The notes under the pieces were generated by a model. The model was given only the letters and a program-made list of their open reading frames with translations, searched no databases and was not told where the DNA came from. DNA of 64,000 bases from Candidatus Bathyarchaeota archaeon (GTDB lineage Archaea; Thermoproteota; Bathyarchaeia; TCS64): positions 192,001-256,000 of the forward strand of contig CAVYLP010000004.1 in the NCBI GenBank assembly GCA_963769425.1. Reading direction: 5' to 3'. This document shows, one piece after another, positions 1-64,000 of this stretch. A program made the position numbers and the translations under genes. The number at the start of each line of letters is the position of its first letter. The first letter of the stretch is position 1.

Positions 1-908
1 CTTGTCAAGGTGTCTCCCTTCTTCATCGCCTCCACTATGATACTTCTGTAGAGGACGATAGCATCATTCTCCGCGGCGTGATCGAGCATGAGGAAGTCGT
101 CTGGGGTGTCACCCACCTTGGGTAGCGGATCAGGGAGCCCAACCGCCTCTCCCTCGAGGAGGTATATCCTCTCCGAGATCTTCTCCAGGTGGTCCATCTC
201 CTGCATGAAGACGGGTTTGAGTAGTTCGCTCACAGCCTTCGCCTTGTTGTTGTCTGTGACTACCTCGAGGGGTGTCTCCTTCACCCTCAGCTTCAGATAT
301 GCGGCCTTCTCGTGCTGGTTCGTATACTGGATGATGGCCATGATCTCGCTTGCGACGGCCTTGTTGAGGAGGGCAAAGTAGTCATCTGTGAAGACCTTCC
401 TCCACTCACTTAGCTTGATGGTCTCCTTCTGGGACTCATCCTGCATGTGGGTGTATTCCTGGAACTTGAAGAGGTGCCCCTCCTCTTCTCCGTAGATCTT
501 CTCGAAGAGTTCACGGGTCTCATAGTCACCATTCTCAATGGTTGCCTCGAGGATCTGCCTGTAGAGGACGAGGGCCTCTTCCTCCGCTGCGACACCCAGT
601 CTCGCGAACTCGCTGAGTGAGTCTCCGACGATTGGTTTTTTCGCCTTGGTCGTCGCTTGGCCGCCGAGGTAGTATATCCTCTCCATGATGGAGGCGGCGT
701 GCTTCATCTCTTGGATGCCTATCTCGCGTAGGAACTTGCCCACGGCATCGTACGTCGTCTTGTCGAGGAGGACGTTCTCGGGGAGCTTCTTCCTCATCAG
801 CTTCTCCATCTTAGCGTGCTGGAGGAGGTACTGAATGCTCACCTGTATCTCCCTCTCGATTGCTCCGTTGAGCAGATCTATGTACTCTGGCGTTATCTTG
901 ACAGCCAT
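1..908 (-). CDS. Tandem ferritin/bacterioferritin-like domain protein (runs off window start)
   Basis: Manual translation from ATG at 908: MAVKITPEYIDLLNGAIEREIQVSIQY..QEMKH..EEEA..EEEGH, then a second repeat LLNKAVASEIMAIIQY..QEMDH..ENDA; diiron E/ExxH ligands in both halves. Not in the ORF track because it has no stop in the window. Confidence 0.85.
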   Translation of the reverse strand, partial: MAVKITPEYIDLLNGAIEREIQVSIQYLLQHAKMEKLMRKKLPENVLLDKTTYDAVGKFLREIGIQEMKHAASIMERIYYLGGQATTKAKKPIVGDSLSEFARLGVAAEEEALVLYRQILEATIENGDYETRELFEKIYGEEEGHLFKFQEYTHMQDESQKETIKLSEWRKVFTDDYFALLNKAVASEIMAIIQYTNQHEKAAYLKLRVKETPLEVVTDNNKAKAVSELLKPVFMQEMDHLEKISERIYLLEGEAVGLPDPLPKVGDTPDDFLMLDHAAENDAIVLYRSIIVEAMKKGDTLT

Positions 909-1039
909 TCTTCACAACCTTCTGAATAGTTTTAGGAAGCAAGGGATATTAATAATTCGGGTATTGTGGTGGGAAAATTGGCTAAAAATACATATTATTT
1001 AGTGACAATAATTTCCCTCGTGTTTCCAAGACTTTTTAA

Positions 1040-1603
1040 GTGAAAAATGGCAGAGCAAATGATTACATGCCCCAACTAGGCCTGACAATTCCTTCAGTTC
1101 TGACGATTGGAATAGTCCTGGTATGGCTGGCGTTGATGCTGGCCTATAGCCCCCTGGCGGACAGAATAGCGTCGCGGCTGGTAGGTAAGCCACCGACCCT
1201 CGACGTTTTCAGGGTGCTCCAGCAATCGAGGGGCAAGCTCGTAGCCGGAATCGCGGTAGCCTGGATCCTCAGCTTCGTGGAGGAGTTCGTTTTTCGGGGT
1301 GTCATCCTACTTTGGATTGTGGACTTATTGTTGCCCCTACTCGTTGAATCGACTGCAATCGGAATCGCGGTTTGTATCACGGCTGTTGGGGCGGGCGTCA
1401 TACACCTCTACCAAGGCCCGCGAGCAGCAGTCATCGTGACTCAGCTCTCGGTTCTATTCGGGCTACTCTTTGTCCTGAGTGGCTACAACTTGTGGGCCGT
1501 CGTGTTATGTCACGGGCTTTACGATACAATCGCGTTCATCAGGTTCGCGAACAAGAAATCAAAGTATTCGAACCTCAACGAGGCCAATAACCAAAGTGCC
1601 TAG
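1040..1603 (+). CDS. CPBP/CAAX-family intramembrane metalloprotease
   Basis: EEFVFRG motif, IHLYQG, LCHGLYD; several TM segments; start uncertain. Confidence 0.8.
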   Translation: MKNGRANDYMPQLGLTIPSVLTIGIVLVWLALMLAYSPLADRIASRLVGKPPTLDVFRVLQQSRGKLVAGIAVAWILSFVEEFVFRGVILLWIVDLLLPLLVESTAIGIAVCITAVGAGVIHLYQGPRAAVIVTQLSVLFGLLFVLSGYNLWAVVLCHGLYDTIAFIRFANKKSKYSNLNEANNQSA

Positions 1604-1660
1604 TCGGCCTTATCCTCGTTGGATTTGAAAAATGGTTTTTTGATTAGTACTCGTAGGATC

Positions 1661-2539
1661 CTAGGGCTTTGGGAGGCCGAGCATCTTCCTTGCCTCGTCG
1701 GGCTTCGCCACCTCGATATTGAGCGCCTCCGCGATGGTGACGATCCTCTTCACGAGGTCTGCGTTGCTCTTCGCCAACTCGCCATGCCGGATGTAAATGT
1801 TGTCCTCGAAGCCGACGCGGACGTGGCCGCCGAGAGTCATGGCAAACGCGCCCATTGGGAGTTGGGTCCTCCCCAGCGAGCAGACACTCCAGGTCCAGTT
1901 TGGTGGGAGTTGCTCCACGCCGTAGAGGAGCGCCTTCGGGTTCGGAGACCACCCTGTAGTTCCAATCATCACGAACTGCACGTGTAGGGGTTCCTTGAGC
2001 ACGCTGTCCTTGACGAGCATCTTCGTCGCATTAATCATACCGGTGTCGTAGAACTCGAGCTCCGGCTTGATGCCCGCCTCATACATGTACCCCACCCAAC
2101 GCCTGATTCTGGGTATCTCATTCATGAAGACGTTCTCGTAGGGGGGCGTCCAAAGGTTGATGGTCCCCATGTTGAGGCTCATCATCTCCGCGCCGAGGCC
2201 ACACCTCTCCTTGACCATCTCGTCGAGCTTCTCCCCCGTCGTCGGGCGTGCGCCCCCAGTCGTCATGTTGATGATGATGTCGCAGCGATCCTTGATCATC
2301 TTCGCGTATTGCTTGAAGTAGGGGTTTGGGTCCGCTGCTGGTTTACCCGTTACAGGGTCTTTCGCGTGTAGGTGTACGATGGAGGCCCCCGCCTCCCAAC
2401 ACTTGTAGGTCTCCTCCGCTATCTCCTCGGGGGAGCTCGGAACGTAGGGGGTCATCCCCTTGTGCACTGGCTCCCCGCCGGTCAGAGCCGCCGTGATAAT
2501 CATCTTCGCCATAAAGAGTCTATATACCATGTCGCTCAA
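1661..2539 (-). CDS. 3-keto-5-aminohexanoate cleavage enzyme (BKACE/DUF849) family
   Basis: IITAALTG, GASIVHLHAKD, SLNMGT, PELEFYD, GGHVRVGFEDN motifs. Confidence 0.92.
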   Translation of the reverse strand: MSDMVYRLFMAKMIITAALTGGEPVHKGMTPYVPSSPEEIAEETYKCWEAGASIVHLHAKDPVTGKPAADPNPYFKQYAKMIKDRCDIIINMTTGGARPTTGEKLDEMVKERCGLGAEMMSLNMGTINLWTPPYENVFMNEIPRIRRWVGYMYEAGIKPELEFYDTGMINATKMLVKDSVLKEPLHVQFVMIGTTGWSPNPKALLYGVEQLPPNWTWSVCSLGRTQLPMGAFAMTLGGHVRVGFEDNIYIRHGELAKSNADLVKRIVTIAEALNIEVAKPDEARKMLGLPKP

Positions 2540-2633
2540 CCAATTTTAACGGTTGCGAGTCGAGCACCCCGAAATGGGACAAAAACCCGAAGTACCCCGT
2601 AACCTTTAGACGCCCAGCGACCTTACACCCCAC

Positions 2634-3047
2634 GTGAAATTTAACGCACTGGTGCCCGAGCTGAGTGTCTCAAACCTCCAACGGAGCCGAGCCTTCTACA
2701 TAGACATACTAGGGTTCAAGGTCGAGTACGAGCGTCCCGCGAACAAGTTCATGTACCTAAGCTTTCAAGGCTCGCAGATCATGATCGAGGAGACGAACGG
2801 ACACTGGGCGACGGGTGATTTAACGCAACCCTACGGTCGGGGCATCAACTTCCAGTTCACGGTAGAGAACGTGAATGCCCTTATCGAATCACTACACGCA
2901 AACGGAATCCCACTCTTCCGCCCATTAACCGAGAGCTGGTACAGGGGTGGAGACACGCTATACGGGCTGAACGAATTTCTCGTCCAAGACCCCGACGGGT
3001 ACCTTCTCAGGTTTGCGCAGGACATAGGAAGCAAAACCGCGAAGTAG
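2634..3047 (+). CDS. VOC/glyoxalase-bleomycin resistance family protein
   Basis: LVPELSV..FY..LGF; EFLVQDPDGYLLRF. Confidence 0.9.
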   Translation: MKFNALVPELSVSNLQRSRAFYIDILGFKVEYERPANKFMYLSFQGSQIMIEETNGHWATGDLTQPYGRGINFQFTVENVNALIESLHANGIPLFRPLTESWYRGGDTLYGLNEFLVQDPDGYLLRFAQDIGSKTAK

Positions 3048-3157
3048 CGCTCGTATCCAAGGCGTAGAAGATTGAAGAGCAATTCCCATTGTTAACATGT
3101 GAACCGGTCTTCTCGCTATCGCCGCCCTTTTCAACGAGAAACACAATCAGGTACAGC

Positions 3158-3790
3158 ATGCCAATCCGTGTGGTCAGCTTCGACATGGAGGGTACCCTCG
3201 TCGACCACGCCTACAGCAAGCAGATATGGGAGGGGGATATCCCCGCTCTCTACGCCGAGGCGCACGGCCTACCCCTTGAAGAGGCGCGTAGGCGCGTCCT
3301 CGCCGAGTACGCTGAGGTGGGCGAGGGGCAACCGGAGTGGTATGATGTGGGCTACTGGTGGAAGCGTCTCGGCCTCCCCCACTACTGGCGGGACCTCCCT
3401 AAGAGGCGCAAGGAGGAGTGCAACGTCTACCCCGATGTCCCCAATGCACTTGCGCGCCTCGGGAAGCGCTACCCCCTCATAGTCTGCAGCAACACCATCA
3501 GGGAGTTCCTCAAGATACAGCTCGAGTGCATAGACTACCCCTTCAGCAGGGTTTTTTCCGCCCCCACCGACTTCCGTGCCGTCAAGAAGGCCCCAGACTT
3601 CTACCAGCGCGTCTGTGAGGTACTCGAAATCGAGCCCACAGAGCTAGCCCACGTGGGGGACCACGCCGAGTTCGACTACCGGGCACCAAAGCAGCTTGGC
3701 GTCAAGGCTTACCACCTAGACAGGTCAGGGGAACTGAACGGTGAGGACGTGGTACACGACCTCAACGAGTTCGCGGGGCGCTTACTCTAG
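3158..3790 (+). CDS. HAD-superfamily hydrolase
   Basis: FDMEGTL motif I, SN motif II, K motif III, HVGD motif IV; ATG at 3158. Confidence 0.88.
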   Translation: MPIRVVSFDMEGTLVDHAYSKQIWEGDIPALYAEAHGLPLEEARRRVLAEYAEVGEGQPEWYDVGYWWKRLGLPHYWRDLPKRRKEECNVYPDVPNALARLGKRYPLIVCSNTIREFLKIQLECIDYPFSRVFSAPTDFRAVKKAPDFYQRVCEVLEIEPTELAHVGDHAEFDYRAPKQLGVKAYHLDRSGELNGEDVVHDLNEFAGRLL

Positions 3791-4459
3791 CCCCATCGCC
3801 TTCTCGTACTCGTATACAAGGCGCGAGGTCACCACCCAGGCTTCCAACGCCTCCGGGTAGATGCTCACCGACTCGTCCGCTTCCTTGAGGGTCTCCTCCC
3901 TCATCGGGCCGTTCGGGTAGGCCCCGAGGAATACGAGCGGGTTGGGCTCAGTCGCTAGGTCCATGCAGAGGTCGCTGAGCCTTCTCGCCTTCCCGTGACT
4001 CGTCAGGGCAACCGTACGGCTTGGGTTCACGCCCTTCTTCACATCACTGAGGCTCTTCCGGGACAGGGTGATCAACGGGTCCCCATCCGGCGGGACGCGC
4101 TTTACCGCGAACAGCTGCTCGATCAGGCTCCTAAACCTGTAGCAGTCGCGGGGCAGCCTCAGCTCCGGGGAGACGTCGAGCAGGTCACTGTTCAGGGTGT
4201 GGACGATTAGCTTAAGCTTCCCCGCCTTATTTAGCGGCGACCCCAGTGCTTCAAGCAAGCAGAAGTGGATAATATCCGGTCTCCCCCTCTTCTCCGCCTC
4301 CGGTAGGCTCAGCATTGCATGGTGGTGGAGGCTCCTATCCAGCAGGACTTCCTCCGGGTTCTTTCCCTCTCTCTTCGCATTCCGCGTCACAGATGGATGG
4401 CGGGCGATTTTGCGCGGGACGAGCTCTAGCGAGGCTTCGACGAAGAGAAGGTTGAGCAT
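3782..4459 (-). CDS. nep1: 16S rRNA pseudouridine N1-methyltransferase Nep1/Emg1
   Basis: EASLELVP, LLDRSLHHHAM, RGRPDIIHFCLLEALGSPLN, RLPR; SPOUT-type C-terminus. Confidence 0.93.
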   Translation of the reverse strand: MLNLLFVEASLELVPRKIARHPSVTRNAKREGKNPEEVLLDRSLHHHAMLSLPEAEKRGRPDIIHFCLLEALGSPLNKAGKLKLIVHTLNSDLLDVSPELRLPRDCYRFRSLIEQLFAVKRVPPDGDPLITLSRKSLSDVKKGVNPSRTVALTSHGKARRLSDLCMDLATEPNPLVFLGAYPNGPMREETLKEADESVSIYPEALEAWVVTSRLVYEYEKAMGLE

Positions 4460-4497
4460 ATCTAGGAGAAAGAGAAGGCCCCCGGATAATAACCGTA

Positions 4498-4692
4498 TCA
4501 GACCTCAACTGTGCATGCGCCGTAGGGGCAACCGTTCACGCAGGCCATACACATTATGCAGTCCTGCGCCCTCGTAGGCTGCGCCTTCTGTTTTCCGTTG
4601 ATCTCGACCATGTCATAGACATTCATCGGGCATACCTGGGCGCAGACACCGGCTCCTTCACACTTCGCTAAATCGACTTTAACGTCTGGCAT
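4498..4692 (-). CDS. Dicluster-type ferredoxin
   Basis: CEGAGVCAQVCP and CIMCMACVNGCP. Confidence 0.88.
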   Translation of the reverse strand: MPDVKVDLAKCEGAGVCAQVCPMNVYDMVEINGKQKAQPTRAQDCIMCMACVNGCPYGACTVEV

Positions 4693-4780
4693 ATCATCAC
4701 GATGGTCACAACCCAAGCCTCCTTTGTAATCTCGACAAACTTCAGAATCTTCAATAGGTTAACTGAAGTTATACGGGTAG

Positions 4781-5020
4781 GTGTTTGGCTTGGCTGAGGA
4801 GTTCACACTAGCCCCTATGAGGAGGCTCATCAAGAAGCAGGGGGACCTCCGGATTAGCGAGGAGGCCGCTGAGGAGATGAGGCGCGCAGTTGGGGAGCTG
4901 GCGGAGAGGATCGCCGAGGCCGCAGCCGAGAATGCGATGAGGGATAATCGGAAGACTGTTTTAGAAAGAGATATCAGGGCCGCTCGTCTCAACGCATTGG
5001 ACAAGGCGCGTGGAATTTGA
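4781..5020 (+). CDS. Archaeal histone (HMf-like histone fold)
   Basis: LAPMRRLIK..RISEEA..IAEAA..A...RKTV..RDI pattern; start may be TTG 4790. Confidence 0.88.
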   Translation: MFGLAEEFTLAPMRRLIKKQGDLRISEEAAEEMRRAVGELAERIAEAAAENAMRDNRKTVLERDIRAARLNALDKARGI

Positions 5021-5631
5021 CTGAGACTCAGCCCAAGCGGAGGGGCTTAACAGGTGCATTCTTCGGGAAGTACTCGGATTATGCGCGGGGCCTTAGACCC
5101 ATCTTCCTCATCTGTTGTTTCCTCTTCGTCTTTAGTCTAATGATGGGCTACGCCCTTGGGGGAAACATGAACGGTAACGCGCTGCAGGACCTACTCGGTA
5201 CTTTTCCAGATATCAACAGCATGACCTTGCCGGAGCTCTTCGCCTTCATCGCAGCCAACAACACGTTCAAGAGCCTCCTCTTCATGTTCGGTGGACTCCT
5301 CGGTGGTGTACTCCCCCTCTTCTTCGTCATCTTTAATGGATTCACCGTCGGGTGGGTAGCCTATGATGTTGGTACTACCCAGGGGCTAGGCTACGCCATC
5401 GCTGGGCTAACACCTCATGGTGTGGTCGAAATACCCGCGATACTCCTTGCAATGGCTATGGGGATGAGTATAGGCTACACGATGCTAAACAGCCTCAGGG
5501 GGCAGGGGAACGTCGTTAAGGAGTTGAAAAATGCGTTCGGTTTCTTCGTAACACGAGTGTTCCCGCTACTAATCCTCGCGGCGTTGATTGAAGTCATCGT
5601 GACGCCCATCGTCATAGTCCTCTTTGGTTAG
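5017..5631 (+). CDS. SpoIIM/DUF95 family membrane protein
   Basis: FIAANN, FNGFTVG, PHGVVEIPA, AALIE motifs. Confidence 0.85.
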   Translation: MTETQPKRRGLTGAFFGKYSDYARGLRPIFLICCFLFVFSLMMGYALGGNMNGNALQDLLGTFPDINSMTLPELFAFIAANNTFKSLLFMFGGLLGGVLPLFFVIFNGFTVGWVAYDVGTTQGLGYAIAGLTPHGVVEIPAILLAMAMGMSIGYTMLNSLRGQGNVVKELKNAFGFFVTRVFPLLILAALIEVIVTPIVIVLFG

Positions 5632-5668
5632 GCCTAATCTTTTAGTTAGCCTGGTTGTAGTTTAGGGC

Positions 5669-6127
5669 ATGATCGTTAGAAACGGACACAAGTTCAACTG
5701 CTGCGAGAGCGTCTTGTTGATGGTTAATGAAAAATTCCCTCTCCCAGGTTACGATTTAGCTACCCTCAGGGTGGCTTCAAACCTCGGGGGTGGCGTAGCA
5801 GGTTGGGGCGACATGTGTGGCGCCCTTATTGGAGGCGTAATGGCGGTAGGGCTTATCTACGGGACTAACGGTGATGAATCCCTCCAGAAATTCGATGATA
5901 TGCGAATCGCAGAGCGCAAGATGACGCAAGAAATCATCAGGGAGTTCAAGGTGAGATGGGGGAACGTTGGTTGTTGTAGTCTACTAGGTTGTGAGGGCTG
6001 TACCCCAGAAGAGCGGGCAAAGCGAGGCGAAGATCTCCGAGCGAGGGGCGAGTCCCACTGCGATGACTATGTTGACTGGGTTGCTGAGAAGACCTTGAAT
6101 ATAATAAGGAAAAATGCTGTAAAATGA
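5669..6127 (+). CDS. C_GCAxxG_C_C family putative redox protein
   Basis: FNCCES, GGGVAGWGDMCGALIGG, later C and C. Confidence 0.85.
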   Translation: MIVRNGHKFNCCESVLLMVNEKFPLPGYDLATLRVASNLGGGVAGWGDMCGALIGGVMAVGLIYGTNGDESLQKFDDMRIAERKMTQEIIREFKVRWGNVGCCSLLGCEGCTPEERAKRGEDLRARGESHCDDYVDWVAEKTLNIIRKNAVK

Positions 6128-6273
6128 GTATATAGTAAAATTACTATCCATATTACAATTCAATAATGTATATTACCCCCCACAGTCTTCTTCGAATTGG
6201 CCGAGCGGCTAAAACTCAGGTCTGCCAAGTCACTCCTGAGGGTTTGTCGCAGAACTTCGCCGCTCGGCCGCTC

Positions 6274-6981
6274 TCAGAACCTAAGCCTCGCATCACCCAC
6301 ATAGGGGGCGACGAGGTCTCTGAACCGCTGCATCTCAGATAGGCTATAGGGCGTCACTTCCCCGCACTCTTTCGACAGGGTTGACCCCGGCTTAAAGCCC
6401 TGGAGCACGTACTTCTTCGATCCCCTCAGCGTCTCCGCAATCTCCAGGAGATCCTTTTCATCCAGTAACCCAGGTACAACGGTTGTTCTAAACTCGTAGT
6501 CTACGCCGCTCCTCCGAATGAGCTGGATGCTGTCAAGTAGCTCCTCTGGAGTAATCCTGTATCCAACTTTCTCCTGATACTTCTTCAGGGGGAACTTTAC
6601 ATCCATAGCTACATAGTCAACGAGCTTCTTTCCGAGGGCGTGGGCGAGCCTGCCGGGATGTGAGCCGTTCGTGTCGAGCTTCACTAGGCTCCCGATCGAT
6701 TTGAGTCGCCCTAGGAAAGCTGGTAATTCTCGGTGTACGGTGGGCTCTCCACCGGTTAGGCAGACTCCATCGAGGAATCCAAGCCTTGGATGGAGGAACG
6801 CGATCACTTCATCCTCGGTCACCTTCGGCATCGGGATGAAGTCAAAGATGAGCTCGGACTCTGAGCAGTAGGGGCACCTGAAGTTACAACCCGGAACGAT
6901 GAGGTTCGCACATATCTTCCCCGGGTAATCGCTTAGACTGAGCCTCTCGATCCCCACGATGGGGAGGCCTTGGCTTACCAC
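6274..6981 (-). CDS. nrdG: Anaerobic ribonucleoside-triphosphate reductase activating radical SAM protein
   Basis: SLSDYPG, GCNFRCPYC, TGGEPT, KLDTNGS, EFRTTVVP; overlaps the nrdD-like stop. Confidence 0.9.
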   Translation of the reverse strand: MVSQGLPIVGIERLSLSDYPGKICANLIVPGCNFRCPYCSESELIFDFIPMPKVTEDEVIAFLHPRLGFLDGVCLTGGEPTVHRELPAFLGRLKSIGSLVKLDTNGSHPGRLAHALGKKLVDYVAMDVKFPLKKYQEKVGYRITPEELLDSIQLIRRSGVDYEFRTTVVPGLLDEKDLLEIAETLRGSKKYVLQGFKPGSTLSKECGEVTPYSLSEMQRFRDLVAPYVGDARLRF

Positions 6982-8363
6982 CCGCTTACTACGGCGTAAG
7001 GACTGCGTAGCCTCACCTCCTCTCTCTCACCGGCTCCTAGATCAGAAACCGCTTTGTAGATGTAACCAATCCTTTCGTATTGCTCCTCACCCGAGGCTGT
7101 CGTGATACTTAACCTCGGGCTGATAGCAAAGCAGGGTACTTGTGCCCTCTCGAATATTTTTCTTACCAGAGTCTTACACTCGGACGGGTCCGTTATCCCC
7201 CTCTCTAGGAATACGTTGAAGATCGACCCGCCTGTGTACATGCCCTGAAGCTTCTTCTGGTGCTCGAGGGCGTCCCAGAGGTCGTCCGTGTAATCCACAG
7301 GGAGGCAGGTCGAGCGAGTATAGAATGGGACCTCGACACCCGATGTCTGCATCTCAGGGAACTTTTCCTTGTCCAACATGGCAAGATGATGTCCTGCATC
7401 ACCGGAAGGCTCCGCCTCGAGACAGAAACGGTGACCAGTATCCTTCTCATGCGCCTCGAGTCTGTCACGCATAGTCTCAATAATCTTGTAGGTGACCGCC
7501 TTCCCCTTCATCGATTCTATCCCTTTACCCATCAAATTTAGGAGAGCTTCATGTACTCCTACGACGACAACCGCGCCGAAAAAGTCGTCGAAGGACTCCA
7601 CAATGGAGGCTGTGGCGGGTAGACGACCTGCCTTAAGCTCCTCCTCAAGGTGGGCACGTTTAGCTTCCAGTCCTTCAACTGCCATATCAATTTGCGCTTC
7701 TATCCGTTCGAAGAAGATCTCCTCTTTGCCCGCGTCATGAGCTGCACGTGGCAGATTAGGTGTTATTGCCCCAATAACTCCCGTGTTTACACCTGAGGCG
7801 CCGCCATCCAGCCAAGGGTTCCTCAGCTCGTATCCCTCCTTGTGCTCTTTATTGATGAATATCGGTGAATTAAGAGACGAGGATGCTTCGAATATTGGGG
7901 AGTCCTCGACTGGCCAACTGTATGAGTTGGAGAGGTTAATAACTGGAGTAATGATTCGACCGCCATTTTCGCTCAAAGAAAAAACGGTTTTAAATAATTT
8001 TCCCAAGTTCTGCTCGTCTAGACCTAGGTAAAGATCCGGCGTTTTTCCTTTTATAGCGTGATCGAGGGCTCTTTTAATAAAGGGTCCGGGTCTCTCCCCA
8101 AATTTGTCTTGAATGAGGGTGGATAACCCGTTTAGCCTCAGGAAGCCATGCCACTCTTTCTCAGCTTTCTCCAGAAAGTCGTCGAGTTTATCCCACTTTT
8201 CCTCAATGCTTTGTCCTGAGTCTATACCCGTTACATTGGAGAGGTCCCAAGAAGACCAATATCCTCGATGATCATCGAATCCGTGAATGTAGAGGTCACC
8301 GACGCTATGGGCCCTAATGACCCTCGTTCCGTAAATGTGTGTAGAAGCCATCGTTGACCACAC
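6975..8363 (-). CDS. Divergent class III ribonucleotide reductase (NrdD)-like protein lacking catalytic Cys and Zn ribbon
   Basis: H..GDLYIH, TGVIGAITPNLPR, LEAEP, PFYTRSTCLPVDYTDDLWDALEHQ..LQ..YTGG are NrdD-type motifs; only 462 aa. Confidence 0.8.
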   Translation of the reverse strand: MWSTMASTHIYGTRVIRAHSVGDLYIHGFDDHRGYWSSWDLSNVTGIDSGQSIEEKWDKLDDFLEKAEKEWHGFLRLNGLSTLIQDKFGERPGPFIKRALDHAIKGKTPDLYLGLDEQNLGKLFKTVFSLSENGGRIITPVINLSNSYSWPVEDSPIFEASSSLNSPIFINKEHKEGYELRNPWLDGGASGVNTGVIGAITPNLPRAAHDAGKEEIFFERIEAQIDMAVEGLEAKRAHLEEELKAGRLPATASIVESFDDFFGAVVVVGVHEALLNLMGKGIESMKGKAVTYKIIETMRDRLEAHEKDTGHRFCLEAEPSGDAGHHLAMLDKEKFPEMQTSGVEVPFYTRSTCLPVDYTDDLWDALEHQKKLQGMYTGGSIFNVFLERGITDPSECKTLVRKIFERAQVPCFAISPRLSITTASGEEQYERIGYIYKAVSDLGAGEREEVRLRSPYAVVSGW

Positions 8364-8410
8364 ACCACTAAGCCCTCCGAGATTTATAGCTAATGTAAGA
8401 ATACGAATCG

Positions 8411-9262
8411 TTGAATAGTGTGCCGGATTATATCAAGTCGATTCTCTTGACCTCTAGGTCCCGGTTTCTCCCTTGGTACAGGGCCACGAAGGCAGCACTC
8501 GGCGATCTCGTGAAAGATCTGAGCGACGTCGACGTTATGGAGTTCGTCTCCGATGACAAGCTCCTCATTATCCCACTCTCCGAGGGCGACAAGGAGAAAC
8601 GGCCACTCCCTATCATCGAAATCGAGGAAGCTGGAGAAACACTGAGCGTATCCCTAGTCTATCGAGATGCTGAGAGCTTGAGGCATCTCCGAAACATACT
8701 TCATCCCAGCCAAGTGGATGCTCAGGGAGCCTTCAACGGTGTCATGAGACTACTACCAGTCTCATTCGAGACTCGGTTGTCGAAGAGGGGCTTTAAGGAG
8801 TCCAGCTTCGCGTTGCAGAAAAAGTATGTGGCGAGTCGTGTGGACGCTGCGATGCTTCAACGTCTCATCGAGGAGGCTGAGGTAATAAGATCCGGTGGGA
8901 GGCGGACAGCGAGTGGAAGGAGTATCTATGAGGCACCAGCGACGCCGGTGTTACAGCTGGTTTACGCCCAGATCAAATTCGATGAGGAGGAGCTTAGGAA
9001 AACGCTATCCGAGATGAAGCAGGTGATTATCCTTCTATCTGCTGTCAAGACCCAGAGAGAGATGATCCACTCGAAGATCGCAAAGCCTGTGGACGATGCG
9101 GCGAGTTATCGTGGATTCATCGAGCTCCTGAACAAAGCGCGATATCTGGGGATGCTCTCAGCGCAGGAGAGGCGTGGACTCGATAAGAAGTGGAGAGAGA
9201 TTCCAGACGAGAGGGGACCATTAGAGGAGGATCTCAGGCGTAGGCTCGGAGAGCCTACTTGA
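8411..9262 (+). CDS. Hypothetical protein
   Basis: 283-aa ORF, host-like composition, divergent from the nrdD-like gene. Confidence 0.65.
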   Translation: MNSVPDYIKSILLTSRSRFLPWYRATKAALGDLVKDLSDVDVMEFVSDDKLLIIPLSEGDKEKRPLPIIEIEEAGETLSVSLVYRDAESLRHLRNILHPSQVDAQGAFNGVMRLLPVSFETRLSKRGFKESSFALQKKYVASRVDAAMLQRLIEEAEVIRSGGRRTASGRSIYEAPATPVLQLVYAQIKFDEEELRKTLSEMKQVIILLSAVKTQREMIHSKIAKPVDDAASYRGFIELLNKARYLGMLSAQERRGLDKKWREIPDERGPLEEDLRRRLGEPT

Positions 9263-9728
9263 TAGTTTTAGCGAATTCTTTGCCCCAAGTTTTGCACTCG
9301 GCGAGTGTCTCCCTGAGCCTCGTCTTCAGCTCAGTATCGACCTTCACACAGACCTTGGGGTTTACCTTGTAGCCGAGGGCCTCGATGTATCCCTTGAGGC
9401 GGTCCTCCATGACCCAGGCGCCGTCGTATCCGTAGCTCCCGAATACCCCGGCCTTCCTACCTTTCATGTCCATCTTACCTAGCTTCACATAATCAGCGAC
9501 GTGGTCTAGAAAGTCCTTCATCTCGTTGGTTACGTCAGCGTACCTAGTTGGGCTGCCGAATACAACGCCGTCGCTCTCCTCGAGGAGGCTTAGGGGGAAG
9601 GGTTCCCCGATCTTCTTCATAGTAACCTCTGCGCCGGCCTCCTTCGCGCCCTCCAATATGGCGGAGGCCATCTTCTCGGTGTTCCCAGTCTTGCTGTCGT
9701 AGATAATCAGGATCTTCATGTTCTTCAC
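9255..9728 (-). CDS. Flavodoxin family protein
   Basis: YDSKTGNTEKMA FMN loop, FGSPT, FGSYG. Confidence 0.9.
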   Translation of the reverse strand: MKNMKILIIYDSKTGNTEKMASAILEGAKEAGAEVTMKKIGEPFPLSLLEESDGVVFGSPTRYADVTNEMKDFLDHVADYVKLGKMDMKGRKAGVFGSYGYDGAWVMEDRLKGYIEALGYKVNPKVCVKVDTELKTRLRETLAECKTWGKEFAKTIK

Positions 9729-9798
9729 TTTCGCCCAGCTGTTGCTTCAACTCTTCCCAACGGATTATATATAGGTTCCCGGGTGGACGGGGTTAGAT

Positions 9799-10603
9799 AT
9801 GAAGCTCGGCGAGGTCAGGTGCAAGAGCATCCTGGGGACCAGCGGCATCGGCGGGATGGACTACGCCGTTAACCCCTACCTCGGCTGCAGCCACGCCTGT
9901 GTGTACTGCTACGCACGCTTCATGAGGAGGATGGGCCACCCCGGCGAACCATGGGGGAGCTTCGTCGACGCAAAGGTGAACGCCGTCGAGAGGATCCGCG
10001 AGGAGGCGGCAAAGAAACCGCTGGGCAAGGTCCTTCTGAGCAGCGTGACCGACGCCTACCAACCGATAGAGAAAAAGTATCAGCTTACCCGGAATTGTCT
10101 AGAAGTCCTCCTGGATCATGGATTCAGCGTTGACATCCTGACCAAAAGTGACCTTGTACTCAGGGACCTTGATCTCATCGAGCGGACTCGACGACGCAGA
10201 GGTCGGCTTAACCATCACGAGCTTGGATGACTCAGTCAGAAGGGCATTCGAGCCCGGAGCATCCCCGATTCAGGCAAGATTAGAGACGCTGAAGAGGTTT
10301 AGCGATGAAGGCATCAGGACCTATGCCTTCCTTGGACCAATGCTCCCCTATCTAAGCGACGAGCACCTCGAGGAACTACTAAACATTTTAGCAGACCGGG
10401 TGAATCGGCTTATAGTCGATCGGTTGAACATCAAGTGCGGCAACATGCCAGATATCAGAGGGGCGCTTGAGGCTCATTACCCCGACCTTGAACCAATGTT
10501 CGAGGCAGCACTGACCCCCGACTCCAATTACTATAAGGAGCTTGGATCAAAGGTCTCCAAGATGTGCAGGGATAGATCGATCCCGGTGGATATAATCTTC
10601 TGA
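9799..10603 (+). CDS. Radical SAM protein (SplB/Rv2578c-like), split by a frameshift near 10185
   Basis: NPYLGCSHACVYCYA, SVTDAYQPIE, ILTKS in ORF 9799-10230; continues VGLTITSLD..FEPGA in ORF 10148-10603. Confidence 0.85.
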
Positions 10604-10624
10604 GCAAGTTACTTATCCCCACAC

Positions 10625-11662
10625 TTGATTGTTACGGGTATGAGCCTTCGAGACAGGGCTGATGCCTTATTCTCTGCATACACAGGAGCTGTGCCTGGTG
10701 CGTCCTTCGTGATCGTCAAGGAGGGTGAATTACTCCTCAACAAGAGCTACGGGATGGCAGAGCTCGAGTCTAAGATCCCAGTAAACTACTCGTCGAATTT
10801 CCGCTTAGCTTCCGTAACGAAGGCCTTCACTGCTATGTGTGTCCTCAAACTCGTCGACTCGGGGAAGATTAGCCTCGATGACAGGTTGTCCACATTCATC
10901 TCCAGTCTACCCAGGTACGCTCACGATATCACTGTGAGGCAGATGCTTGGCCACACCTCTGGTCTAGTCGATTACGAGGCGGATGTTCCAAATGACTACC
11001 TTGGGCAGGTGCATGAGGATTATGTCATCGAGAAAGTGAAAAGTACCCCTTCCACGTATTTCCCACCTGGTTCAAAGTTCCAGTACAGTGATACCGCCTA
11101 TGTGCTCCTCGCTGTGATCGTCGAGCGCGTATCTGGAGTCCCATTCAGGAGGTTCATGGAGCATGAGATTTTCAATAAAGTAGGGATGTCAGGTTCGAGG
11201 CTCTACGAAGGCGAGAACGTCAAGATCAAGGATAGGGCATACGGCTACACGAAAAGCGGTAGCGGGTTCAAGCCCAACGACCAGAGTAAGACGAGCGCGA
11301 CACTTGGAGATGGCTGCGTTTACTCTTCTACTAACGATCTCGTGAAGTGGGATAAGGCGCTCAAATTGGGTAGACTTGTTAGTGAGGATCTTCTCAGACA
11401 GGCATTCAGCCCTGGAAAGCTGCTAGATGGCACAGCAACGGAGTATGGCTTTGGCTGGTTCATCCTGAACCAGAATGGACAGAAGATATTCCACCACGTC
11501 GGGGAGACCGCAGGTTTCCTGAACAAATTCATACGGATACCCGAGAAGAGGATTGCGCTGATCATCCTCACAAACAGGGACTCTTGGGATCTCTCGCTTC
11601 AGAAGAAACCCACGGAGGCTGAAGACACTATTGGGCTTCTGAAATATTTTGATCTAATTTAA
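10625..11662 (+). CDS. Serine hydrolase, beta-lactamase/AmpC family
   Basis: ASVTK (SxxK), LGHTSG, YSD, YGFGW, HVGETAGF. Confidence 0.9.
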   Translation: MIVTGMSLRDRADALFSAYTGAVPGASFVIVKEGELLLNKSYGMAELESKIPVNYSSNFRLASVTKAFTAMCVLKLVDSGKISLDDRLSTFISSLPRYAHDITVRQMLGHTSGLVDYEADVPNDYLGQVHEDYVIEKVKSTPSTYFPPGSKFQYSDTAYVLLAVIVERVSGVPFRRFMEHEIFNKVGMSGSRLYEGENVKIKDRAYGYTKSGSGFKPNDQSKTSATLGDGCVYSSTNDLVKWDKALKLGRLVSEDLLRQAFSPGKLLDGTATEYGFGWFILNQNGQKIFHHVGETAGFLNKFIRIPEKRIALIILTNRDSWDLSLQKKPTEAEDTIGLLKYFDLI

Positions 11663-11674
11663 AAAAATTCTAAA

Positions 11675-12307
11675 CTAGCGGGTTCTCTCGACGAGCTCTT
11701 CTACCTTCGCCTTAGCACCGCCCATTATGTCCTTGCCGTGGGCGTAGAGGAGGTAATCGAAGTCGTACTTGAGGAGCCTATCCATCTCCTTCGCAGCCTG
11801 CTTAGCGTCAAGGCAGTACTTCTCCGGCGGTGGAATCAGGTTACTATCGACGTCCCCGAAGACTGTGTCACCAGCGATGATCGCCTTCTGCTTTCTGAGG
11901 TAGAAGCTTGAGTTGCCCTCACTGTGGCCGGGGACCCAAATGACCTCGATGCCGCCACAATATGGAATGACCTCACCATCCTCTAAGCCCTCAATTTTAA
12001 CTCCGACTGCTTTCTCAATGAGTGGTGCCTCCAGTTTATGGGCCTTGATGGGTGCGCCGGTGAGCTCCTTGAGTTGGGGGAGGTTCTTTGTGTGATCGCC
12101 GTGTTTGTGGGTGACGAGTATTAGCTTAACATCCCTCCACCCTTTCTTCATCGATTTGAGCTCGGCGCCGATGTTGTCTACGTGCTGTGGGGTCATGCCT
12201 CCATCGACGAGGACGACTCCCTCCTTGCAGTCTAGGACCCAGCACTCCATGCTGTGGTCCTTATTATCTGAGTTGTCTATGCTGTGGACTCCCTTGAGGA
12301 CTTCCAT
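11675..12307 (-). CDS. MBL-fold metallo-hydrolase
   Basis: THKHGDH, PGHS, AGD, HG. Confidence 0.9.
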   Translation of the reverse strand: MEVLKGVHSIDNSDNKDHSMECWVLDCKEGVVLVDGGMTPQHVDNIGAELKSMKKGWRDVKLILVTHKHGDHTKNLPQLKELTGAPIKAHKLEAPLIEKAVGVKIEGLEDGEVIPYCGGIEVIWVPGHSEGNSSFYLRKQKAIIAGDTVFGDVDSNLIPPPEKYCLDAKQAAKEMDRLLKYDFDYLLYAHGKDIMGGAKAKVEELVERTR

Positions 12308-12350
12308 AGTTGACGTGTTTGAAGGGGTGTACTTAAAATCAAAGCCTGCC

Positions 12351-13007
12351 TCATGGGGCTGGTGTTGTATTAGCCTTTAATGGGGCTGGCGGGATGTATT
12401 TCGCGTAGAGTTTACTGGCTAACTCAGGACTGATGTTGAGCTTCATTACGTCTCCTTTGTGAGGCTCTGTTCCAAAGTAGATGAAGCCCATTTTCTCGTA
12501 GAACTTCCTGAGTTGGCGCCCCTTCTCGTCCTGCTCCTCGGTGTAGAGGGTGACATAACTTTTACCAGCGTTCTGCGCATGGACGACTATGAGTGTTGCG
12601 AGAGTGTGGCCGATACCCTTTCTCTCGACCATTGAGGCCAGGGTATCGAGGAAAAAACCGTTCTCGGGCTCGTCATAGCCGTACACTATGCCAAGCGGCT
12701 GACCGCCACACTCGGCGAGGATGAGGAGGAAGCCTGGGATAGAGCTGTGGTCGAGGACTTCCTCGTGTCTGTATCTTAGTTCCTCTCTGAATTTCTGGGC
12801 ATCCACTTGGAGGATTGCGTGGACGAGGGAGTCGTTCAACCTATGATGGATCTGAATCGTACAATCTTTGCCTACTATCTGGCTAAGTCTAGCCTTCGTG
12901 GCGGCAACGGCCTCGGCGAGCGTCGGAACGCTGGCGCTCATCGTTGATTGACTGTGTATCGGTCTCCTCCATATCCTTTGTCGATGTTTTTTCGACCGGG
13001 GTCCCAT
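12351..13007 (-). CDS. GNAT family N-acetyltransferase
   Basis: ERKGIGHTL acetyl-CoA motif, FYEKMGF; real start probably near 12940. Confidence 0.75.
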   Translation of the reverse strand: MGPRSKKHRQRIWRRPIHSQSTMSASVPTLAEAVAATKARLSQIVGKDCTIQIHHRLNDSLVHAILQVDAQKFREELRYRHEEVLDHSSIPGFLLILAECGGQPLGIVYGYDEPENGFFLDTLASMVERKGIGHTLATLIVVHAQNAGKSYVTLYTEEQDEKGRQLRKFYEKMGFIYFGTEPHKGDVMKLNISPELASKLYAKYIPPAPLKANTTPAP

Positions 13008-13236
13008 TGGGGCGATGTATTCCTTTCAAAATTACGCGATTTTAAGCCCCCGTTTCGTGTATCTCCGCTTAAAACGTGTCAATTTCATTTTAGTTGAGGT
13101 GCGTTTTTACCTCCTCGATGACACCTCAGTCGAAAAAATCGACTCTCATCTGAAGCATATTTTTACCCTATTTGGTAAACCAAGCCTATTTTTAGGTTGT
13201 TTCCTAGGATTTTTTGGGGTATTGCTGTGAGGGGTT

Positions 13237-13848
13237 TCATTGCCTTCTAAGAGGCTCCCTCCACATACACCATAAGCTGGGACCGTCCAAGAGGCGGACC
13301 TCTTCGGTGATCTTGAATCCATTACGCTGGTAGAGTGGGTTGTTTCTGGGATTGCTGCTCTCCAAGTAAGCGGGGATACCCTGTTCGTCCAGGCGACTGA
13401 GAGTGTAATGTAAGAGGGCTGAAGCATAGCCCTGCCCCTGCTTGCTCGGATCGACACCTATAACGTCAAGGTACTGGTGGGGGACACGTGGTCTGTGATC
13501 ATCGCAGGCTTTGATGAACGCCATCATCCTGCGGACCCGTCCTAGACCAGAGTAGCCAATCAAATGAGGAAGTGTGAGAATGGGGTCGATAGGGCTGTGG
13601 AATTCGTTCAATGCTTCGGGTGGTGCCCATATGGCACAGGCGTTGAGGTCGGTGGTCGTTGTCTCCTCCCCGTAGCGAAGGGTTCCCTGAATTCCTCTGC
13701 GGAACATTGTGCGAAGGGCGTTCATCCTACCTGCGTCTGTGCGCATTGCCCAGTCGATTACGGGGTCAGTGCTAAATGCTTGGGTTAGGACTTCGGAGAG
13801 GCGCGGGATGTCCTCTTTCCTGAGCTCCCTTACCTCTATGCCCGACAC
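13237..13848 (-). CDS. GNAT family N-acetyltransferase
   Basis: YLDVIGVDPSKQGQGYAS, YLESSNPRN..LYQRNGF. Confidence 0.9.
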   Translation of the reverse strand: MSGIEVRELRKEDIPRLSEVLTQAFSTDPVIDWAMRTDAGRMNALRTMFRRGIQGTLRYGEETTTTDLNACAIWAPPEALNEFHSPIDPILTLPHLIGYSGLGRVRRMMAFIKACDDHRPRVPHQYLDVIGVDPSKQGQGYASALLHYTLSRLDEQGIPAYLESSNPRNNPLYQRNGFKITEEVRLLDGPSLWCMWREPLRRQ

Positions 13849-13925
13849 GGGGGATTAGGAGTTGATTCCAGAGATAACCCTTTCATATGGAAAGTTAGAA
13901 AGGGCGGGCTTCCCGTCGAGAGCCT

Positions 13926-14276
13926 ATGCCTTTTGAGCGTCGCGGCGAGAAGCTGCTGCCGAGGAAGGCTTTCGTCTCGAGGGTGGTGAAGTATACCCTT
14001 CTATCCCTCGCTCTAGTCGTAGCCTCGCTCTTAGTCGGAATCCTCGGCTACACACAGCTTGGTGGTCTTTCACTCGTGGATGCTTTTCTCAACTCGGCTA
14101 TGATTATGGGTGGCATGGGCCCGGTCAATGTGCTCAGTAACGACTCGGCTAAACTGTTCGCAGGTTTCTACGCCCTCTGGTGCGGGTTCGTCGAGCTAGT
14201 CGCAGTCGGGATATTCGCTGCCCCTATCGTCCACCGCCTCCTCCACAGGTTCCATCTTGAAGGTGGTCGGGACTAA
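13926..14276 (+). CDS. Small 2-TM membrane protein with channel pore-like segment
   Basis: TM-GY..LSLVDAFLNSAMIMGGMGP-TM layout. Confidence 0.65.
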   Translation: MPFERRGEKLLPRKAFVSRVVKYTLLSLALVVASLLVGILGYTQLGGLSLVDAFLNSAMIMGGMGPVNVLSNDSAKLFAGFYALWCGFVELVAVGIFAAPIVHRLLHRFHLEGGRD

Positions 14277-14419
14277 TCATCCTTCAGCGGGGCCCTTTCG
14301 AGCATGGGCCAGATCACATATTAAATGGCAGAATAAGAAATACACTTCAATCTTGAATAGTATGTTAAACGCATCAACTTTCAGAAAATATCTTTTTATA
14401 GAATGTGTATTCGAAGTTT

Positions 14420-14536
14420 AAGAGGATCAGGAACGGGGAGCACTAGACCCTTGAGACGCTTATCAATGAAGAGGCATTGTTATTCGCCAAGTATCTTAGA
14501 GGAGAGATTAAAGTATGGATTCCTAGAATAGTTTAA
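14420..14536 (+). pseudogene. cas1: Decayed 3' end of a second cas1 copy
   Basis: Translates KRIRNGEH*TLETLINEEALLFAKYLRGEIKVWIPRIV*; 28 of 36 residues match the C-terminus of the cas1 at 20241-20348 (KRIRNGEHQTIETLINEESLLFAKYLRNERIEWSPR); in-frame TAG. Confidence 0.88.
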
Positions 14537-14569
14537 ACCCTTAACGAAAGTCGGTTTAACGCGAACAGA

Positions 14570-15349
14570 CTAGTCCATTAGCGCACCCGCGTCTACGTTT
14601 ATGTCCTGTCCGGTAATGTTAATTGAATCCTCCGAGGCGAGGAAAACAGCCAACTTCGCAACGTCATCCGCCGAAATCAAGCAATTAAGAGAGGACTGTG
14701 ACAAAAACCTCTGCTTGACAACATCTCTCGGGACACCTTCCTTCGCAGCAACCTGATCACAAACCATCTCGATCCTCGGCCCAGCCACAGGACCCGGACA
14801 AATAGCGTTTGCTGTTATCCCGAACTTACCCAACTCAACAGCAAGCCCTCTGGTGAAGCCAATCAACCCCATCTTTGTCGCAGGGTAAGGGGATCTGTTC
14901 GCCAGCGGCTTTTTGGCAGCCGTAGAGGAAATGTTGACGATCTTCCCATATCTATGTTCAATCATTGTCGGCACAATGGCTCTGCAGCAGAGAAATGCTC
15001 CTCTAAGATTCACAGCGAAGATTTCATCCCACTGTTCGGGTGTAACCTCGTAGATTGGCACAGTTGGTCCTGCGATGCCGGAGTTGTTCACTAGAATGTC
15101 TATTTTACCGAACTCATTGATAGTATCCTTAGCTGCATGGTTAACCTGTTCGACGCTCGTTATGTCCATGGTATTAACCAGAGCCTTCCGATCAAGTGCC
15201 CTGATTTCTCGTGCTACGTCTTCCATCTGATTGGTTGACTTCGCTGCTAGAGAAACATGTGCGCCTTCGTGCGCAAACATCAGGGAGATTGCTTTACCTA
15301 TCCCGACGCCTCCACCTGTGATGAATGCGACTCTATTTTCAAGTTTCAA
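14570..15349 (-). CDS. SDR family oxidoreductase (island cargo)
   Basis: TGGGVGIG, NNSG, YPATK (YxxxK), ICPG. Confidence 0.92.
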   Translation of the reverse strand: MKLENRVAFITGGGVGIGKAISLMFAHEGAHVSLAAKSTNQMEDVAREIRALDRKALVNTMDITSVEQVNHAAKDTINEFGKIDILVNNSGIAGPTVPIYEVTPEQWDEIFAVNLRGAFLCCRAIVPTMIEHRYGKIVNISSTAAKKPLANRSPYPATKMGLIGFTRGLAVELGKFGITANAICPGPVAGPRIEMVCDQVAAKEGVPRDVVKQRFLSQSSLNCLISADDVAKLAVFLASEDSINITGQDINVDAGALMD

Positions 15350-15399
15350 ATAAAACGCCTCATTCTTTGATCGATATCAATAGCGCTTGTAATAAAACT

Positions 15400-15436
15400 G
15401 ATGAGAGGGTTTGGGTTTGGGGGATAAGACTTTATC
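15400..15436 (+). repeat. End motif copy A (GATGAGAGGGTTTGGGTTTGGGGGATAAGACTTTATC)
   Basis: 22-bp exact match 15413-15434 to 22299-22320; 19-bp exact match 15408-15426 to 25160-25178; terminal CCC missing. Confidence 0.85.
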
Positions 15437-16479
15437 TATCATTAAAAAATAGTGATCTCGGTATAAGTGCATATTATAGAGAAAACCCTATTAAATCTAA
15501 TCCAAATAAATTTGCTAGACATTTAATAAAAGAAAAGGTCGATAAAATATTAGAGTATAAACTATTACAAATAGATAATAATTACTTAATGATTGAATTT
15601 ATAATATCATTTGTCGATCATTTTAATGAACAATTAGGGATAATAGTATCTGATAACTATTCTTTAGATGAAATTGAGAAAGGATTTTTTAGATATTTAC
15701 CAATATGGCTAGATGAAGCCATTAAATTTATGCTTAGAACAAAAAGAAATGGGGTTACTTCAATTGAACGGTTATTATATAAAAAACCTTATTTTAATCC
15801 AGATATGCTCAAATCCCAAATTATGAAAGATGAAAGGGAAGAAATACGTAAGAAGGTTGTTGATAGGTTAAATAAAGATGAAAGTATTTCCCTATCCATT
15901 GGAAATGAAAAATATCCAATGAAATTGTTCCATGATTTTTTTATAAGATTAAAATTAATGGGTATTAAAGACATACATAGAATATACCGAAAAAAAGATT
16001 ATAATAGACTCAGTAACGGAGGATTAATATGGAATCTTTTATCAGAAGAGGCTTTAAGCTATAATTTAAATATTTTTTTTAATAACTTTTTTAAGATTTA
16101 TTCAGAAATTATACAACTAAATTTTCCTAAAATATCAAATAAGATTAATAAGTATAAAAATTTGTCAGGGATTTTATTAATTTATAAATCTTTAGATCAC
16201 TATGAAGATGGAAAAGAAGTACCGAGTATACGATATTACTATTTACATAATAAAGAAAATTTCAACTTTAACATATTTATCTATAAAGAAAACGAAATAA
16301 AAGAGTTAAAAAACAACACTCCTGAAGCAATAATTAATATAAACAAGGTAGAATATCAAGCCGTATTAACCGGATCTCAAATATTAGATTTTATTTATGA
16401 TGATTTACCAATGTTCACGTATCTATACGAAGATATCAAAGGAGATTTGAACGAATATTTTGAAAATAATGAAGACTAA
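15437..16479 (+). pseudogene. AT-rich ORF, probably the C-terminal part of a larger protein cut at end motif A
   Basis: Open frame to 16479; composition switches exactly after the motif; the upstream part of the called ORF overlaps the SDR gene and the repeat. Confidence 0.55.
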
Positions 16480-16603
16480 TTATAGAATTTTTGAGAATAT
16501 TTTCCGTTTTTATCTATTCGCTTATACTTTCTTTATCACGTTTTCACATATTATGTGTATTATCGAACAATATTAAAAAAACCAATATTAACATAAATAA
16601 CCT

Positions 16604-17287
16604 TTAAAGGTGGTTAACATTTAATTTAATTAATAAATTAATACTTCCTTCAGGCATTTTTTCTTGAGGCATTTCAATCATATCTTTTGATGTAGGACAT
16701 GAAGGTTGTAATAATTTAAATTGATCAAGAATTGTGTCCCAATGAGCTAATTTAATATTTTCACTTTTATATAGTAATTTTCTTGTGTCAAACATTTTAT
16801 CAAATAATGATTCGTGTCTTTGATGTGGTATTTCGGATTTCCTTTCTATTTTGGTATTACTACTACCTATAATTATTCCACCGATTTTCACATTTTTTGG
16901 ATCTTGTATTTTAAAATCATTTAAAAACTGTTGATTATTTTTTTGATCTAAATAATAATGTAGTAATTGATTTTCTGCTTTTACTAAATCGTCGCTTGGT
17001 TTTAGCCTGTTTTCATTATCTTTTTTAAAAATAAAACATTGTGGAGCTTTAGCTTCCCAAATAAATGCTTCATTATACTGTGTTCCTAAATCATCTTCGG
17101 TTATACCGGATATGATAATATCTGAGTCCCCTGAATTTCCTCGGTATTCTATATCTATTTTAATTTTATTGATCAATTTATCTCTAAATAAATAATTTTC
17201 TAATTTTATTAAATATTTTTTACATTGCTCTTCCTTATTTGAATCGCTTTCAATTAATTTTTTTAATTCGTCGTAATCAGATGTCAT
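16604..17287 (-). CDS. Shedu (SduA/DUF4263)-like PD-(D/E)xK nuclease
   Basis: E..C..YL, DSDII, WEAKAPQ..IF, PSDDLVKAENQLLHY (QxxxY), GIIIG, HWD follow the DUF4263 motif order. Confidence 0.7.
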   Translation of the reverse strand: MTSDYDELKKLIESDSNKEEQCKKYLIKLENYLFRDKLINKIKIDIEYRGNSGDSDIIISGITEDDLGTQYNEAFIWEAKAPQCFIFKKDNENRLKPSDDLVKAENQLLHYYLDQKNNQQFLNDFKIQDPKNVKIGGIIIGSSNTKIERKSEIPHQRHESLFDKMFDTRKLLYKSENIKLAHWDTILDQFKLLQPSCPTSKDMIEMPQEKMPEGSINLLIKLNVNHL

Positions 17288-17541
17288 AATTTAACACCTT
17301 GTTTCATTTTTAAAAAATATGAAATTAAATCTTCTAGATAATCAAGATAATTTTCTTTATTAATTATTTCTCCAAACGATATTAAAATACATAGTTTTAG
17401 AGAATAACTTAAAATTCCGATATCTTTTACATTAATAGATTGTTTATGATTATCTATTATTATTGTACTATCTTTTCCCAGCGTTATACTAAATCCGTTA
17501 ACACTACAATATGAAATAAAAAAATTTCTACTATTATTCAC
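17284..17541 (-). CDS. Small hypothetical protein coupled to the Shedu-like gene
   Basis: 85-aa AT-rich ORF whose stop overlaps the start of 16604-17287. Confidence 0.45.
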   Translation of the reverse strand: MNNSRNFFISYCSVNGFSITLGKDSTIIIDNHKQSINVKDIGILSYSLKLCILISFGEIINKENYLDYLEDLISYFLKMKQGVKL

Positions 17542-17612
17542 TACCCATGCAGATTTTGTTTCATCTATTTCTGTTTTGAATAAACCAAGAAACGGAAAAA
17601 TATTTTTATCAA

Positions 17613-17753
17613 CTAATCCTCAAGCTTGAACCAGTAACAGGTTCTCCTTGCCCAGTACTTCACAAGCATCAACGGGACTCCATCGAAGTCAAGCTTCACC
17701 GTTGACTTGTCAGAGATTCCGAGGATAAAATTAGGATTCGACTCGCTTGTCAA
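17613..17753 (-). pseudogene. Short or truncated ORF with a hhDhD motif (possible AEP primase-like N-terminus)
   Basis: TTG..MTSESNPNFILGISDKSTVKLDFDGVPLMLVKYWARRTCYWFKLED*; overlaps the upstream gene end; stops where AT-rich DNA begins. Confidence 0.4.
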
Positions 17754-18078
17754 CCCAATAACCCCCAGTCGAATATCTATCAGGATTAATCAGAAAATCA
17801 CCACAGGACACTGAAACAAAACGACCCCTAGGGGGATGATTCACAGCATACGCGATACACTGATACAAGTCCCTCCCTGACCCATTGTAGAACTCGTACC
17901 TTCGCGATGCACTACCCTCCCTAGTCACGCTGTAGCCATACATGGCGACACTCTTACCGACAAACGACCTTGAAACCGTGACTTCGACGTACCTCACCCA
18001 GTGTGTGAACCTGCCCCTAGAGTCGCGGGTAACGGTGAACCTCCCTCTATTGCCCCAAGTCTCATTCCGCGTCGGCAT
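17731..18078 (-). CDS. Basic hypothetical protein with RDSRGRF motif
   Basis: 115-aa ORF with GGAG upstream, overlapping its neighbours in an operon. Confidence 0.7.
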   Translation of the reverse strand: MPTRNETWGNRGRFTVTRDSRGRFTHWVRYVEVTVSRSFVGKSVAMYGYSVTREGSASRRYEFYNGSGRDLYQCIAYAVNHPPRGRFVSVSCGDFLINPDRYSTGGYWVDKRVES

Positions 18079-18493
18079 TGGTGGGCTCCTCCTTCGGGAT
18101 TCCTAGGAAAATTAGGTTGCCGTTATCGAGTTTCACAATGTCCCATGCTAGGCATGATTTCAGGTAGTCCTCAAGGTAGCGGGTATCTACCCCGATGTAG
18201 CTCCTGAGGCGTGGCTTGATGAAATCATTCCAGTTTCTGCCCGAGTTTTCACTTATGAATAAGATGAATCTTTCCCAGTGTGTGTAGGCGATTTGCTTCG
18301 AGAGGTTCTGTTTCTCGATCCCAATGTGCTTTAGAACCGCCTCAATTTTTTGATTTTCTGAATGCACGAGGTTGAGTTTGGGTTTGATTTGAAAGTCATT
18401 AATTTCAACCCATCTTCTGTGGCATTCTGGACTGCAGAACTTGTGAGGCTCCGGGATCTCCTTCCCGCATTCGGGGTTTCCGCATGTGGGCAT
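18062..18493 (-). CDS. Zn-finger (CxxxxC..CSPEC) plus putative winged-helix protein
   Basis: N-terminal Cys cluster; GGAGGTGA SD; TAATG coupling to the upstream ORF. Confidence 0.7.
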   Translation of the reverse strand: MPTCGNPECGKEIPEPHKFCSPECHRRWVEINDFQIKPKLNLVHSENQKIEAVLKHIGIEKQNLSKQIAYTHWERFILFISENSGRNWNDFIKPRLRSYIGVDTRYLEDYLKSCLAWDIVKLDNGNLIFLGIPKEEPTNADAE

Positions 18494-18633
18494 TAACTCA
18501 CCTCCTTCGGGTCGTTATACTTCGTTTTCATCGTCCGACGTACATCGAGGCGATAGTGCAGATAGAAGCAGTACTTCTGCCCCTCGTGGTTGGATACGAA
18601 CTCTTTCCCACAAAACTCACATTTCTTCAACAT
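18493..18633 (-). CDS. Small Zn-finger protein (46 aa), below the ORF track size range
   Basis: MLKKCEFCGKEFVSNHEGQKYCFYLH...; stop overlaps the next ATG (TAATG). Confidence 0.7.
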   Translation of the reverse strand: MLKKCEFCGKEFVSNHEGQKYCFYLHYRLDVRRTMKTKYNDPKEVS

Positions 18634-18682
18634 TTAGACCGGATTATGTCTCACTCGCAAAGTATTTAATTATGATAAGACG

Positions 18683-18720
18683 TGTCATAATATGACAAAT
18701 GTCATGACGGTGATTGTCAT
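18683..18720. promoter_or_regulatory. Operator-like array of TGTCAT/ATGACA half-sites between divergent operons
   Basis: TGTCAT-aat-ATGACA-aa-TGTCATGAC-ggtgat-TGTCAT. Confidence 0.7.
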
Positions 18721-18735
18721 ACATCGGGTGGTTTA

Positions 18736-19338
18736 ATGGCTAAACGCAAAACTCTTGGATCAACTCAGGAAAAGATCGTCCTCTATCTTGCTAATAACCC
18801 CGGAAAAACAATGAGCGACATGCAAAAGGACTTTGGCATTCCCAGAAACTCATACAACGTAATTCATAGACCCACTAAGGTACTAGAAGAAATGGGGTAC
18901 GTCACATTTAGTGAGAAACCTTCAGAAAAGGCTCGACCAAAGTATCCCGTTTCTCTAACTGAAAAAGGAGTACTCTACGCCCTATCCAAGACGCCAGAAA
19001 TAAAGAAAATAAAAAAGATCCTAGGCAACTACTCTACGATATACCCCGGTTTTAAGAGATACTTGGAATTATCGCAGGAGTTAGGTGATGAACTTTTCAT
19101 AAAAATATCTCCAAACCTGTTCTATTCCTATTCAATGTATGACACTGCGAAAAGTGAAGATGACAGATTGCAAATTGGTTGGTCATTAGGGGCTATTTTC
19201 GGTTCAGAGATGGACGAAGAGGATCGCGAAAAATTCTTTGATGTTATTTTCAAAATTTACCCTGAGTTTTTACCAGAATTCAATAAGATGGCGGAACAGT
19301 TCATGAAAATGTTCCGGAAATATGGTGCGTCTATTTGA
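18736..19338 (+). CDS. Winged-helix (MarR/ArsR-like) DNA-binding protein
   Basis: TQEKIVLYL..N-terminal HTH, LEEMGYV, SLTEKG wing. Confidence 0.75.
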   Translation: MAKRKTLGSTQEKIVLYLANNPGKTMSDMQKDFGIPRNSYNVIHRPTKVLEEMGYVTFSEKPSEKARPKYPVSLTEKGVLYALSKTPEIKKIKKILGNYSTIYPGFKRYLELSQELGDELFIKISPNLFYSYSMYDTAKSEDDRLQIGWSLGAIFGSEMDEEDREKFFDVIFKIYPEFLPEFNKMAEQFMKMFRKYGASI

Positions 19339-20378
19339 CCAAATTGGAAACCAAGCTCGTCCTCGATGGGAATGGATCTCTATCTCGGCATGGAGAAGGG
19401 CTGTTTTGTCCTAAAAGACAAGAATGGCGGGATCAACAGGTATCCCTTATTCGAGCAGGAAATAGACGAGGTTATATTGAAAAGTGGTAACAGTATTTCG
19501 ACGGGGGCTTTAGCTTCATTCGGCTTCTGGGATATCGATGTTATGGTGATGACCTCTCGGGGTCGCCCGGTCGCGATGCTCAGGAGCTTCGATGATGATT
19601 CTCACGTTGAAACTAGAGTAAGTCAGTACAGGGCGAGCCTTGATGAGAGAGCCTTCGAGATTGCAAAGACTCTCGTAATTGCGAAGCTTGAGCCAGAATA
19701 TTCTCCTGAGAAAATATGGTCTTGAGCCTCATGATGAAAAATTCAGGGATCAGGTAGAGAAAAGCGATTCGAAGAATCTAGTCTCGTTGAGGCAGAGGCT
19801 TACAGGGATCGAAGGAAAATACACTCAGAAATATTACTGGGAGATATTCAATCTACTCCCCGAGAAGATCCGACCAGAGAAGAGGGAAGGTTTCATGGCT
19901 TATGATGGAGTTAACAACCTCTTCAATCTGGGCTATGAGGTTCTAGGTTGGAAGGTTCACAAGGCTCTCGTTAAGGCGAAGCTTGAGCCCTATCTCGGTT
20001 TCCTTCATAGTAATCAGATGGGGAAGATGAGTCTCGTCTGTGATTTTCAGGAGATTTACCGATATCTGATTGATGATTTTCTGATCAAATACTGCAAGAG
20101 AATTGGCAGGAAAGACTTCGTCACAAAAATAGAGGTTATAAATAAGCGTAGGAGGGGAAAAAAGAGAGTATCTCAATAACTCGGATACAAAGTCTCTCCT
20201 TGATGAATTGAACGCTTTTTTCGAGTCCATTGTTGAGGTTAAGAGGATCAGAAACGGAGAACATCAGACAATTGAAACACTCATTAATGAAGAATCTTTA
20301 TTATTTGCTAAATATTTAAGAAATGAACGAATAGAATGGAGTCCTCGAAATTGGGTGGAAAATAATGGATCTTTTTAG
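19335..20378 (+). CDS. cas1: Stand-alone Cas1 integrase (casposase-like), three frameshifts near 19380, 19690 and 20160
   Basis: TTG overlaps the upstream TGA; G(S)YLGMEKGCF, ISTGAL, RVSQY, GIEG (Glu), NNLFNLGY, PYLGFLH (His), SLVCDFQEIYR (Asp/Glu); about 345 aa reconstructed. Confidence 0.9.
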
Positions 20379-21275
20379 ACTAAAACTTAAAATTAAGTTT
20401 TTCTTAAAGGAAAGAAAAAACTAATTGCTAAGGTACTCAGTATTGGGTTAATTATATTATTTGGCGCTTTATTTTTTTACCTCGGTTCGAATTCTTTATT
20501 GTACTACTATAATCCACCTATTCATAAAATTAATTCAATGTATCAAGGCTTTTCAGTTGGATATAATTCCACAAGGGATTTTAGACCCAACCAAGTAGAA
20601 ATTATGATAACGCCGAATAATACTCTTAACGAAGTAATGATAACAACTAAATTTTATGTCACTATTAAGAACAATGGTACATATAATATTAAATATTTAC
20701 TACCTTTTCATCTAATTAAATTACCAAATAATAATACTAGAATTATATATAAAAATTATTCTCATGGAGTTATTATAGGGACATCAAGAGAATATCAGAA
20801 CATACCAAAAAGTGAATCAGCAGAAGTAAATGATGTCATCATTTTTTCTTTTTATTCTAATGATACATTTATTAGTGGAGAAAAAGGTAAATATTTATTA
20901 GTTTTACCATTTTCATATCCTGATTATTCGAGTAAGGAAATTAACCTGATAAATGATAAATTTGATATTCCATTTATTATTTCAAACCTAACTAAGACTA
21001 TATCTATTAACTTATCAAATCAATTTATTATTACAAACTCCATTCCTAATTATAATAATGGTCCCAATTATTCTAATTACACATTTAATGTTAAATGGGA
21101 AGCACCGAAACTACAAACTTTTAGTTTATATTTAGATTCGCCAAATGAAATTGAATCTTATAATTATACTTTATTTTTAGGAGGTCTTTATGTCGGCATA
21201 GGAATCCCTTTAACTATTCAAGGAATAATCGAATGGATTAAATTAATTATTGAATCACTAGATAAAAATTCTTGA
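20365..21275 (+). CDS. AT-rich membrane-anchored hypothetical protein (cargo)
   Basis: Frame of the 20499 ORF extends upstream through a TM segment (LIAKVLSIGLIILFGALFF); ATG 20365 needs one homopolymer indel; C-terminal TM. Confidence 0.6.
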
Positions 21276-21354
21276 AATCTTTCATTACCCTTTCTTAAAT
21301 TTTTTAATTTCAAAATTGAAGGTTTTATATTTAGTTTATTACCTTTATCCAATA

Positions 21355-22095
21355 ATGGCGGAAATTGAAAAAGAGCATCAAGCTAGACTGGACAAATTAT
21401 TTAAAAAGAGAGAAAAATTACATGGATATAAGATATTAACAGAGTTAGAATCATTAAATAGGACATATTTTATTGTTGAGCATAATTTTGACGATTTAAT
21501 GGAATATATTAAAAAATGTCAAAACGAGTTAATATTTGAAATATTTGAAAATGGACAAATAGCAAATAATACTAAATTGGAAACTTTACGCCTATTACAC
21601 AATTATTTGTCCAGTATACAATCTTTAATAAATCATATAAGAAAAACTAATAAAAATATTGATAGTAATGAATTAAATGAATATTATGAAGATGAAATGA
21701 TTAAATTTTCCAAAAATAATTTGGTAATTTTTATTAAAAATTTTCGAAATTATATACAACATTTTAAGATACCTTTACTTGCACAACAATTTCATATTTC
21801 TAAATTAGAAAACCAAAAAGTTTTGACAATGGAGGACATAGATGCGAGAAACGCTAAATTTGAATTCAATACATTCTTAAATAAAAAAGAATTATTGAAA
21901 TGGGATAGATGGAATAGACAATCAATAACTTATATAAAAAAATATATAGGAAAAAAAGAACTTAAAACCATTATTTCTGAATATCAAAATATGAATAGTA
22001 AACACTATGAGGATTTTTGTGATAAAGTATATGAAATATATAAAAAAGAAATAGATATAGTATATAATATAAATGTTGAAATTGATAATCTATGA
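21355..22095 (+). CDS. HEPN-like (RxxxxH) putative ribonuclease
   Basis: RLLHNYLSS..SLINH and FIKNFRNYIQH motifs; helical N-terminal part. Confidence 0.6.
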   Translation: MAEIEKEHQARLDKLFKKREKLHGYKILTELESLNRTYFIVEHNFDDLMEYIKKCQNELIFEIFENGQIANNTKLETLRLLHNYLSSIQSLINHIRKTNKNIDSNELNEYYEDEMIKFSKNNLVIFIKNFRNYIQHFKIPLLAQQFHISKLENQKVLTMEDIDARNAKFEFNTFLNKKELLKWDRWNRQSITYIKKYIGKKELKTIISEYQNMNSKHYEDFCDKVYEIYKKEIDIVYNINVEIDNL

Positions 22096-22224
22096 TAATT
22101 CATCCCATTATTCTTATTTATTATTATATATGAAAAAAATCAATCAGATTATTTAGTAATGCCCAAATAGAGTTAATTACCTAAAATTACAATGTAGTGT
22201 GTGATATACGTGATACGGTGATTT

Positions 22225-22420
22225 GTGTAGGAGAGTATAAGGGAATAGAAGAGAATAGAGGAGAAAAAGTGAAAGTTAGTTCGTGAGCAGATGAGAGGGG
22301 GTTTGGGGGATAAGACTTTAGCCCCAAATCCAAGTCTTTCTTTCCTCCATTACTACCTAACACTAACTCCCTACTCTCTTACACTCTTCCCCCCGCTCTC
22401 TCTACAACCAGACAGACAAA
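22225..22420. repeat. End motif copy B: palindrome GGGGATAAGACTTTAGCCCC (22306-22325) with purine-rich left arm and pyrimidine-rich right arm
   Basis: Left arm ends GATGAGAGGGGGTTTG like copies A and C; right arm CCCCAAATCCAA is the inverted counterpart of copy C. Confidence 0.85.
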
Positions 22421-22516
22421 CGAACGAATAATTTTAAAAAAGGGAGTTGATATGTTCTAAGAATTAAGCAAAGTGGCAAATACTGTGCTAATACGTTATT
22501 GTCGGTAGGACACACA

Positions 22517-24458
22517 ATGACTCACTTTCCAAACCTTTTCAGTACGATGAAATTAGGGCCCTATGTGTTAAAGAATCGGATTGAATCCGCGCCTATGGGA
22601 ATGCATGGCACACCAGAAGGATACCTGACCGCTGAGAATGCAGCATATTATGAGCTCCGGGCGAAAGGCGGGGCAGCCATCGTCACCCTTGGGGAAAGCA
22701 TGGTGGATTCAAAGGGGACATCTCACGGGAGGGTAACCCCGCTGGATGACCCGGGGATCCTGCCCTCCCTGATCAACACAACAGACGCGATTAAAAGACA
22801 TGGTGCCATCGCCTCAATCGAATTACTACACGCAGGAATCCGGTCGGGGACACAGCGGCCAGACGACCCAGTATACGGCCCAAGCGCGGGGACATCCTTC
22901 TACGGCAAACAGATCATCGAGATGGGGGACGCGGAGATCGACCAGGTCGTGAACGCCTTCGGAGACGCGGCCGAGATGGCGAAGATGGGCGGCTTGCAGA
23001 TGTGCATGATCCACGGGGGCCACGGCTGGCTCCTGTCGCAGTGGTTCTCCCTCCTGCACAACCACAGGAAAGACAACTTCGGGGGAAGCATCGAGAACAG
23101 GGCACGCATTGCATTGATGATCATCGAGGATATACGGAAAAAATGCGGTCCGAATTTCCCGATCGAGATCCGACTGAGCGGCGATGAGTTTACGGAGGGC
23201 GGCATGAAGCTAGAGGAAACGGTTGAACTCGCAAAGGTGCTAGATGGTAAAGTCGACCTGATCCACGTATCCGCGGCGACCTTTAATGACCGAACCGCAG
23301 GCCTCAGGATGTTTCCCAGCGTGTTCCTCCCCCGGGGCTGCAACGTGTATCTCGCCGAGGCAATCAAGAAAGCCGTGAAGACTCCAGTGGCCACAGTCGG
23401 GTCATTGAACGATCCCGCCCACATGGAGGAGATCTTGGAGAGCGGAAAGGCGGATGTGATAACCCTGGGAAGGGCGCTTCTGGCAGACCCCTACCTACCG
23501 GAGAAGGCGAGAAAAGGGGACGAGGAAGACATCACGCCTTGCATCCGCTGTAATTACTGCATCAGTCAGAACTTTACTCCCTATGTGAAATACCCAAAAG
23601 GTGTCGCCAGGTGTGTTGTCAACCCGATAATAGGCCGGGAGTATGAGAGCCGGTTTGTCCAAGTGAGCGGCGGAAAGAGGAAGGTGATGGTGGTCGGAGG
23701 CGGACCGGGAGGGATGCAGGCCGCGATCACGGCCGCGGACCGGGGACACGAAGTGATCCTCTGCGAAAAAGGTAAACGACTCGGCGGGACGCTGCTATAC
23801 GCCGAGCATGAATACTTTAAAGAGGACATAAAGAAGCTGACCGAGGTACTGATCAGGCGGGTACAGAAACGGCCGATAAAATTAATGATGGATACGGAAG
23901 CCACGCCTGAGGTCGTTAAAGAAATCTCCCCCGATGTTCTGATAGCCGCAGTGGGAGCCGAGCCAATCATTCCCAACATACCCGGAATAAAGAACAAGAA
24001 TGTGGTTGTCGCTGCGAGCATGTATGATGAAGCACGCCATCGGCAAGAAGGTGGTCGTCATAGGAGGCGGGCTGGTGGGCTGCGAGGAGGGGCTACACCT
24101 CGCCCACCAGGGCAGGGAAGTGACCATCCTGGAGATGCTCGAGAAGGCTGCGCCGGAAGCACCCTACCTGCACTGGCTGGGGCTGATGAAGGAGCTCGAA
24201 AAGAGTGTCCGGCTGGAGACACGCGCAAAGGTTACACGAATAACGGAAGAGGGCGTGTTCGCAGTAAATGAAAAGGGAGAGGAACAGTTCTACGAAGCGG
24301 ACACGGTACTACTGGCGGTCGGGCTTAAGCCGAGAACAGAAATGGTTGAGCCCCTGCGAAACTGCGCACCGGATTTCGTAGTGATAGGAGATTGTCTACG
24401 GCCAGCAACCGCTATGGAAGCGATACATATGGGCTATTTCTCCGCCATGAATGTCTAA
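22517..24458 (+). CDS. NADH:flavin oxidoreductase (Old Yellow Enzyme / 2,4-dienoyl-CoA reductase-like), frameshift near 24025
   Basis: LKNRIESAPM, HGGHGWLL, CIRCNYC Fe-S motif, VVGGGPGG, second VIGGGLVGCE in the next frame. Confidence 0.9.
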
Positions 24459-24558
24459 AATTTCATTTAATCTCTATAAATACAATCGTGATAGGTCTCC
24501 AGTAAACAGACAGACGAATTACAGTTTAGCTTTGTTGTCGGCAACTCGATGTATGCTA

Positions 24559-24993
24559 TTATGGATAGAAGTGCACTATTTTTTTCGGCACGACCCTTAA
24601 CGTGACCTGAGTCTTATCATCGAACTCTGAAATGAAAGATGACTCCCTATGATATTTACCCCACACCCATTGCACATACTTGTTATAACCCTCCTCCGGC
24701 TCAAAGCCAAGCTCTGCCAATCCGTAAACCAATGCACATCTAGATGGAGTATCACCTTCACCAAGTTTTGACCCCTGCATGAGGAATGAGAGGGACACGT
24801 TATTGTTTCGCTTGATGTTCTCTACTCTTTTTGATTTCTTTATGGATACGAAGTAGAAGACATTGTCTTTGTAATTGTACCATATGGGGGCAGCATGGAT
24901 GGTGCCATCCTTATTGTGACTACAGAAAATTGTGGTGTAAGATTCCATAAATAAGCTATGCACGTCCTCTTTGGTCATCTTGTTGGTACTCAT
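24559..24993 (-). CDS. Pyridoxamine 5'-phosphate oxidase-like split-barrel flavoprotein
   Basis: NKDGTIHAAPIWY, SKRVENIKRNNNVSL, LRVVPKKI. Confidence 0.8.
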   Translation of the reverse strand: MSTNKMTKEDVHSLFMESYTTIFCSHNKDGTIHAAPIWYNYKDNVFYFVSIKKSKRVENIKRNNNVSLSFLMQGSKLGEGDTPSRCALVYGLAELGFEPEEGYNKYVQWVWGKYHRESSFISEFDDKTQVTLRVVPKKIVHFYP

Positions 24994-25155
24994 GAAAGTT
25001 ATATCCCCATATTGCTGACAGGCGACTCGATAATAAAGCAATACTCAAGAACGCGTCGTTCAAATAACATCTACGTTCTCCAGGTGCAAACATGTGTGTT
25101 TGTCCGGTTATTTCCCTATAGTTCTAGAGAAAATATGAGAGAATAAGATAAGTAA

Positions 25156-25191
25156 ATGAGGTTTGGGTTTGGGGGATACGGTTTTATCCCC
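25156..25191 (+). repeat. End motif copy C (ATGAGGTTTGGGTTTGGGGGATACGGTTTTATCCCC), right boundary of the island
   Basis: Perfect GGGGATA/TATCCCC inverted arms; preceded by a purine-rich tract; host-like DNA follows. Confidence 0.85.
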
Positions 25192-25226
25192 GGCTGTCTT
25201 CTGGTGGCGGTGGCTAGGCGTCTGCT

Positions 25227-26444
25227 GTGTCCGGTCAATCGGGCGAGGCTTCAAGTTACCGGTGGGCTGTACTCGGTATCGCGTGGCTCAGCTACCTAGC
25301 CGTCTACATGGTGCGTGTATCTATTCCTCCACTTTCCCCTTTCATAGTGGAGGAGCTTAGCCTCTCGAAGACGGATGTGGGGCTCCTCGTTTCCGCTGGG
25401 GCTATCGGTTACTCGGTTTTTCAGCTCCCAGCTGGATGGCTCATCGACCGATTCGGCGTGAGAAAGATGCTTGTGACCAGTTGCTTCGCCGCTGGCGCGA
25501 TCATCAGTGCTATGTACTTCGCGAGCAATTTTCCGATAGCCTCCGCAGTCCTATTCCTCGGAGGCTTCGGTTACGGCTGTTTTCCAGCCGTGGCGACGAA
25601 AGCCTTGCTAACATGGTTTCCAGTGAACGAGAGGGGCACAGCGGTTGGCCTACAACAGACGTCAATAAACGCAGCGGGGATAATCACCGCGGTGAGCCTA
25701 CCCATCTTAGCGGAGGCTCTTGGGTGGCGCTTCGGATTCATCGGCGTCGGAGCATTCTCAATGATCGTTGCAGGAGTCGTCTACATCTTCTACAAAGAGC
25801 CACCTGCCGTACAACTAGAGCCGTCGACTCGTAGGAAAACGAGCCTTGCCGACATGAAGGAGGTAATATTCAACAGGAACATATTGCTCGTGAGCGCATC
25901 CTGCATAGGCTTCATGGCGGTCGACTACTCACTGACCACCTATCTAGTGATTTACCTGAAGGAGTCCGTGGGAGTAGCGGTCGCCCTCGCCGGAGTCTTC
26001 CTAGCGCTAACAAACATCGGCGGCCTCATGGGGAAGCTCTTCTTCGGCGTCATGAGTGACCGGTTCTTCGGGGGAAGCAGGAAGAGGCCGTTACTACTCG
26101 CCGGGGGCGTTATGCTCGCTATCTCCATCGCCGTTCAGGCTGTGAGCCCAGCGTCCCCAGGGTGGCTAATTGCCCTAATATTCGGCGTTTTCGGCTTCAG
26201 CGCCATCGGCTGGGGCGGGATGAACCTGATCCTAGTCTCGGAGTCGACGAGGAAGGAGAACGCGGGACTCGCAATGGGTTTCTCGCTGATGATCCTGCTC
26301 ATCGGGAACATCGCTGGTCCACCGATCTTCGGGTACATAGTTGACACGACGGGCTCCTACTCGCCGGCATGGTGGTTCCTGACTGCGTGCAGCATTGGAG
26401 CCGTTGCGCTAATGTCGCTAGTGAAGGAGAAGAAAGAGGGCTAA
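25227..26444 (+). CDS. MFS transporter
   Basis: GWLIDRFGVRK motif A, WFPVNERGTAVG, about 12 TMs. Confidence 0.92.
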   Translation: MSGQSGEASSYRWAVLGIAWLSYLAVYMVRVSIPPLSPFIVEELSLSKTDVGLLVSAGAIGYSVFQLPAGWLIDRFGVRKMLVTSCFAAGAIISAMYFASNFPIASAVLFLGGFGYGCFPAVATKALLTWFPVNERGTAVGLQQTSINAAGIITAVSLPILAEALGWRFGFIGVGAFSMIVAGVVYIFYKEPPAVQLEPSTRRKTSLADMKEVIFNRNILLVSASCIGFMAVDYSLTTYLVIYLKESVGVAVALAGVFLALTNIGGLMGKLFFGVMSDRFFGGSRKRPLLLAGGVMLAISIAVQAVSPASPGWLIALIFGVFGFSAIGWGGMNLILVSESTRKENAGLAMGFSLMILLIGNIAGPPIFGYIVDTTGSYSPAWWFLTACSIGAVALMSLVKEKKEG

Positions 26445-26446
26445 GC

Positions 26447-26674
26447 TTAGAACATCGGCTTTCTCTGGTTCCTGTTTACAGGCTTGCTCTCGGATTGATT
26501 TACTGGGAACTTTCTGGGTCCCTTGTTCTTGGCTGTGTCTTCGTGTTTGCCGGCTTGTTGTGGTGGTATGATTGTGCCGCAGAAGACGCAGGTGTGTTCC
26601 TTCCCCGCCTCGGAGGCTGGGATGGGGTTTAGTTTGCTGCACTTGGGGCACCTAAGGTAGGTTATAGTGGACAT
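26447..26674 (-). CDS. Small Zn-ribbon protein
   Basis: CPKC...CVFC. Confidence 0.65.
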   Translation of the reverse strand: MSTITYLRCPKCSKLNPIPASEAGKEHTCVFCGTIIPPQQAGKHEDTAKNKGPRKFPVNQSESKPVNRNQRKPMF

Positions 26675-26710
26675 CGCTTCTAGAATCGTCTCGGTGCGGG
26701 AAATGGGTTT

Positions 26711-27076
26711 CTAGAGGCTTAGTCCCTTCTCCATTATCTCGAGGGTGTGGCCGTCCGGGTCCTTGAAGAAGGCGATGTTGCCCCCGTTCATCTGGACCTT
26801 CCTGAGTTCGAGACCCATGGATTCAAGCTTCTTGACCTTAGCGTTCCAGTCGTCGACGTGCAAAGCGAGGTGGGTCCAGTTCCCGCTCGGGGCTGGGCAT
26901 GGCGAGCCGGGGCGCTGGACGAGTTCAAGTAGCCCTTTTCCCATGTCGAGGACAGCGATCTTCGCCTCGCCTGATGTCCAGCTGGTCTTTTCTTTCCACC
27001 CAAAGATGTTCTTGTAAAAAGCTAGGGACTTCTCAAGATCCTTGACGTATACTCCGCAGTGGTCTAGGTATGACAT
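26711..27076 (-). CDS. VOC/glyoxalase family protein
   Basis: DHCGVYVKDLEKSLAFY, HLAL, FFKDPDGHTLE. Confidence 0.9.
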   Translation of the reverse strand: MSYLDHCGVYVKDLEKSLAFYKNIFGWKEKTSWTSGEAKIAVLDMGKGLLELVQRPGSPCPAPSGNWTHLALHVDDWNAKVKKLESMGLELRKVQMNGGNIAFFKDPDGHTLEIMEKGLSL

Positions 27077-27118
27077 GGGGATGGATACGGGGTGTTGGGT
27101 AGATGAGGTTTTCTTGTC

Positions 27119-27262
27119 TCAGCGGCACAGACGTAAGAGCATTCCCTGCCTCCAATACCTGAGGAGACCAGCTTGTTTGTAGTTCTGGAAATAGGGGCAC
27201 TTCTCAACCTTCTCGCACTGGTAGCACGCATTCCTCTTCTCGTTTTCCCTTGGAGGATCCAT
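27119..27262 (-). CDS. Small Cys-rich protein (47 aa)
   Basis: MDPPRENEKRNACYQCEKVEKCPYFQNYKQAGLLRYWRQGMLLRLCR*; fills the gap, same strand as its neighbours. Confidence 0.5.
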   Translation of the reverse strand: MDPPRENEKRNACYQCEKVEKCPYFQNYKQAGLLRYWRQGMLLRLCR

Positions 27263-27397
27263 CGTTATGGGTGTCCCGCATGCTACAATGGATATAAATC
27301 GAATTCAGCTTCCGAAAGCAGAGGAGACCGAATGTGTCTCCAAAAAGAAATAAGGAATAAGTAGAAAAAATCCGGCTTTGCATTACAACTTGAGCCT

Positions 27398-30046
27398 TTA
27401 CTTCTTCTTCTCGCTCAGGATGGCAATCCTCGCGGCTGCGAGGCGCGCCACCGGTATGCGGAAGGGGCTGCAGCTCACATAATCGAGCCCTGCCTCATGG
27501 AAGAAGTAGATGCTCTCTGGGTCACCGCCGTGTTCACCGCAGATGCCTATCTTGATCTTCGGGTTTGCGGGGCGCGCCAGCTTGACGCATATCTTCACCA
27601 ACTCGCCGACGCCTTTCGTGTCGAGTGTCTGGAATGGGTCGTCGGGGAGTATCTTCTTTTCCACGTAGATGGGGAGGAAGGTGCCCTGGGCATCGTCCCT
27701 GCTCAGACCCATCCCCGTCTGCGTCAGATCGTTTGTGCCGAAGCTGAAGAAGTCGCACTCCTTCGCCATCTCGTCCGCTGTCAACGCGGCGCGGGGCATC
27801 TCGATCATCGTCCCATACTTGAAGACGATCTTCTCACCGTACTTCTTCATCGCCTCGTCGTATGCCTTTACCACGAAAGGCTTCAGATATGCCAGCTCGC
27901 GCCACGTGATGGTGCCAGGGATCATTATCTCCGGGTGCGGGTCATCCCCCTCCTTTTTCAGCTCGCAGGCCGCCTCAAAGATGGCCTTCGTTTGCGTCTC
28001 GTAGATTTCAGGGTACAGCACGCCAACACGGCAGGCACGCAGCCCGATCATAGGGTTTGCCTCCTGAATCCTACGGACCTTCCCAAGGAGGACGCGCTTC
28101 GCCTCTATCTCCTTCTTCGGCGCCTTCGCCTTCTCCATCTCATAAATCTCGGTGATTACGTCAACCTCGTGTGGCATGAACTCGTGGAGCGGCGGGTCGA
28201 GGAGCCTGATCTGGACCGGCTTGCCCTTCATCGCCCTGAGCAGGGTCTTGAAGTCCTTCTTCTGCATGGGCAGCAGCTTATCGAGGGCCTTTTGGCGGTC
28301 CTCCTTTGTATCCGCCATAATCATCTCGCGGACCAAAGCCACACGCTCGACGCCGAGGAACATACGCTCCGTGCGGGTTAGCCCGATGCCGGCAGCGCCG
28401 TTCTCGTACGCCTTTATCGCATCCTTCTCGTCGTTAGCGTTCGCCCAGACGCCGAGGCGCCTGTACTTGTCCGCCCATCCGAGGAGCGTCGCGACCTCCC
28501 CGCCCACCTTAGGCTCGATGAACTCGACCTCGCCTACGTAGACGTCCGCCGTGAGGCCGTCGATGGTGATGAGGTCGCCCTTCTTCACCACCGTCTCCCC
28601 CACCTTGAAGACCTCCTTGTCGAGGTCGATGTGTAGGGCCTCGCAGCCGACTATCGCCGGCTTACCGATTCCTCGGGCGACGATTGCGGCGTGGCTCGTC
28701 ATGCCGCCACGGCTGGTGAGCACGCCCTCGGCGGCGACCATGCCCGCGATGTCCTCGGGCGTCGTCTCCGGACGCACCAGTATGACCTTCTTACCCGCGG
28801 CCTTCCACTCCTCCGCCTCCTTGGGCACAAACACAACCTGCCCAGTCGAGGCACCCGGGGAAGCGGGTAGCCCGCGACAGATTGCCTTCTTCCCAGTCGC
28901 TGGGTCGATCGTCTTGTGGAGCAGAAGCTCGATCTGTTTAGGCTCGACGCGGAGGATCGCCTCCTTCTCGTCTATGAGCTTCTCCCCCACCATGTCGACG
29001 GCGCACTTCACCGCAGCCTTCGCCGTCCTCTTCGCGTTGCGGCACTGCAGCATGTAGAGGACGCCCCTCTCGATGGTGAACTCGACGTCCTGCATGTCCT
29101 TGTAATGGGACTCGAGTTTCCCTACTATGTCGACTAGCTCCTTGTGGATCGTGGGCATCTGCTTCTTCAGGTCGTCGAGGCCGATGGGGGTGCGTATCCC
29201 CGCGACGACGTCCTCGCCCTGCGCGTTGAAGAGAAGCTCGCCGAGTATCTTCTTCTCGCCGCTGCTCGGATCACGTGTGAAAAGCACGCCGCTCCCCGAA
29301 TCGTCTCCGAGGTTACCGAAGACCATCGTCTGAATGTTGCAGGCGGTCCCCATGTCGTCCGGGATCCTCTCCATCTTCCTGTATGTGATGGCCCTCGGCG
29401 TGTTCCAGCTGTTGAAGACCGCCGCGATGGCAAGCCTCAATTGCTCGTAAGGGTCCTCCGGGAACTCTCTCTTCACAACCTTCTTGTAGAGCTTCTTCTG
29501 CTCGATGACTACCGCCTTCAGTGCCTTTGCGCTTAGCTCGGGGTCAGTCTTGACCCCCTCCTTATTCTTCCAAGCCTCGTGGACCGCGTCGAACTCCTTA
29601 CGCTCAGCCCCCATGACGACGTCGGCGAACATTGTCACGAAGCGCCTGTAAGCATCGTAGACGAAGCGCTCGTCCTTCGTGAGCTTGGCCAGGCCGGCGG
29701 CGACCTCGTCGTTGATGCCGAGGTTGAGGACGGTGTCCATCATGCCAGGCATGCTGCGTGGAGCCCCGCTGCGGACCGAGAAGAGGAGCGGATTCTTACC
29801 GTCCCCGAACTTCTTACCCGTCGCCTTCTCGACTCTCTTCAGGTGCAGGAGCACATCCTCCCAGAGACCATCTGGGAAGTTTCCTTTCGCCGCGAAGAAC
29901 TCGGCGCAAGTTTTCGTCGTTATCGTGAAGCCGGGCGGGACGCGCAGCCCCATGTTCACCATCTCGGCGAGGTTCGCGCCCTTGCCGCCCAGCAGATCCT
30001 TCATGTCCTTATTTCCCTCAGCGAAGTCGTAGACACGCTTTACCAT
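27398..30046 (-). CDS. ppdK: Pyruvate, phosphate dikinase
   Basis: LLGGKGANLAEM, SVRSGA..SMPGMMDT, GGMTSHAA phospho-His, FSFGTNDLTQ, GICGEHGG. Confidence 0.97.
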   Translation of the reverse strand: MVKRVYDFAEGNKDMKDLLGGKGANLAEMVNMGLRVPPGFTITTKTCAEFFAAKGNFPDGLWEDVLLHLKRVEKATGKKFGDGKNPLLFSVRSGAPRSMPGMMDTVLNLGINDEVAAGLAKLTKDERFVYDAYRRFVTMFADVVMGAERKEFDAVHEAWKNKEGVKTDPELSAKALKAVVIEQKKLYKKVVKREFPEDPYEQLRLAIAAVFNSWNTPRAITYRKMERIPDDMGTACNIQTMVFGNLGDDSGSGVLFTRDPSSGEKKILGELLFNAQGEDVVAGIRTPIGLDDLKKQMPTIHKELVDIVGKLESHYKDMQDVEFTIERGVLYMLQCRNAKRTAKAAVKCAVDMVGEKLIDEKEAILRVEPKQIELLLHKTIDPATGKKAICRGLPASPGASTGQVVFVPKEAEEWKAAGKKVILVRPETTPEDIAGMVAAEGVLTSRGGMTSHAAIVARGIGKPAIVGCEALHIDLDKEVFKVGETVVKKGDLITIDGLTADVYVGEVEFIEPKVGGEVATLLGWADKYRRLGVWANANDEKDAIKAYENGAAGIGLTRTERMFLGVERVALVREMIMADTKEDRQKALDKLLPMQKKDFKTLLRAMKGKPVQIRLLDPPLHEFMPHEVDVITEIYEMEKAKAPKKEIEAKRVLLGKVRRIQEANPMIGLRACRVGVLYPEIYETQTKAIFEAACELKKEGDDPHPEIMIPGTITWRELAYLKPFVVKAYDEAMKKYGEKIVFKYGTMIEMPRAALTADEMAKECDFFSFGTNDLTQTGMGLSRDDAQGTFLPIYVEKKILPDDPFQTLDTKGVGELVKICVKLARPANPKIKIGICGEHGGDPESIYFFHEAGLDYVSCSPFRIPVARLAAARIAILSEKKK

Positions 30047-30308
30047 CGAAGTCAACTCTCAGATGCAAACCCTGAAGCGCATGACATTCATAAATGTACC
30101 TTAAGCGACGCTGGATCACCTCATCCTTAATATTCAATAAATTGATAATATTTCGAATTGCCGTCATTTATACGGATTATCAGGCGAAATGGGTCGGAAA
30201 TTTAGCTCAGTTTCACTAAATATGCCCACTTTCCGCCATCTCTAAGGTTTTTAAGAAAGAGTTATAAACGCCGCCTGATTCCATATATTAGTCTTTCGGA
30301 GTGGTTCT

Positions 30309-31232
30309 TTGGCAGCGACACTGCGGAGTAAGACTGTCTGCACCGAGTGCGGTAGCACGAACCTCCTTCGCGACTACGACTCGGGCGAGCTCGTTTGTGA
30401 AAAGTGTGGCTTCGTCCTCTCCACAACGCTCATCGACCAAGGCCCTGAGTGGCGGGCTTTTGATCAGGAGCAGAGGGACAAGCTGCCTCGCGTAGGCGCC
30501 CCCGTGACGTGGACGATACACGACAAGGGCCTGAGCACCACCATCGGCTGGCAGGACAGAGATGCCTCCGGGCGTAGGCTTAGCCCCGAGGAGCGCGCCA
30601 GGCTCTACCGCCTCCGCAAGTGGCAGCGCCGAAGCAAGGTAAGCGACTCAACCCAGCGCAACCTCGCACACGCCCTCAGCGAGATGAGCAAGATCGCCTA
30701 CAAACTCAACCTCCCGAGGAACGTTATCGAGACATCGAGCATGATCTACCGCCGCGCTATACAGAAGCAGCTAATCAGGGGCCGCACTATACAGAGCGTC
30801 GCCGTCGCAAGCATCTACATGGCGTGCCGCCAATGCAACATTATCAGGACCCTTGAGGACGTCGCCGTCGCCGCCAATATCACGAAGAAGGAAGCGGCCC
30901 GCAACTACAGGTTCCTCCTCAGGGAGCTACAGCCAGATGTCCCGCAAGTCGACCCGCACGGCTATATCAGCAAAATCGTTAACAAACTCGCACTCACAGG
31001 CGAGACTGAGATGCTCGCTATGGGCATCCTCAAGAAGGCATCGAACCTCCGACTAACGAGCGGCCGCGGACCATCCGGTATTGCAGCTGCCTGTATCTAC
31101 ATAAGCAGTCAGCTCACCGACGAGCGCCGAACTCAAGGTGAGATAGCCAAGGAGGCCCAGGTGACCGAGGTCACAATCAGGAACCGCTACAAGGAGCTCG
31201 CCCAGCGCCTCGATTTCACGGTGAGCCTCTAA
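30309..31232 (+). CDS. tfb: Transcription initiation factor IIB
   Basis: CTECG..CEKCG Zn ribbon, GPEWRAF, two cyclin repeats, TEVTIRNRYKEL. Confidence 0.97.
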   Translation: MAATLRSKTVCTECGSTNLLRDYDSGELVCEKCGFVLSTTLIDQGPEWRAFDQEQRDKLPRVGAPVTWTIHDKGLSTTIGWQDRDASGRRLSPEERARLYRLRKWQRRSKVSDSTQRNLAHALSEMSKIAYKLNLPRNVIETSSMIYRRAIQKQLIRGRTIQSVAVASIYMACRQCNIIRTLEDVAVAANITKKEAARNYRFLLRELQPDVPQVDPHGYISKIVNKLALTGETEMLAMGILKKASNLRLTSGRGPSGIAAACIYISSQLTDERRTQGEIAKEAQVTEVTIRNRYKELAQRLDFTVSL

Positions 31233-31261
31233 GTCTTTATCCAACCCACGCTTCTAATCCC

Positions 31262-31861
31262 GTGACCTCCTTGGGTGACCAGTTTCTCGTTTTCACCGGC
31301 AGGCCCAACGCGGGCAAGAGCAGCATAATCCGCGCAGTCACCGGCTTAAAGGTCGACGTCGGTAAGGACCCCGGCACAACCCAGAAGATAATGCGCTACC
31401 CCGTCGCAGAGGGCCTCACCCTCATAGACATGCCCGGCTACGGCAAGAGCCTCCGAAGCAGCCGCGGAAAGCAGGAGGAGACCAAGGACGACATACTCGA
31501 CTTCCTCGAACTACACGCGGGGAGCATCGCCGTCGCCGTCCACGTCGTCAACGTAAGTACCTACCTCGAGACCGAGATGCGCCTCGCCAAGAAGGGCTTC
31601 ATACCACTCGACGTCGAGATGGTCCACTTCATGAAGAGGGACCTAGGCATCACCGTCCTCGTAGCCCTCAACAAGATAGACAAGGGGCCCAAAGACTACA
31701 TAGAGGACAACGTGGAGGCCATCAAGGAGGGGCTTGGCCCATCGATCCCCGTCTTCCCCGTGAGCGCACGCACCGACGAGGGCGTCGGGGCACTCAAGGA
31801 AGAGGTCAGGAAACGTCTGGCCCTCAGGGGCTTCCAGAGTCCCTTCGAGAACATGCACTAG
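31262..31861 (+). CDS. engB: EngB/YihA family GTP-binding protein
   Basis: GRPNAGKS, DMPGYG, NKID, VSA. Confidence 0.85.
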   Translation: MTSLGDQFLVFTGRPNAGKSSIIRAVTGLKVDVGKDPGTTQKIMRYPVAEGLTLIDMPGYGKSLRSSRGKQEETKDDILDFLELHAGSIAVAVHVVNVSTYLETEMRLAKKGFIPLDVEMVHFMKRDLGITVLVALNKIDKGPKDYIEDNVEAIKEGLGPSIPVFPVSARTDEGVGALKEEVRKRLALRGFQSPFENMH

Positions 31862-32851
31862 CTACTGCTCGCAGCCGACTACGCCCGCGGCGTCCACAGC
31901 GAAGCGGGCCTTGTCCTCTGGGAGGTAGGGGGAGTCGATTATGGTGGCCAGCCTGGTATTCTCTTTACCCTTACGGAGGTAGACTCGGTGGGTGCAGGCG
32001 TGCGCCATCACGTGGCCGCCCGTCGGCTTGTTCGGGTCACCGTAGGAGGTGTCCGGCTTGGCCTGCACCTGGTTCGTCAGGACGACGGCGAGGCTGAATG
32101 CCTCCGCTACTCTGAGGAGGCCGGCGAGGCAGGAACCAATCTTCTGCTGGCGGTCGCTCAGGGTGCCCCTGCCGATGAACTCGCCGCGGAAGTGGCCGAT
32201 CATCGAGTCGACTATGACGAGCTTTACGTTGTGCTCCTGCACCACCTGGGGGAGGTTCTTGATGAGTATGGTCTGGTGTTCACTGTTGAAGGCGCGTGCG
32301 ACGAGGACGTTCTGGAGGATGGTGTTCGCGTCGTAGCCGCGTGCCTCAGCGATCTGCTTGATGCGCTCGGGGAGGAAGGTGCCCTCCGTGTCGATGACGC
32401 ATACCTTGCCGCCGAAGCCACCCTGGTCGACCGGCTGCTGGGCGAGTACGCTGAGGGTGAAGCATATCTGGGTCTTGCCGGAGCCGAATTCGCCGATGAG
32501 CTCGGTGATGGCGTCCGTCTCTATGCCCCCGCCGAGTATCTTGTTGAGGTCGGGGCTGCCCGTGTTGCACTTGAGCATCTTCATTCTCTTTTCGAGGACT
32601 TGCGTGGCGGGGATGAAGCCGAGGTCTACTTTGCTGCGTGCGAGTTGCATGACCTTCTGGGCGGTGTCGGCGCCCATGCCTGTGAGCTCCTCTATCTCCC
32701 TGCTGGGGGTGACGGCTATGGATTCGTAGGTGCTGAGGCCGGCTTTCCTCAGCTTCGCCATGGTGGCGCTTGATACGCCCTCTAGTTCTATCTGGTCGCT
32801 CTTCTCGACGTCCTCGGCCATCTTGATCGATTCGGTTGGGTCCACTATCAC
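31862..32851 (-). CDS. radA: DNA repair and recombination protein RadA
   Basis: N-terminal HhH domain, GEFGSGKTQ, DTEGTF, FRGEFIGRGTL..RQQK, TNQVQAKPD. Confidence 0.95.
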   Translation of the reverse strand: MIVDPTESIKMAEDVEKSDQIELEGVSSATMAKLRKAGLSTYESIAVTPSREIEELTGMGADTAQKVMQLARSKVDLGFIPATQVLEKRMKMLKCNTGSPDLNKILGGGIETDAITELIGEFGSGKTQICFTLSVLAQQPVDQGGFGGKVCVIDTEGTFLPERIKQIAEARGYDANTILQNVLVARAFNSEHQTILIKNLPQVVQEHNVKLVIVDSMIGHFRGEFIGRGTLSDRQQKIGSCLAGLLRVAEAFSLAVVLTNQVQAKPDTSYGDPNKPTGGHVMAHACTHRVYLRKGKENTRLATIIDSPYLPEDKARFAVDAAGVVGCEQ

Positions 32852-32900
32852 TTATAACGCGTGCGCACATGTTGCGATGGGGGAGTCGGGTGAAAGTGGG

Positions 32901-33698
32901 TCAGGCGGAGAGGAACCCGCCGTCGACGGGAAGCAGTACCCCGGTGACGTAGCTTGAGAGGTCGCAGGCGAGGAACAGCGCGGCCCTCGCGACCTCGTCG
33001 GGGTCCCCTACGCGACCCATGGGGAGCCGAGCCATGAAGTCGTATCCCGTCTTGGCGAGGCCGATGTTGCCCTTGAAGAATTCGGTGGCGGCCCCCTTCG
33101 TGCCGGGTGTGACTATGCCGCCGGGGAGGAGGGCGTTTATGCGGAAGCCCTTGTCCCCGAAGTCCCGGGCGAGGCCACGGGTGAGCCCGATGACCCCCGC
33201 CTTCGATGCATCGTAGTGGACCATCCCCCTCTTGAAGGGAAGTATGGCCTCGATGCTTCCAACGTTTATGATGACTCCCCCCTTCTTCCTCCTCGCCTCG
33301 ATCATGCGCTGACACATCCAGAGTACGGCCTCGAGGTTGATGGCGTAGACCTTCTGGAAGAAGGCCTCGTCGATGTCGAGGAAGTCGCAGAAGGGGTAGA
33401 TACCAGCGTTGTTGACGAGTGTGTCCGGCTCGGAGCCCTTGAGGGTGTTCCATAGGGCGTCTATCTCGGGCTTCTTGGAGAGGTCGACCTTGTTCGTCGT
33501 CACGTCGACCCCCCACTCTGCGAGTTCACCCGCCGTCTCCTTCAGCTTTTTCTCGTCCACGTCGACGAGTACGAGGTCAGCGCCTGCCTCTGCGAAGCGG
33601 TCCGCCATAGCCTTGCCTATGCCCGCGGCGGAGCCTGTGATAAGGGCACGACGCCCCTTCAATGAGATGAGTTCGCCGAGTGGTTTGTTTGATCCCAT
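32901..33698 (-). CDS. SDR family oxidoreductase
   Basis: TGSAAGIG, NNAG, YDASK, VDGG. Confidence 0.92.
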   Translation of the reverse strand: MGSNKPLGELISLKGRRALITGSAAGIGKAMADRFAEAGADLVLVDVDEKKLKETAGELAEWGVDVTTNKVDLSKKPEIDALWNTLKGSEPDTLVNNAGIYPFCDFLDIDEAFFQKVYAINLEAVLWMCQRMIEARRKKGGVIINVGSIEAILPFKRGMVHYDASKAGVIGLTRGLARDFGDKGFRINALLPGGIVTPGTKGAATEFFKGNIGLAKTGYDFMARLPMGRVGDPDEVARAALFLACDLSSYVTGVLLPVDGGFLSA

Positions 33699-33796
33699 CG
33701 TTGCACCAACCCCCGAATGTTCAGATGCACCTTTAACGTTTCCCGCCTTGCCGCGCAAATGATATCAGCCCAACGGCGGACTCCTACTGGATCGAT

Positions 33797-34999
33797 TTGG
33801 TCGACGTAAATGTCCTTAAGGAATCCGCGAAGAAGGAGGTTGACTCCCAGAGGAAGCGCCTCACGGAGATCGCGAAGTGGATGTACGAGAACCCGGAGCT
33901 GGGCTCCGAGGAGTTCAAGATCTACGCCCTCCTGACGGCGGAGCTTGAGAAGCAGGGGGCGAAGGTGGAGAAGGAACTGCTGGGTATACCCACGGCGTTC
34001 AGCGCCTCGTGGAAGGGGAAGAGGAAGGGGCCGAAGATCGCGGTGCTCGCGGAGTACGACGCCCTCCCCGGCGTCGGGCACGGCTGCGGTCACAACCTCA
34101 TCGCTGCATCCGCCATAGGATCAGGCATCGCCGCTGCGAGGGCAGCCAAGGACCTACCCGGGGAGATCATGGTAGTCGGTACCCCCGCTGAGGAGGGGAG
34201 GGGGCCGAGCGCGGGAAGCAAGGTCATCATGGCGAACAAGGGGTTCTGGGACGATGTCGACGCTGCGATTATGCTGCACCCAGCGACCCACTACGGCGTC
34301 GGGGGGAAGGCGCTAGGTATCTGGCAGCTGAAGATGGAGTTCAAGGGGCAGACGAGCCACGCAGCTGCTTCCCCAGAGAAAGGGATCAACGCACTCAATG
34401 CCGCCACCCTCGCCTACATGGCAACTCACATGCTGAGGCAGGAGGCGCGCCGCGACGCGAATCTAGTCATCCACGGTATAATCACCGAGGGTGGCATGGC
34501 CAGCAACATCATCCCAGATAGGGCTGTCTGCGAGTTCGGCGTCCGCAGCAGCGACGAGAAGTACCTCGTCACCATGGTGGACAAGGTTGAGAAGTGCGCT
34601 GAGGGCGCCGCCATCGCCACGGGGGCTCAGGTCACGGTGACCAAGCACAAGCTCTACAGCAGCATGAAGCCCAACATCCCACTCATCAAGGTCCTCTACC
34701 AGAACTACGTCGACCAGGGAGTCAAGGTGGACGACTGGCAGGAGACGCAGGCTGGGATACCCATGGCCTCGACTGACTTCGGGGACGTGAGTCAGAGGTG
34801 CCCCTCAACTGGCAGCTACATCGGCATAGGCCCTGAGAATACACCAGGCCATAGCAAGCAGCTCGCCGACTGCACCATGACGAAGGATGGGCTCGACGCG
34901 ATGGTTATCGGGACGAAAGCGCTAGCCATGACGATGGTTGAGCTACTCGCGAAGCCTGAGCTGCTCAAGGAGGCACGGGACTACTTCCAGTCCCATTAG
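33797..34999 (+). CDS. M20 family amidohydrolase (AbgB-like)
   Basis: NPELGSEE, EYDALP, HGCGHN, TPAEE, STDFGDVS. Confidence 0.92.
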   Translation: MVDVNVLKESAKKEVDSQRKRLTEIAKWMYENPELGSEEFKIYALLTAELEKQGAKVEKELLGIPTAFSASWKGKRKGPKIAVLAEYDALPGVGHGCGHNLIAASAIGSGIAAARAAKDLPGEIMVVGTPAEEGRGPSAGSKVIMANKGFWDDVDAAIMLHPATHYGVGGKALGIWQLKMEFKGQTSHAAASPEKGINALNAATLAYMATHMLRQEARRDANLVIHGIITEGGMASNIIPDRAVCEFGVRSSDEKYLVTMVDKVEKCAEGAAIATGAQVTVTKHKLYSSMKPNIPLIKVLYQNYVDQGVKVDDWQETQAGIPMASTDFGDVSQRCPSTGSYIGIGPENTPGHSKQLADCTMTKDGLDAMVIGTKALAMTMVELLAKPELLKEARDYFQSH

Positions 35000-36000
35000 G
35001 GTCCTCTTTTTTCACCGTGTCGTGGTCGGGTATGTCCCTCTCGACGTTTCTGATGGTCTTGATGGCTAACGCGCTCACCGATATGACGGCCCCTATTAGC
35101 CCGAGAAAGACAAAGAGTAATCCAATGCCCGCGCCGGGCCCGGTGCCGACGAGCCACCCGAAGGCGCCGTAGAGTGCGCCCCCCGGCATCATTGAGGGGG
35201 TCATAACCCTATCGGCGAGTGGGCCGGCTACAACCATCGCGACGGGGGCGGAGATCTGGGCTATGAGGGCGCGCGTGGCGAAGACCCTCCCCTGGACCTC
35301 CGGCGGCACCTTCGACTGCCAGATGGCCTGGTTCGACGCGTTCGTCGCCGGGCCGAATATCATCGTGACGAAGGCGCCGACCATCCAGACAATCGGCATC
35401 TGTCCCATCCCCAGGATAGTCATACCGAAGAGGCTGCTGCCGACCATCCCGAGGAGGACGCCGTAGACCCGCCTCTTCGGCCCACCCCAGACGCTCATGA
35501 TCAACCCACCCACAACGCCGCCGACGCCGAATGCTGCCTGAACCGCGCCAGTGATCACGGTATCGTTTCCGGTCCTCAAGCATCAGCATCGGCGTCAGGA
35601 CGGTGAAGGCGAAGCCCATGACGAGGTTGGAGGCGAAGAAGCTGAGCTGCAGCCCAAGCAGTCCACGCCTCTTGGCTATGTACCCGAATCCGAAGACGGC
35701 GTCCTTCATGATGCTCTTCTTCTCCTCCGTCCTCTGCGGCTGGGGGATGACGAGCACTAGGAGAATGCTCACGGCTGCGAGGAAGGTCACGATGTCGATT
35801 GTCAGGATGCCGGCGATCCCGATGACTCCGAGGAGTATCCCAGCGGCGGCGGGGGCGATTATGTTCGAGATGGAGTCGGCGAGGCTGAGCATTCCGCTCG
35901 CCCTCGCGTAGTCCTTCTTGTCCACCATGAGGGAGATCGAGGCGCTGTACGCTGGCCACTGGAACGACTGGAAGATGCCCGTGAACGTCTCAGATCGCAT
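34965..36000 (-). pseudogene. MFS (DHA3-like) transporter, N-terminally truncated, frameshift near 35580
   Basis: Starts abruptly at FQSFQWPAY (normally the fourth TM region); QSKVPPEVQGRVF in the second frame. Confidence 0.7.
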
Positions 36001-36023
36001 AAGAAAAAACTGTTTGTAGCCTT

Positions 36024-37959
36024 TTACTTTAGGGGTATGACCTTCAGTTCTGAAAGGTCGCTGAGGCTGTTGATCTTGATCATCGCCCCGGAAATTGTGT
36101 ATAGGTTGTCACCGATGTAGAGGCTCCTGTATACGCTGTTCTCGGAGGAGAACCAGTAGCCGCTCTTCAGCAGGTCGTCTCCCTGTATGTGGGTAATTCT
36201 ACCCCGGAGCTGGATTCCCTCGGTACTGATCTGGAAGACGTAGGCACCCTGGTAGACGAACTCAGCCGTAAGCGCTGGAGGAGACGCTCCCCGAGTAGTC
36301 GGTAGCATCTACTTTCGCCTCTAGTATCGGGATGACGAGGAGGTTCTTCTCCTTGCTGAAGAGGAAGGCCTTGTGGTCGGTGAGGGCGGGAGAATCGGAG
36401 CCTCTATCACCGATCTCGAGTTTGGCAACCTCACGTGGATTCGAGACGTCGCTCACGTCGAAGAGGCTAAGTTTGATCCCCTGGTAGTAAGCGAAATTGC
36501 CCCCCTCCGCGTCAATAGCCTCCTTACCTAGCCCGATGACGTGGGTCTCGTCGTAGGGGTGGAGGTAGTTGCTGTAGCCGGGTATCTTGAGTTGACCTAA
36601 CACCTTCGGGGCTGTTGGGACAGATAGGTCGATTACGAAGAGTGGGTCAACCTTCTTGAACGTGACTAGGTAGAGGCGGTCCCCCATGAAGCGAGTGCTA
36701 TAGATCTGCTCACCACTCGCGAGGTCCTCGAGTGTTCCAACCACCTTGAGGTTTGTGTCGAGAACGTAGACGTTATTCTTGGAGCTGCTGACGCCCCAGG
36801 CGTATCCGGTTGTTGTGGCTATCCTAAAGTATCCGTTATTCTCATCCATGCTGAACTGGTTGAGGACCCATCCGGGGACGCTGCCGTCCGCAACTCCCTC
36901 GACGCTCCCTCCGTTAAGCCTGATCTTGTGGATGCCCGTCGAGGATTCACCGGGCGAGGTAAGGTAGAGGTACTCGGCGCTGCAGTAGATGGTGCTGCTT
37001 GAGCCGAGGAGGAACGTCTTTGACGACGCGGGGGTGGACGGGTTCTTCGCGTCTATGGCCGCGACAGTTGTGTAGGTATATCCGGTGTCTGTGCCATTGT
37101 AGTAGTAGACGCGGGTAGCAGGGACGGTGTAGTTCTTTCCGTTCTCCCTGTAGCTGGGGAGGGAGACGTTGTCCTCCATAACCCACGCTCCTTTCTGGGT
37201 GACTAGGTACACGTAGTCTCCGATCATCCTAGTCGCCACATAGTTCCCCTCAGCCTCGTAGGTCCTCTCAAGGACCGGGTTAGCCCTATCCGATACATCG
37301 TAGAAGTAGACGACTGTGTCGCTGCTGACAGGCATCGGCATGAATGTCGCCTTCGAGGCGGGGGCTACACCTGATGGCCACCTCATGAGCGTCGGATAGC
37401 CTAGGGTGAACACCACCAGCTTGTCACCGGAAATGAAGAGGTCGCTCACAGTGACGTTGAAGGCGATCTTAGCAACGACCTTCGCCTCCTCCGCTGGATA
37501 TGCCTGTACGATGTAGACTGTAGAGTCCTTTGAGAGGTAGATGAATGAGCCGTCAGTCTTAACTACATCAGCCTCATCTACGCCCGCCACCTGAATGTTC
37601 GTGGTTGAGTATCCTGTCTCAGCATCGGCCGATACCTGAGCCGCCGTCGCCGCAAGGCTTGCGGCTGTAGCAGCTGCAGTTGGAGCATTAGAAATTGTAA
37701 ACCCAATTCCTGGGATGAGTGAATTGACTGTTCCGCCGAAGGATCTTCCTGCTAACTCGATTAATGTTGGGGCGCTCGACTTCGCCTTCTCGTTCAGGAA
37801 CCAGACAAGCTCAGCCTCCGACCTGAATGTGTTGAAGCCACTAGAGTCACTCTTGAGGGTGAAGGGTGACACGCTGAAGCTGCTGGCTGCCCCTAGTAGA
37901 AGGCTCCCGCAGACTATCCCAAGGACCGCGTAGGATAACAACAGTACCTTACCGGACAT
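36024..37959 (-). CDS. Secreted beta-propeller domain protein (Beta_propel/COG4880), frameshift near 36265
   Basis: YSTTNIQVAGVDEADVVKTDG, LNQFSMDE, VTFKKVDPLFVIDL, LKIPGYSNYLHP. Confidence 0.9.
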
Positions 37960-38078
37960 TTTTCATCTGATCTAATTGGTTCGGGAGCGGGCTTAATCCT
38001 AGGCATTAGAACGATGAGCACTCCTCGTTCTAAGTCGTGGAACAGGCGGGGAAACCGTTAAGGGGGTAGCTGCGTTCC

Positions 38079-38384
38079 ATGCCAACTATGCGACTCCTGC
38101 TCGTCGTCTCAACCCTCGGAAAGCTCCGCGACGTGGAGGGGCTTAGTAAGGCCGCAGCGAGGGCGGGCCACGACGTAACCGTCTTCTTCAACGAGGAGTC
38201 TGTCCAGCTGCTCAAGGACCCGAGTCCCGTCGAGTACCTCTACGCCGACCTGCTGGCTTGCAGGGCCAGCGCCGTCGAGTACCAAATTACGAAGGAGAAC
38301 ATGGCCGTCAACGCGAGGATGAGCAGCCTCGCCGAGCTGGTTGACCAGCTCGAAGGGAACGACAAGGTGGTGTTCATAGGTTGA
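38079..38384 (+). CDS. DsrE/TusD-like protein
   Basis: GHDVTVFFNEESV, ACRASA (conserved Cys), SLAEL. Confidence 0.75.
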   Translation: MPTMRLLLVVSTLGKLRDVEGLSKAAARAGHDVTVFFNEESVQLLKDPSPVEYLYADLLACRASAVEYQITKENMAVNARMSSLAELVDQLEGNDKVVFIG

Positions 38385-38728
38385 GCGAGGAGACGACGTT
38401 CATCTTCAGGAGCAAGGTGGAGCCGGGGAGCAGGTTCTGGGAGGGGCTCCGCCTCAGCGCCGCCTTCGTCGGAATGGACCACATCCCCCTCATAGTCTTC
38501 ATGGACGACGCCGTCCCCGGCCTACTCCCCAACGCCCTCCCTCTCCGCCAGCTATGGGATTACCTAAAAACGACAGCCGACCTCGCCGGCATCAACGTCC
38601 TAGACACGGATATGGAGGAGGTTCATCTAACACTCGCCGACCTAGACCCTCAATTAAACATCAAGATGATCACACTTGACGAGCTTGCCGAAAGGGTCGC
38701 TGAGAATAAAGTGGTGGCGATCTTCTAG
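38381..38728 (+). CDS. DsrF/TusC-like protein
   Basis: EGLRLS, VFMDDAV; overlaps the upstream stop. Confidence 0.7.
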   Translation: MSEETTFIFRSKVEPGSRFWEGLRLSAAFVGMDHIPLIVFMDDAVPGLLPNALPLRQLWDYLKTTADLAGINVLDTDMEEVHLTLADLDPQLNIKMITLDELAERVAENKVVAIF

Positions 38729-38740
38729 GAGGATGACTGG

Positions 38741-39016
38741 ATGATAATTTTGCTTCAGGTCGGGACGCAGGAGTACGGGGAAGTCTTCAGAATAGCACGC
38801 AGGGTGGCAGCGCAGGGCAAGAAGATGCTCATCCTCTTCACGGGTGACGGCTGCCGCTTAGTCGAGGACCCGAATATGGCCGAGAGCCTCAACTTCGCCA
38901 GACTCTTCGCGTTGAAAGAGGACGTGCGGAAACCCGCAGAGGGTGTCGAGGTCATCGACTACGACGGCTGGGTGAAGCTTCTAGAATACTGCAACAAGAC
39001 GGCCTGCTGGACCTAG
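38741..39016 (+). CDS. DsrH/TusB-like protein
   Basis: LFTGDG, ALKEDV, VIDYDGWVKLL..W. Confidence 0.75.
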   Translation: MIILLQVGTQEYGEVFRIARRVAAQGKKMLILFTGDGCRLVEDPNMAESLNFARLFALKEDVRKPAEGVEVIDYDGWVKLLEYCNKTACWT

Positions 39017-39237
39017 ACCCACCAGATCCAGCCGCGTCTCTCCTTCGACATCTCCCCGTGGATGGCTCCGCTGAGACGCAGCTTGTTCAGGAACACCGCC
39101 GTAGAGTCAGGGCATCGGACGAGCCTCTTCTGAGTCTCCATCTGAACCTCCCTCGTGGTGAGAGGATGACCAGCATCCCTCAGCAGCTGGAGTATGAGCT
39201 GGTCCGCCTCCTCCCCCTTGAGGACTCTGTTCTCCAT
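39013..39237 (-). CDS. Small winged-helix protein
   Basis: ILQLLRDAGHPLTTREV..FLNKLRLSGAI..WIW. Confidence 0.7.
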   Translation of the reverse strand: MENRVLKGEEADQLILQLLRDAGHPLTTREVQMETQKRLVRCPDSTAVFLNKLRLSGAIHGEMSKERRGWIWWV

Positions 39238-39707
39238 GCATGAATCCCCTTAACGGCTCCTATTATCTACATCGTTGCCCTCGAGACTTTGATCAAGTCG
39301 ACACACGTATCAATTGGAAAACGTCTAAGACAATCCATACTGCCAAATAAATGTATATGATAGGTTGATCTTCCGTCATTCTTTATATAAAAAATATACC
39401 CCATTTTCAATCTGAAAATAACTGGATCGAATAAATTCCCCAATCCTCCCGCCTCTTTATTCAGTGAACGGAGCAAGAAGGACGATGATGGAAGGAAGGT
39501 AATTTCTGGCAGGGAAATACCTATAGAAGGGGCTCAACATCCCCCTAACCTCTTCGGACCTGTATTACGAATCTGTTAGATCCGATGTGAGCAATTTTTT
39601 TTCAAATATGACTAGCTACTGACGCAAAAGGGGATTGAAAACAGCTCCTTTTCAACATGCTAAACTTTCCAAAAATTTTATAATAAATCTGCATCTAAAA
39701 AACTATC

Positions 39708-40298
39708 ATGCCCGTAAATATTATCCAAACCCTAGCCACGCACCGAAAAACGAGCAGGAAGTTCAAACCAGACAAGCCTCCAATCAGTGATATTTTATAC
39801 GCCTTAGAAACTGCCCGTCAAGCCCCATCAGGTAGTAACCTCCAGCCCACAGTCTACATTCTAATCGATGACCCAAGCGTCAAAGCCAAGGTACGAGGAG
39901 CCTCGGAAGAGGGTGAGAAGAGATTCTATGAGAATTTACCCGAGGATCGTAAACGCTGGTACACTGAAAAGGGCCTTAGTTGGCGGAAGCCGAACCTGGA
40001 GGAAGCTCCTTTTCTAGTAGTTGTAGTGGCCGACTCATCTAAGGCTAATTATTTCGCTAGTGCATGGGTCGCAGTTGCATACATGATGCTGGCTCTCGAG
40101 GAGAAAGGATTATCAACAGTTACATACACACCCTCGAATCCGACTCTGGTAGCTAATGCTTTGACACTACCTAAGGGTGAACAGGTTATCACCATCCTCC
40201 CAATTGGTTACGACGCGGACCCCAAGTTAAAGGAGCCTAGGAAGCCATTATCTGAAATTATTAAGCATAATCGATTTGATACCCCACTTACACTGTGA
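39708..40298 (+). CDS. Nitroreductase family protein
   Basis: RKTSRKF, ARQAPSGSNLQP, LPIGY. Confidence 0.9.
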   Translation: MPVNIIQTLATHRKTSRKFKPDKPPISDILYALETARQAPSGSNLQPTVYILIDDPSVKAKVRGASEEGEKRFYENLPEDRKRWYTEKGLSWRKPNLEEAPFLVVVVADSSKANYFASAWVAVAYMMLALEEKGLSTVTYTPSNPTLVANALTLPKGEQVITILPIGYDADPKLKEPRKPLSEIIKHNRFDTPLTL

Positions 40299-40363
40299 GG
40301 GCCTAGGTCTAAACCTTACACTTTTATCCTGAATATTGTAATTCCTAGGCGAGGGACCTAGGT

Positions 40364-41440
40364 TTGAAGCTGTTCACGGTGGGCCCCGTGGCTTGTTACC
40401 CAGTCGTCCTCAAGGCGATGGGGGAGCAGATGTACAGCCACAGGAGTGCCGAGTATAAGAAGCTCCACTACGACACGGTGGAGCGCCTCCAAGCTTACAT
40501 CGAGACGAAGAACCCCATCTACCTCTTCAGCGCGACGGGGACGGGTTTCATGGAGGCCGCGGTGAGGAACTGCGTTAGGGAGAATCTGATCGTCTGTGTG
40601 AACGGCGACTTCGGGAAGCGATTCGCCGACGTCGCCAAGGCGAATGGTAGGGGAGCAGTGATCGTGGAGCCCCCGATGGGGGAGCCCGTCACACCGGCCC
40701 AGTTGGAGGATGCGCTCCGCAGCCACCCTGAGGCTGAGGCCGTTGCCATCACCCACAATGAGACGAGCGCTGGCCTCATCAACCCCCTGAAGGACCTATG
40801 CGCCGTCGCAAAGAAGTACGACAAGCTCATCTTCGTCGACGCCGTCAGCAGCATGGGCGGTACCGAGCTCAAGGTCGACGACTGGGGAATCGACATCTGC
40901 TTCAGCAGCAGCCAGAAGTGCTTCGGCGTCCCACCGGGCCTCGGCATAGGCTCGGTGAGCAAGAAGTGCCTAGACATCGCGGAGAAGATTCCGAACAGGG
41001 GCTACTACTTTGACCTCCTCCTCTGGCAGAAGGACCACGAGAGGGGACAGGGTACCCCCGTCACCTCCGTGATCCCCCAGATCGCAGGCCTAAACGCGGC
41101 GCTCCGGATGGTTGAGGAGAAGGGCGGTAAGCAGTGGTACTTCAACCTCTACAAGAGGAGGAACACGAGGATACGGCGCGCCGTTAAGAGGCTTGGTTCA
41201 CCAGTCTACCCGAAGAGGGGCGCGGAGAGCCCGACGGTGAGCTGCGTGAAGGCGCCGAAGGGCGTCCCGGGACCCAAGGTCTACGAGGCCATGAGGTCGA
41301 AGGGATTCGAGCTTGCTCAGGGCTATGGTGCACTGAAGGAAACAACCTATCGTATAGGTAACATGGGCTACATACCCAGCCTTAGCGTGACTCAGATGCT
41401 CGACGCCCTCAAAGAGGTCTACGAGGAGATAACCCTGTAG
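40364..41440 (+). CDS. Class V PLP aminotransferase (serine-pyruvate/alanine-glyoxylate type)
   Basis: GPV, SHRS, HNETS, VDAVSS, SSQKC (PLP Lys), RIGNMG. Confidence 0.92.
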   Translation: MKLFTVGPVACYPVVLKAMGEQMYSHRSAEYKKLHYDTVERLQAYIETKNPIYLFSATGTGFMEAAVRNCVRENLIVCVNGDFGKRFADVAKANGRGAVIVEPPMGEPVTPAQLEDALRSHPEAEAVAITHNETSAGLINPLKDLCAVAKKYDKLIFVDAVSSMGGTELKVDDWGIDICFSSSQKCFGVPPGLGIGSVSKKCLDIAEKIPNRGYYFDLLLWQKDHERGQGTPVTSVIPQIAGLNAALRMVEEKGGKQWYFNLYKRRNTRIRRAVKRLGSPVYPKRGAESPTVSCVKAPKGVPGPKVYEAMRSKGFELAQGYGALKETTYRIGNMGYIPSLSVTQMLDALKEVYEEITL

Positions 41441-41444
41441 CCCC

Positions 41445-41849
41445 CTATTTTTTGAAGTAGTCCGCTATCTCCGGCCTCGTCAGGAAGTAAATGACGATGG
41501 CGTAGACGAAGACCTTTGTCAACGCCTGCACGGGGGACGCGGGCTCGATGTCTAGTGTTATGAAGAGTTCGAGGAACCCGATTGCTATCTCCCAACCCGA
41601 GAGCACTATCATGCCGAGTCTCCCCCAACTGCGCCCACTCCAGAGCCCGTAAGCAATAGCGAAACCCGCGATCGAGGTGACGACGTAATAGGCTGTCGCG
41701 TACAAGGGTGCACCCCCCACGTAGTAACCGTACACTATGACGACGTTGATTATGCTCTGGATGAAGAAGAAGGAGGCGAGGAGAGTTACTCCGAAGGGCC
41801 TATCCATGTACGATAGCCTGTGAAACGAGGTTAAATCCTTGACCCTCAT
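41445..41849 (-). CDS. Four-TM membrane protein
   Basis: RPFGVTLLA..GLWSGRSWG..YFLTRPEIADYF. Confidence 0.7.
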   Translation of the reverse strand: MRVKDLTSFHRLSYMDRPFGVTLLASFFFIQSIINVVIVYGYYVGGAPLYATAYYVVTSIAGFAIAYGLWSGRSWGRLGMIVLSGWEIAIGFLELFITLDIEPASPVQALTKVFVYAIVIYFLTRPEIADYFKK

Positions 41850-41915
41850 AGGAGCTAGGAATTAAGCTACGGTTTTTGGATACCCTGCAAATAACTTTTT
41901 TCCGTGACCAGAGAC

Positions 41916-42185
41916 TCAGCGCCTTTGGAAGCCTATTAGCTCACCCTTTGCGGGTGCTTTCACAATGGTTACACCGTCGACTAGTGCTCCATATGGTCCT
42001 ACGTGACACCATTCGAGGAACTCCTCCATGTGCCCCTCTTGACCTTCAGCGATGATCTCTACAGAACCGTCGGGGAGATTCCTCACCCAACCAACAAGGC
42101 CGAGGCGGTCGGCAACCCTCTTGGCGTTGGCCCTGAAACCGACGCCCTGAACGTGGCCCGAGATGGTTACGTGTGCGGAGATCAC
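41916..42185 (-). CDS. acyP: Acylphosphatase
   Basis: GHVQGVGFR, GWVRNLPDGSVE. Confidence 0.93.
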   Translation of the reverse strand: MISAHVTISGHVQGVGFRANAKRVADRLGLVGWVRNLPDGSVEIIAEGQEGHMEEFLEWCHVGPYGALVDGVTIVKAPAKGELIGFQRR

Positions 42186-43270
42186 GGCTGCTCAACGCCG
42201 TACTTAGCGGATATGAAGCAGCTTCCCTCATGACTAACCATGCAGGGGCCTATGGGTGAGTCGGGTGTGCATGTCTTGTTGAAGAGGGGGCAGTCCCATG
42301 GATAGCAGACGGCGCGTAGCACCTCACCGCAGCGGCAACCGGGGGGCATCTCGTAGCTCGCCTCCGATTCGAAGTCGAATCGCTTCGAGGCGTCATGGTC
42401 CTCAAATTCATTCTTCAGGGCGAGGCCGGAGTCGGGGATGGTACCGATTCCCCTCCAGGGGGCGTCCCGCCTCTCGAAAACCTCCTCCATCAGACTAATC
42501 GCGTGGGGGTTTCCCTCTGGGCGCACTATCCTCGTGTAGGCGTTCTCCAGCTCCCCCCGCCCCTCCTTGAGTTGTTTGCATATCATCGCGACTGAGAATA
42601 GTATGTCGAGTGGCTCGAAGCCTGCAATGACCTGCGGCACCTTATAGTGATTCGTGACCTCGCGGTACCCGACCTCTCCGATTATGGCGCTGACATGGCC
42701 TGGATCGATGAATCCGTCAACTGGCGTTTCCCCCGATTTTAGGAGGTGAATCATGGCCGGTGGTATGAGTATGTGGGCACTGTAGACACTGAAGTTCTCC
42801 GGCGGGTCTGCGAGCAGCTCAGAGGCTGTAGTTGGCGCCGTCGTCTCGAAGCCCACGCCGAAGTGGACCACCTGCTTATCCGTATCCGCCGCCATCTTCG
42901 CCGCATCATGGATGCTGTAGACGACCCTCACGTCGGCTCCCCTCGCTTTCGCGTCGACGAGACTACCTAAGCCCGCGGGGACCCTCATCATGTCCCCGAA
43001 GGTTGTGAGGACCACCCCCGACTCTGCTAGCCTAATAGCGAAGTCGATGCGGTTCGGCGGGACCGTGCAGACGGGGCACCCCGGCCCCATGAGGACCTCC
43101 ACATTCTTCGGGAGCATGCTCCTGAGCCCGAACTTCATTATAGCATCCTCGTGGGTGCCGCAGACGTGGACTATCCTGATACGTCTGTCCCCCGCAAGCT
43201 CCCTGATGAGCTGGACGACCCTCTTTGCTGTGTCGCCGTCCCTGAACCTCTCCGAGATGCCCGACATCAA
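42182..43270 (-). CDS. hypD: Hydrogenase maturation protein HypD
   Basis: VCGTH, GPGCPVC, GFETT, PGHVS, C-terminal Cys cluster GPCMVS.EG.C. Confidence 0.96.
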   Translation of the reverse strand: MMSGISERFRDGDTAKRVVQLIRELAGDRRIRIVHVCGTHEDAIMKFGLRSMLPKNVEVLMGPGCPVCTVPPNRIDFAIRLAESGVVLTTFGDMMRVPAGLGSLVDAKARGADVRVVYSIHDAAKMAADTDKQVVHFGVGFETTAPTTASELLADPPENFSVYSAHILIPPAMIHLLKSGETPVDGFIDPGHVSAIIGEVGYREVTNHYKVPQVIAGFEPLDILFSVAMICKQLKEGRGELENAYTRIVRPEGNPHAISLMEEVFERRDAPWRGIGTIPDSGLALKNEFEDHDASKRFDFESEASYEMPPGCRCGEVLRAVCYPWDCPLFNKTCTPDSPIGPCMVSHEGSCFISAKYGVEQP

Positions 43271-43351
43271 GGAGGACTCAGAGTCATCGGATATAAACCT
43301 CCCCGATGCCCTGAGGGGTAGGGGTTTATATCAGGAAACCCGTAGATTGAG

Positions 43352-43682
43352 GGTGAGGACTGACAGGGTGTCGGAAGAGCAAGCCCCCGAGAAGATAGTA
43401 TTCACGGATAAGGTCGATTTTAAGTTCACAGCAGCTTACGAGGCATACAGCAAGGCCTTCGATGGGGTTGAATCAGCGGTTAAAGTGGAGTTGAATGACG
43501 CCGTTACGAAGCTACACGACGGCAAGATGGACTATGGACTATTCTATAACACTATCAACCAACACATACAGGGCGCTGATAAGGGAAGCAGTTTTAGGCG
43601 CGCCCGGATAGAGGGGCAGAGAAAGAAGGAATACGAGAAAGACGAGCGCAAGCGCGGAAGAAACGAGAGATACCGCAGCTAA
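43352..43682 (+). CDS. Hypothetical protein
   Basis: 3' part of ORF 42990-43682 lying outside hypD; GTG start candidates near 43352-43368. Confidence 0.55.
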
Positions 43683-43703
43683 GTTTACCCTAAATAATCT
43701 TAT

Positions 43704-45113
43704 CTAATGATTCTTGTGATATCTGTACCTCTCGAGGAAGAGGTCGTAGCCGCAGTTGGTTTCAACGAATTCAACGGGCTGTCTTAGTCCATCGGTAAGA
43801 GTGTGGAAGCTGAGGCTGCTCATCATCGGGTCATTTGGGATGAGGGGCGTCTGGCAATCGAGGAAGGGGTCCTTCTGCTCGATATAGAGAAGGCCACCCT
43901 TGTTGATGACACGCAGCTTTTCGAGGCCCATGTGTATCTGGTAATCGCCGATTAGATTCCTCATCTTTTCTCGTAGTTCTAGATGCGGGTGGGCGTAGGG
44001 GTTCTGACCCATTAATGCAGCGAAGATTCCGTCCGCTATGGTTGCGAAGGGTGGGCGGCTCGTGTTCGCAGCCATTGCAACGCCGAGTTTGAGGTCGGGG
44101 ACCATGGCGAGGTGTGCGGTTGCGACTAGTAGGCTACCTCCATGGTTTAGCTGCTTGTAGCTGTGGAAGTCGGGGAGGATGCTCCACCCGTATCCGTAGC
44201 TGCTCATTCCCCAGTAAGTCTCTGCATACTCGATGTGAGGGGTGAACATCCTCTTGATGGACTCCTCGGAGGCGAGTCGCTTCCCCTTATGGAAGCCACC
44301 GTTCATGAGGGCGGCGAGGTAGGTTGTCAGTTCTGTCATTGGTGCCATGAGGCCTCCCGCTGCGGCGTTCCAGCTGAAGTCGGGGTTCTCAGAGACGTCG
44401 GGGTAGGGGAAGCCGGTTGGTTGGAGGGTGCCGTCTGTCCTCTTCCAGTGGGCGACCATCCTGTCGGGGTCAGCGTCGAACTCGTGCTTGACGAATGTGC
44501 TCCTCCCCATCCCAAGGGGTTTGAGGATATTCTCGCGGATGTACTCGTGGAATGGGACGCCGCTGACCTTCTGAATTATGTTTCCTACTACTCGGAAGCC
44601 TTCGTTGCTGTAGAAGAATCGCTCCCCAGGGTCCGCCGCGATCTCGGCGTTAGCGGAGTTTACTACTCGATAGAAGTCGTCGGTTGTGCCCCACGGGACG
44701 CCGAGGTCGACTCCGACTCCGCGGCTGAGGCCGATGGTGCTTGTGGCGAGGTTGGGGACACCGCTGCCGTGGCTGAGTAGGTGGTGAATGGTTATCGGCT
44801 TTCCTTTTAGGCCAAGCTTAAAGGGGACGTAGTCGGCAGCTGGGTCTGTAAGCTTGATCTTTCCTTTTTCAGCTAGCTGCATCGCAGCGAGGGCGACGAA
44901 GCTCTTCGTGCAGGAACCGATCCCGTAGAGGGTTTTGGGGGTGGCGGGGAGGGTACGCGCGGGATCTCGGGAGCCGAAGCCCTGCGAGTAGATCACCTTT
45001 CCCTCCTGGACGACGGCGACGCTGAAGCCGGGTATCTTTCCCTCTCTCATGAACTCGGGGATGATCCTCTCTGCGAACTCCTTCATCTTCTCGGTCTTGC
45101 CGGGTTTTGACAT
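43704..45113 (-). CDS. Serine hydrolase, beta-lactamase family with C-terminal extension (Pab87-like)
   Basis: GSCTK, LLSHGSG, YSN, YGYGW, HGG. Confidence 0.9.
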   Translation of the reverse strand: MSKPGKTEKMKEFAERIIPEFMREGKIPGFSVAVVQEGKVIYSQGFGSRDPARTLPATPKTLYGIGSCTKSFVALAAMQLAEKGKIKLTDPAADYVPFKLGLKGKPITIHHLLSHGSGVPNLATSTIGLSRGVGVDLGVPWGTTDDFYRVVNSANAEIAADPGERFFYSNEGFRVVGNIIQKVSGVPFHEYIRENILKPLGMGRSTFVKHEFDADPDRMVAHWKRTDGTLQPTGFPYPDVSENPDFSWNAAAGGLMAPMTELTTYLAALMNGGFHKGKRLASEESIKRMFTPHIEYAETYWGMSSYGYGWSILPDFHSYKQLNHGGSLLVATAHLAMVPDLKLGVAMAANTSRPPFATIADGIFAALMGQNPYAHPHLELREKMRNLIGDYQIHMGLEKLRVINKGGLLYIEQKDPFLDCQTPLIPNDPMMSSLSFHTLTDGLRQPVEFVETNCGYDLFLERYRYHKNH

Positions 45114-45190
45114 GGATAATCTGATGCGTGAGTGGTTTTAAGGTCGTGGGGCGTAGACCCTTTAACCCTGATGCAGCGTATCTAATCGTC

Positions 45191-46507
45191 ATGAAGGACC
45201 TAAGGCTCCTATGCGTCGGCGACGCCTTCATCGCGCGCCGAATCGGCGTTTACGGGGGCGAGCCCGACGTGGCGCCCCTCTTCAAGAGGATCAGGGACGC
45301 GGACGTCTCGTTCATTAACGTGGAGATCGCCATTCACAGCTTCGAGGGGTACCCGATAGGAGAGGGGAAGTATGACGCCTACGGGCAGGCGGATCCCATC
45401 GTGGCGGACGACCTGAAGGAGATTGGCTTCGACATCTGCAGCTGCGCGAACAACCATGCAATGGATTACAGCGAGGGCGGGCTGAGGGCGACCATCGGGA
45501 ACCTCGACCGGGTGGGCATCGCCCACTCAGGATCGGGCATGAACCTCGCGGAGGCGAGGGAGCCCGCGTTCCTCGACACGCCGCAGGGGGTCGTGAGTCT
45601 CGTCTCTGCTAGCACATGGGACCTCGGCTTCGCGGGTCAACAGAGGAATAACCTACCCGGGAGGCCGGGTGTCAACCCCCTCCACCTCGACAAGATCTAC
45701 CACCTTAAACCCGAGCACTGGGACCAGTTCAAGGGCATCTTAGCCGCTGTCGATCACGCGGCGGACATCTTCGTCAACGAGCCCAAGTTCATAAGGTTCC
45801 CTGACAGGGAGACGAAGTTCATGAGGGGTGAGGAGACGAGGAGGGAGTACGTCCCGAGGAAGGCGGACATCGATGGTAACATTCGCGCCCTCAGGGACGC
45901 CCGATCCCTAAGCGACTGGGTCTTCTTCAGCCTGCACGACCACTTCGCCGGCGTACACGCCCCGAAGGGGTACAGGAACCTAGACCTTCCACCAGACGAG
46001 GTCCGGGACTTCGCACACAAAGTTATCGACGCGGGCGCAGACGCCTACCTGGGCCACGGCCCACACGTGATGAGAGGCATCGAGGTCTACAAAGGGAAGC
46101 CCATCTTCTACAGCCTAGGCAACTTCGTCTTCCAGAGCACACTAATCCGGAGGCAACCGGCGGACCTCTTCGACCTCTGGGGTATGACGGGGGAGCAGAC
46201 AACGGTTGAGCTATACGAGAAGCGTGAGGCGCCACCCGCCGTCTTCTTCGACGACCCGAGCTACTGGGAGAGCTTCGTCGCCGAGGTCGACTACGCGGAG
46301 GGGAAGCTGAAGGAAATTCACCTCATCCCGATAGTGCTCGATTACGACCCGAAGAAACCACTTAGCGAGCAGAGGACGACGGCCGGTGTGCCCCGCCTCG
46401 CGAAGGGTAATAAGGCAAAGAAGATCATCGAGGACCTCGCCCGCCTCTCGCACCTCTACGGGACGGAGGTCGAATACAGGGACGGGGTGGGGGTAATAAC
46501 CCCCTAG
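45191..46507 (+). CDS. CapA/PGA_cap family metallophosphatase-like protein
   Basis: VGD, NVE, ANNHAMDY, GHGPH, IFYSLGNF. Confidence 0.9.
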   Translation: MKDLRLLCVGDAFIARRIGVYGGEPDVAPLFKRIRDADVSFINVEIAIHSFEGYPIGEGKYDAYGQADPIVADDLKEIGFDICSCANNHAMDYSEGGLRATIGNLDRVGIAHSGSGMNLAEAREPAFLDTPQGVVSLVSASTWDLGFAGQQRNNLPGRPGVNPLHLDKIYHLKPEHWDQFKGILAAVDHAADIFVNEPKFIRFPDRETKFMRGEETRREYVPRKADIDGNIRALRDARSLSDWVFFSLHDHFAGVHAPKGYRNLDLPPDEVRDFAHKVIDAGADAYLGHGPHVMRGIEVYKGKPIFYSLGNFVFQSTLIRRQPADLFDLWGMTGEQTTVELYEKREAPPAVFFDDPSYWESFVAEVDYAEGKLKEIHLIPIVLDYDPKKPLSEQRTTAGVPRLAKGNKAKKIIEDLARLSHLYGTEVEYRDGVGVITP

Positions 46508-46511
46508 TCGG

Positions 46512-47135
46512 CTAGTCCTCGAACGCCTTTATCAGGTCGTCGTCGCTGAGGGTCCCGACGACGCCGCCCTCGCCGTTTATGAGAATGTGGTCGAGGCCGG
46601 TGACCGCCATGACCCTTATCGCGTTAGCGAGTTTGTCGTCCTCGCCGAGGGAGATGCAGACATTCGTGCCCTTGAGGCCGCATGCCTCCATGAACTCCTT
46701 CGTGTAGGCGCCCTTGAGGATGCTTGAGACCTTTAGGTCGCGGACGTCGCGGGGTATCTGCTCGAGCATATCTTTCTGCAGGACCCAGGTGACCATGGCG
46801 TCGAAGAGGTCGTGACTAGTGACGAGGCCCTGGACCTCGCCCTTCTTGTCCCTTACGACGGCGATGTCCTTGCCGCCGGCGCCCATGGCCTCGGCGACCT
46901 CGCCGAGCGTCTGGGTAGTGGCTACGAATAGGGGCTTCTTCTTCATGAACTCCCTGATTGGTTTATCGAGGTTCAACTTGATCAGTGTTTCCTCGGGAAC
47001 CGGGGTTAAAAAAACCTCTTTTTTCGATAAAATTAGCGATGAAAAAAATATGAACGGTGTATCAAAATGAAGACTGTGCTTGAAAATTATTATAGTGGAA
47101 AGGTAGGTGGCAAAGCCTAGGAAGATTAGACTCAT
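46512..47135 (-). CDS. CBS domain protein
   Basis: Two CBS repeats (GLVTSHDL, GTLSDDDL); real start probably near 47000. Confidence 0.75.
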   Translation of the reverse strand: MSLIFLGFATYLSTIIIFKHSLHFDTPFIFFSSLILSKKEVFLTPVPEETLIKLNLDKPIREFMKKKPLFVATTQTLGEVAEAMGAGGKDIAVVRDKKGEVQGLVTSHDLFDAMVTWVLQKDMLEQIPRDVRDLKVSSILKGAYTKEFMEACGLKGTNVCISLGEDDKLANAIRVMAVTGLDHILINGEGGVVGTLSDDDLIKAFED

Positions 47136-47180
47136 TGTCTATTCGGAGCCTGCGTGCAAGCCCCGTTTAGGAAATCTGTT

Positions 47181-47360
47181 CTAGCCTGTCCTATGCTTCG
47201 AGAAGCAGTCTCTGCAGTACACCGGCCGACCGGCTGTTGGCTTGAATGGTACTTCGCATTCCTTGCCGCAATCTGAACACTTCACCTTCGTCGCCTCGCG
47301 TGGGCGTTCCCTGGGCTCGCTGCCGGGCTTCCTCTTATCAAAATATACTGTCATTTTCAT
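47181..47360 (-). CDS. CxxC-x17-CxxC Zn-ribbon protein
   Basis: CSDCGKECEVPFKPTAGRPVYCRDCF. Confidence 0.85.
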   Translation of the reverse strand: MKMTVYFDKRKPGSEPRERPREATKVKCSDCGKECEVPFKPTAGRPVYCRDCFSKHRTG

Positions 47361-47572
47361 TTCACCGCATATAGGTTGCCCAAAGGGCCCCCTGTACACT
47401 ACGGTATACGAGGGTTGCTAGAGGTTAAACCTATGTAATTTACAGACGTGACCCCGACTTAGCTGCATGCTAGTGATAGTTTAATAGCCGCCTTATTCCA
47501 TTCTGGGAAAGTCGGGGCGACCCGGTTATATTCGGGCATCACAGCGAGTATTAGGGACGCCGTGGGCGAGCG

Positions 47573-48605
47573 ATGAAGGTGGAGGAGTTCCAAGCAGGCA
47601 TCGGGGAGGCGAGGCTCATGCTCCCGCCCCTCGCTGACTACACTGACTACCCGTACCGCCGCGTCATTGCCGGCTTCGACCCCCCCTTCGTAGTCACAGA
47701 GATGATCAGCGCGGACGCCCTCATACACGGCGGCGCGAGGACGCGGCGTATGCTTGATAGGGTCAGCGGCGCCCGGTGCGAGGGCGTCCAACTCGTCGGA
47801 GCGAACCCCGAGACCATGGCCGAGGGCGCGAGGATCGTCGAGTCCCTCGGCTTCGACTACGTCGACGTGAACATGGGCTGCACAATCAACAAGGTCGCTC
47901 GGCAGGGGGCGGGCATCTCCCTGATGGGGGACGAGGAAAGGGCCTGCTGCGTAGTCTCCGCTATTATAAACGCGGTTAGTATTTCTGTCACCTGCAAGAT
48001 GAGGCTCGGCATGAGCAAGGAAAAGGTCAACGTCGTGAGCCTGTCGAGGAGGCTCGAAGAGATTGGAGTCGCTTCTATAACTGTCCACGGTAGGAGCGGG
48101 GAGAAGAAGTGGGGCCTCCCTGTTGTTTACGATGAGATCAAGGGGGTCGTTGAAGCACTCAACATCCCCGTAGTGGCGAATGGTGGGGTCTTCACGGGTG
48201 AGGACGCGAAGAGGATGATCGAGATGACGGGGGCTACCGGGGTCATGCCCGGGAGGGGCCTAATCGGGAACCCCTGGATAGTCCCCGAGATAACCGCCGC
48301 CCTCATGGGATGCTGATTATCGCCCCCCGACGCTCGCCGATAGAAAGGCGACCTGCCTCCTCCACATGCGGTACCTCTGCGAGTACTACGGCGACCATGG
48401 CGGCGCCGTCAAGATGCGCAGGATACTCCCCGAGTACTTCCCCGGGTGCGTGAACCTCCGAAGCCTCAGACAGGACATACACGAGACCTCAACCCCCGGG
48501 GAGGTAGAGGCCCTGATGGATAGAATCCTAGAGGACGGCGCCCACGGGAGCTACGATTGGCGGTCTACTTCCCACGCTGACGATCCTTCACCCACGATAG
48601 GATGA
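47573..48605 (+). CDS. dus: tRNA-dihydrouridine synthase family protein, frameshift near 48310
   Basis: LPPLADYTD, TEMISA, DVNMGC, VTCKMR, TVHGR, ANGGV, GRGLIGNPW; helical C-domain in ORF 48366-48605. Confidence 0.85.
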
Positions 48606-48770
48606 CGACGCCGTCGACGAAGGCGATTATGAGGTTCAGCATTATCGGCACGTCGAAGCCGTATACGTCGAAGAGGATACTTCCGATTATCGGGGCGGAT
48701 AACCCATTAGGCAGCGGAACGTGGAGAAGCTCCCCAGCCCTAGACCGAGGCTGAGGGCGAAGGGCTGCCA
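48575..48770 (-). pseudogene. Possible C-terminal remnant of an MFS-type membrane protein
   Basis: Minus-strand translation ..SAPIIGSILFDVYGFDVPIMLNLIIAFVDGVVILSWVKDRQRGK*; no intact upstream part. Confidence 0.4.
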
Positions 48771-49166
48771 GACGGTTAGCCTGAGGTTGTCACGGATGCC
48801 GCGAAGGGCCGATGCGGCCGACAGGGTGAATAGTCTCCCCCAGTCGCGAAGTCTCTCCCCAACCATATCTGACACCCGTGAACATTTCGATGAACCTGAT
48901 GCATATCCCCCGACCGATATTTAGAGGTAGCGAAAAAACCCCGGAAACACCCCTTAGGAAAAAGGCAGGGTAGGGTAAGCCGAATAGCCGCATCCATGCC
49001 ACCATTTAAGAAAATAGGCTTAAAAACGACTCCGTTCAGAAGCCTTATAATGCATAAACGCGCTGTTAAGCCACTTTTCTCGGCGCGGACCCTACCTACA
49101 CTGGGAAAAAGTTCCACGATCAAACCCTTTCCGCTACATCAAAGGCTTGGAGATCCGCGAAATACC

Positions 49167-50194
49167 TCAATTCGGCTCGAATCTACCCGCTAGTTTCAGC
49201 ATCCTCAGCGCCCTGAAGGTGATCCACTTACTCTCCCGCCCCTTCAAGCCAAATGGCGCGTCCACTGGCCCCGGGGCGTTGTCTAGCACCCACCTACCCG
49301 CCTCGTTCCTCTTGGAGAGGACGAACTCGACCGCATCGTCTACAGCCTCTTCTTCGACGCCCAGTTTGAGCATCGTGGTGGCTATCTCGATGGCGTCGTG
49401 GTAGTAGGTTAGTGGGGCGGTCAACCTCTGTGGGCGGGTGTTCTTCGTAGCTATCGGCTTCGATGGGTTGTGGCTGCTCCAGAGTAGGCGGTGTGCGAGG
49501 ACGAAGTCGACTCCCCTCTGCTTCGCCTCCTCGGCCTCGGGTGACCAGAACCCAATCGGCGCTACGGTCATCGCCCTGAGGAGGTTCGTCGCCCCCCAGT
49601 AGCAGGTGTGCTTCCCCCAGCACCTCTCCCTAACGCCCCTGTAGGGGAACACGGTTGGCGGTCTCCAGTCCCCGTCGTCGAACCTTTGATACTTCACGAG
49701 CCAATCGAGGGTGGACCTCACCTCGGGGCGTGAGCCGAGGCCAAGCCTGCTGAGGGCCCAGATCATGTTGCCCATGAAGCAGGGCATCATGTACACCTCG
49801 CCGCCGTGGAAGCTCACACCGAAGGTGCCATGCTCTTTGCTGAAGGCGTTGGCGAGGATGACCTCCCCCAGCCTCCTGACCCTATTGTCGTCTGGGTCCG
49901 CACCTGCCTCGGCTAGGAAGAGTAGCTTCCAAGCCGCGCCCCTGTAACCTGGCTTGTAGCCCGCAGCTACGGCGGCGCCCCCCACTTCGCTACGGCCGCG
50001 TCATTTGAATATCCCCCCTCTGGGTTCAAGCTGGCTAGTATCCGCGAGATGGGTGGAGTCTTCATAGCCTCAGTTAGGGTTTCCCTGACTTCACTACTGG
50101 ATCTTGATGCATTGAGTAGATCGACTAGGGTGTTGTACCGGATCCAAGGGTCACCCGGCTCGAGAAGCCACTCCAGTGTCACAGCGTCGGTCAA
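49167..50194 (-). CDS. Prenyltransferase/squalene cyclase-repeat (alpha-alpha toroid) protein, frameshift near 49980
   Basis: LEWLLEPGDPWIRY, WLVKYQRFDDG.W, SKRNEAGRW, SKWITFRAL. Confidence 0.75.
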
Positions 50195-50257
50195 GACGCT
50201 TAGAAAATGTATATTGGTGACATATCTCGACTTCGATGAGTCATCTCCTAGCGAAGG

Positions 50258-50478
50258 CTAAGAGGGCGATGAAGAGGAACGCAACCCCCGCCTAGCAGTT
50301 CGCTCCCTGTGAGCCAGTAGACGATCCCCGCCACAAAGAAGGCCGGGATGAGCATGATCAACGCCCCGATGACTACGAGGATGATCATGCCGATTAGCAC
50401 CATAACGATAAGGGCGCCGATTATCGAGAATGGGCTGACGAGAATTTCGTTTATCATGTCGGCGACGATATGATACAA
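50258..50478 (-). CDS. Small membrane protein
   Basis: Hydrophobic ORF with probable indel in the C-run near 50290. Confidence 0.5.
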
Positions 50479-50642
50479 GGTGGTTCATGTCATCCTTGCC
50501 TACCCTGTTTAGATGTCCTGATCCTCAAGAGTCGTCTTTCCACGGTGGCGGAGAGACTCGGAAAGGGTTCTGAACCAATTTTAGACCGATATTCTCGCCG
50601 CTTATTTTAAAAGCCATCACGGTAACAAGTAGACGTCGTCCA

Positions 50643-51821
50643 ATGCCCCTAAATAAGGAGCGAGCAAAGCAGGTCATGGAGAAGGCGGGTGTAGACGCAA
50701 TCCTCGCTGCTTCCCCTGCGAACGTCTTCTACGTTTCAGATTATTACGGTGAGGGGATGAGTCTCGGTTGCGGGACGCAAGGCTATGCCCTCCTCCCACT
50801 CGACGCGGAGCCTGCACTTATGGCTCCCCTCTCTGAGGCGGACCTTGTCGCTGAGAGTCGTAGCTGGATCAAGGACATCCACTGGTACGGCTGCCTCAAG
50901 GTGAACACAACTGGGAACCCTAAATCTTCTGAGATTACGCAGATAATAATTGAGGCTACAAAGGCGAAGGCCGAGCAGACCCCATGCGATTCCCTAGTCA
51001 TTGCTGTCACGAGCAGGGGGTTAGCCAAGAAGACGATCGCGGTCGACGGTCAGGGTGTCAACCCAACTCGGTGGGAGAATATTAAGCGTAATCTCCCCGA
51101 CGCTAGGATAGTTGACGGCTCAGCTCTCCTCCAGGAGATACGGGCTGTAAAGACCTTTGAGGAGATTGAGCTCATCAAGAAGGCAGTCGAGATTACGGAG
51201 AAGTCGATGGAGGACGCCCTCGAGATTGCTCAGCCCGATATCATGGAGCTCGACTTGAGTAAGATGTACAGTTACAGCGTCGCCGAGGACGGTGGAACCG
51301 TGGTGAGTAATAACATAGGCTTCGGAGAGAGGAGCGCCTATCCTAACCCGATACCTACGACGCTTCAGCTTCAGAAGGGGGATCTGATCAGGATGAGCTT
51401 AGGTGCCTCTTGGAGCCACTATAATGGCAACGTGACTCGCACAGCGGCTATTGGGAAGACTTCTCCTGAAGTGGAGAAAAGGCTGAAGATCGTCATCGAC
51501 GCCCAGGAGGCGGCCTTCGATTCCTGTCGCCCTGGTGCTACATTCGGCGACGTCTATGCTGCTTCCCAAAAGGAGCTCCAGAAGGGAGGTTTGAAGGATT
51601 GTAGCATGAGCCTCGGCCACTGTATAGGGGCGGAGGCGAATGAGCGGCCCTGGGTCTGCCCCGGTGACAAGTCGAAGATTGAGGAGGGGATGGTGTTGAA
51701 CATCGATGTGCCCTACTTGGACCTCGGCTGGGGTGGGATAGAGATGGAGGACGCCGTTGTGGTGACGAAGAAGGGGCTGCGCCTCCTCACCAATACTGAG
51801 AGGACCATCTACCTTCTCTAG
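50643..51821 (+). CDS. Xaa-Pro peptidase (M24) family protein
   Basis: Creatinase-like N-domain, RAVKT.EEI, TRT, GHCIG, EDAVVVT. Confidence 0.88.
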   Translation: MPLNKERAKQVMEKAGVDAILAASPANVFYVSDYYGEGMSLGCGTQGYALLPLDAEPALMAPLSEADLVAESRSWIKDIHWYGCLKVNTTGNPKSSEITQIIIEATKAKAEQTPCDSLVIAVTSRGLAKKTIAVDGQGVNPTRWENIKRNLPDARIVDGSALLQEIRAVKTFEEIELIKKAVEITEKSMEDALEIAQPDIMELDLSKMYSYSVAEDGGTVVSNNIGFGERSAYPNPIPTTLQLQKGDLIRMSLGASWSHYNGNVTRTAAIGKTSPEVEKRLKIVIDAQEAAFDSCRPGATFGDVYAASQKELQKGGLKDCSMSLGHCIGAEANERPWVCPGDKSKIEEGMVLNIDVPYLDLGWGGIEMEDAVVVTKKGLRLLTNTERTIYLL

Positions 51822-52606
51822 GTATTCCGCCGAGCTATCATGAGGACGATACGTGAGGCGTGGCCGAGGCCATTCTCCTCGATCTCCTTGCCGTACTTCT
51901 TCCAAACCTCCTCGAAGGGGAGGGGTTCTACATCGTGGCTCCGGGCGTTATCTATGGCGGTCTGGATCTCTAGGCGCGCCTCGGTTGCTCGTAGCTTCTT
52001 CCCAGTGTAGAGAGCCTCACGTTTGACGAGGGTGAAGCCGGCTCCCCGTAGGTACTCCTGGTAGCGGATGGCGGGTAGCCACTTAGCGCCGCAAGCGTGG
52101 GCGTATACTTCAGCCTCGAGCCTTTGGGCTGTCGTCTCCGCCTCCTCTGGGGGGATTATTGTGAAGCAGAAGTAGCCACGTGGCCTGAGGACGCGGGCGA
52201 CCTCGTGGAAGGCCTGGCGGACACCCTGGTCGCCTCGTGTCATGTCGATGTCGTCGAGGCCCATGAAGTTGACGGCCATTCCGAAGCTGCCGCCCTGGAA
52301 CTCTAGGCGGGTGGCGTCCATTTTCATCGTTGTTACGTGGGGGTCGAGCCACTTCTCCCTTATGCGGCGGTCGGCGATCCTGATAGCCTTGTCGGAGACG
52401 TCTATTGCGACTATCTTTAGGCTAGGGTCCCGCTTGGCGAGCTCTATGGCGAAGAGGGCGGAGCCCGTTGCCACGTCGAGTATCCTCATTCTTGGCTCTA
52501 GCGGGAGCATGGCGACTATCCTCGCCCTGAGGCCGTCGAGTCTGGAGGCGTAATCCTCGTAGTCCCGTTCCGGGACGTAGACCTCAGGGGGTGCCAAGGC
52601 GATCAC
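51818..52606 (-). CDS. Class I SAM-dependent methyltransferase
   Basis: ILDVATGSA, AIDVS, MDA, RVLRPRG. Confidence 0.88.
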   Translation of the reverse strand: MIALAPPEVYVPERDYEDYASRLDGLRARIVAMLPLEPRMRILDVATGSALFAIELAKRDPSLKIVAIDVSDKAIRIADRRIREKWLDPHVTTMKMDATRLEFQGGSFGMAVNFMGLDDIDMTRGDQGVRQAFHEVARVLRPRGYFCFTIIPPEEAETTAQRLEAEVYAHACGAKWLPAIRYQEYLRGAGFTLVKREALYTGKKLRATEARLEIQTAIDNARSHDVEPLPFEEVWKKYGKEIEENGLGHASRIVLMIARRNT

Positions 52607-52641
52607 TGATAAGGCGGGTGACGGCTGTTAACGCTTTCCTT

Positions 52642-52935
52642 CTAGAGGCTCGCGATCTCGCTTATCTTCGATTTTATCTCTATTGCTCGGGTCTCGAAGA
52701 TGCGGACGAGTTCGACGGCCTCTTCGGGGCGGGGTTCCTCGGCGTGGCTGGCCTTGTAGTCGAGCCAGGCCTGGTAGGCTCGCATGTAGACGCGGCCGAA
52801 CATGGCGGAGCTGACGGAGTCGATGAGTCCGCGGTTCATGAAGGCGGTGAAGACGCCGAAGTTGCTGCTTAGCTTGTCCTCGCTGAGCTCTTCGTCTATG
52901 ACCTTTTCGATGATGCCCCGTAGAGCCGGCTCCAT
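52642..52935 (-). CDS. Hypothetical protein
   Basis: 97-aa ORF, host-like composition. Confidence 0.6.
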   Translation of the reverse strand: MEPALRGIIEKVIDEELSEDKLSSNFGVFTAFMNRGLIDSVSSAMFGRVYMRAYQAWLDYKASHAEEPRPEEAVELVRIFETRAIEIKSKISEIASL

Positions 52936-53120
52936 GGCGACTTCTTAGCCTCCTGATCCTTATTAGGTTTTAAGGGGTCGGTGGTTGCCCGGATCCGTGA
53001 AGATGGGGCGGAGAGGGTCCGATATTTCACCCTTTTAGTGTGCCTAACTATCAAATATCGTATTGAATATGCGGATCGTTTTTAATATCTAGGCAACTTT
53101 GTAGGTTCAAGGGGATAACC

Positions 53121-53699
53121 GTGGACACCGGTACGCTGATCCTAGTTGTGGTAGTCGTAATCATACTGCTAGCCATCGCATGGCTCTTCATCTCGGCGTA
53201 TAATCGCCTCTTCCGCTTCAGGAACGCTGCAGAGGCCTCGCTGGGGCAGATCAGGGTCGCCATGAAGAAGAGATTCGACATGATCGAGCAGCTCCTCGGC
53301 GCCGTGCAGGGGTACTCGAAGTTCGAGAGGGAGGTCTTCGAGAAGGTCGCGGCGCTGCGTGCGCAGCTCGTGAATGCGGGGCCCACGAACCTCGCTGATA
53401 TTCAGCGGGAGAGCGCGAACCTCTTCGGGAGCATACGCGCCGTCGCAGAGGCGTACCCTGACCTGAAGGCGTCTGAGACGGTGAAGAAGCTCATGGACGC
53501 CATCGCGGGCCTCGAGGAGGAGATCGGGCGGCAGAGGTACACTTACAACAACGTGGTACAGGAGTTCAACACGATGGTGGACACGATCCCCACTAACTTC
53601 GTCGCCGGGATCCTCGGCATGAGTAAGCTTGAGTACCTGAAGTTTGGAGACGAGATCGAGGCTCCGCCGAAGGTTACGGGGATTGGTCCGAATGGATGA
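53121..53699 (+). CDS. lemA: LemA family protein
   Basis: N-terminal TM, YNRL, AVAEAYPDLKAS, YNNVVQEFN, PTNFVA. Confidence 0.93.
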   Translation: MDTGTLILVVVVVIILLAIAWLFISAYNRLFRFRNAAEASLGQIRVAMKKRFDMIEQLLGAVQGYSKFEREVFEKVAALRAQLVNAGPTNLADIQRESANLFGSIRAVAEAYPDLKASETVKKLMDAIAGLEEEIGRQRYTYNNVVQEFNTMVDTIPTNFVAGILGMSKLEYLKFGDEIEAPPKVTGIGPNG

Positions 53700-55503
53700 G
53701 AGCAGGCAGATAGCCATCATAGTAATTCTCGGGTTGGCCCTCGCCGTCGTCGGCGTGGCGGCGACTACGACCCTCAAGGACGTCGGGTTGACGGGACCCG
53801 CGGTGGTGAGCAGCTACGAGGCCCACTTCACCAGCAACGGAACCCTCACAGAGGACTACACATACACCTTCACGGAGCAGCAGTACCGGTTCCTCTACCG
53901 GAGCTGGGATGCCCCCGTCTCGCTGACGCCTCTAGGACAGCCATACATTAAACCTGTTCAGATCAACCCGCCGTCGGGCTCGGTTGCCTACGTCAAAGAC
54001 GCATACGGGTACGTCACCCTTGAGACTCCGAACGCGGGGTCATACGTGGAGGCAACGATCGACAGCCTCGCCAACTACAACGAGGTGGGCTGCTTTTACC
54101 CACAGCAGTTCACGCCGGGTGACTGGCACATCGGGTACACTTTCAACGTCTACCCCCCGATCGAGTACGACTCCAGCTACGACCACCTCAACCTCCAGTT
54201 TGCCAGCACCCACATCCCATATAGTAACGTGAAGATCGTGTTCGAGGACGCCTCCTACATTGCGGCCGTCTACCCGCACCCACCGAGCCTCACCGTTACG
54301 CGTACGGGCAACCAGATCGTGATTACCGGGAGCGCGGCGCAGGACGAGCTGCTCGAGGTCGAGCTGCTGATGACGCCGGGTGCTAGCCACTTCAGCGGCT
54401 TCAGGACCGCAGTCTCTGACATCAAGGGGAAGACGGACAGCGCGAACTTCTGGTACAGCCTCCAGTACAACGTAGCGACGCTGCTCGGCTACATCGCTAT
54501 CATAATAGTCTTCGCGGCTCCCCTCACACTCTACTGGGCGTACCTGAGGTTCGGGCGGGAGGAGGACGTGACAGTCCCCACCTACCTGAGCACGGTGCCG
54601 AATAAGGAGCGGAAGCCGTGGCTGGTGAACCTAATCTTCAGGAAGGAAATCTTCGACTTTGATGAGGACGGGTTCTACGCGACTCTGCTCGACTTCCACC
54701 TTCGAAAGAAGGTGAGGCTGGAGCCTAGGGAGCACGGGATGAAGATACACATTCTGGATGCGGCGGTGGACGACCCCTACGAGGAGAAGGTTATGGCGTT
54801 CCTCCAGAAACTAGCGGTGAACGGTGTATTCGACACGGACACCCTCCGCGACCTCGCTCACGACGTGCGCAGCGGCAAGGGGAAGTCGGCGATGGGACTC
54901 GAGATAAAGGCGGACCTCGACGACCTGATGCACTACTCAAACTCCTCCATCGTTAAACAGTTCGCAGTCGGCGGGAGAAGCAAGATTGTGCCCACCATAC
55001 TCCTCGGAGTGGCGATCTTCGTCTCGGCAATCATCCTCATCGTCTCCGCGCCGATAGTTGGATACCTGCTCGTCGCGCCGTTCCTGCTGGGAGCCATTGT
55101 AATAGTCCAGTCAGTGATTGCGCTGGCATTCCCCTCCACACTCTTCGGGAAGTGGCGCCCCGGCATGTTCAAGGAGAAGCTCGAGTGGGACGCCTTTAGG
55201 AACCACCTAGGCGACCTGGCGCAGCTAAGGAAGTATCCGACGGAGGACCTAAGCATGTGGGGTGACTGGCTCGTCTACGGCACCGCCCTAGGCGTGGGGG
55301 ACCGCGTCGCGGAGGCGATGAGGGACCTCAACGTCAACATAGACGTCGCGAGGTTCTACCCGCTGATGCCTCTCTGGTTCCGTCCGATAATCGTGGCTTC
55401 GCCTCCGCAGGCCCGGAGCAGCGGTGGAGGCTTCCACGGCGGTGGAGGCGGCGGCTTCGGAGGCGGTGGAGGCTTCGGTGGCGGCGGCGGCGGCGTCCGC
55501 TAA
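53692..55503 (+). CDS. DUF2207 family membrane protein
   Basis: Downstream of lemA; W..F..HL, WLVYGTALGV, Gly-rich tail. Confidence 0.88.
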   Translation: MDESRQIAIIVILGLALAVVGVAATTTLKDVGLTGPAVVSSYEAHFTSNGTLTEDYTYTFTEQQYRFLYRSWDAPVSLTPLGQPYIKPVQINPPSGSVAYVKDAYGYVTLETPNAGSYVEATIDSLANYNEVGCFYPQQFTPGDWHIGYTFNVYPPIEYDSSYDHLNLQFASTHIPYSNVKIVFEDASYIAAVYPHPPSLTVTRTGNQIVITGSAAQDELLEVELLMTPGASHFSGFRTAVSDIKGKTDSANFWYSLQYNVATLLGYIAIIIVFAAPLTLYWAYLRFGREEDVTVPTYLSTVPNKERKPWLVNLIFRKEIFDFDEDGFYATLLDFHLRKKVRLEPREHGMKIHILDAAVDDPYEEKVMAFLQKLAVNGVFDTDTLRDLAHDVRSGKGKSAMGLEIKADLDDLMHYSNSSIVKQFAVGGRSKIVPTILLGVAIFVSAIILIVSAPIVGYLLVAPFLLGAIVIVQSVIALAFPSTLFGKWRPGMFKEKLEWDAFRNHLGDLAQLRKYPTEDLSMWGDWLVYGTALGVGDRVAEAMRDLNVNIDVARFYPLMPLWFRPIIVASPPQARSSGGGFHGGGGGGFGGGGGFGGGGGGVR

Positions 55504-55557
55504 CCCGCCCCGGGACTATTTTTAAATTGGGGCAGTTACTAGGTTAGGCGGGTTCGC

Positions 55558-55635
55558 GGACCCGTAGCTCAGCACGGATAGAGCACAGGCCTCCTAAGTC
55601 TGGGGTCGTGGGTTCAAATCCCACCGGGCCCGCCA
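55558..55635 (+). tRNA. tRNA-Arg (CCT)
   Basis: GGACCCG-TAGCTCAG..GGATAGAGC-ACAGGC-CTCCTAA-GTCTG..GGTTCAAATCC..CGGGCCC-GCCA cloverleaf, encoded CCA, no intron. Confidence 0.95.
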
Positions 55636-55642
55636 TCTTTAC

Positions 55643-55753
55643 GGTTCAGAACCCTCCGGGATTTGAACCTAAATGGGTTCAGGTCTTAATTTATAAATTG
55701 ATTTTAGACGTGAGAAGAGTCCGGTGGGTTCTAAACCTATTTGGTTCAGAACC
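55643..55753. repeat. Cluster of GGTTC-N-GAACC palindromes downstream of the tRNA
   Basis: GGTTCAGAACC at 55643 and 55743, GGTTCTAAACC at 55727, TGAACC..GGTTCA at 55664-55681. Confidence 0.65.
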
Positions 55754-55855
55754 TATATTGATATGGCTAATATTTGACGAACTGCAAATAATTGTACGAG
55801 CGTAATTTTGCTAACATTATTTAATATATAATAATCGGGGTTCCCCTCGGAGGCG

Positions 55856-56563
55856 TTGATGAGTGAGATATCGTTGGAGCCTCTAGTACGGACCCAGGAC
55901 CTTGTTAAGGTCTATATGCAGGGTGGAGAACCCTTCACTGCTCTCAACAAAATCAATCTCTCCGTTGAGAAGGGTGAAATGCTCACTATCATGGGTCCGT
56001 CAGGTAGCGGAAAATCTACGCTACTGAACATGCTGGGGGCACTGGATAAGCCAACGTCGGGTAAGATATTCATCGACGGCACGGATATCTCGAGTCTGTC
56101 CGACGATGAGTTAGCTCGCCTCCGAAGCAGGGAGATTGGTTTCATCTTCCAGCAGTTCAACTTAATTCATCGGATGAGTGCCCTAGGAAACGTTGAGTTG
56201 CCCCTCGCTATTAGTGGGGCACCACGTTCAGAGAGGGCCAATAGAGCGAAGCAGCTTCTCGACTCAGTGGGCCTTGGGGACAGGATCGACCATAGGCCTA
56301 ACCAGATGAGCGGAGGGGAGCAGCAACGTGTGGCGATTGCGAGGGCATTGGTAAACAATCCACCGCTTCTCCTGTGCGATGAGCTCACCGGAAACCTCGA
56401 CTCGAGAACCGGTCAGGAGATAATGACTCTGCTTCGTCGTTTAAACCAGGAGCAGGGCAAGACCTTCGTGCTGATCACCCACGACCCAAATGTTGCACAG
56501 GCGACTGATCGCCTTATACAGATCCGGGATGGGGAACTCGCGGGAGAGAAGAGGTTAAGGTGA
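55856..56563 (+). CDS. ABC transporter ATP-binding protein (LolD/MacB-like)
   Basis: GPSGSGKS, MSGGEQQRVAIARAL, CDELTGNLD, ITHD. Confidence 0.93.
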   Translation: MMSEISLEPLVRTQDLVKVYMQGGEPFTALNKINLSVEKGEMLTIMGPSGSGKSTLLNMLGALDKPTSGKIFIDGTDISSLSDDELARLRSREIGFIFQQFNLIHRMSALGNVELPLAISGAPRSERANRAKQLLDSVGLGDRIDHRPNQMSGGEQQRVAIARALVNNPPLLLCDELTGNLDSRTGQEIMTLLRRLNQEQGKTFVLITHDPNVAQATDRLIQIRDGELAGEKRLR

Positions 56564-56567
56564 TTAA

Positions 56568-58100
56568 ATGAATGAAGTGAAAAAGTATCTTGTAGCTTTC
56601 CTCCTCGTCTGTCTTCTAGCAGGCCAGATAGGAATAACCTATGCAGATGATTACATACCGCATCTTCAGGTTACTGTGAGTAACACGAACTTGACTGCAG
56701 GATCAAGTGGGAACATTATGATTACGTTCCACAATGGTGGAAACTTTGACGTAACTCAGATTGAGGCATTGCTGAGCTCAACCACCCCCGGTGTATCTAT
56801 ACTTAATGGGTCTCAATATGTGAACAACCTAATCACAGTGGGTGACTCAGCAAGTTACTCAGTTACTGTGTTTGTTGATCAAAGTGTAGGAATCGGTGCT
56901 TATCCTATCACGATGACCCTCAGTTATCTGCGTCCCCCGATAGGGATAGTGACTGAGACGATTCCATTTGCCGTCCGCGTGACTCAGGCGTTCCTACCGT
57001 TGCTTGATTTGAGTACAACTAGTACGGAGATAGTTGCTGGGGAGTTGAACAATGTCACAGTAATGGTGAGAAACACTGCCGGTGGAATGCTCAGTGACCT
57101 TGACTTCGTAATGACTTCTCCATCCCCATACCTTGCTCCGGTTGACTCCGCGAAGTTTCATATTGACAAGATCAATGCCAGTGAAACCTCTTACATCTAT
57201 TGTAAGATTCTGGCGCTTCAGAGCATTCCAGTTGGTGCCTATCCCATAAGTGTAACGATGTTGTACTCAGACCCTACTGGCAATCGATTAAAGCAGGTCG
57301 CATCATTGCCTCTGGAGGTAGTAGTTCCATCCTCGACTAGAAGCCCCATTGTGACGATTGGAAACACTGAAACACCCTCCGTTGTCCCAGGTGAAAGCTT
57401 CACCCTTCCACTTGAGGTCAACTGTACGGAGGCGACCTCATACAACACGGTGGCTTCGCTTACACTTGATTCGACGGGTCTTCTCAGTCCCTTGAGCCAG
57501 ACGATGATATCCCTAGGCGACCTGAAGCCGGGAAGCAGCGTTCCACTCGCATACATGCTCATACTGGATGGATCTGCGTCACCAGGCCAGATCCCAGTAA
57601 AGGTGAATGTTAGCTACACTGATGCCAAGGGTCAACCAGGATCGACTTCAGGTGTGTTCACAATCGTGGTCTCTCAGTTTTCGAGATTCACTCTACTTTC
57701 CAATCAGACGTTCACATCCACTCAGGGCTCGACTCTGACCATCAGCTCGACTCTGCTGCTGATTGGTAGTAGTCCAACGAAGTACACTAATGTTGAGGTG
57801 TTGCCGCTGCGACCTTTCACCTCACAGGCTGGTAGCAACGAGTACCTGGGGGCGATAGATCCAGACAGCCCGGTGCCCTTTACGGTGACACTTGGAACCA
57901 CAAACGCGAAGCCAGGTGCCTATACGCTCCAGTTGCATGTTACCTACTACAACGATCTCAACACACAGGTGGTGAAGACAATTAATGTACCTGTGAGTGA
58001 TCACGCAGCAATCCACAAGGACAACTGGAGGCACTACGACGGGCAGTGGGGACCTATTTGGTTGGATCAGGGCGATCCTAGGGATTCAGTGATTCGGTAA
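56568..58100 (+). CDS. COG1361-like S-layer/Ig-fold secreted protein
   Basis: Signal peptide, repeated Ig-like units (G.Y.I...Y), position inside the ABC operon. Confidence 0.75.
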   Translation: MNEVKKYLVAFLLVCLLAGQIGITYADDYIPHLQVTVSNTNLTAGSSGNIMITFHNGGNFDVTQIEALLSSTTPGVSILNGSQYVNNLITVGDSASYSVTVFVDQSVGIGAYPITMTLSYLRPPIGIVTETIPFAVRVTQAFLPLLDLSTTSTEIVAGELNNVTVMVRNTAGGMLSDLDFVMTSPSPYLAPVDSAKFHIDKINASETSYIYCKILALQSIPVGAYPISVTMLYSDPTGNRLKQVASLPLEVVVPSSTRSPIVTIGNTETPSVVPGESFTLPLEVNCTEATSYNTVASLTLDSTGLLSPLSQTMISLGDLKPGSSVPLAYMLILDGSASPGQIPVKVNVSYTDAKGQPGSTSGVFTIVVSQFSRFTLLSNQTFTSTQGSTLTISSTLLLIGSSPTKYTNVEVLPLRPFTSQAGSNEYLGAIDPDSPVPFTVTLGTTNAKPGAYTLQLHVTYYNDLNTQVVKTINVPVSDHAAIHKDNWRHYDGQWGPIWLDQGDPRDSVIR

Positions 58101-59299
58101 TGGACATCATAGACGTCCTACAGATCGCTGCCAACAGCGTCAATGAAAGAAAGTTCCGATTCGCACTAAATTTGATAGGGATTATGATAGGGTGCGCCGC
58201 TGTGACCGGACTCGTGTCGTTGACTCAGGGCTTTAGCAATAATATCAGTGGGCAGCTGGGTGCTTTAGGTGCTAATGTTATCACGGTTACGCCGTCGAGA
58301 GGAGGCTTCGGCCAGACAGGGGGTACAACGGGGACTGCACCTGAGCTGACTTTTCTCGATCTCAGCATCATATCGAGGATACCTGGAGTTGCTACTTCGA
58401 CTCCCATCGACTCCGGGGGAGGCGTTTCGTACTCTGTTAAGGGCAAAACGTATACTAACTCGAGTGACGGGGGTGACGGATCAGTACTTCGTAATCAATA
58501 GCGCGCTTCAGATCACTCAGGGACGTGTCCTAAGCAGGACTGATTCAGGTGTAGCGGTTGTGGGTTCATCGATTGTTCAGCCGTCTGCGAACAACACGAT
58601 CTTCGTGCTTGGTGATAGCATGAGGGTGACGGCTAATGTTAATGGAGTGTCTAAAAGCATGACTCTCAGGATCGTTGGGAATTCTGCAGACGACTGGTGG
58701 AAGCTTCGGGTCAAGTGACTCGGCGATACTTATCCCCATAAACACTTTCGACCAATTCTATGAGAGTGGTGGAAGTTTACAGCACTATTCAGGTCGTGGC
58801 TCAATCAGCTGACCTCGTGACGAATGTCACTGCGGCTATCCAGAAGCAGGTCAGTGGTATCCGTGTGTCGAACCCAGCAACCGCTAGGGCGACGGTAGCC
58901 AGCATATTGGGGACGGTTCAGGCGGTTCTGGGGGGTATTGCGGCGATATCGCTGGTCGTCGCTGGCGTAGGCATCGTGAACACGATGACGGTTAGCGTCC
59001 TGGAGAGGACGCGTGAGATTGGTACTCTTAAGGCCCTCGGCGCTAGGAGCCGGGACATACTGTTTATGTTTCTAACGGAGGCTGCCCTTACGGGGATCGT
59101 CGGTGGTATTATTGGGGCAATAGTTGGCTTCTTTGTCAGCACGATTGCCGGTGATATCATTGGGCTGTCGGCGGCGATTTCAATCTCTCTGGGTTTGTTA
59201 GTTGTGGGTTTCTCGATAATTACATGTGTACTCTCCGGTTTGTATCCTGCGTTGCATGCATCTAGGATGAATCCTGTGGAGGCTCTAAGAAGTGAGTAA
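58100..59299 (+). CDS. ABC transporter permease (MacB/FtsX), split by frameshifts
   Basis: LNLIGIMIG..N-terminus; SLVVAGVGIVNTMTVSVLERTREIGTLKALGA; YPA..ASRMNPVEALRSE. Confidence 0.88.
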
Positions 59300-59958
59300 A
59301 ACTAATGTTGAAACTGTGAAGATGAAGGGAATACGAGGCTGGTTTGAGAGAAGAACTGGCAAGGACATGTGGATAGGCATATCCGTAGTACTGGCGGCTG
59401 CCATACTATCAGAGGTAACAACATTATTCAGGACGGGGGCGGCTGCATCGTCAACGGGGGCAAGTACAGTTCAGCGATATGACAATTATTTTAGGGAGTC
59501 GTTGTATCGACTCGGGACTTGGGTGCTCTCTAGCCTCATCATTCATGGCTCCTCTAGGCTTCTCAAGGGGAAGGGAAGCCTGAGAAGATTTTTTGCCATG
59601 AATGGTTTTGCGTACGTGCCGATACTGATTCAGAGTATACTCAGTGTCCTTGATGTCATGTTTTCGGGTGTATTGAGGAGCCCATTGGCTAGCCAGCCGA
59701 CTTCTTCAATTGTTGCTTACCCAATTTAACCTACTCAGTCTGATCGCAATTGCTCTGTCAGCCGTCGCTGTGATGGCGAATTATGGGTTGAATCGTAAGA
59801 GGGCGGCTATTGTGGTTTTGATTCCGGTTATTTTAATTTTGGCTCTGGGGTTATTAGGCATCCCAATTGGGGTCGGGCGATCTAATGCATTCAGGGGAAT
59901 TGGTGGGTTATTCGGCCGAGGCGGCGGAGGTGGCTTCGGTGGCACTCCCGGGGGATAA
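59292..59958 (+). CDS. Yip1-like membrane protein, frameshift near 59720
   Basis: IHGSSRLLKGKGS....GFAYVP; five-TM layout across two frames. Confidence 0.65.
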
Positions 59959-60627
59959 GATAAAATCATTTTCGAGCAGTTCGCGTGAGGGCGCGCGCTT
60001 CTCGTTATCGTTCGCCGGAGCCAGAAGAGTGGCTATTGGAAGCATGGTTCTGTGGTCCAAGGCCACGAGGAGTTTTTATCCCAGGTCGTAGCCTCGACCG
60101 TTTCGTCCGACCAGAGCGTCGAGTCGGAATAGGCGACCCGGCTATCGTCGAGGTGCCTGATGCTCCTCGCCTTGATGAAGCTCGCGTCGAGGAGCACGTC
60201 TACCTCCCTGGATCTGCCTTTGAGGAGACGGATGACCTTCTCCTCGATTATCAGTTGAAGCACATTCCATCCTACTCGTCGAGTGAAGCGGCTGATGACT
60301 GATCTTGGGTAACCTCTCTCGTCACTTTGTATGAGGCAGAGTCGTCTGAGCCGTCGATCCACGTCTAGGATCCGGGTGAGTTCCCGTAGGCTCCTGATCC
60401 CCTTCATACGCATGATTATGAGGGCTCTGAGGATGCCGAGTGGGTTCCTCGGCTTCCTGCCTGGTCCGGTGGTGTGGTAGCAGCCGATGAGCTGTTGCTG
60501 GGCAATGCTTAAGTCGACGTTTCTGAAGAGTGTTTCAAGGGTCTCGTGTTCGTCCTGTCTTATGGATTGGAACTCCTCTGGTTCCCGCCATGGGTGACGA
60601 GACCCTTACTGTCAAGATAAGTTTATC
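59959..60627 (-). mobile_element. Internally deleted IS5/IS1182-like insertion sequence
   Basis: GRKPRNP.GILRAL..SLREL..P.SVISRF..LDASFIKA DDE-type N-terminus; weak inverted ends GATAAAATCATTTTCGAGCAG vs rc GATAAACTTATCTTGACAG. Confidence 0.6.
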
Positions 60628-60683
60628 ATCTATTTAGGGACAGGGCAGACGGTATGAGAAACGTTTTCAGGAATAGACAGTGA

Positions 60684-60831
60684 GGGTGTCGCGGGTGGCC
60701 TAGGCCCGCCGCGCGCTTGGTCCCGATGAGACCCCTAGGGCAGACTGGGCCAGACCCGAGCGGCTACCCGACTGGTCCGAGGAGAGACCCGATAGGAGCG
60801 TGCCGCCCGCAGGCCACCCGAGGTGACACCC
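60684..60831 (+). ncRNA. IS110 bridge-RNA-like structured RNA
   Basis: Outer stem GGGTGTC/GACACCC plus GGGTGGCCT/AGGCCACCC encloses two stem-internal loop-GGTC/GACC hairpin modules, directly upstream of the IS110 ORF. Confidence 0.75.
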
Positions 60832-61656
60832 GTGAAATACGTTGGAATAGACGTCCATAAAAAGATGTGTCAGGCAGCCGTCCTCGACGAGGACGGGACC
60901 CTACTCGATGAACAGCGATTCCCCAACGACCCCGAGGGAATCGAGGAGTTCGCCGGAAAGCTAACCACCTTCCGCTCTGAGATCAGAGCGGTGGTTGAGT
61001 CAACTGGGAACCTCTGGATCCCGATCCATGACAGGCTCGAGACACACGGATTCGACGTGGCCCTATCAAACCCATCAAAGACAAGGCTCATCGCCGAGGC
61101 GAAGGTGAAGACCGACAAGGTCGACGCCAGGACCCTCGCGGGGCTGCTCAGAGCAGACATGCTGCCGACCTGCTACGTGCCCGGGGAGGAGCTCCGGAGC
61201 CGACGTGAGCTCCTGAGGCACCGGCTGAATCTGGTTAAGGTCCGCACCGCTGTCAGGAACAGGATCCATGGGCTGCTCGACAAGCATGGCCTCAGGATGC
61301 CGGAGGTGACCCACTTCAGCAAGGGCAACGTGGAGTGGCTGAAGGGGCTCAGCCTCGGCTTCATGGATGACGCCATACTGCGCAGCGACCTCGCGCTCCT
61401 CGAGACGGTGGACACTCAGGTCAATGTGATCGAGGAGAAGATCGCTGTTCTGGCTGCTGAGGATCCAGGGTGCGGCTGCTGATGACGATGACTGGCGTCG
61501 GCTACTTCACCGCGATGATGGTGGTCTCGGAGGTCGGGGACATCGGTCGCTTCCGCGGTGAGAAGGAGTTCGCGTCCTGGATGGGGTTGGCTCCGTCGGT
61601 GCGTCAGTCGGGGGAGAAGACGAGGATGGGTGGTGTCTCTGGTCCCGGTAACAAGA
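60832..61656 (+). mobile_element. IS110 family recombinase/transposase, frameshift near 61470 and 3'-truncated
   Basis: YVGIDVHK, ESTG, KTDKVDA (DEDD); GVG..TA..EVGDI.RF..GLAPSVRQSG; homology ends after GNK. Confidence 0.9.
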
Positions 61657-61789
61657 GTTTGCTGCAGGGGGGTGGGGCACCGCCGTCACATACGTCAACC
61701 ATCCGACTTTATTCCTTAGTCCGCGCTGAAACTCAATTAGTAAATACCAATGGAATAAATTATTAGGTGGACCCCACCGGGCCCGCCAA

Positions 61790-62029
61790 TTACTGAACAG
61801 GGCCCTTTTTGTCGACTATCGTTGAGATGAAGGTTAAGTTTTTACGACGGTTATCATGTACTGAAAAACCTATTAAACGTGCGTTTGCGCCGTCCAGGTC
61901 ATAGAGATATTCGATCATGTGGGGATTCTCCTGCTGGAGGAGTTGATTGACGTCAAGCTTGTTGACTCCCTCTTCGGTGTTTCGGTAAACTCTTTGTAGA
62001 ATTGTTTCGCCGCCAATTTTTCTAATCAT
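61790..62029 (-). CDS. Hypothetical protein
   Basis: 79-aa ORF only. Confidence 0.35.
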   Translation of the reverse strand: MIRKIGGETILQRVYRNTEEGVNKLDVNQLLQQENPHMIEYLYDLDGANARLIGFSVHDNRRKNLTFISTIVDKKGPVQ

Positions 62030-62058
62030 CTGCCTTGTTTCAAGGTCATGAATTGGAG

Positions 62059-62853
62059 TCAGGGAAGATAACTGAGTCCATCAGGTGGCAGATATGAGGC
62101 AGCCTTCCAGTAGTGCATGAATACATCCCCACACCACTTGAGAGCATCCCCTCCCTTCGCCTTGAAGCCATAGTAATCCAACTTATCATCGAGCGTTGGG
62201 AAGAGGATCCACGGCGCTTCCTTCTCAGACATCACCAAGGAGACTGGCAACTTATTGAGGAACCTTCTCCCCGACCTTGCTGACCTGAGAGGGTAATCCG
62301 GACCCATCCCTTTGAGATAACGAATGTAGGACTCAGAGGGCACTATGTTACTTGGCATAATAATCTTATTCTCGACACCCCTACGAACAGCGTCTTCGGT
62401 CAGCTTGGCGTTGGTTATGTTAGGTTGCTCAACTATGCTCCAAATGTGCTCCTCGGCTTCACCTATCATCTGCTGCATATCAGACAGGCTTGTCACAACA
62501 TCGCTGATCAACGCACATGATGATAGTTCACCTAGCCGATGCTGAAACTCGAGTGGGAGTCCCGCAGCGACGTGAGTCTTGAAATAGGACCTGTTAGTCG
62601 AAAGAAATTCGTATCCGGAGATCAGTTTGATGACTTGCTCAGCGTAGGGTGTCAGGTTATACAGCCCCTTGCCATCCCGGTAGCAGAGGTCGAGGGCGAC
62701 GAGCCGGGCAAGCTGCCGCGAAACCTCCTGGTTGTTGGTTTTAATCTCTGCGGAGAGCTCGGTGAGCTTTAAGGGCTTCCACTGAAGTGTTGTCAGTATG
62801 CGGAGTCTGTCCTCGCTAGACAATTCGAAAAACAGGTCTAGGGAGTCTTTCAA
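62059..62853 (-). CDS. ArsR-like wHTH regulator with FilR1/DUF1724-like C-domain
   Basis: LSSEDRLRIL..VSRQLARL..YNLTPY; YFKTH...LP.EF..RLGEL; W..DVF.HYW. Confidence 0.8.
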   Translation of the reverse strand: MKDSLDLFFELSSEDRLRILTTLQWKPLKLTELSAEIKTNNQEVSRQLARLVALDLCYRDGKGLYNLTPYAEQVIKLISGYEFLSTNRSYFKTHVAAGLPLEFQHRLGELSSCALISDVVTSLSDMQQMIGEAEEHIWSIVEQPNITNAKLTEDAVRRGVENKIIMPSNIVPSESYIRYLKGMGPDYPLRSARSGRRFLNKLPVSLVMSEKEAPWILFPTLDDKLDYYGFKAKGGDALKWCGDVFMHYWKAASYLPPDGLSYLP

Positions 62854-62948
62854 TCATCCTCGACCTTCTAATAACGGACTAGGAATTAACATGATTTATT
62901 CTATGATTTCAAATCTTCCTCCTAAGAGAGGATAAAGACCACTTCCTC

Positions 62949-63230
62949 TTGGTGTCTATTCGACTTGATATGGATGGAAGGATCGAGGAGCACGCCTTCT
63001 CAATCGAGATGAAGTCTAAGAACTCGTTAAATCATATCAGCCTGTCTGACAGGTCGGTTGAGCCCGTTCTTATTCGGGGTGAGCTCGGCGGGTTGGAGGA
63101 TGTATGTCTTCAGGAAGACGTCACACTGGTCGTGAGAGGTGTTAGGGGGACTCTTAGGCTTGAGATAAGTAGAGAGGAGCTTGTGAGGTTTTTGGCCAAC
63201 GGTAACCCCTCGGAGGCTATGAAGAAATGA
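62949..63230 (+). CDS. Hypothetical protein
   Basis: 93-aa ORF coupled (ATGA) to the ABC ATPase. Confidence 0.65.
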   Translation: MVSIRLDMDGRIEEHAFSIEMKSKNSLNHISLSDRSVEPVLIRGELGGLEDVCLQEDVTLVVRGVRGTLRLEISREELVRFLANGNPSEAMKK

Positions 63231-64000
63231 GTCTCGCGATTGAGACTCAGGGTCTTAGTAAATCTTATGGTTCACTGAAGGTGCTTAGGGAACTAAATCT
63301 CAATGTACCCGAGAAATCGATATTCGGCCTCCTTGGACCAAACGGATCCGGGAAAACGACTACTATCAAACTCCTCCTAGGCCTAATCAAACCCACCTCC
63401 GGAGGAGGCACACTTCTAGGACAGGACATCCAGAGAAACAGCGTCGAGGTCAGGAGTCGAATCGGATACCTCGCGCAGGTACCAAGCTACTACAACTACA
63501 TGACCGCCCGCGAGATCCTCCTATTCAAGCTCCGATTCTACTACAGAGGCGAGAAGAAGACATTCGAGAAACGTATCGATGAGACGCTGGGATGGTTGAG
63601 CTCCAGGACAAGGCCGACCGCCCCATCAAGGGATTCTCGGGGGGTGAGAGGCAGCGCCTCGGTCTCGCGCAGGCTGAGGTCCACAGACCCGATCTCCTCA
63701 TACTCGACGAGCCCGCCGCGAACCTCGACCCTGAGGGAAGAAAGGAGGTCCTAGGCTTGATGGAGGGCCTTCGCAGCCATTCCACAATCATCTACTCGAC
63801 ACACATACTCAACGATGTCCAGCATGTGAGCGACACCGTGGCGATCCTTAACAAGGGGAAGCTCCTCGCCGAGGCGCCGATATCTGAGCTCCTCAAGGGT
63901 CCGGGTGCCGCGGTCTACTGCATCACCGTGAAGGGCGACTACCAACCGCTCTGTGGCAGGATCAGATCCCTAGCGTGGGTAATAGGAGTGAATGTTGTCA
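63227..64000 (+). CDS. ABC-2 type transporter ATP-binding protein (frameshift near 63590; runs off window)
   Basis: GPNGSGKT; next frame FSGGERQRLGLAQA, ILDEP, STH. Confidence 0.88.

Follow-up and report, generated by a model that had tools for sequence, protein, structure and literature searches.

What brings a purine-rich arm and a pyrimidine-rich arm of DNA together on one short, palindrome-like sequence? The seam in question lies in the window, by which we mean the whole 64,000-nucleotide stretch of bathyarchaeal DNA that was analysed, and it centers on the 20-mer GGGGATAAGACTTTAGCCCC at positions 22306-22325. This 20-mer is the only match to itself in the window at up to three mismatches, and none of 100 shuffles contained a match. 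It belongs to copy B of three direct copies that form repeat family D9 (A, 15408-15436; B, 22294-22322; C, 25160-25188). The arm to the left of B ends ...GGGGGTTTG and the arm to its right starts AAATCCAAG. Both arms have a strong strand asymmetry, and here the original prediction of a purine-rich left arm and a pyrimidine-rich right arm holds. When each arm is read inward from its tip over positions 16-100, the pyrimidine fraction is 0.73 for the left arm and 0.72 for the right arm, against a genome mean of 0.50 (sd 0.074) in 85-nt windows. Among 20,000 random windows, 0.14% are as pyrimidine-high as the left arm and 0.20% as the right arm.

The 20-bp palindrome that was originally predicted at this place is present, but it is partial, with Watson-Crick pairing at 7 of 10 positions, and it is not a single unit. 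Its GGGG is the right-end tip of one element (E1), its CCCC is the left-end tip of the next (E2), and the 13 bp between them (22309-22321) are one copy of a target. Written out, the seam at 22297-22331 reads ...GGGGGTTTGGGG/GATAAGACTTTAG/CCCCAAATCC..., and it is the inverted tips of the elements, ...TTTGGGG and CCCCAAA..., that give B its palindromic look. The palindrome itself had been proposed as the duplicated target; instead, the duplicated unit is the inner 13 bp, and the outer GGGG and CCCC belong to the elements. A right end and the next left end that are parted only by one target copy are the layout of tandem casposons. The two arms were also considered as one inverted repeat or hairpin. 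This was rejected because complementarity stops about 10-12 nt from the tips. Local alignment of the reverse-complemented left arm with the right arm scores 21, while 500 composition-preserving shuffles have a mean of 17.9 and 80 of them reach at least 21. Folding of the 196 nt around B gives -29.3 kcal/mol, compared with -20.0 ± 3.0 kcal/mol in whole-sequence shuffles (z -3.1). Since such shuffling destroys the segregation of purines and pyrimidines, this value points to complementary composition and not to a specific hairpin.

The clearest view of what is duplicated comes from a 5.4-kb element elsewhere in the same genome (C1:101591-106964), which reads ...cttgggcgg/GAAAAGACTTTAG/CCCCAAACCC...GGGTTTGGGTTTGGGG/GAAAAGACTTTAG/AGCGGC. 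At the orthologous empty sites in three relatives (G052:C44, G023:C203 and G040:C110), the flanks are joined by one GAAAAGACTTTAG and there are no tips. The comparison of the occupied site with the three empty sites demonstrates that the core is duplicated upon insertion and that the tips are part of the element. The target site duplication is 13 bp long, and a length of 13-15 bp is possible because the flanking G's are ambiguous. The C1 core overlaps the stop codon of a ferredoxin-like gene, and the insert, a cassette without Cas1, encodes a peptidase as well as a SIR2/ThsA-like protein. Uncommon core variants likewise occur as pairs that bracket single elements, as GATAAAATTATAG does in G052:C44, where it occurs twice, 7.8 kb apart. 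The occupied-versus-empty comparison also rules out a 'swapped' model, in which the palindrome is a host site and the inserts lie between right-type and left-type flanks. At another end in the genome, C2:121993, the flank taken for an empty-site comparison is full of another dispersed repeat of about 90 nt.

Ends of this kind share a common plan. Left ends begin CCCCAAACCC(AAACC) and right ends finish (GGTTT)GGGTTTGGGG, and there are at least ten such ends in the genome. Terminal inverted repeats are present; true inversion spans only about 10-16 nt and the longer arms are not inverted. A 13-nt core resembling the consensus GATAAGACTWTRG invariably separates the tip from the DNA outside. The end-plus-core pattern GGTTTGGGGGATANGNNTTTA occurs at 5 places in the 2.55-Mb genome at up to two mismatches while its backwards control occurs at none, so the motif is beyond chance. 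At least two further tip types, CCACACACAC.../...GTGTGTGTGG and CTCACTTCCACC/GGTGGAAGTGAG, sit on the same core. At the uninterrupted site in genome G050, the core is preceded by a G-rich GGGTTTGGGGG that is similar to the right tip; at the empty C1 sites it is preceded by GGGCTTGGGCGA, in which the G-rich likeness to the right tip is less clear. We regard the G-rich stretch before the core as a leader-like part of the target, which could instead be an old right-end scar.

It might be argued that the motif is a palindrome of the host's own intergenic DNA (a terminator, an operator or a REP-like element, for example) and is unrelated to the mobile elements beside it. Its copies are intergenic, the G-rich stretch and core of the uninterrupted G050 locus stand before an MFS gene, and a further conserved context, ATCAGGTGGAAGTGAG followed by the core, occurs 7 times in the genome. 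However, the tips arrive with the 5.4-kb insert at C1, and they extend into arms of about 100 nt that are conserved with particular cargo genes across genomes. The distribution of the motif is also patchy, as is typical of mobile DNA. At up to three mismatches, right tip plus core is found in 7 of 61 family genomes, all of one genus: the window's own genome and 6 of the 17 others in its genus. None of the 43 genomes from 11 other genera has it, and the backwards control matched once in all. Additionally, no Rfam family or tRNA lies at the motif sites. A host palindrome is thus highly improbable. The repeat was also considered as an RNA gene or tRNA fragment and rejected, as the window holds only a tRNA-Arg at 55558. 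The same search at seven other repeat loci of the genome gave only one tRNA match, which is unrelated.

The window contains several such elements between two host genes. The left flank is a GNAT gene that ends at 13848 and the right flank is an MFS transporter gene (25227..26444, plus strand; Pfam MFS_1 1.6e-56). The block 13897-25163 is absent at the orthologous locus G050:C30, where the GNAT and MFS genes are 85 bp apart and the uninterrupted site GGGTTTGGGGGAACGGTTTTATCCCTGGCTGG stands immediately before the orthologous MFS gene. At the left of the array, a 39-residue C-terminal relic of a second Cas1 (14414..14530, plus strand) contains an in-frame stop and matches residues 342-380 of an intact relative's Cas1 in tblastn (77% identity, E 2e-14). 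It also matches 20241-20348 within the window (DNA repeat D1; tblastx). This relic marks E0, an older and truncated element on the left side of copy A. Between the relic and end A lies a short-chain dehydrogenase gene (14570..15349, minus strand; Pfam adh_short 2.4e-57), which is probably E0 cargo; in 17 genus genomes there is no orthologous DNA of this stretch except about 90 nt at its 5' end. The right-end tip A (15400..15422, plus strand) is GATGAGAGGGTTTGGGTTTGGGG. It has only 24 nt in common with the right end of E1, with an alignment score of 29 that none of 300 shuffles reached. Core A (15423..15435, plus strand) is GATAAGACTTTAT and matches core B at 12 of 13 positions.

Element E1 (15436..22308, plus strand) fills the 6.9 kb between A and B and carries a broken Cas1 gene. 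Its AT-rich blocks (22-26% GC) flank a middle of about 45% GC that holds Cas1. The frames in the AT-rich blocks have no PADLOC or NCBIfam match, and Pfam gives only a sub-threshold match to Shedu SduA_C. No E1 left tip is recognisable beside core A, which is followed by AT-rich DNA. A left end further inside, at 15437-19400, was sought and rejected: the best local score there is 28, on an unrelated 19-mer. The Cas1 gene (19369..20348, plus strand) is spread over three frames, 19369-19692, 19694-20164 and 20160-20348, and tblastn with an intact relative gives 68-75% identity. Its pieces both match PF01867 (9.9e-13 and 2.5e-26), and it is either a pseudogene or a gene broken by assembly indels. 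In the purine-rich right arm of E1 (22195..22308, plus strand), GTGATA repeats mark the inner edge and the outer end reads ...GGGGGTTTGGGG. This arm is homologous to the right arm of an intact Cas1 element in another genome (G028:C20), with a score of 63 against a shuffle maximum of 35 (0 of 300 shuffles as high).

Core B (22309..22321, plus strand) is GATAAGACTTTAG, the single target copy common to E1 and E2. Element E2 (22322-25174) is an oxidoreductase cassette without Cas1. Its left arm (22322..22436, plus strand) starts CCCCAAATCC and is pyrimidine-rich, then has a CAGACAGACAAACGAACG motif and then an A/T-rich stretch before the first gene. This arm is related to the left arm at C1:101591 (score 44, reached by none of 300 shuffles). 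The cargo gene (22499..24458, plus strand; Pfam Oxidored_FMN 1.8e-54 and Pyr_redox_2) encodes an Old-Yellow-Enzyme-type NADH:flavin oxidoreductase fused to a FAD/NAD-binding part. It is split into two overlapping frames, a break that could be an assembly indel rather than decay. E2 also has a pyridoxamine-phosphate-oxidase-like gene (24559..25041, minus strand; Pfam PNPOx_N 3.9e-08), which in relatives is unlinked to the oxidoreductase, with DNA matches at other places. The right end of E2 is right end C (25120..25174, plus strand), which is partly purine-rich and finishes ...GAGGTTTGGGTTTGGGG. It is followed by core C (25175..25187, plus strand), GATACGGTTTTAT, the host-side target copy. Cores C and B disagree at 4 of 13 positions, and core C resembles the uninterrupted G050 core GGGTTTGGGGGAACGGTTTTATCC; on this side of E2, homology to the uninterrupted G050 locus starts only at 25164.

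The same oxidoreductase gene follows one core and left arm in four genomes, namely in that of the window, in G052, and at G040:C77 and G054:C17. In G052:C44, 124 of 130 nt of the arm are identical to the E2 left arm, and there too the arm comes after the identical core GATAAGACTTTAG. The left neighbours of the gene differ among the window, G052 and G040, which have three different ones. The same gene, core and arm beside different left neighbours argue that E2 behaves as a cassette without Cas1. Four further genomes have the oxidoreductase gene with no end within 260 nt upstream.

Is the single core at B an accident? One could imagine that two elements inserted separately and that a one-off event between them, a deletion or a recombination, then produced B. 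A one-off deletion is what the original prediction had named as its possible undoing, and deletions did happen in this array, with E0 truncated, E1 lacking a left tip and Cas1 in three frames. The proposed count of palindromes per junction in relatives speaks against it. Their loci contain 47 distinct core sites with at least one recognisable arm, and these comprise 18 with ends on both sides of one core, 21 with an upstream end only and 8 with a downstream end only, fractions that are biased because the loci were fetched via a motif or Cas1 match. The arrangement that had been predicted at B, in which a right and a left end meet on one copy of a duplicated target, is therefore a recurring one. 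The spacing from G-run to C-run is also constant, with 12 nt in 14 distinct relatives' junctions and at B, and 11 nt in 2. The remaining junctions are one with a degenerate tip and one 63-nt case that is probably unrelated. Given the both-sided cores, the constant spacing and the very same core at the left junction of E2 in G052, B is not a one-off deletion, and an accidental single core is very unlikely indeed.

A join of two contigs at a common 33-nt repeat would also place two arms on one core. In favour of such a join, the genome was binned from a metagenome (91% complete, 4.9% contamination) and the repeat turns up elsewhere in the community. In three peat metagenomes, contigs match B only over the 33-35 nt of tip, core and tip and then continue into other flanks, an observation that also counts towards single-core seams being common. 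Among contigs from four public metagenome runs, none spans both B arms and 21700-22271 is uncovered, although one contig from a sediment metagenome (X4) covers 22299-22487 with 1 difference. None of the public runs was found to contain half of the sequence words of 21700-23000, and no RNA run was among those listed for it. On the other side, the repeat is only about 33 nt long and the contig is 425 kb long in a 6-contig assembly. Both junction types occur independently in other assemblies, the E2 side in G052 and the E1-type side in G028, and the flanking host DNA is syntenic with G050 at either end of the array. We consider an assembly artefact to be barely credible.

If B is a true seam, which enzyme could have built it? 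The Cas1 of the intact relatives is about 340 aa long and aligns end to end with the 327-position model TIGR00287 (166 bits, cut-off 71.7); that of G028:C20 matches PF01867 at 1e-44. No added C-terminal HTH, a trait of family 2 casposases (those of M. mazei and A. boonei type), is present in the intact proteins of about 340 aa. The Cas1 profile scores 106 bits on the CRISPR Cas1 of A. fulgidus (4n06) and 69.6 bits on the M. mazei casposase (6opm), a comparison with casposase families made through PDB and NCBIfam scores only. Cas1 relatives occur in 8 of 18 genus genomes, and 9 of 24 Cas1 rows lie within 2.5 kb of a match to the end-plus-core pattern. Nearly all of the 64 related loci come from Bathyarchaeia/Bathyarchaeota records. 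Both Cas1 loci of the window's own genome are broken. The G028:C20 element is intact, with a length of 3.4 kb, a full Cas1 and GGGG/CCATAGTCTTATC/CCC(C) seams on both sides, and the homology of its right arm to the left arm of B includes the GTGATA repeats. Relative to the asymmetric core, its orientation is opposite to that of the Cas1 element in the window, which departs from the fixed orientation expected of leader-directed insertion. The association of these elements with Cas1 genes suggests that they may depend on Cas1. No DNA polymerase family was found in 20 window frames, in 10 frames of G028:C20 or in 88 non-Cas1 frames of at least 220 aa in 16 Bathyarchaeia Cas1 loci. A PF03175 search left the genome without a match, as it did the control genomes. 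One IS-type DDE transposase lies near a relative's Cas1, in locus L075.

We think it likely, with a good deal of confidence, that B is where two members of a decayed tandem array of casposon-like Cas1 transposons, located between the GNAT and MFS genes, join head to tail. Elements with short inverted tips would insert at the 13-bp core downstream of a G-rich stretch. The element's Cas1 would cut the target with a stagger of 13-15 bp and join its 3'-OH G-tips to it, and the gaps would be filled by repair. Every new core copy could then serve as an insertion site again, and since a later element lands in a flanking core copy, neighbours would be separated by exactly one core. The match of cores A and B at 12 of 13 positions makes it most likely that E1 landed in a core already present on the left side of E2. 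Cores A and B also share a TTTA variant, a further instance of paired core variants. As the E1 left tip is missing, it is this identity that pairs A and B as the duplication of E1. E2, which has no Cas1, was presumably moved in trans or as part of a block. The right tip GGGTTTGGGG seems to imitate the G-rich stretch before unoccupied targets, a likeness that may keep occupied sites attractive for further insertion and let arrays grow. The single-core layout of B agrees with the tandem casposons described in the parts of four articles used here (PMC4779613; PMC6563490; PMC5137440; PMC10359463). B confirms the published rule that site-specific casposons reuse their duplicated target, hence one copy between neighbours. 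The premise that abutting transposons normally show a separate target duplication fails for such casposons.

E2 fits this scheme less simply. Since cores B and C differ at 4 of 13 positions (matching at 9), E2 is not flanked by a simple duplication, and its unlike cores recur in G052, with GATAAGACTTTAG at the left and GAACGGTTTTATC at the right. E2 is either a composite or deletion product that was inherited or moved as a block, or an element that carries a core along. The latter leads to a broader alternative, in which the core at B is an att-like site of conservative crossover, or is carried by the element through a circle that joins right end, core and left end. The left core of E2 is identical between the window and G052, contig X4 reads across this junction as well, and the right core of E2 is like the uninterrupted host core, a pattern that a left core moving together with E2 would produce. 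The part of the MetMaz-C1 study considered here hypothesises a circular intermediate by which the original target site is transferred (PMC10359463), and the unlike E2 cores would fit it. Inverted tips around a spacer also resemble the core site of a recombinase. Against this, both cores of the C1 element are the host's rare variant, which is present once in each of the three empty sites; the target was therefore duplicated there and the core was not imported. No tyrosine or serine recombinase is found in or near the elements (20 window frames, 10 frames of G028:C20 and the 88 frames near relatives' Cas1), which bears equally on att and integron attC sites. The overlap of tyrosine recombinases is 6-8 bp, and the 13-bp spacer exceeds it. 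We judge a crossover site or a carried core at B to be improbable and retain the seam between target-duplicating Cas1 elements.

How does this array compare with known casposons? The tandem family 2 casposons of Methanosarcina sp. 2.H.T.1A.x and 2.H.A.1B.4 are the closest precedent in the sections used here of Krupovic et al. (2016; PMC4779613). Often one of the copies has been inactivated, a 14-bp duplication has conserved outer positions and a variable middle, and solo ends stand beside target-like sequence, features that resemble those of the present array. According to the same sections, these casposons are 8-20 kb long and have PolB, HNH and a Cas1 with a C-terminal HTH (PMC4779613), whereas the present elements are 3-7 kb long, with no polymerase found and a plain Cas1 of 340 aa. 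The present array also differs in its many units without Cas1 and in at least three tip kinds on one core. With respect to the characters that define casposons as self-synthesizing Cas1 transposons (Krupovic et al., 2014), a Cas1 integrase, terminal inverted repeats and a target site duplication (13 bp, beside the usual length of about 14-15 bp) are found here, and PolB is not.

A second precedent is the pair NitNF5-C1/C2, tandem family 1 casposons at the ef-2 gene of Ca. Nitrosopumilus adriaticus, in the relevant parts of Krupovic et al. (2019; PMC6563490). They belong to the same archaeal superphylum and are inserted in tandem in one target at a gene 3' end, and their NERD and OLD nuclease/defence cargo resembles the NERD, SIR2 and TIR cargo of the present elements. 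Family 1 casposons have a protein-primed PolB and conserved accessory genes in that account (PMC6563490), none of which is seen here. The target of the Aciduliprofundum boonei casposase is described, in the portions used of two articles, as a 15-bp target site duplication segment plus 18 bp of upstream 'leader' (PMC5137440; PMC6614799). It is similar to the present target in that a duplicated segment is combined with an upstream recognition stretch, and from it arrays with one target copy between neighbours were predicted (Beguin et al., 2016; PMC5137440). The A. boonei leader lies within a tRNA-Pro gene and new copies are predicted upstream only, as stated in the same portion (PMC5137440); the present upstream stretch is instead G-rich and right-tip-like, and elements occur in both orientations to the core. 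In the sections used on MetMaz-C1 of Methanosarcina mazei Go1, insertion into its own target sites leads to tandem structures in vivo, tandem arrays are also produced in vivo with a mini-casposon, and excision leaves one clean target copy (PMC10359463). MetMaz-C1 is a 10-kb, PolB-bearing casposon and an experimental system (PMC10359463), while the present elements are known from sequence alone.

The array also invites comparison with CRISPR and integrons. As in a CRISPR array, an insert is bounded by repeat copies that a Cas1 reaction duplicates, the repeat is partly palindromic and growth is by reuse of the repeat. CRISPR arrays have near-identical repeats of 24-47 bp at regular intervals, separated by short spacers and located beside cas genes. 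Here the duplicated unit is 13 bp, the 'spacers' are gene cassettes of 0.6-7 kb with their own ends, the spacing is irregular, and no Cas2 or effector genes are nearby. The three copies in the window are 6.9 and 2.9 kb apart with genes between them, and the window contains no Rfam CRISPR direct-repeat family. In integrons, too, cassettes of mostly one or a few genes, each with a short recombination signal, are lined up at a single site and exchanged among genomes. Their recombination relies on a tyrosine recombinase and folded attC sites, whereas the only array-associated recombinase here is Cas1 and insertion duplicates the target.

The sharing of a single target by neighbouring casposons is already known, and the novel part is a polymerase-less Bathyarchaeia lineage with stacked cassettes that lack Cas1. 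In the full texts searched, a collection with few subscription journals, the papers that name both casposons and Bathyarchaeia do so incidentally (PMC6393860 among them) and do not describe these elements. The passages found within the same scope, those in PMC6452270 and PMC13343696 included, contain no non-autonomous or PolB-less casposons.

As a tentative and rather doubtful extension, Bathyarchaeia may possess a Cas1-driven cassette system that stands between casposons and CRISPR. A CRISPR-like Cas1, with neither polymerase nor HTH, would insert any DNA with G-tips of about 10-16 nt into a 13-bp core. The right tip would mimic the G-rich target stretch, such that each insertion yields two valid targets. 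Rows of cassettes would result, in which the palindromes of tip, core and tip, about 33-45 bp long, are proto-CRISPR-repeat-like. Cassettes without Cas1 would be moved in trans, and some cassettes may carry a core via a circle, which would account for the unlike E2 cores. Such a system, if real, would be a living analogue of the proposed step from casposon to CRISPR, with Cas1 inserting foreign DNA between repeat copies. With a short, well-defined target (a G-rich stretch plus GATAAGACTWTRG) and equally brief tips, it would lend itself readily to testing in vitro. Archaea would also have in it a new way of gaining accessory metabolic and defence genes; the cassette cargo seen comprises both kinds (oxidoreductase, SDR, SIR2, NERD and TIR).

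The unlike core pair that flanks E2, the oxidoreductase cassette without Cas1, recurs on another contig of the same genome. There, 15 nt at C2:128518-128532 (GGGGATACGGTTTTA) are identical to core C and its G-run, and a tip-plus-core carrying a B-type core is found 6.5 kb away in inverted orientation (C2:121981-122007). Beside this C2 tip lies another dispersed repeat, roughly 90 nt long (C2:121829-121917; L140 4830-4918). It is present in at least 10 copies in the related genome G046 and also occurs in the relatives G028, G032, G040, G050, and G052.

In relatives, a second tip type, CCACACACAC... / ...GTGTGTGTGG, delimits a 4.7-kb Cas1 element (L048 8284-12975, on G028:C10; also loci L047, L051, L006, L008, and L060). 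The Cas1 of this element has 48% identity to the reference. The element shares its core with the GGGTTT-type tips and forms mixed seams with them. Cas1-bearing elements contain three to four GTGATA repeats about 100 nt inward of the right end (window 22199-22224; L046 12712-12745), and the other arm type has a CAGACAGACAAAC-type motif at equal depth (window 22404-22421, C1:101650, and L060). Both motifs are candidate subterminal protein-binding sites. On the outer side of cores and tips, GCGCGCGC runs recur within about 10-40 nt at many sites, including the empty site on G050:C30, C3:53330, C1:335100, L007, L018, L024, and L025.

The window's own genome has seven copies of a conserved sequence about 35 nt long, ..ATCAGGTGGAAGTGAG|GATAAGACTAT(T/G)G (C1:7206, C1:94574, C1:335167, C1:335994, C4:411341, C6:70336, and C6:905173). 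This sequence is either a third tip type or a landing pad dedicated to insertion that precedes the core. Two of the seven copies have tRNA-like 3' ends about 150 nt upstream.

The Cas1-bearing element E1 carries AT-rich ORFs at window 16604-17287 (-), 15448-16479 (+), and 20499-22095 (+). These ORFs gave no family match except a Shedu SduA_C hit that falls under the cut-off (E 8e-4, 20 bits), and they may be defence cargo of unknown kind. In the own genome, a cassette that has casposon-type tips but no Cas1 begins with a gene (C1:101739-103112, or L138 3739-5112) for a SIR2-domain protein similar to ThsA/PDC-S25 (PADLOC E 8e-21). The E2 oxidoreductase gene is split into two overlapping frames (window 22499-24271 and 24000-24458) and Cas1 into three, which reflects either decay or indel errors in the assembly.

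Directly upstream of Cas1, several distant loci of relatives have an ORF of 220-310 aa (L083, L084, L090, L093, and L076, at about 7000-8000), which in L083 contains an ArsR-type HTH. The same position in the window is occupied by a different ORF of 200 aa with a weak winged-helix match. Elsewhere in the window, a tandem repeat rich in glycine codons (GGCGGTGGAGGC...; 55421-55500) lies just upstream of tRNA-Arg (55558-55635).
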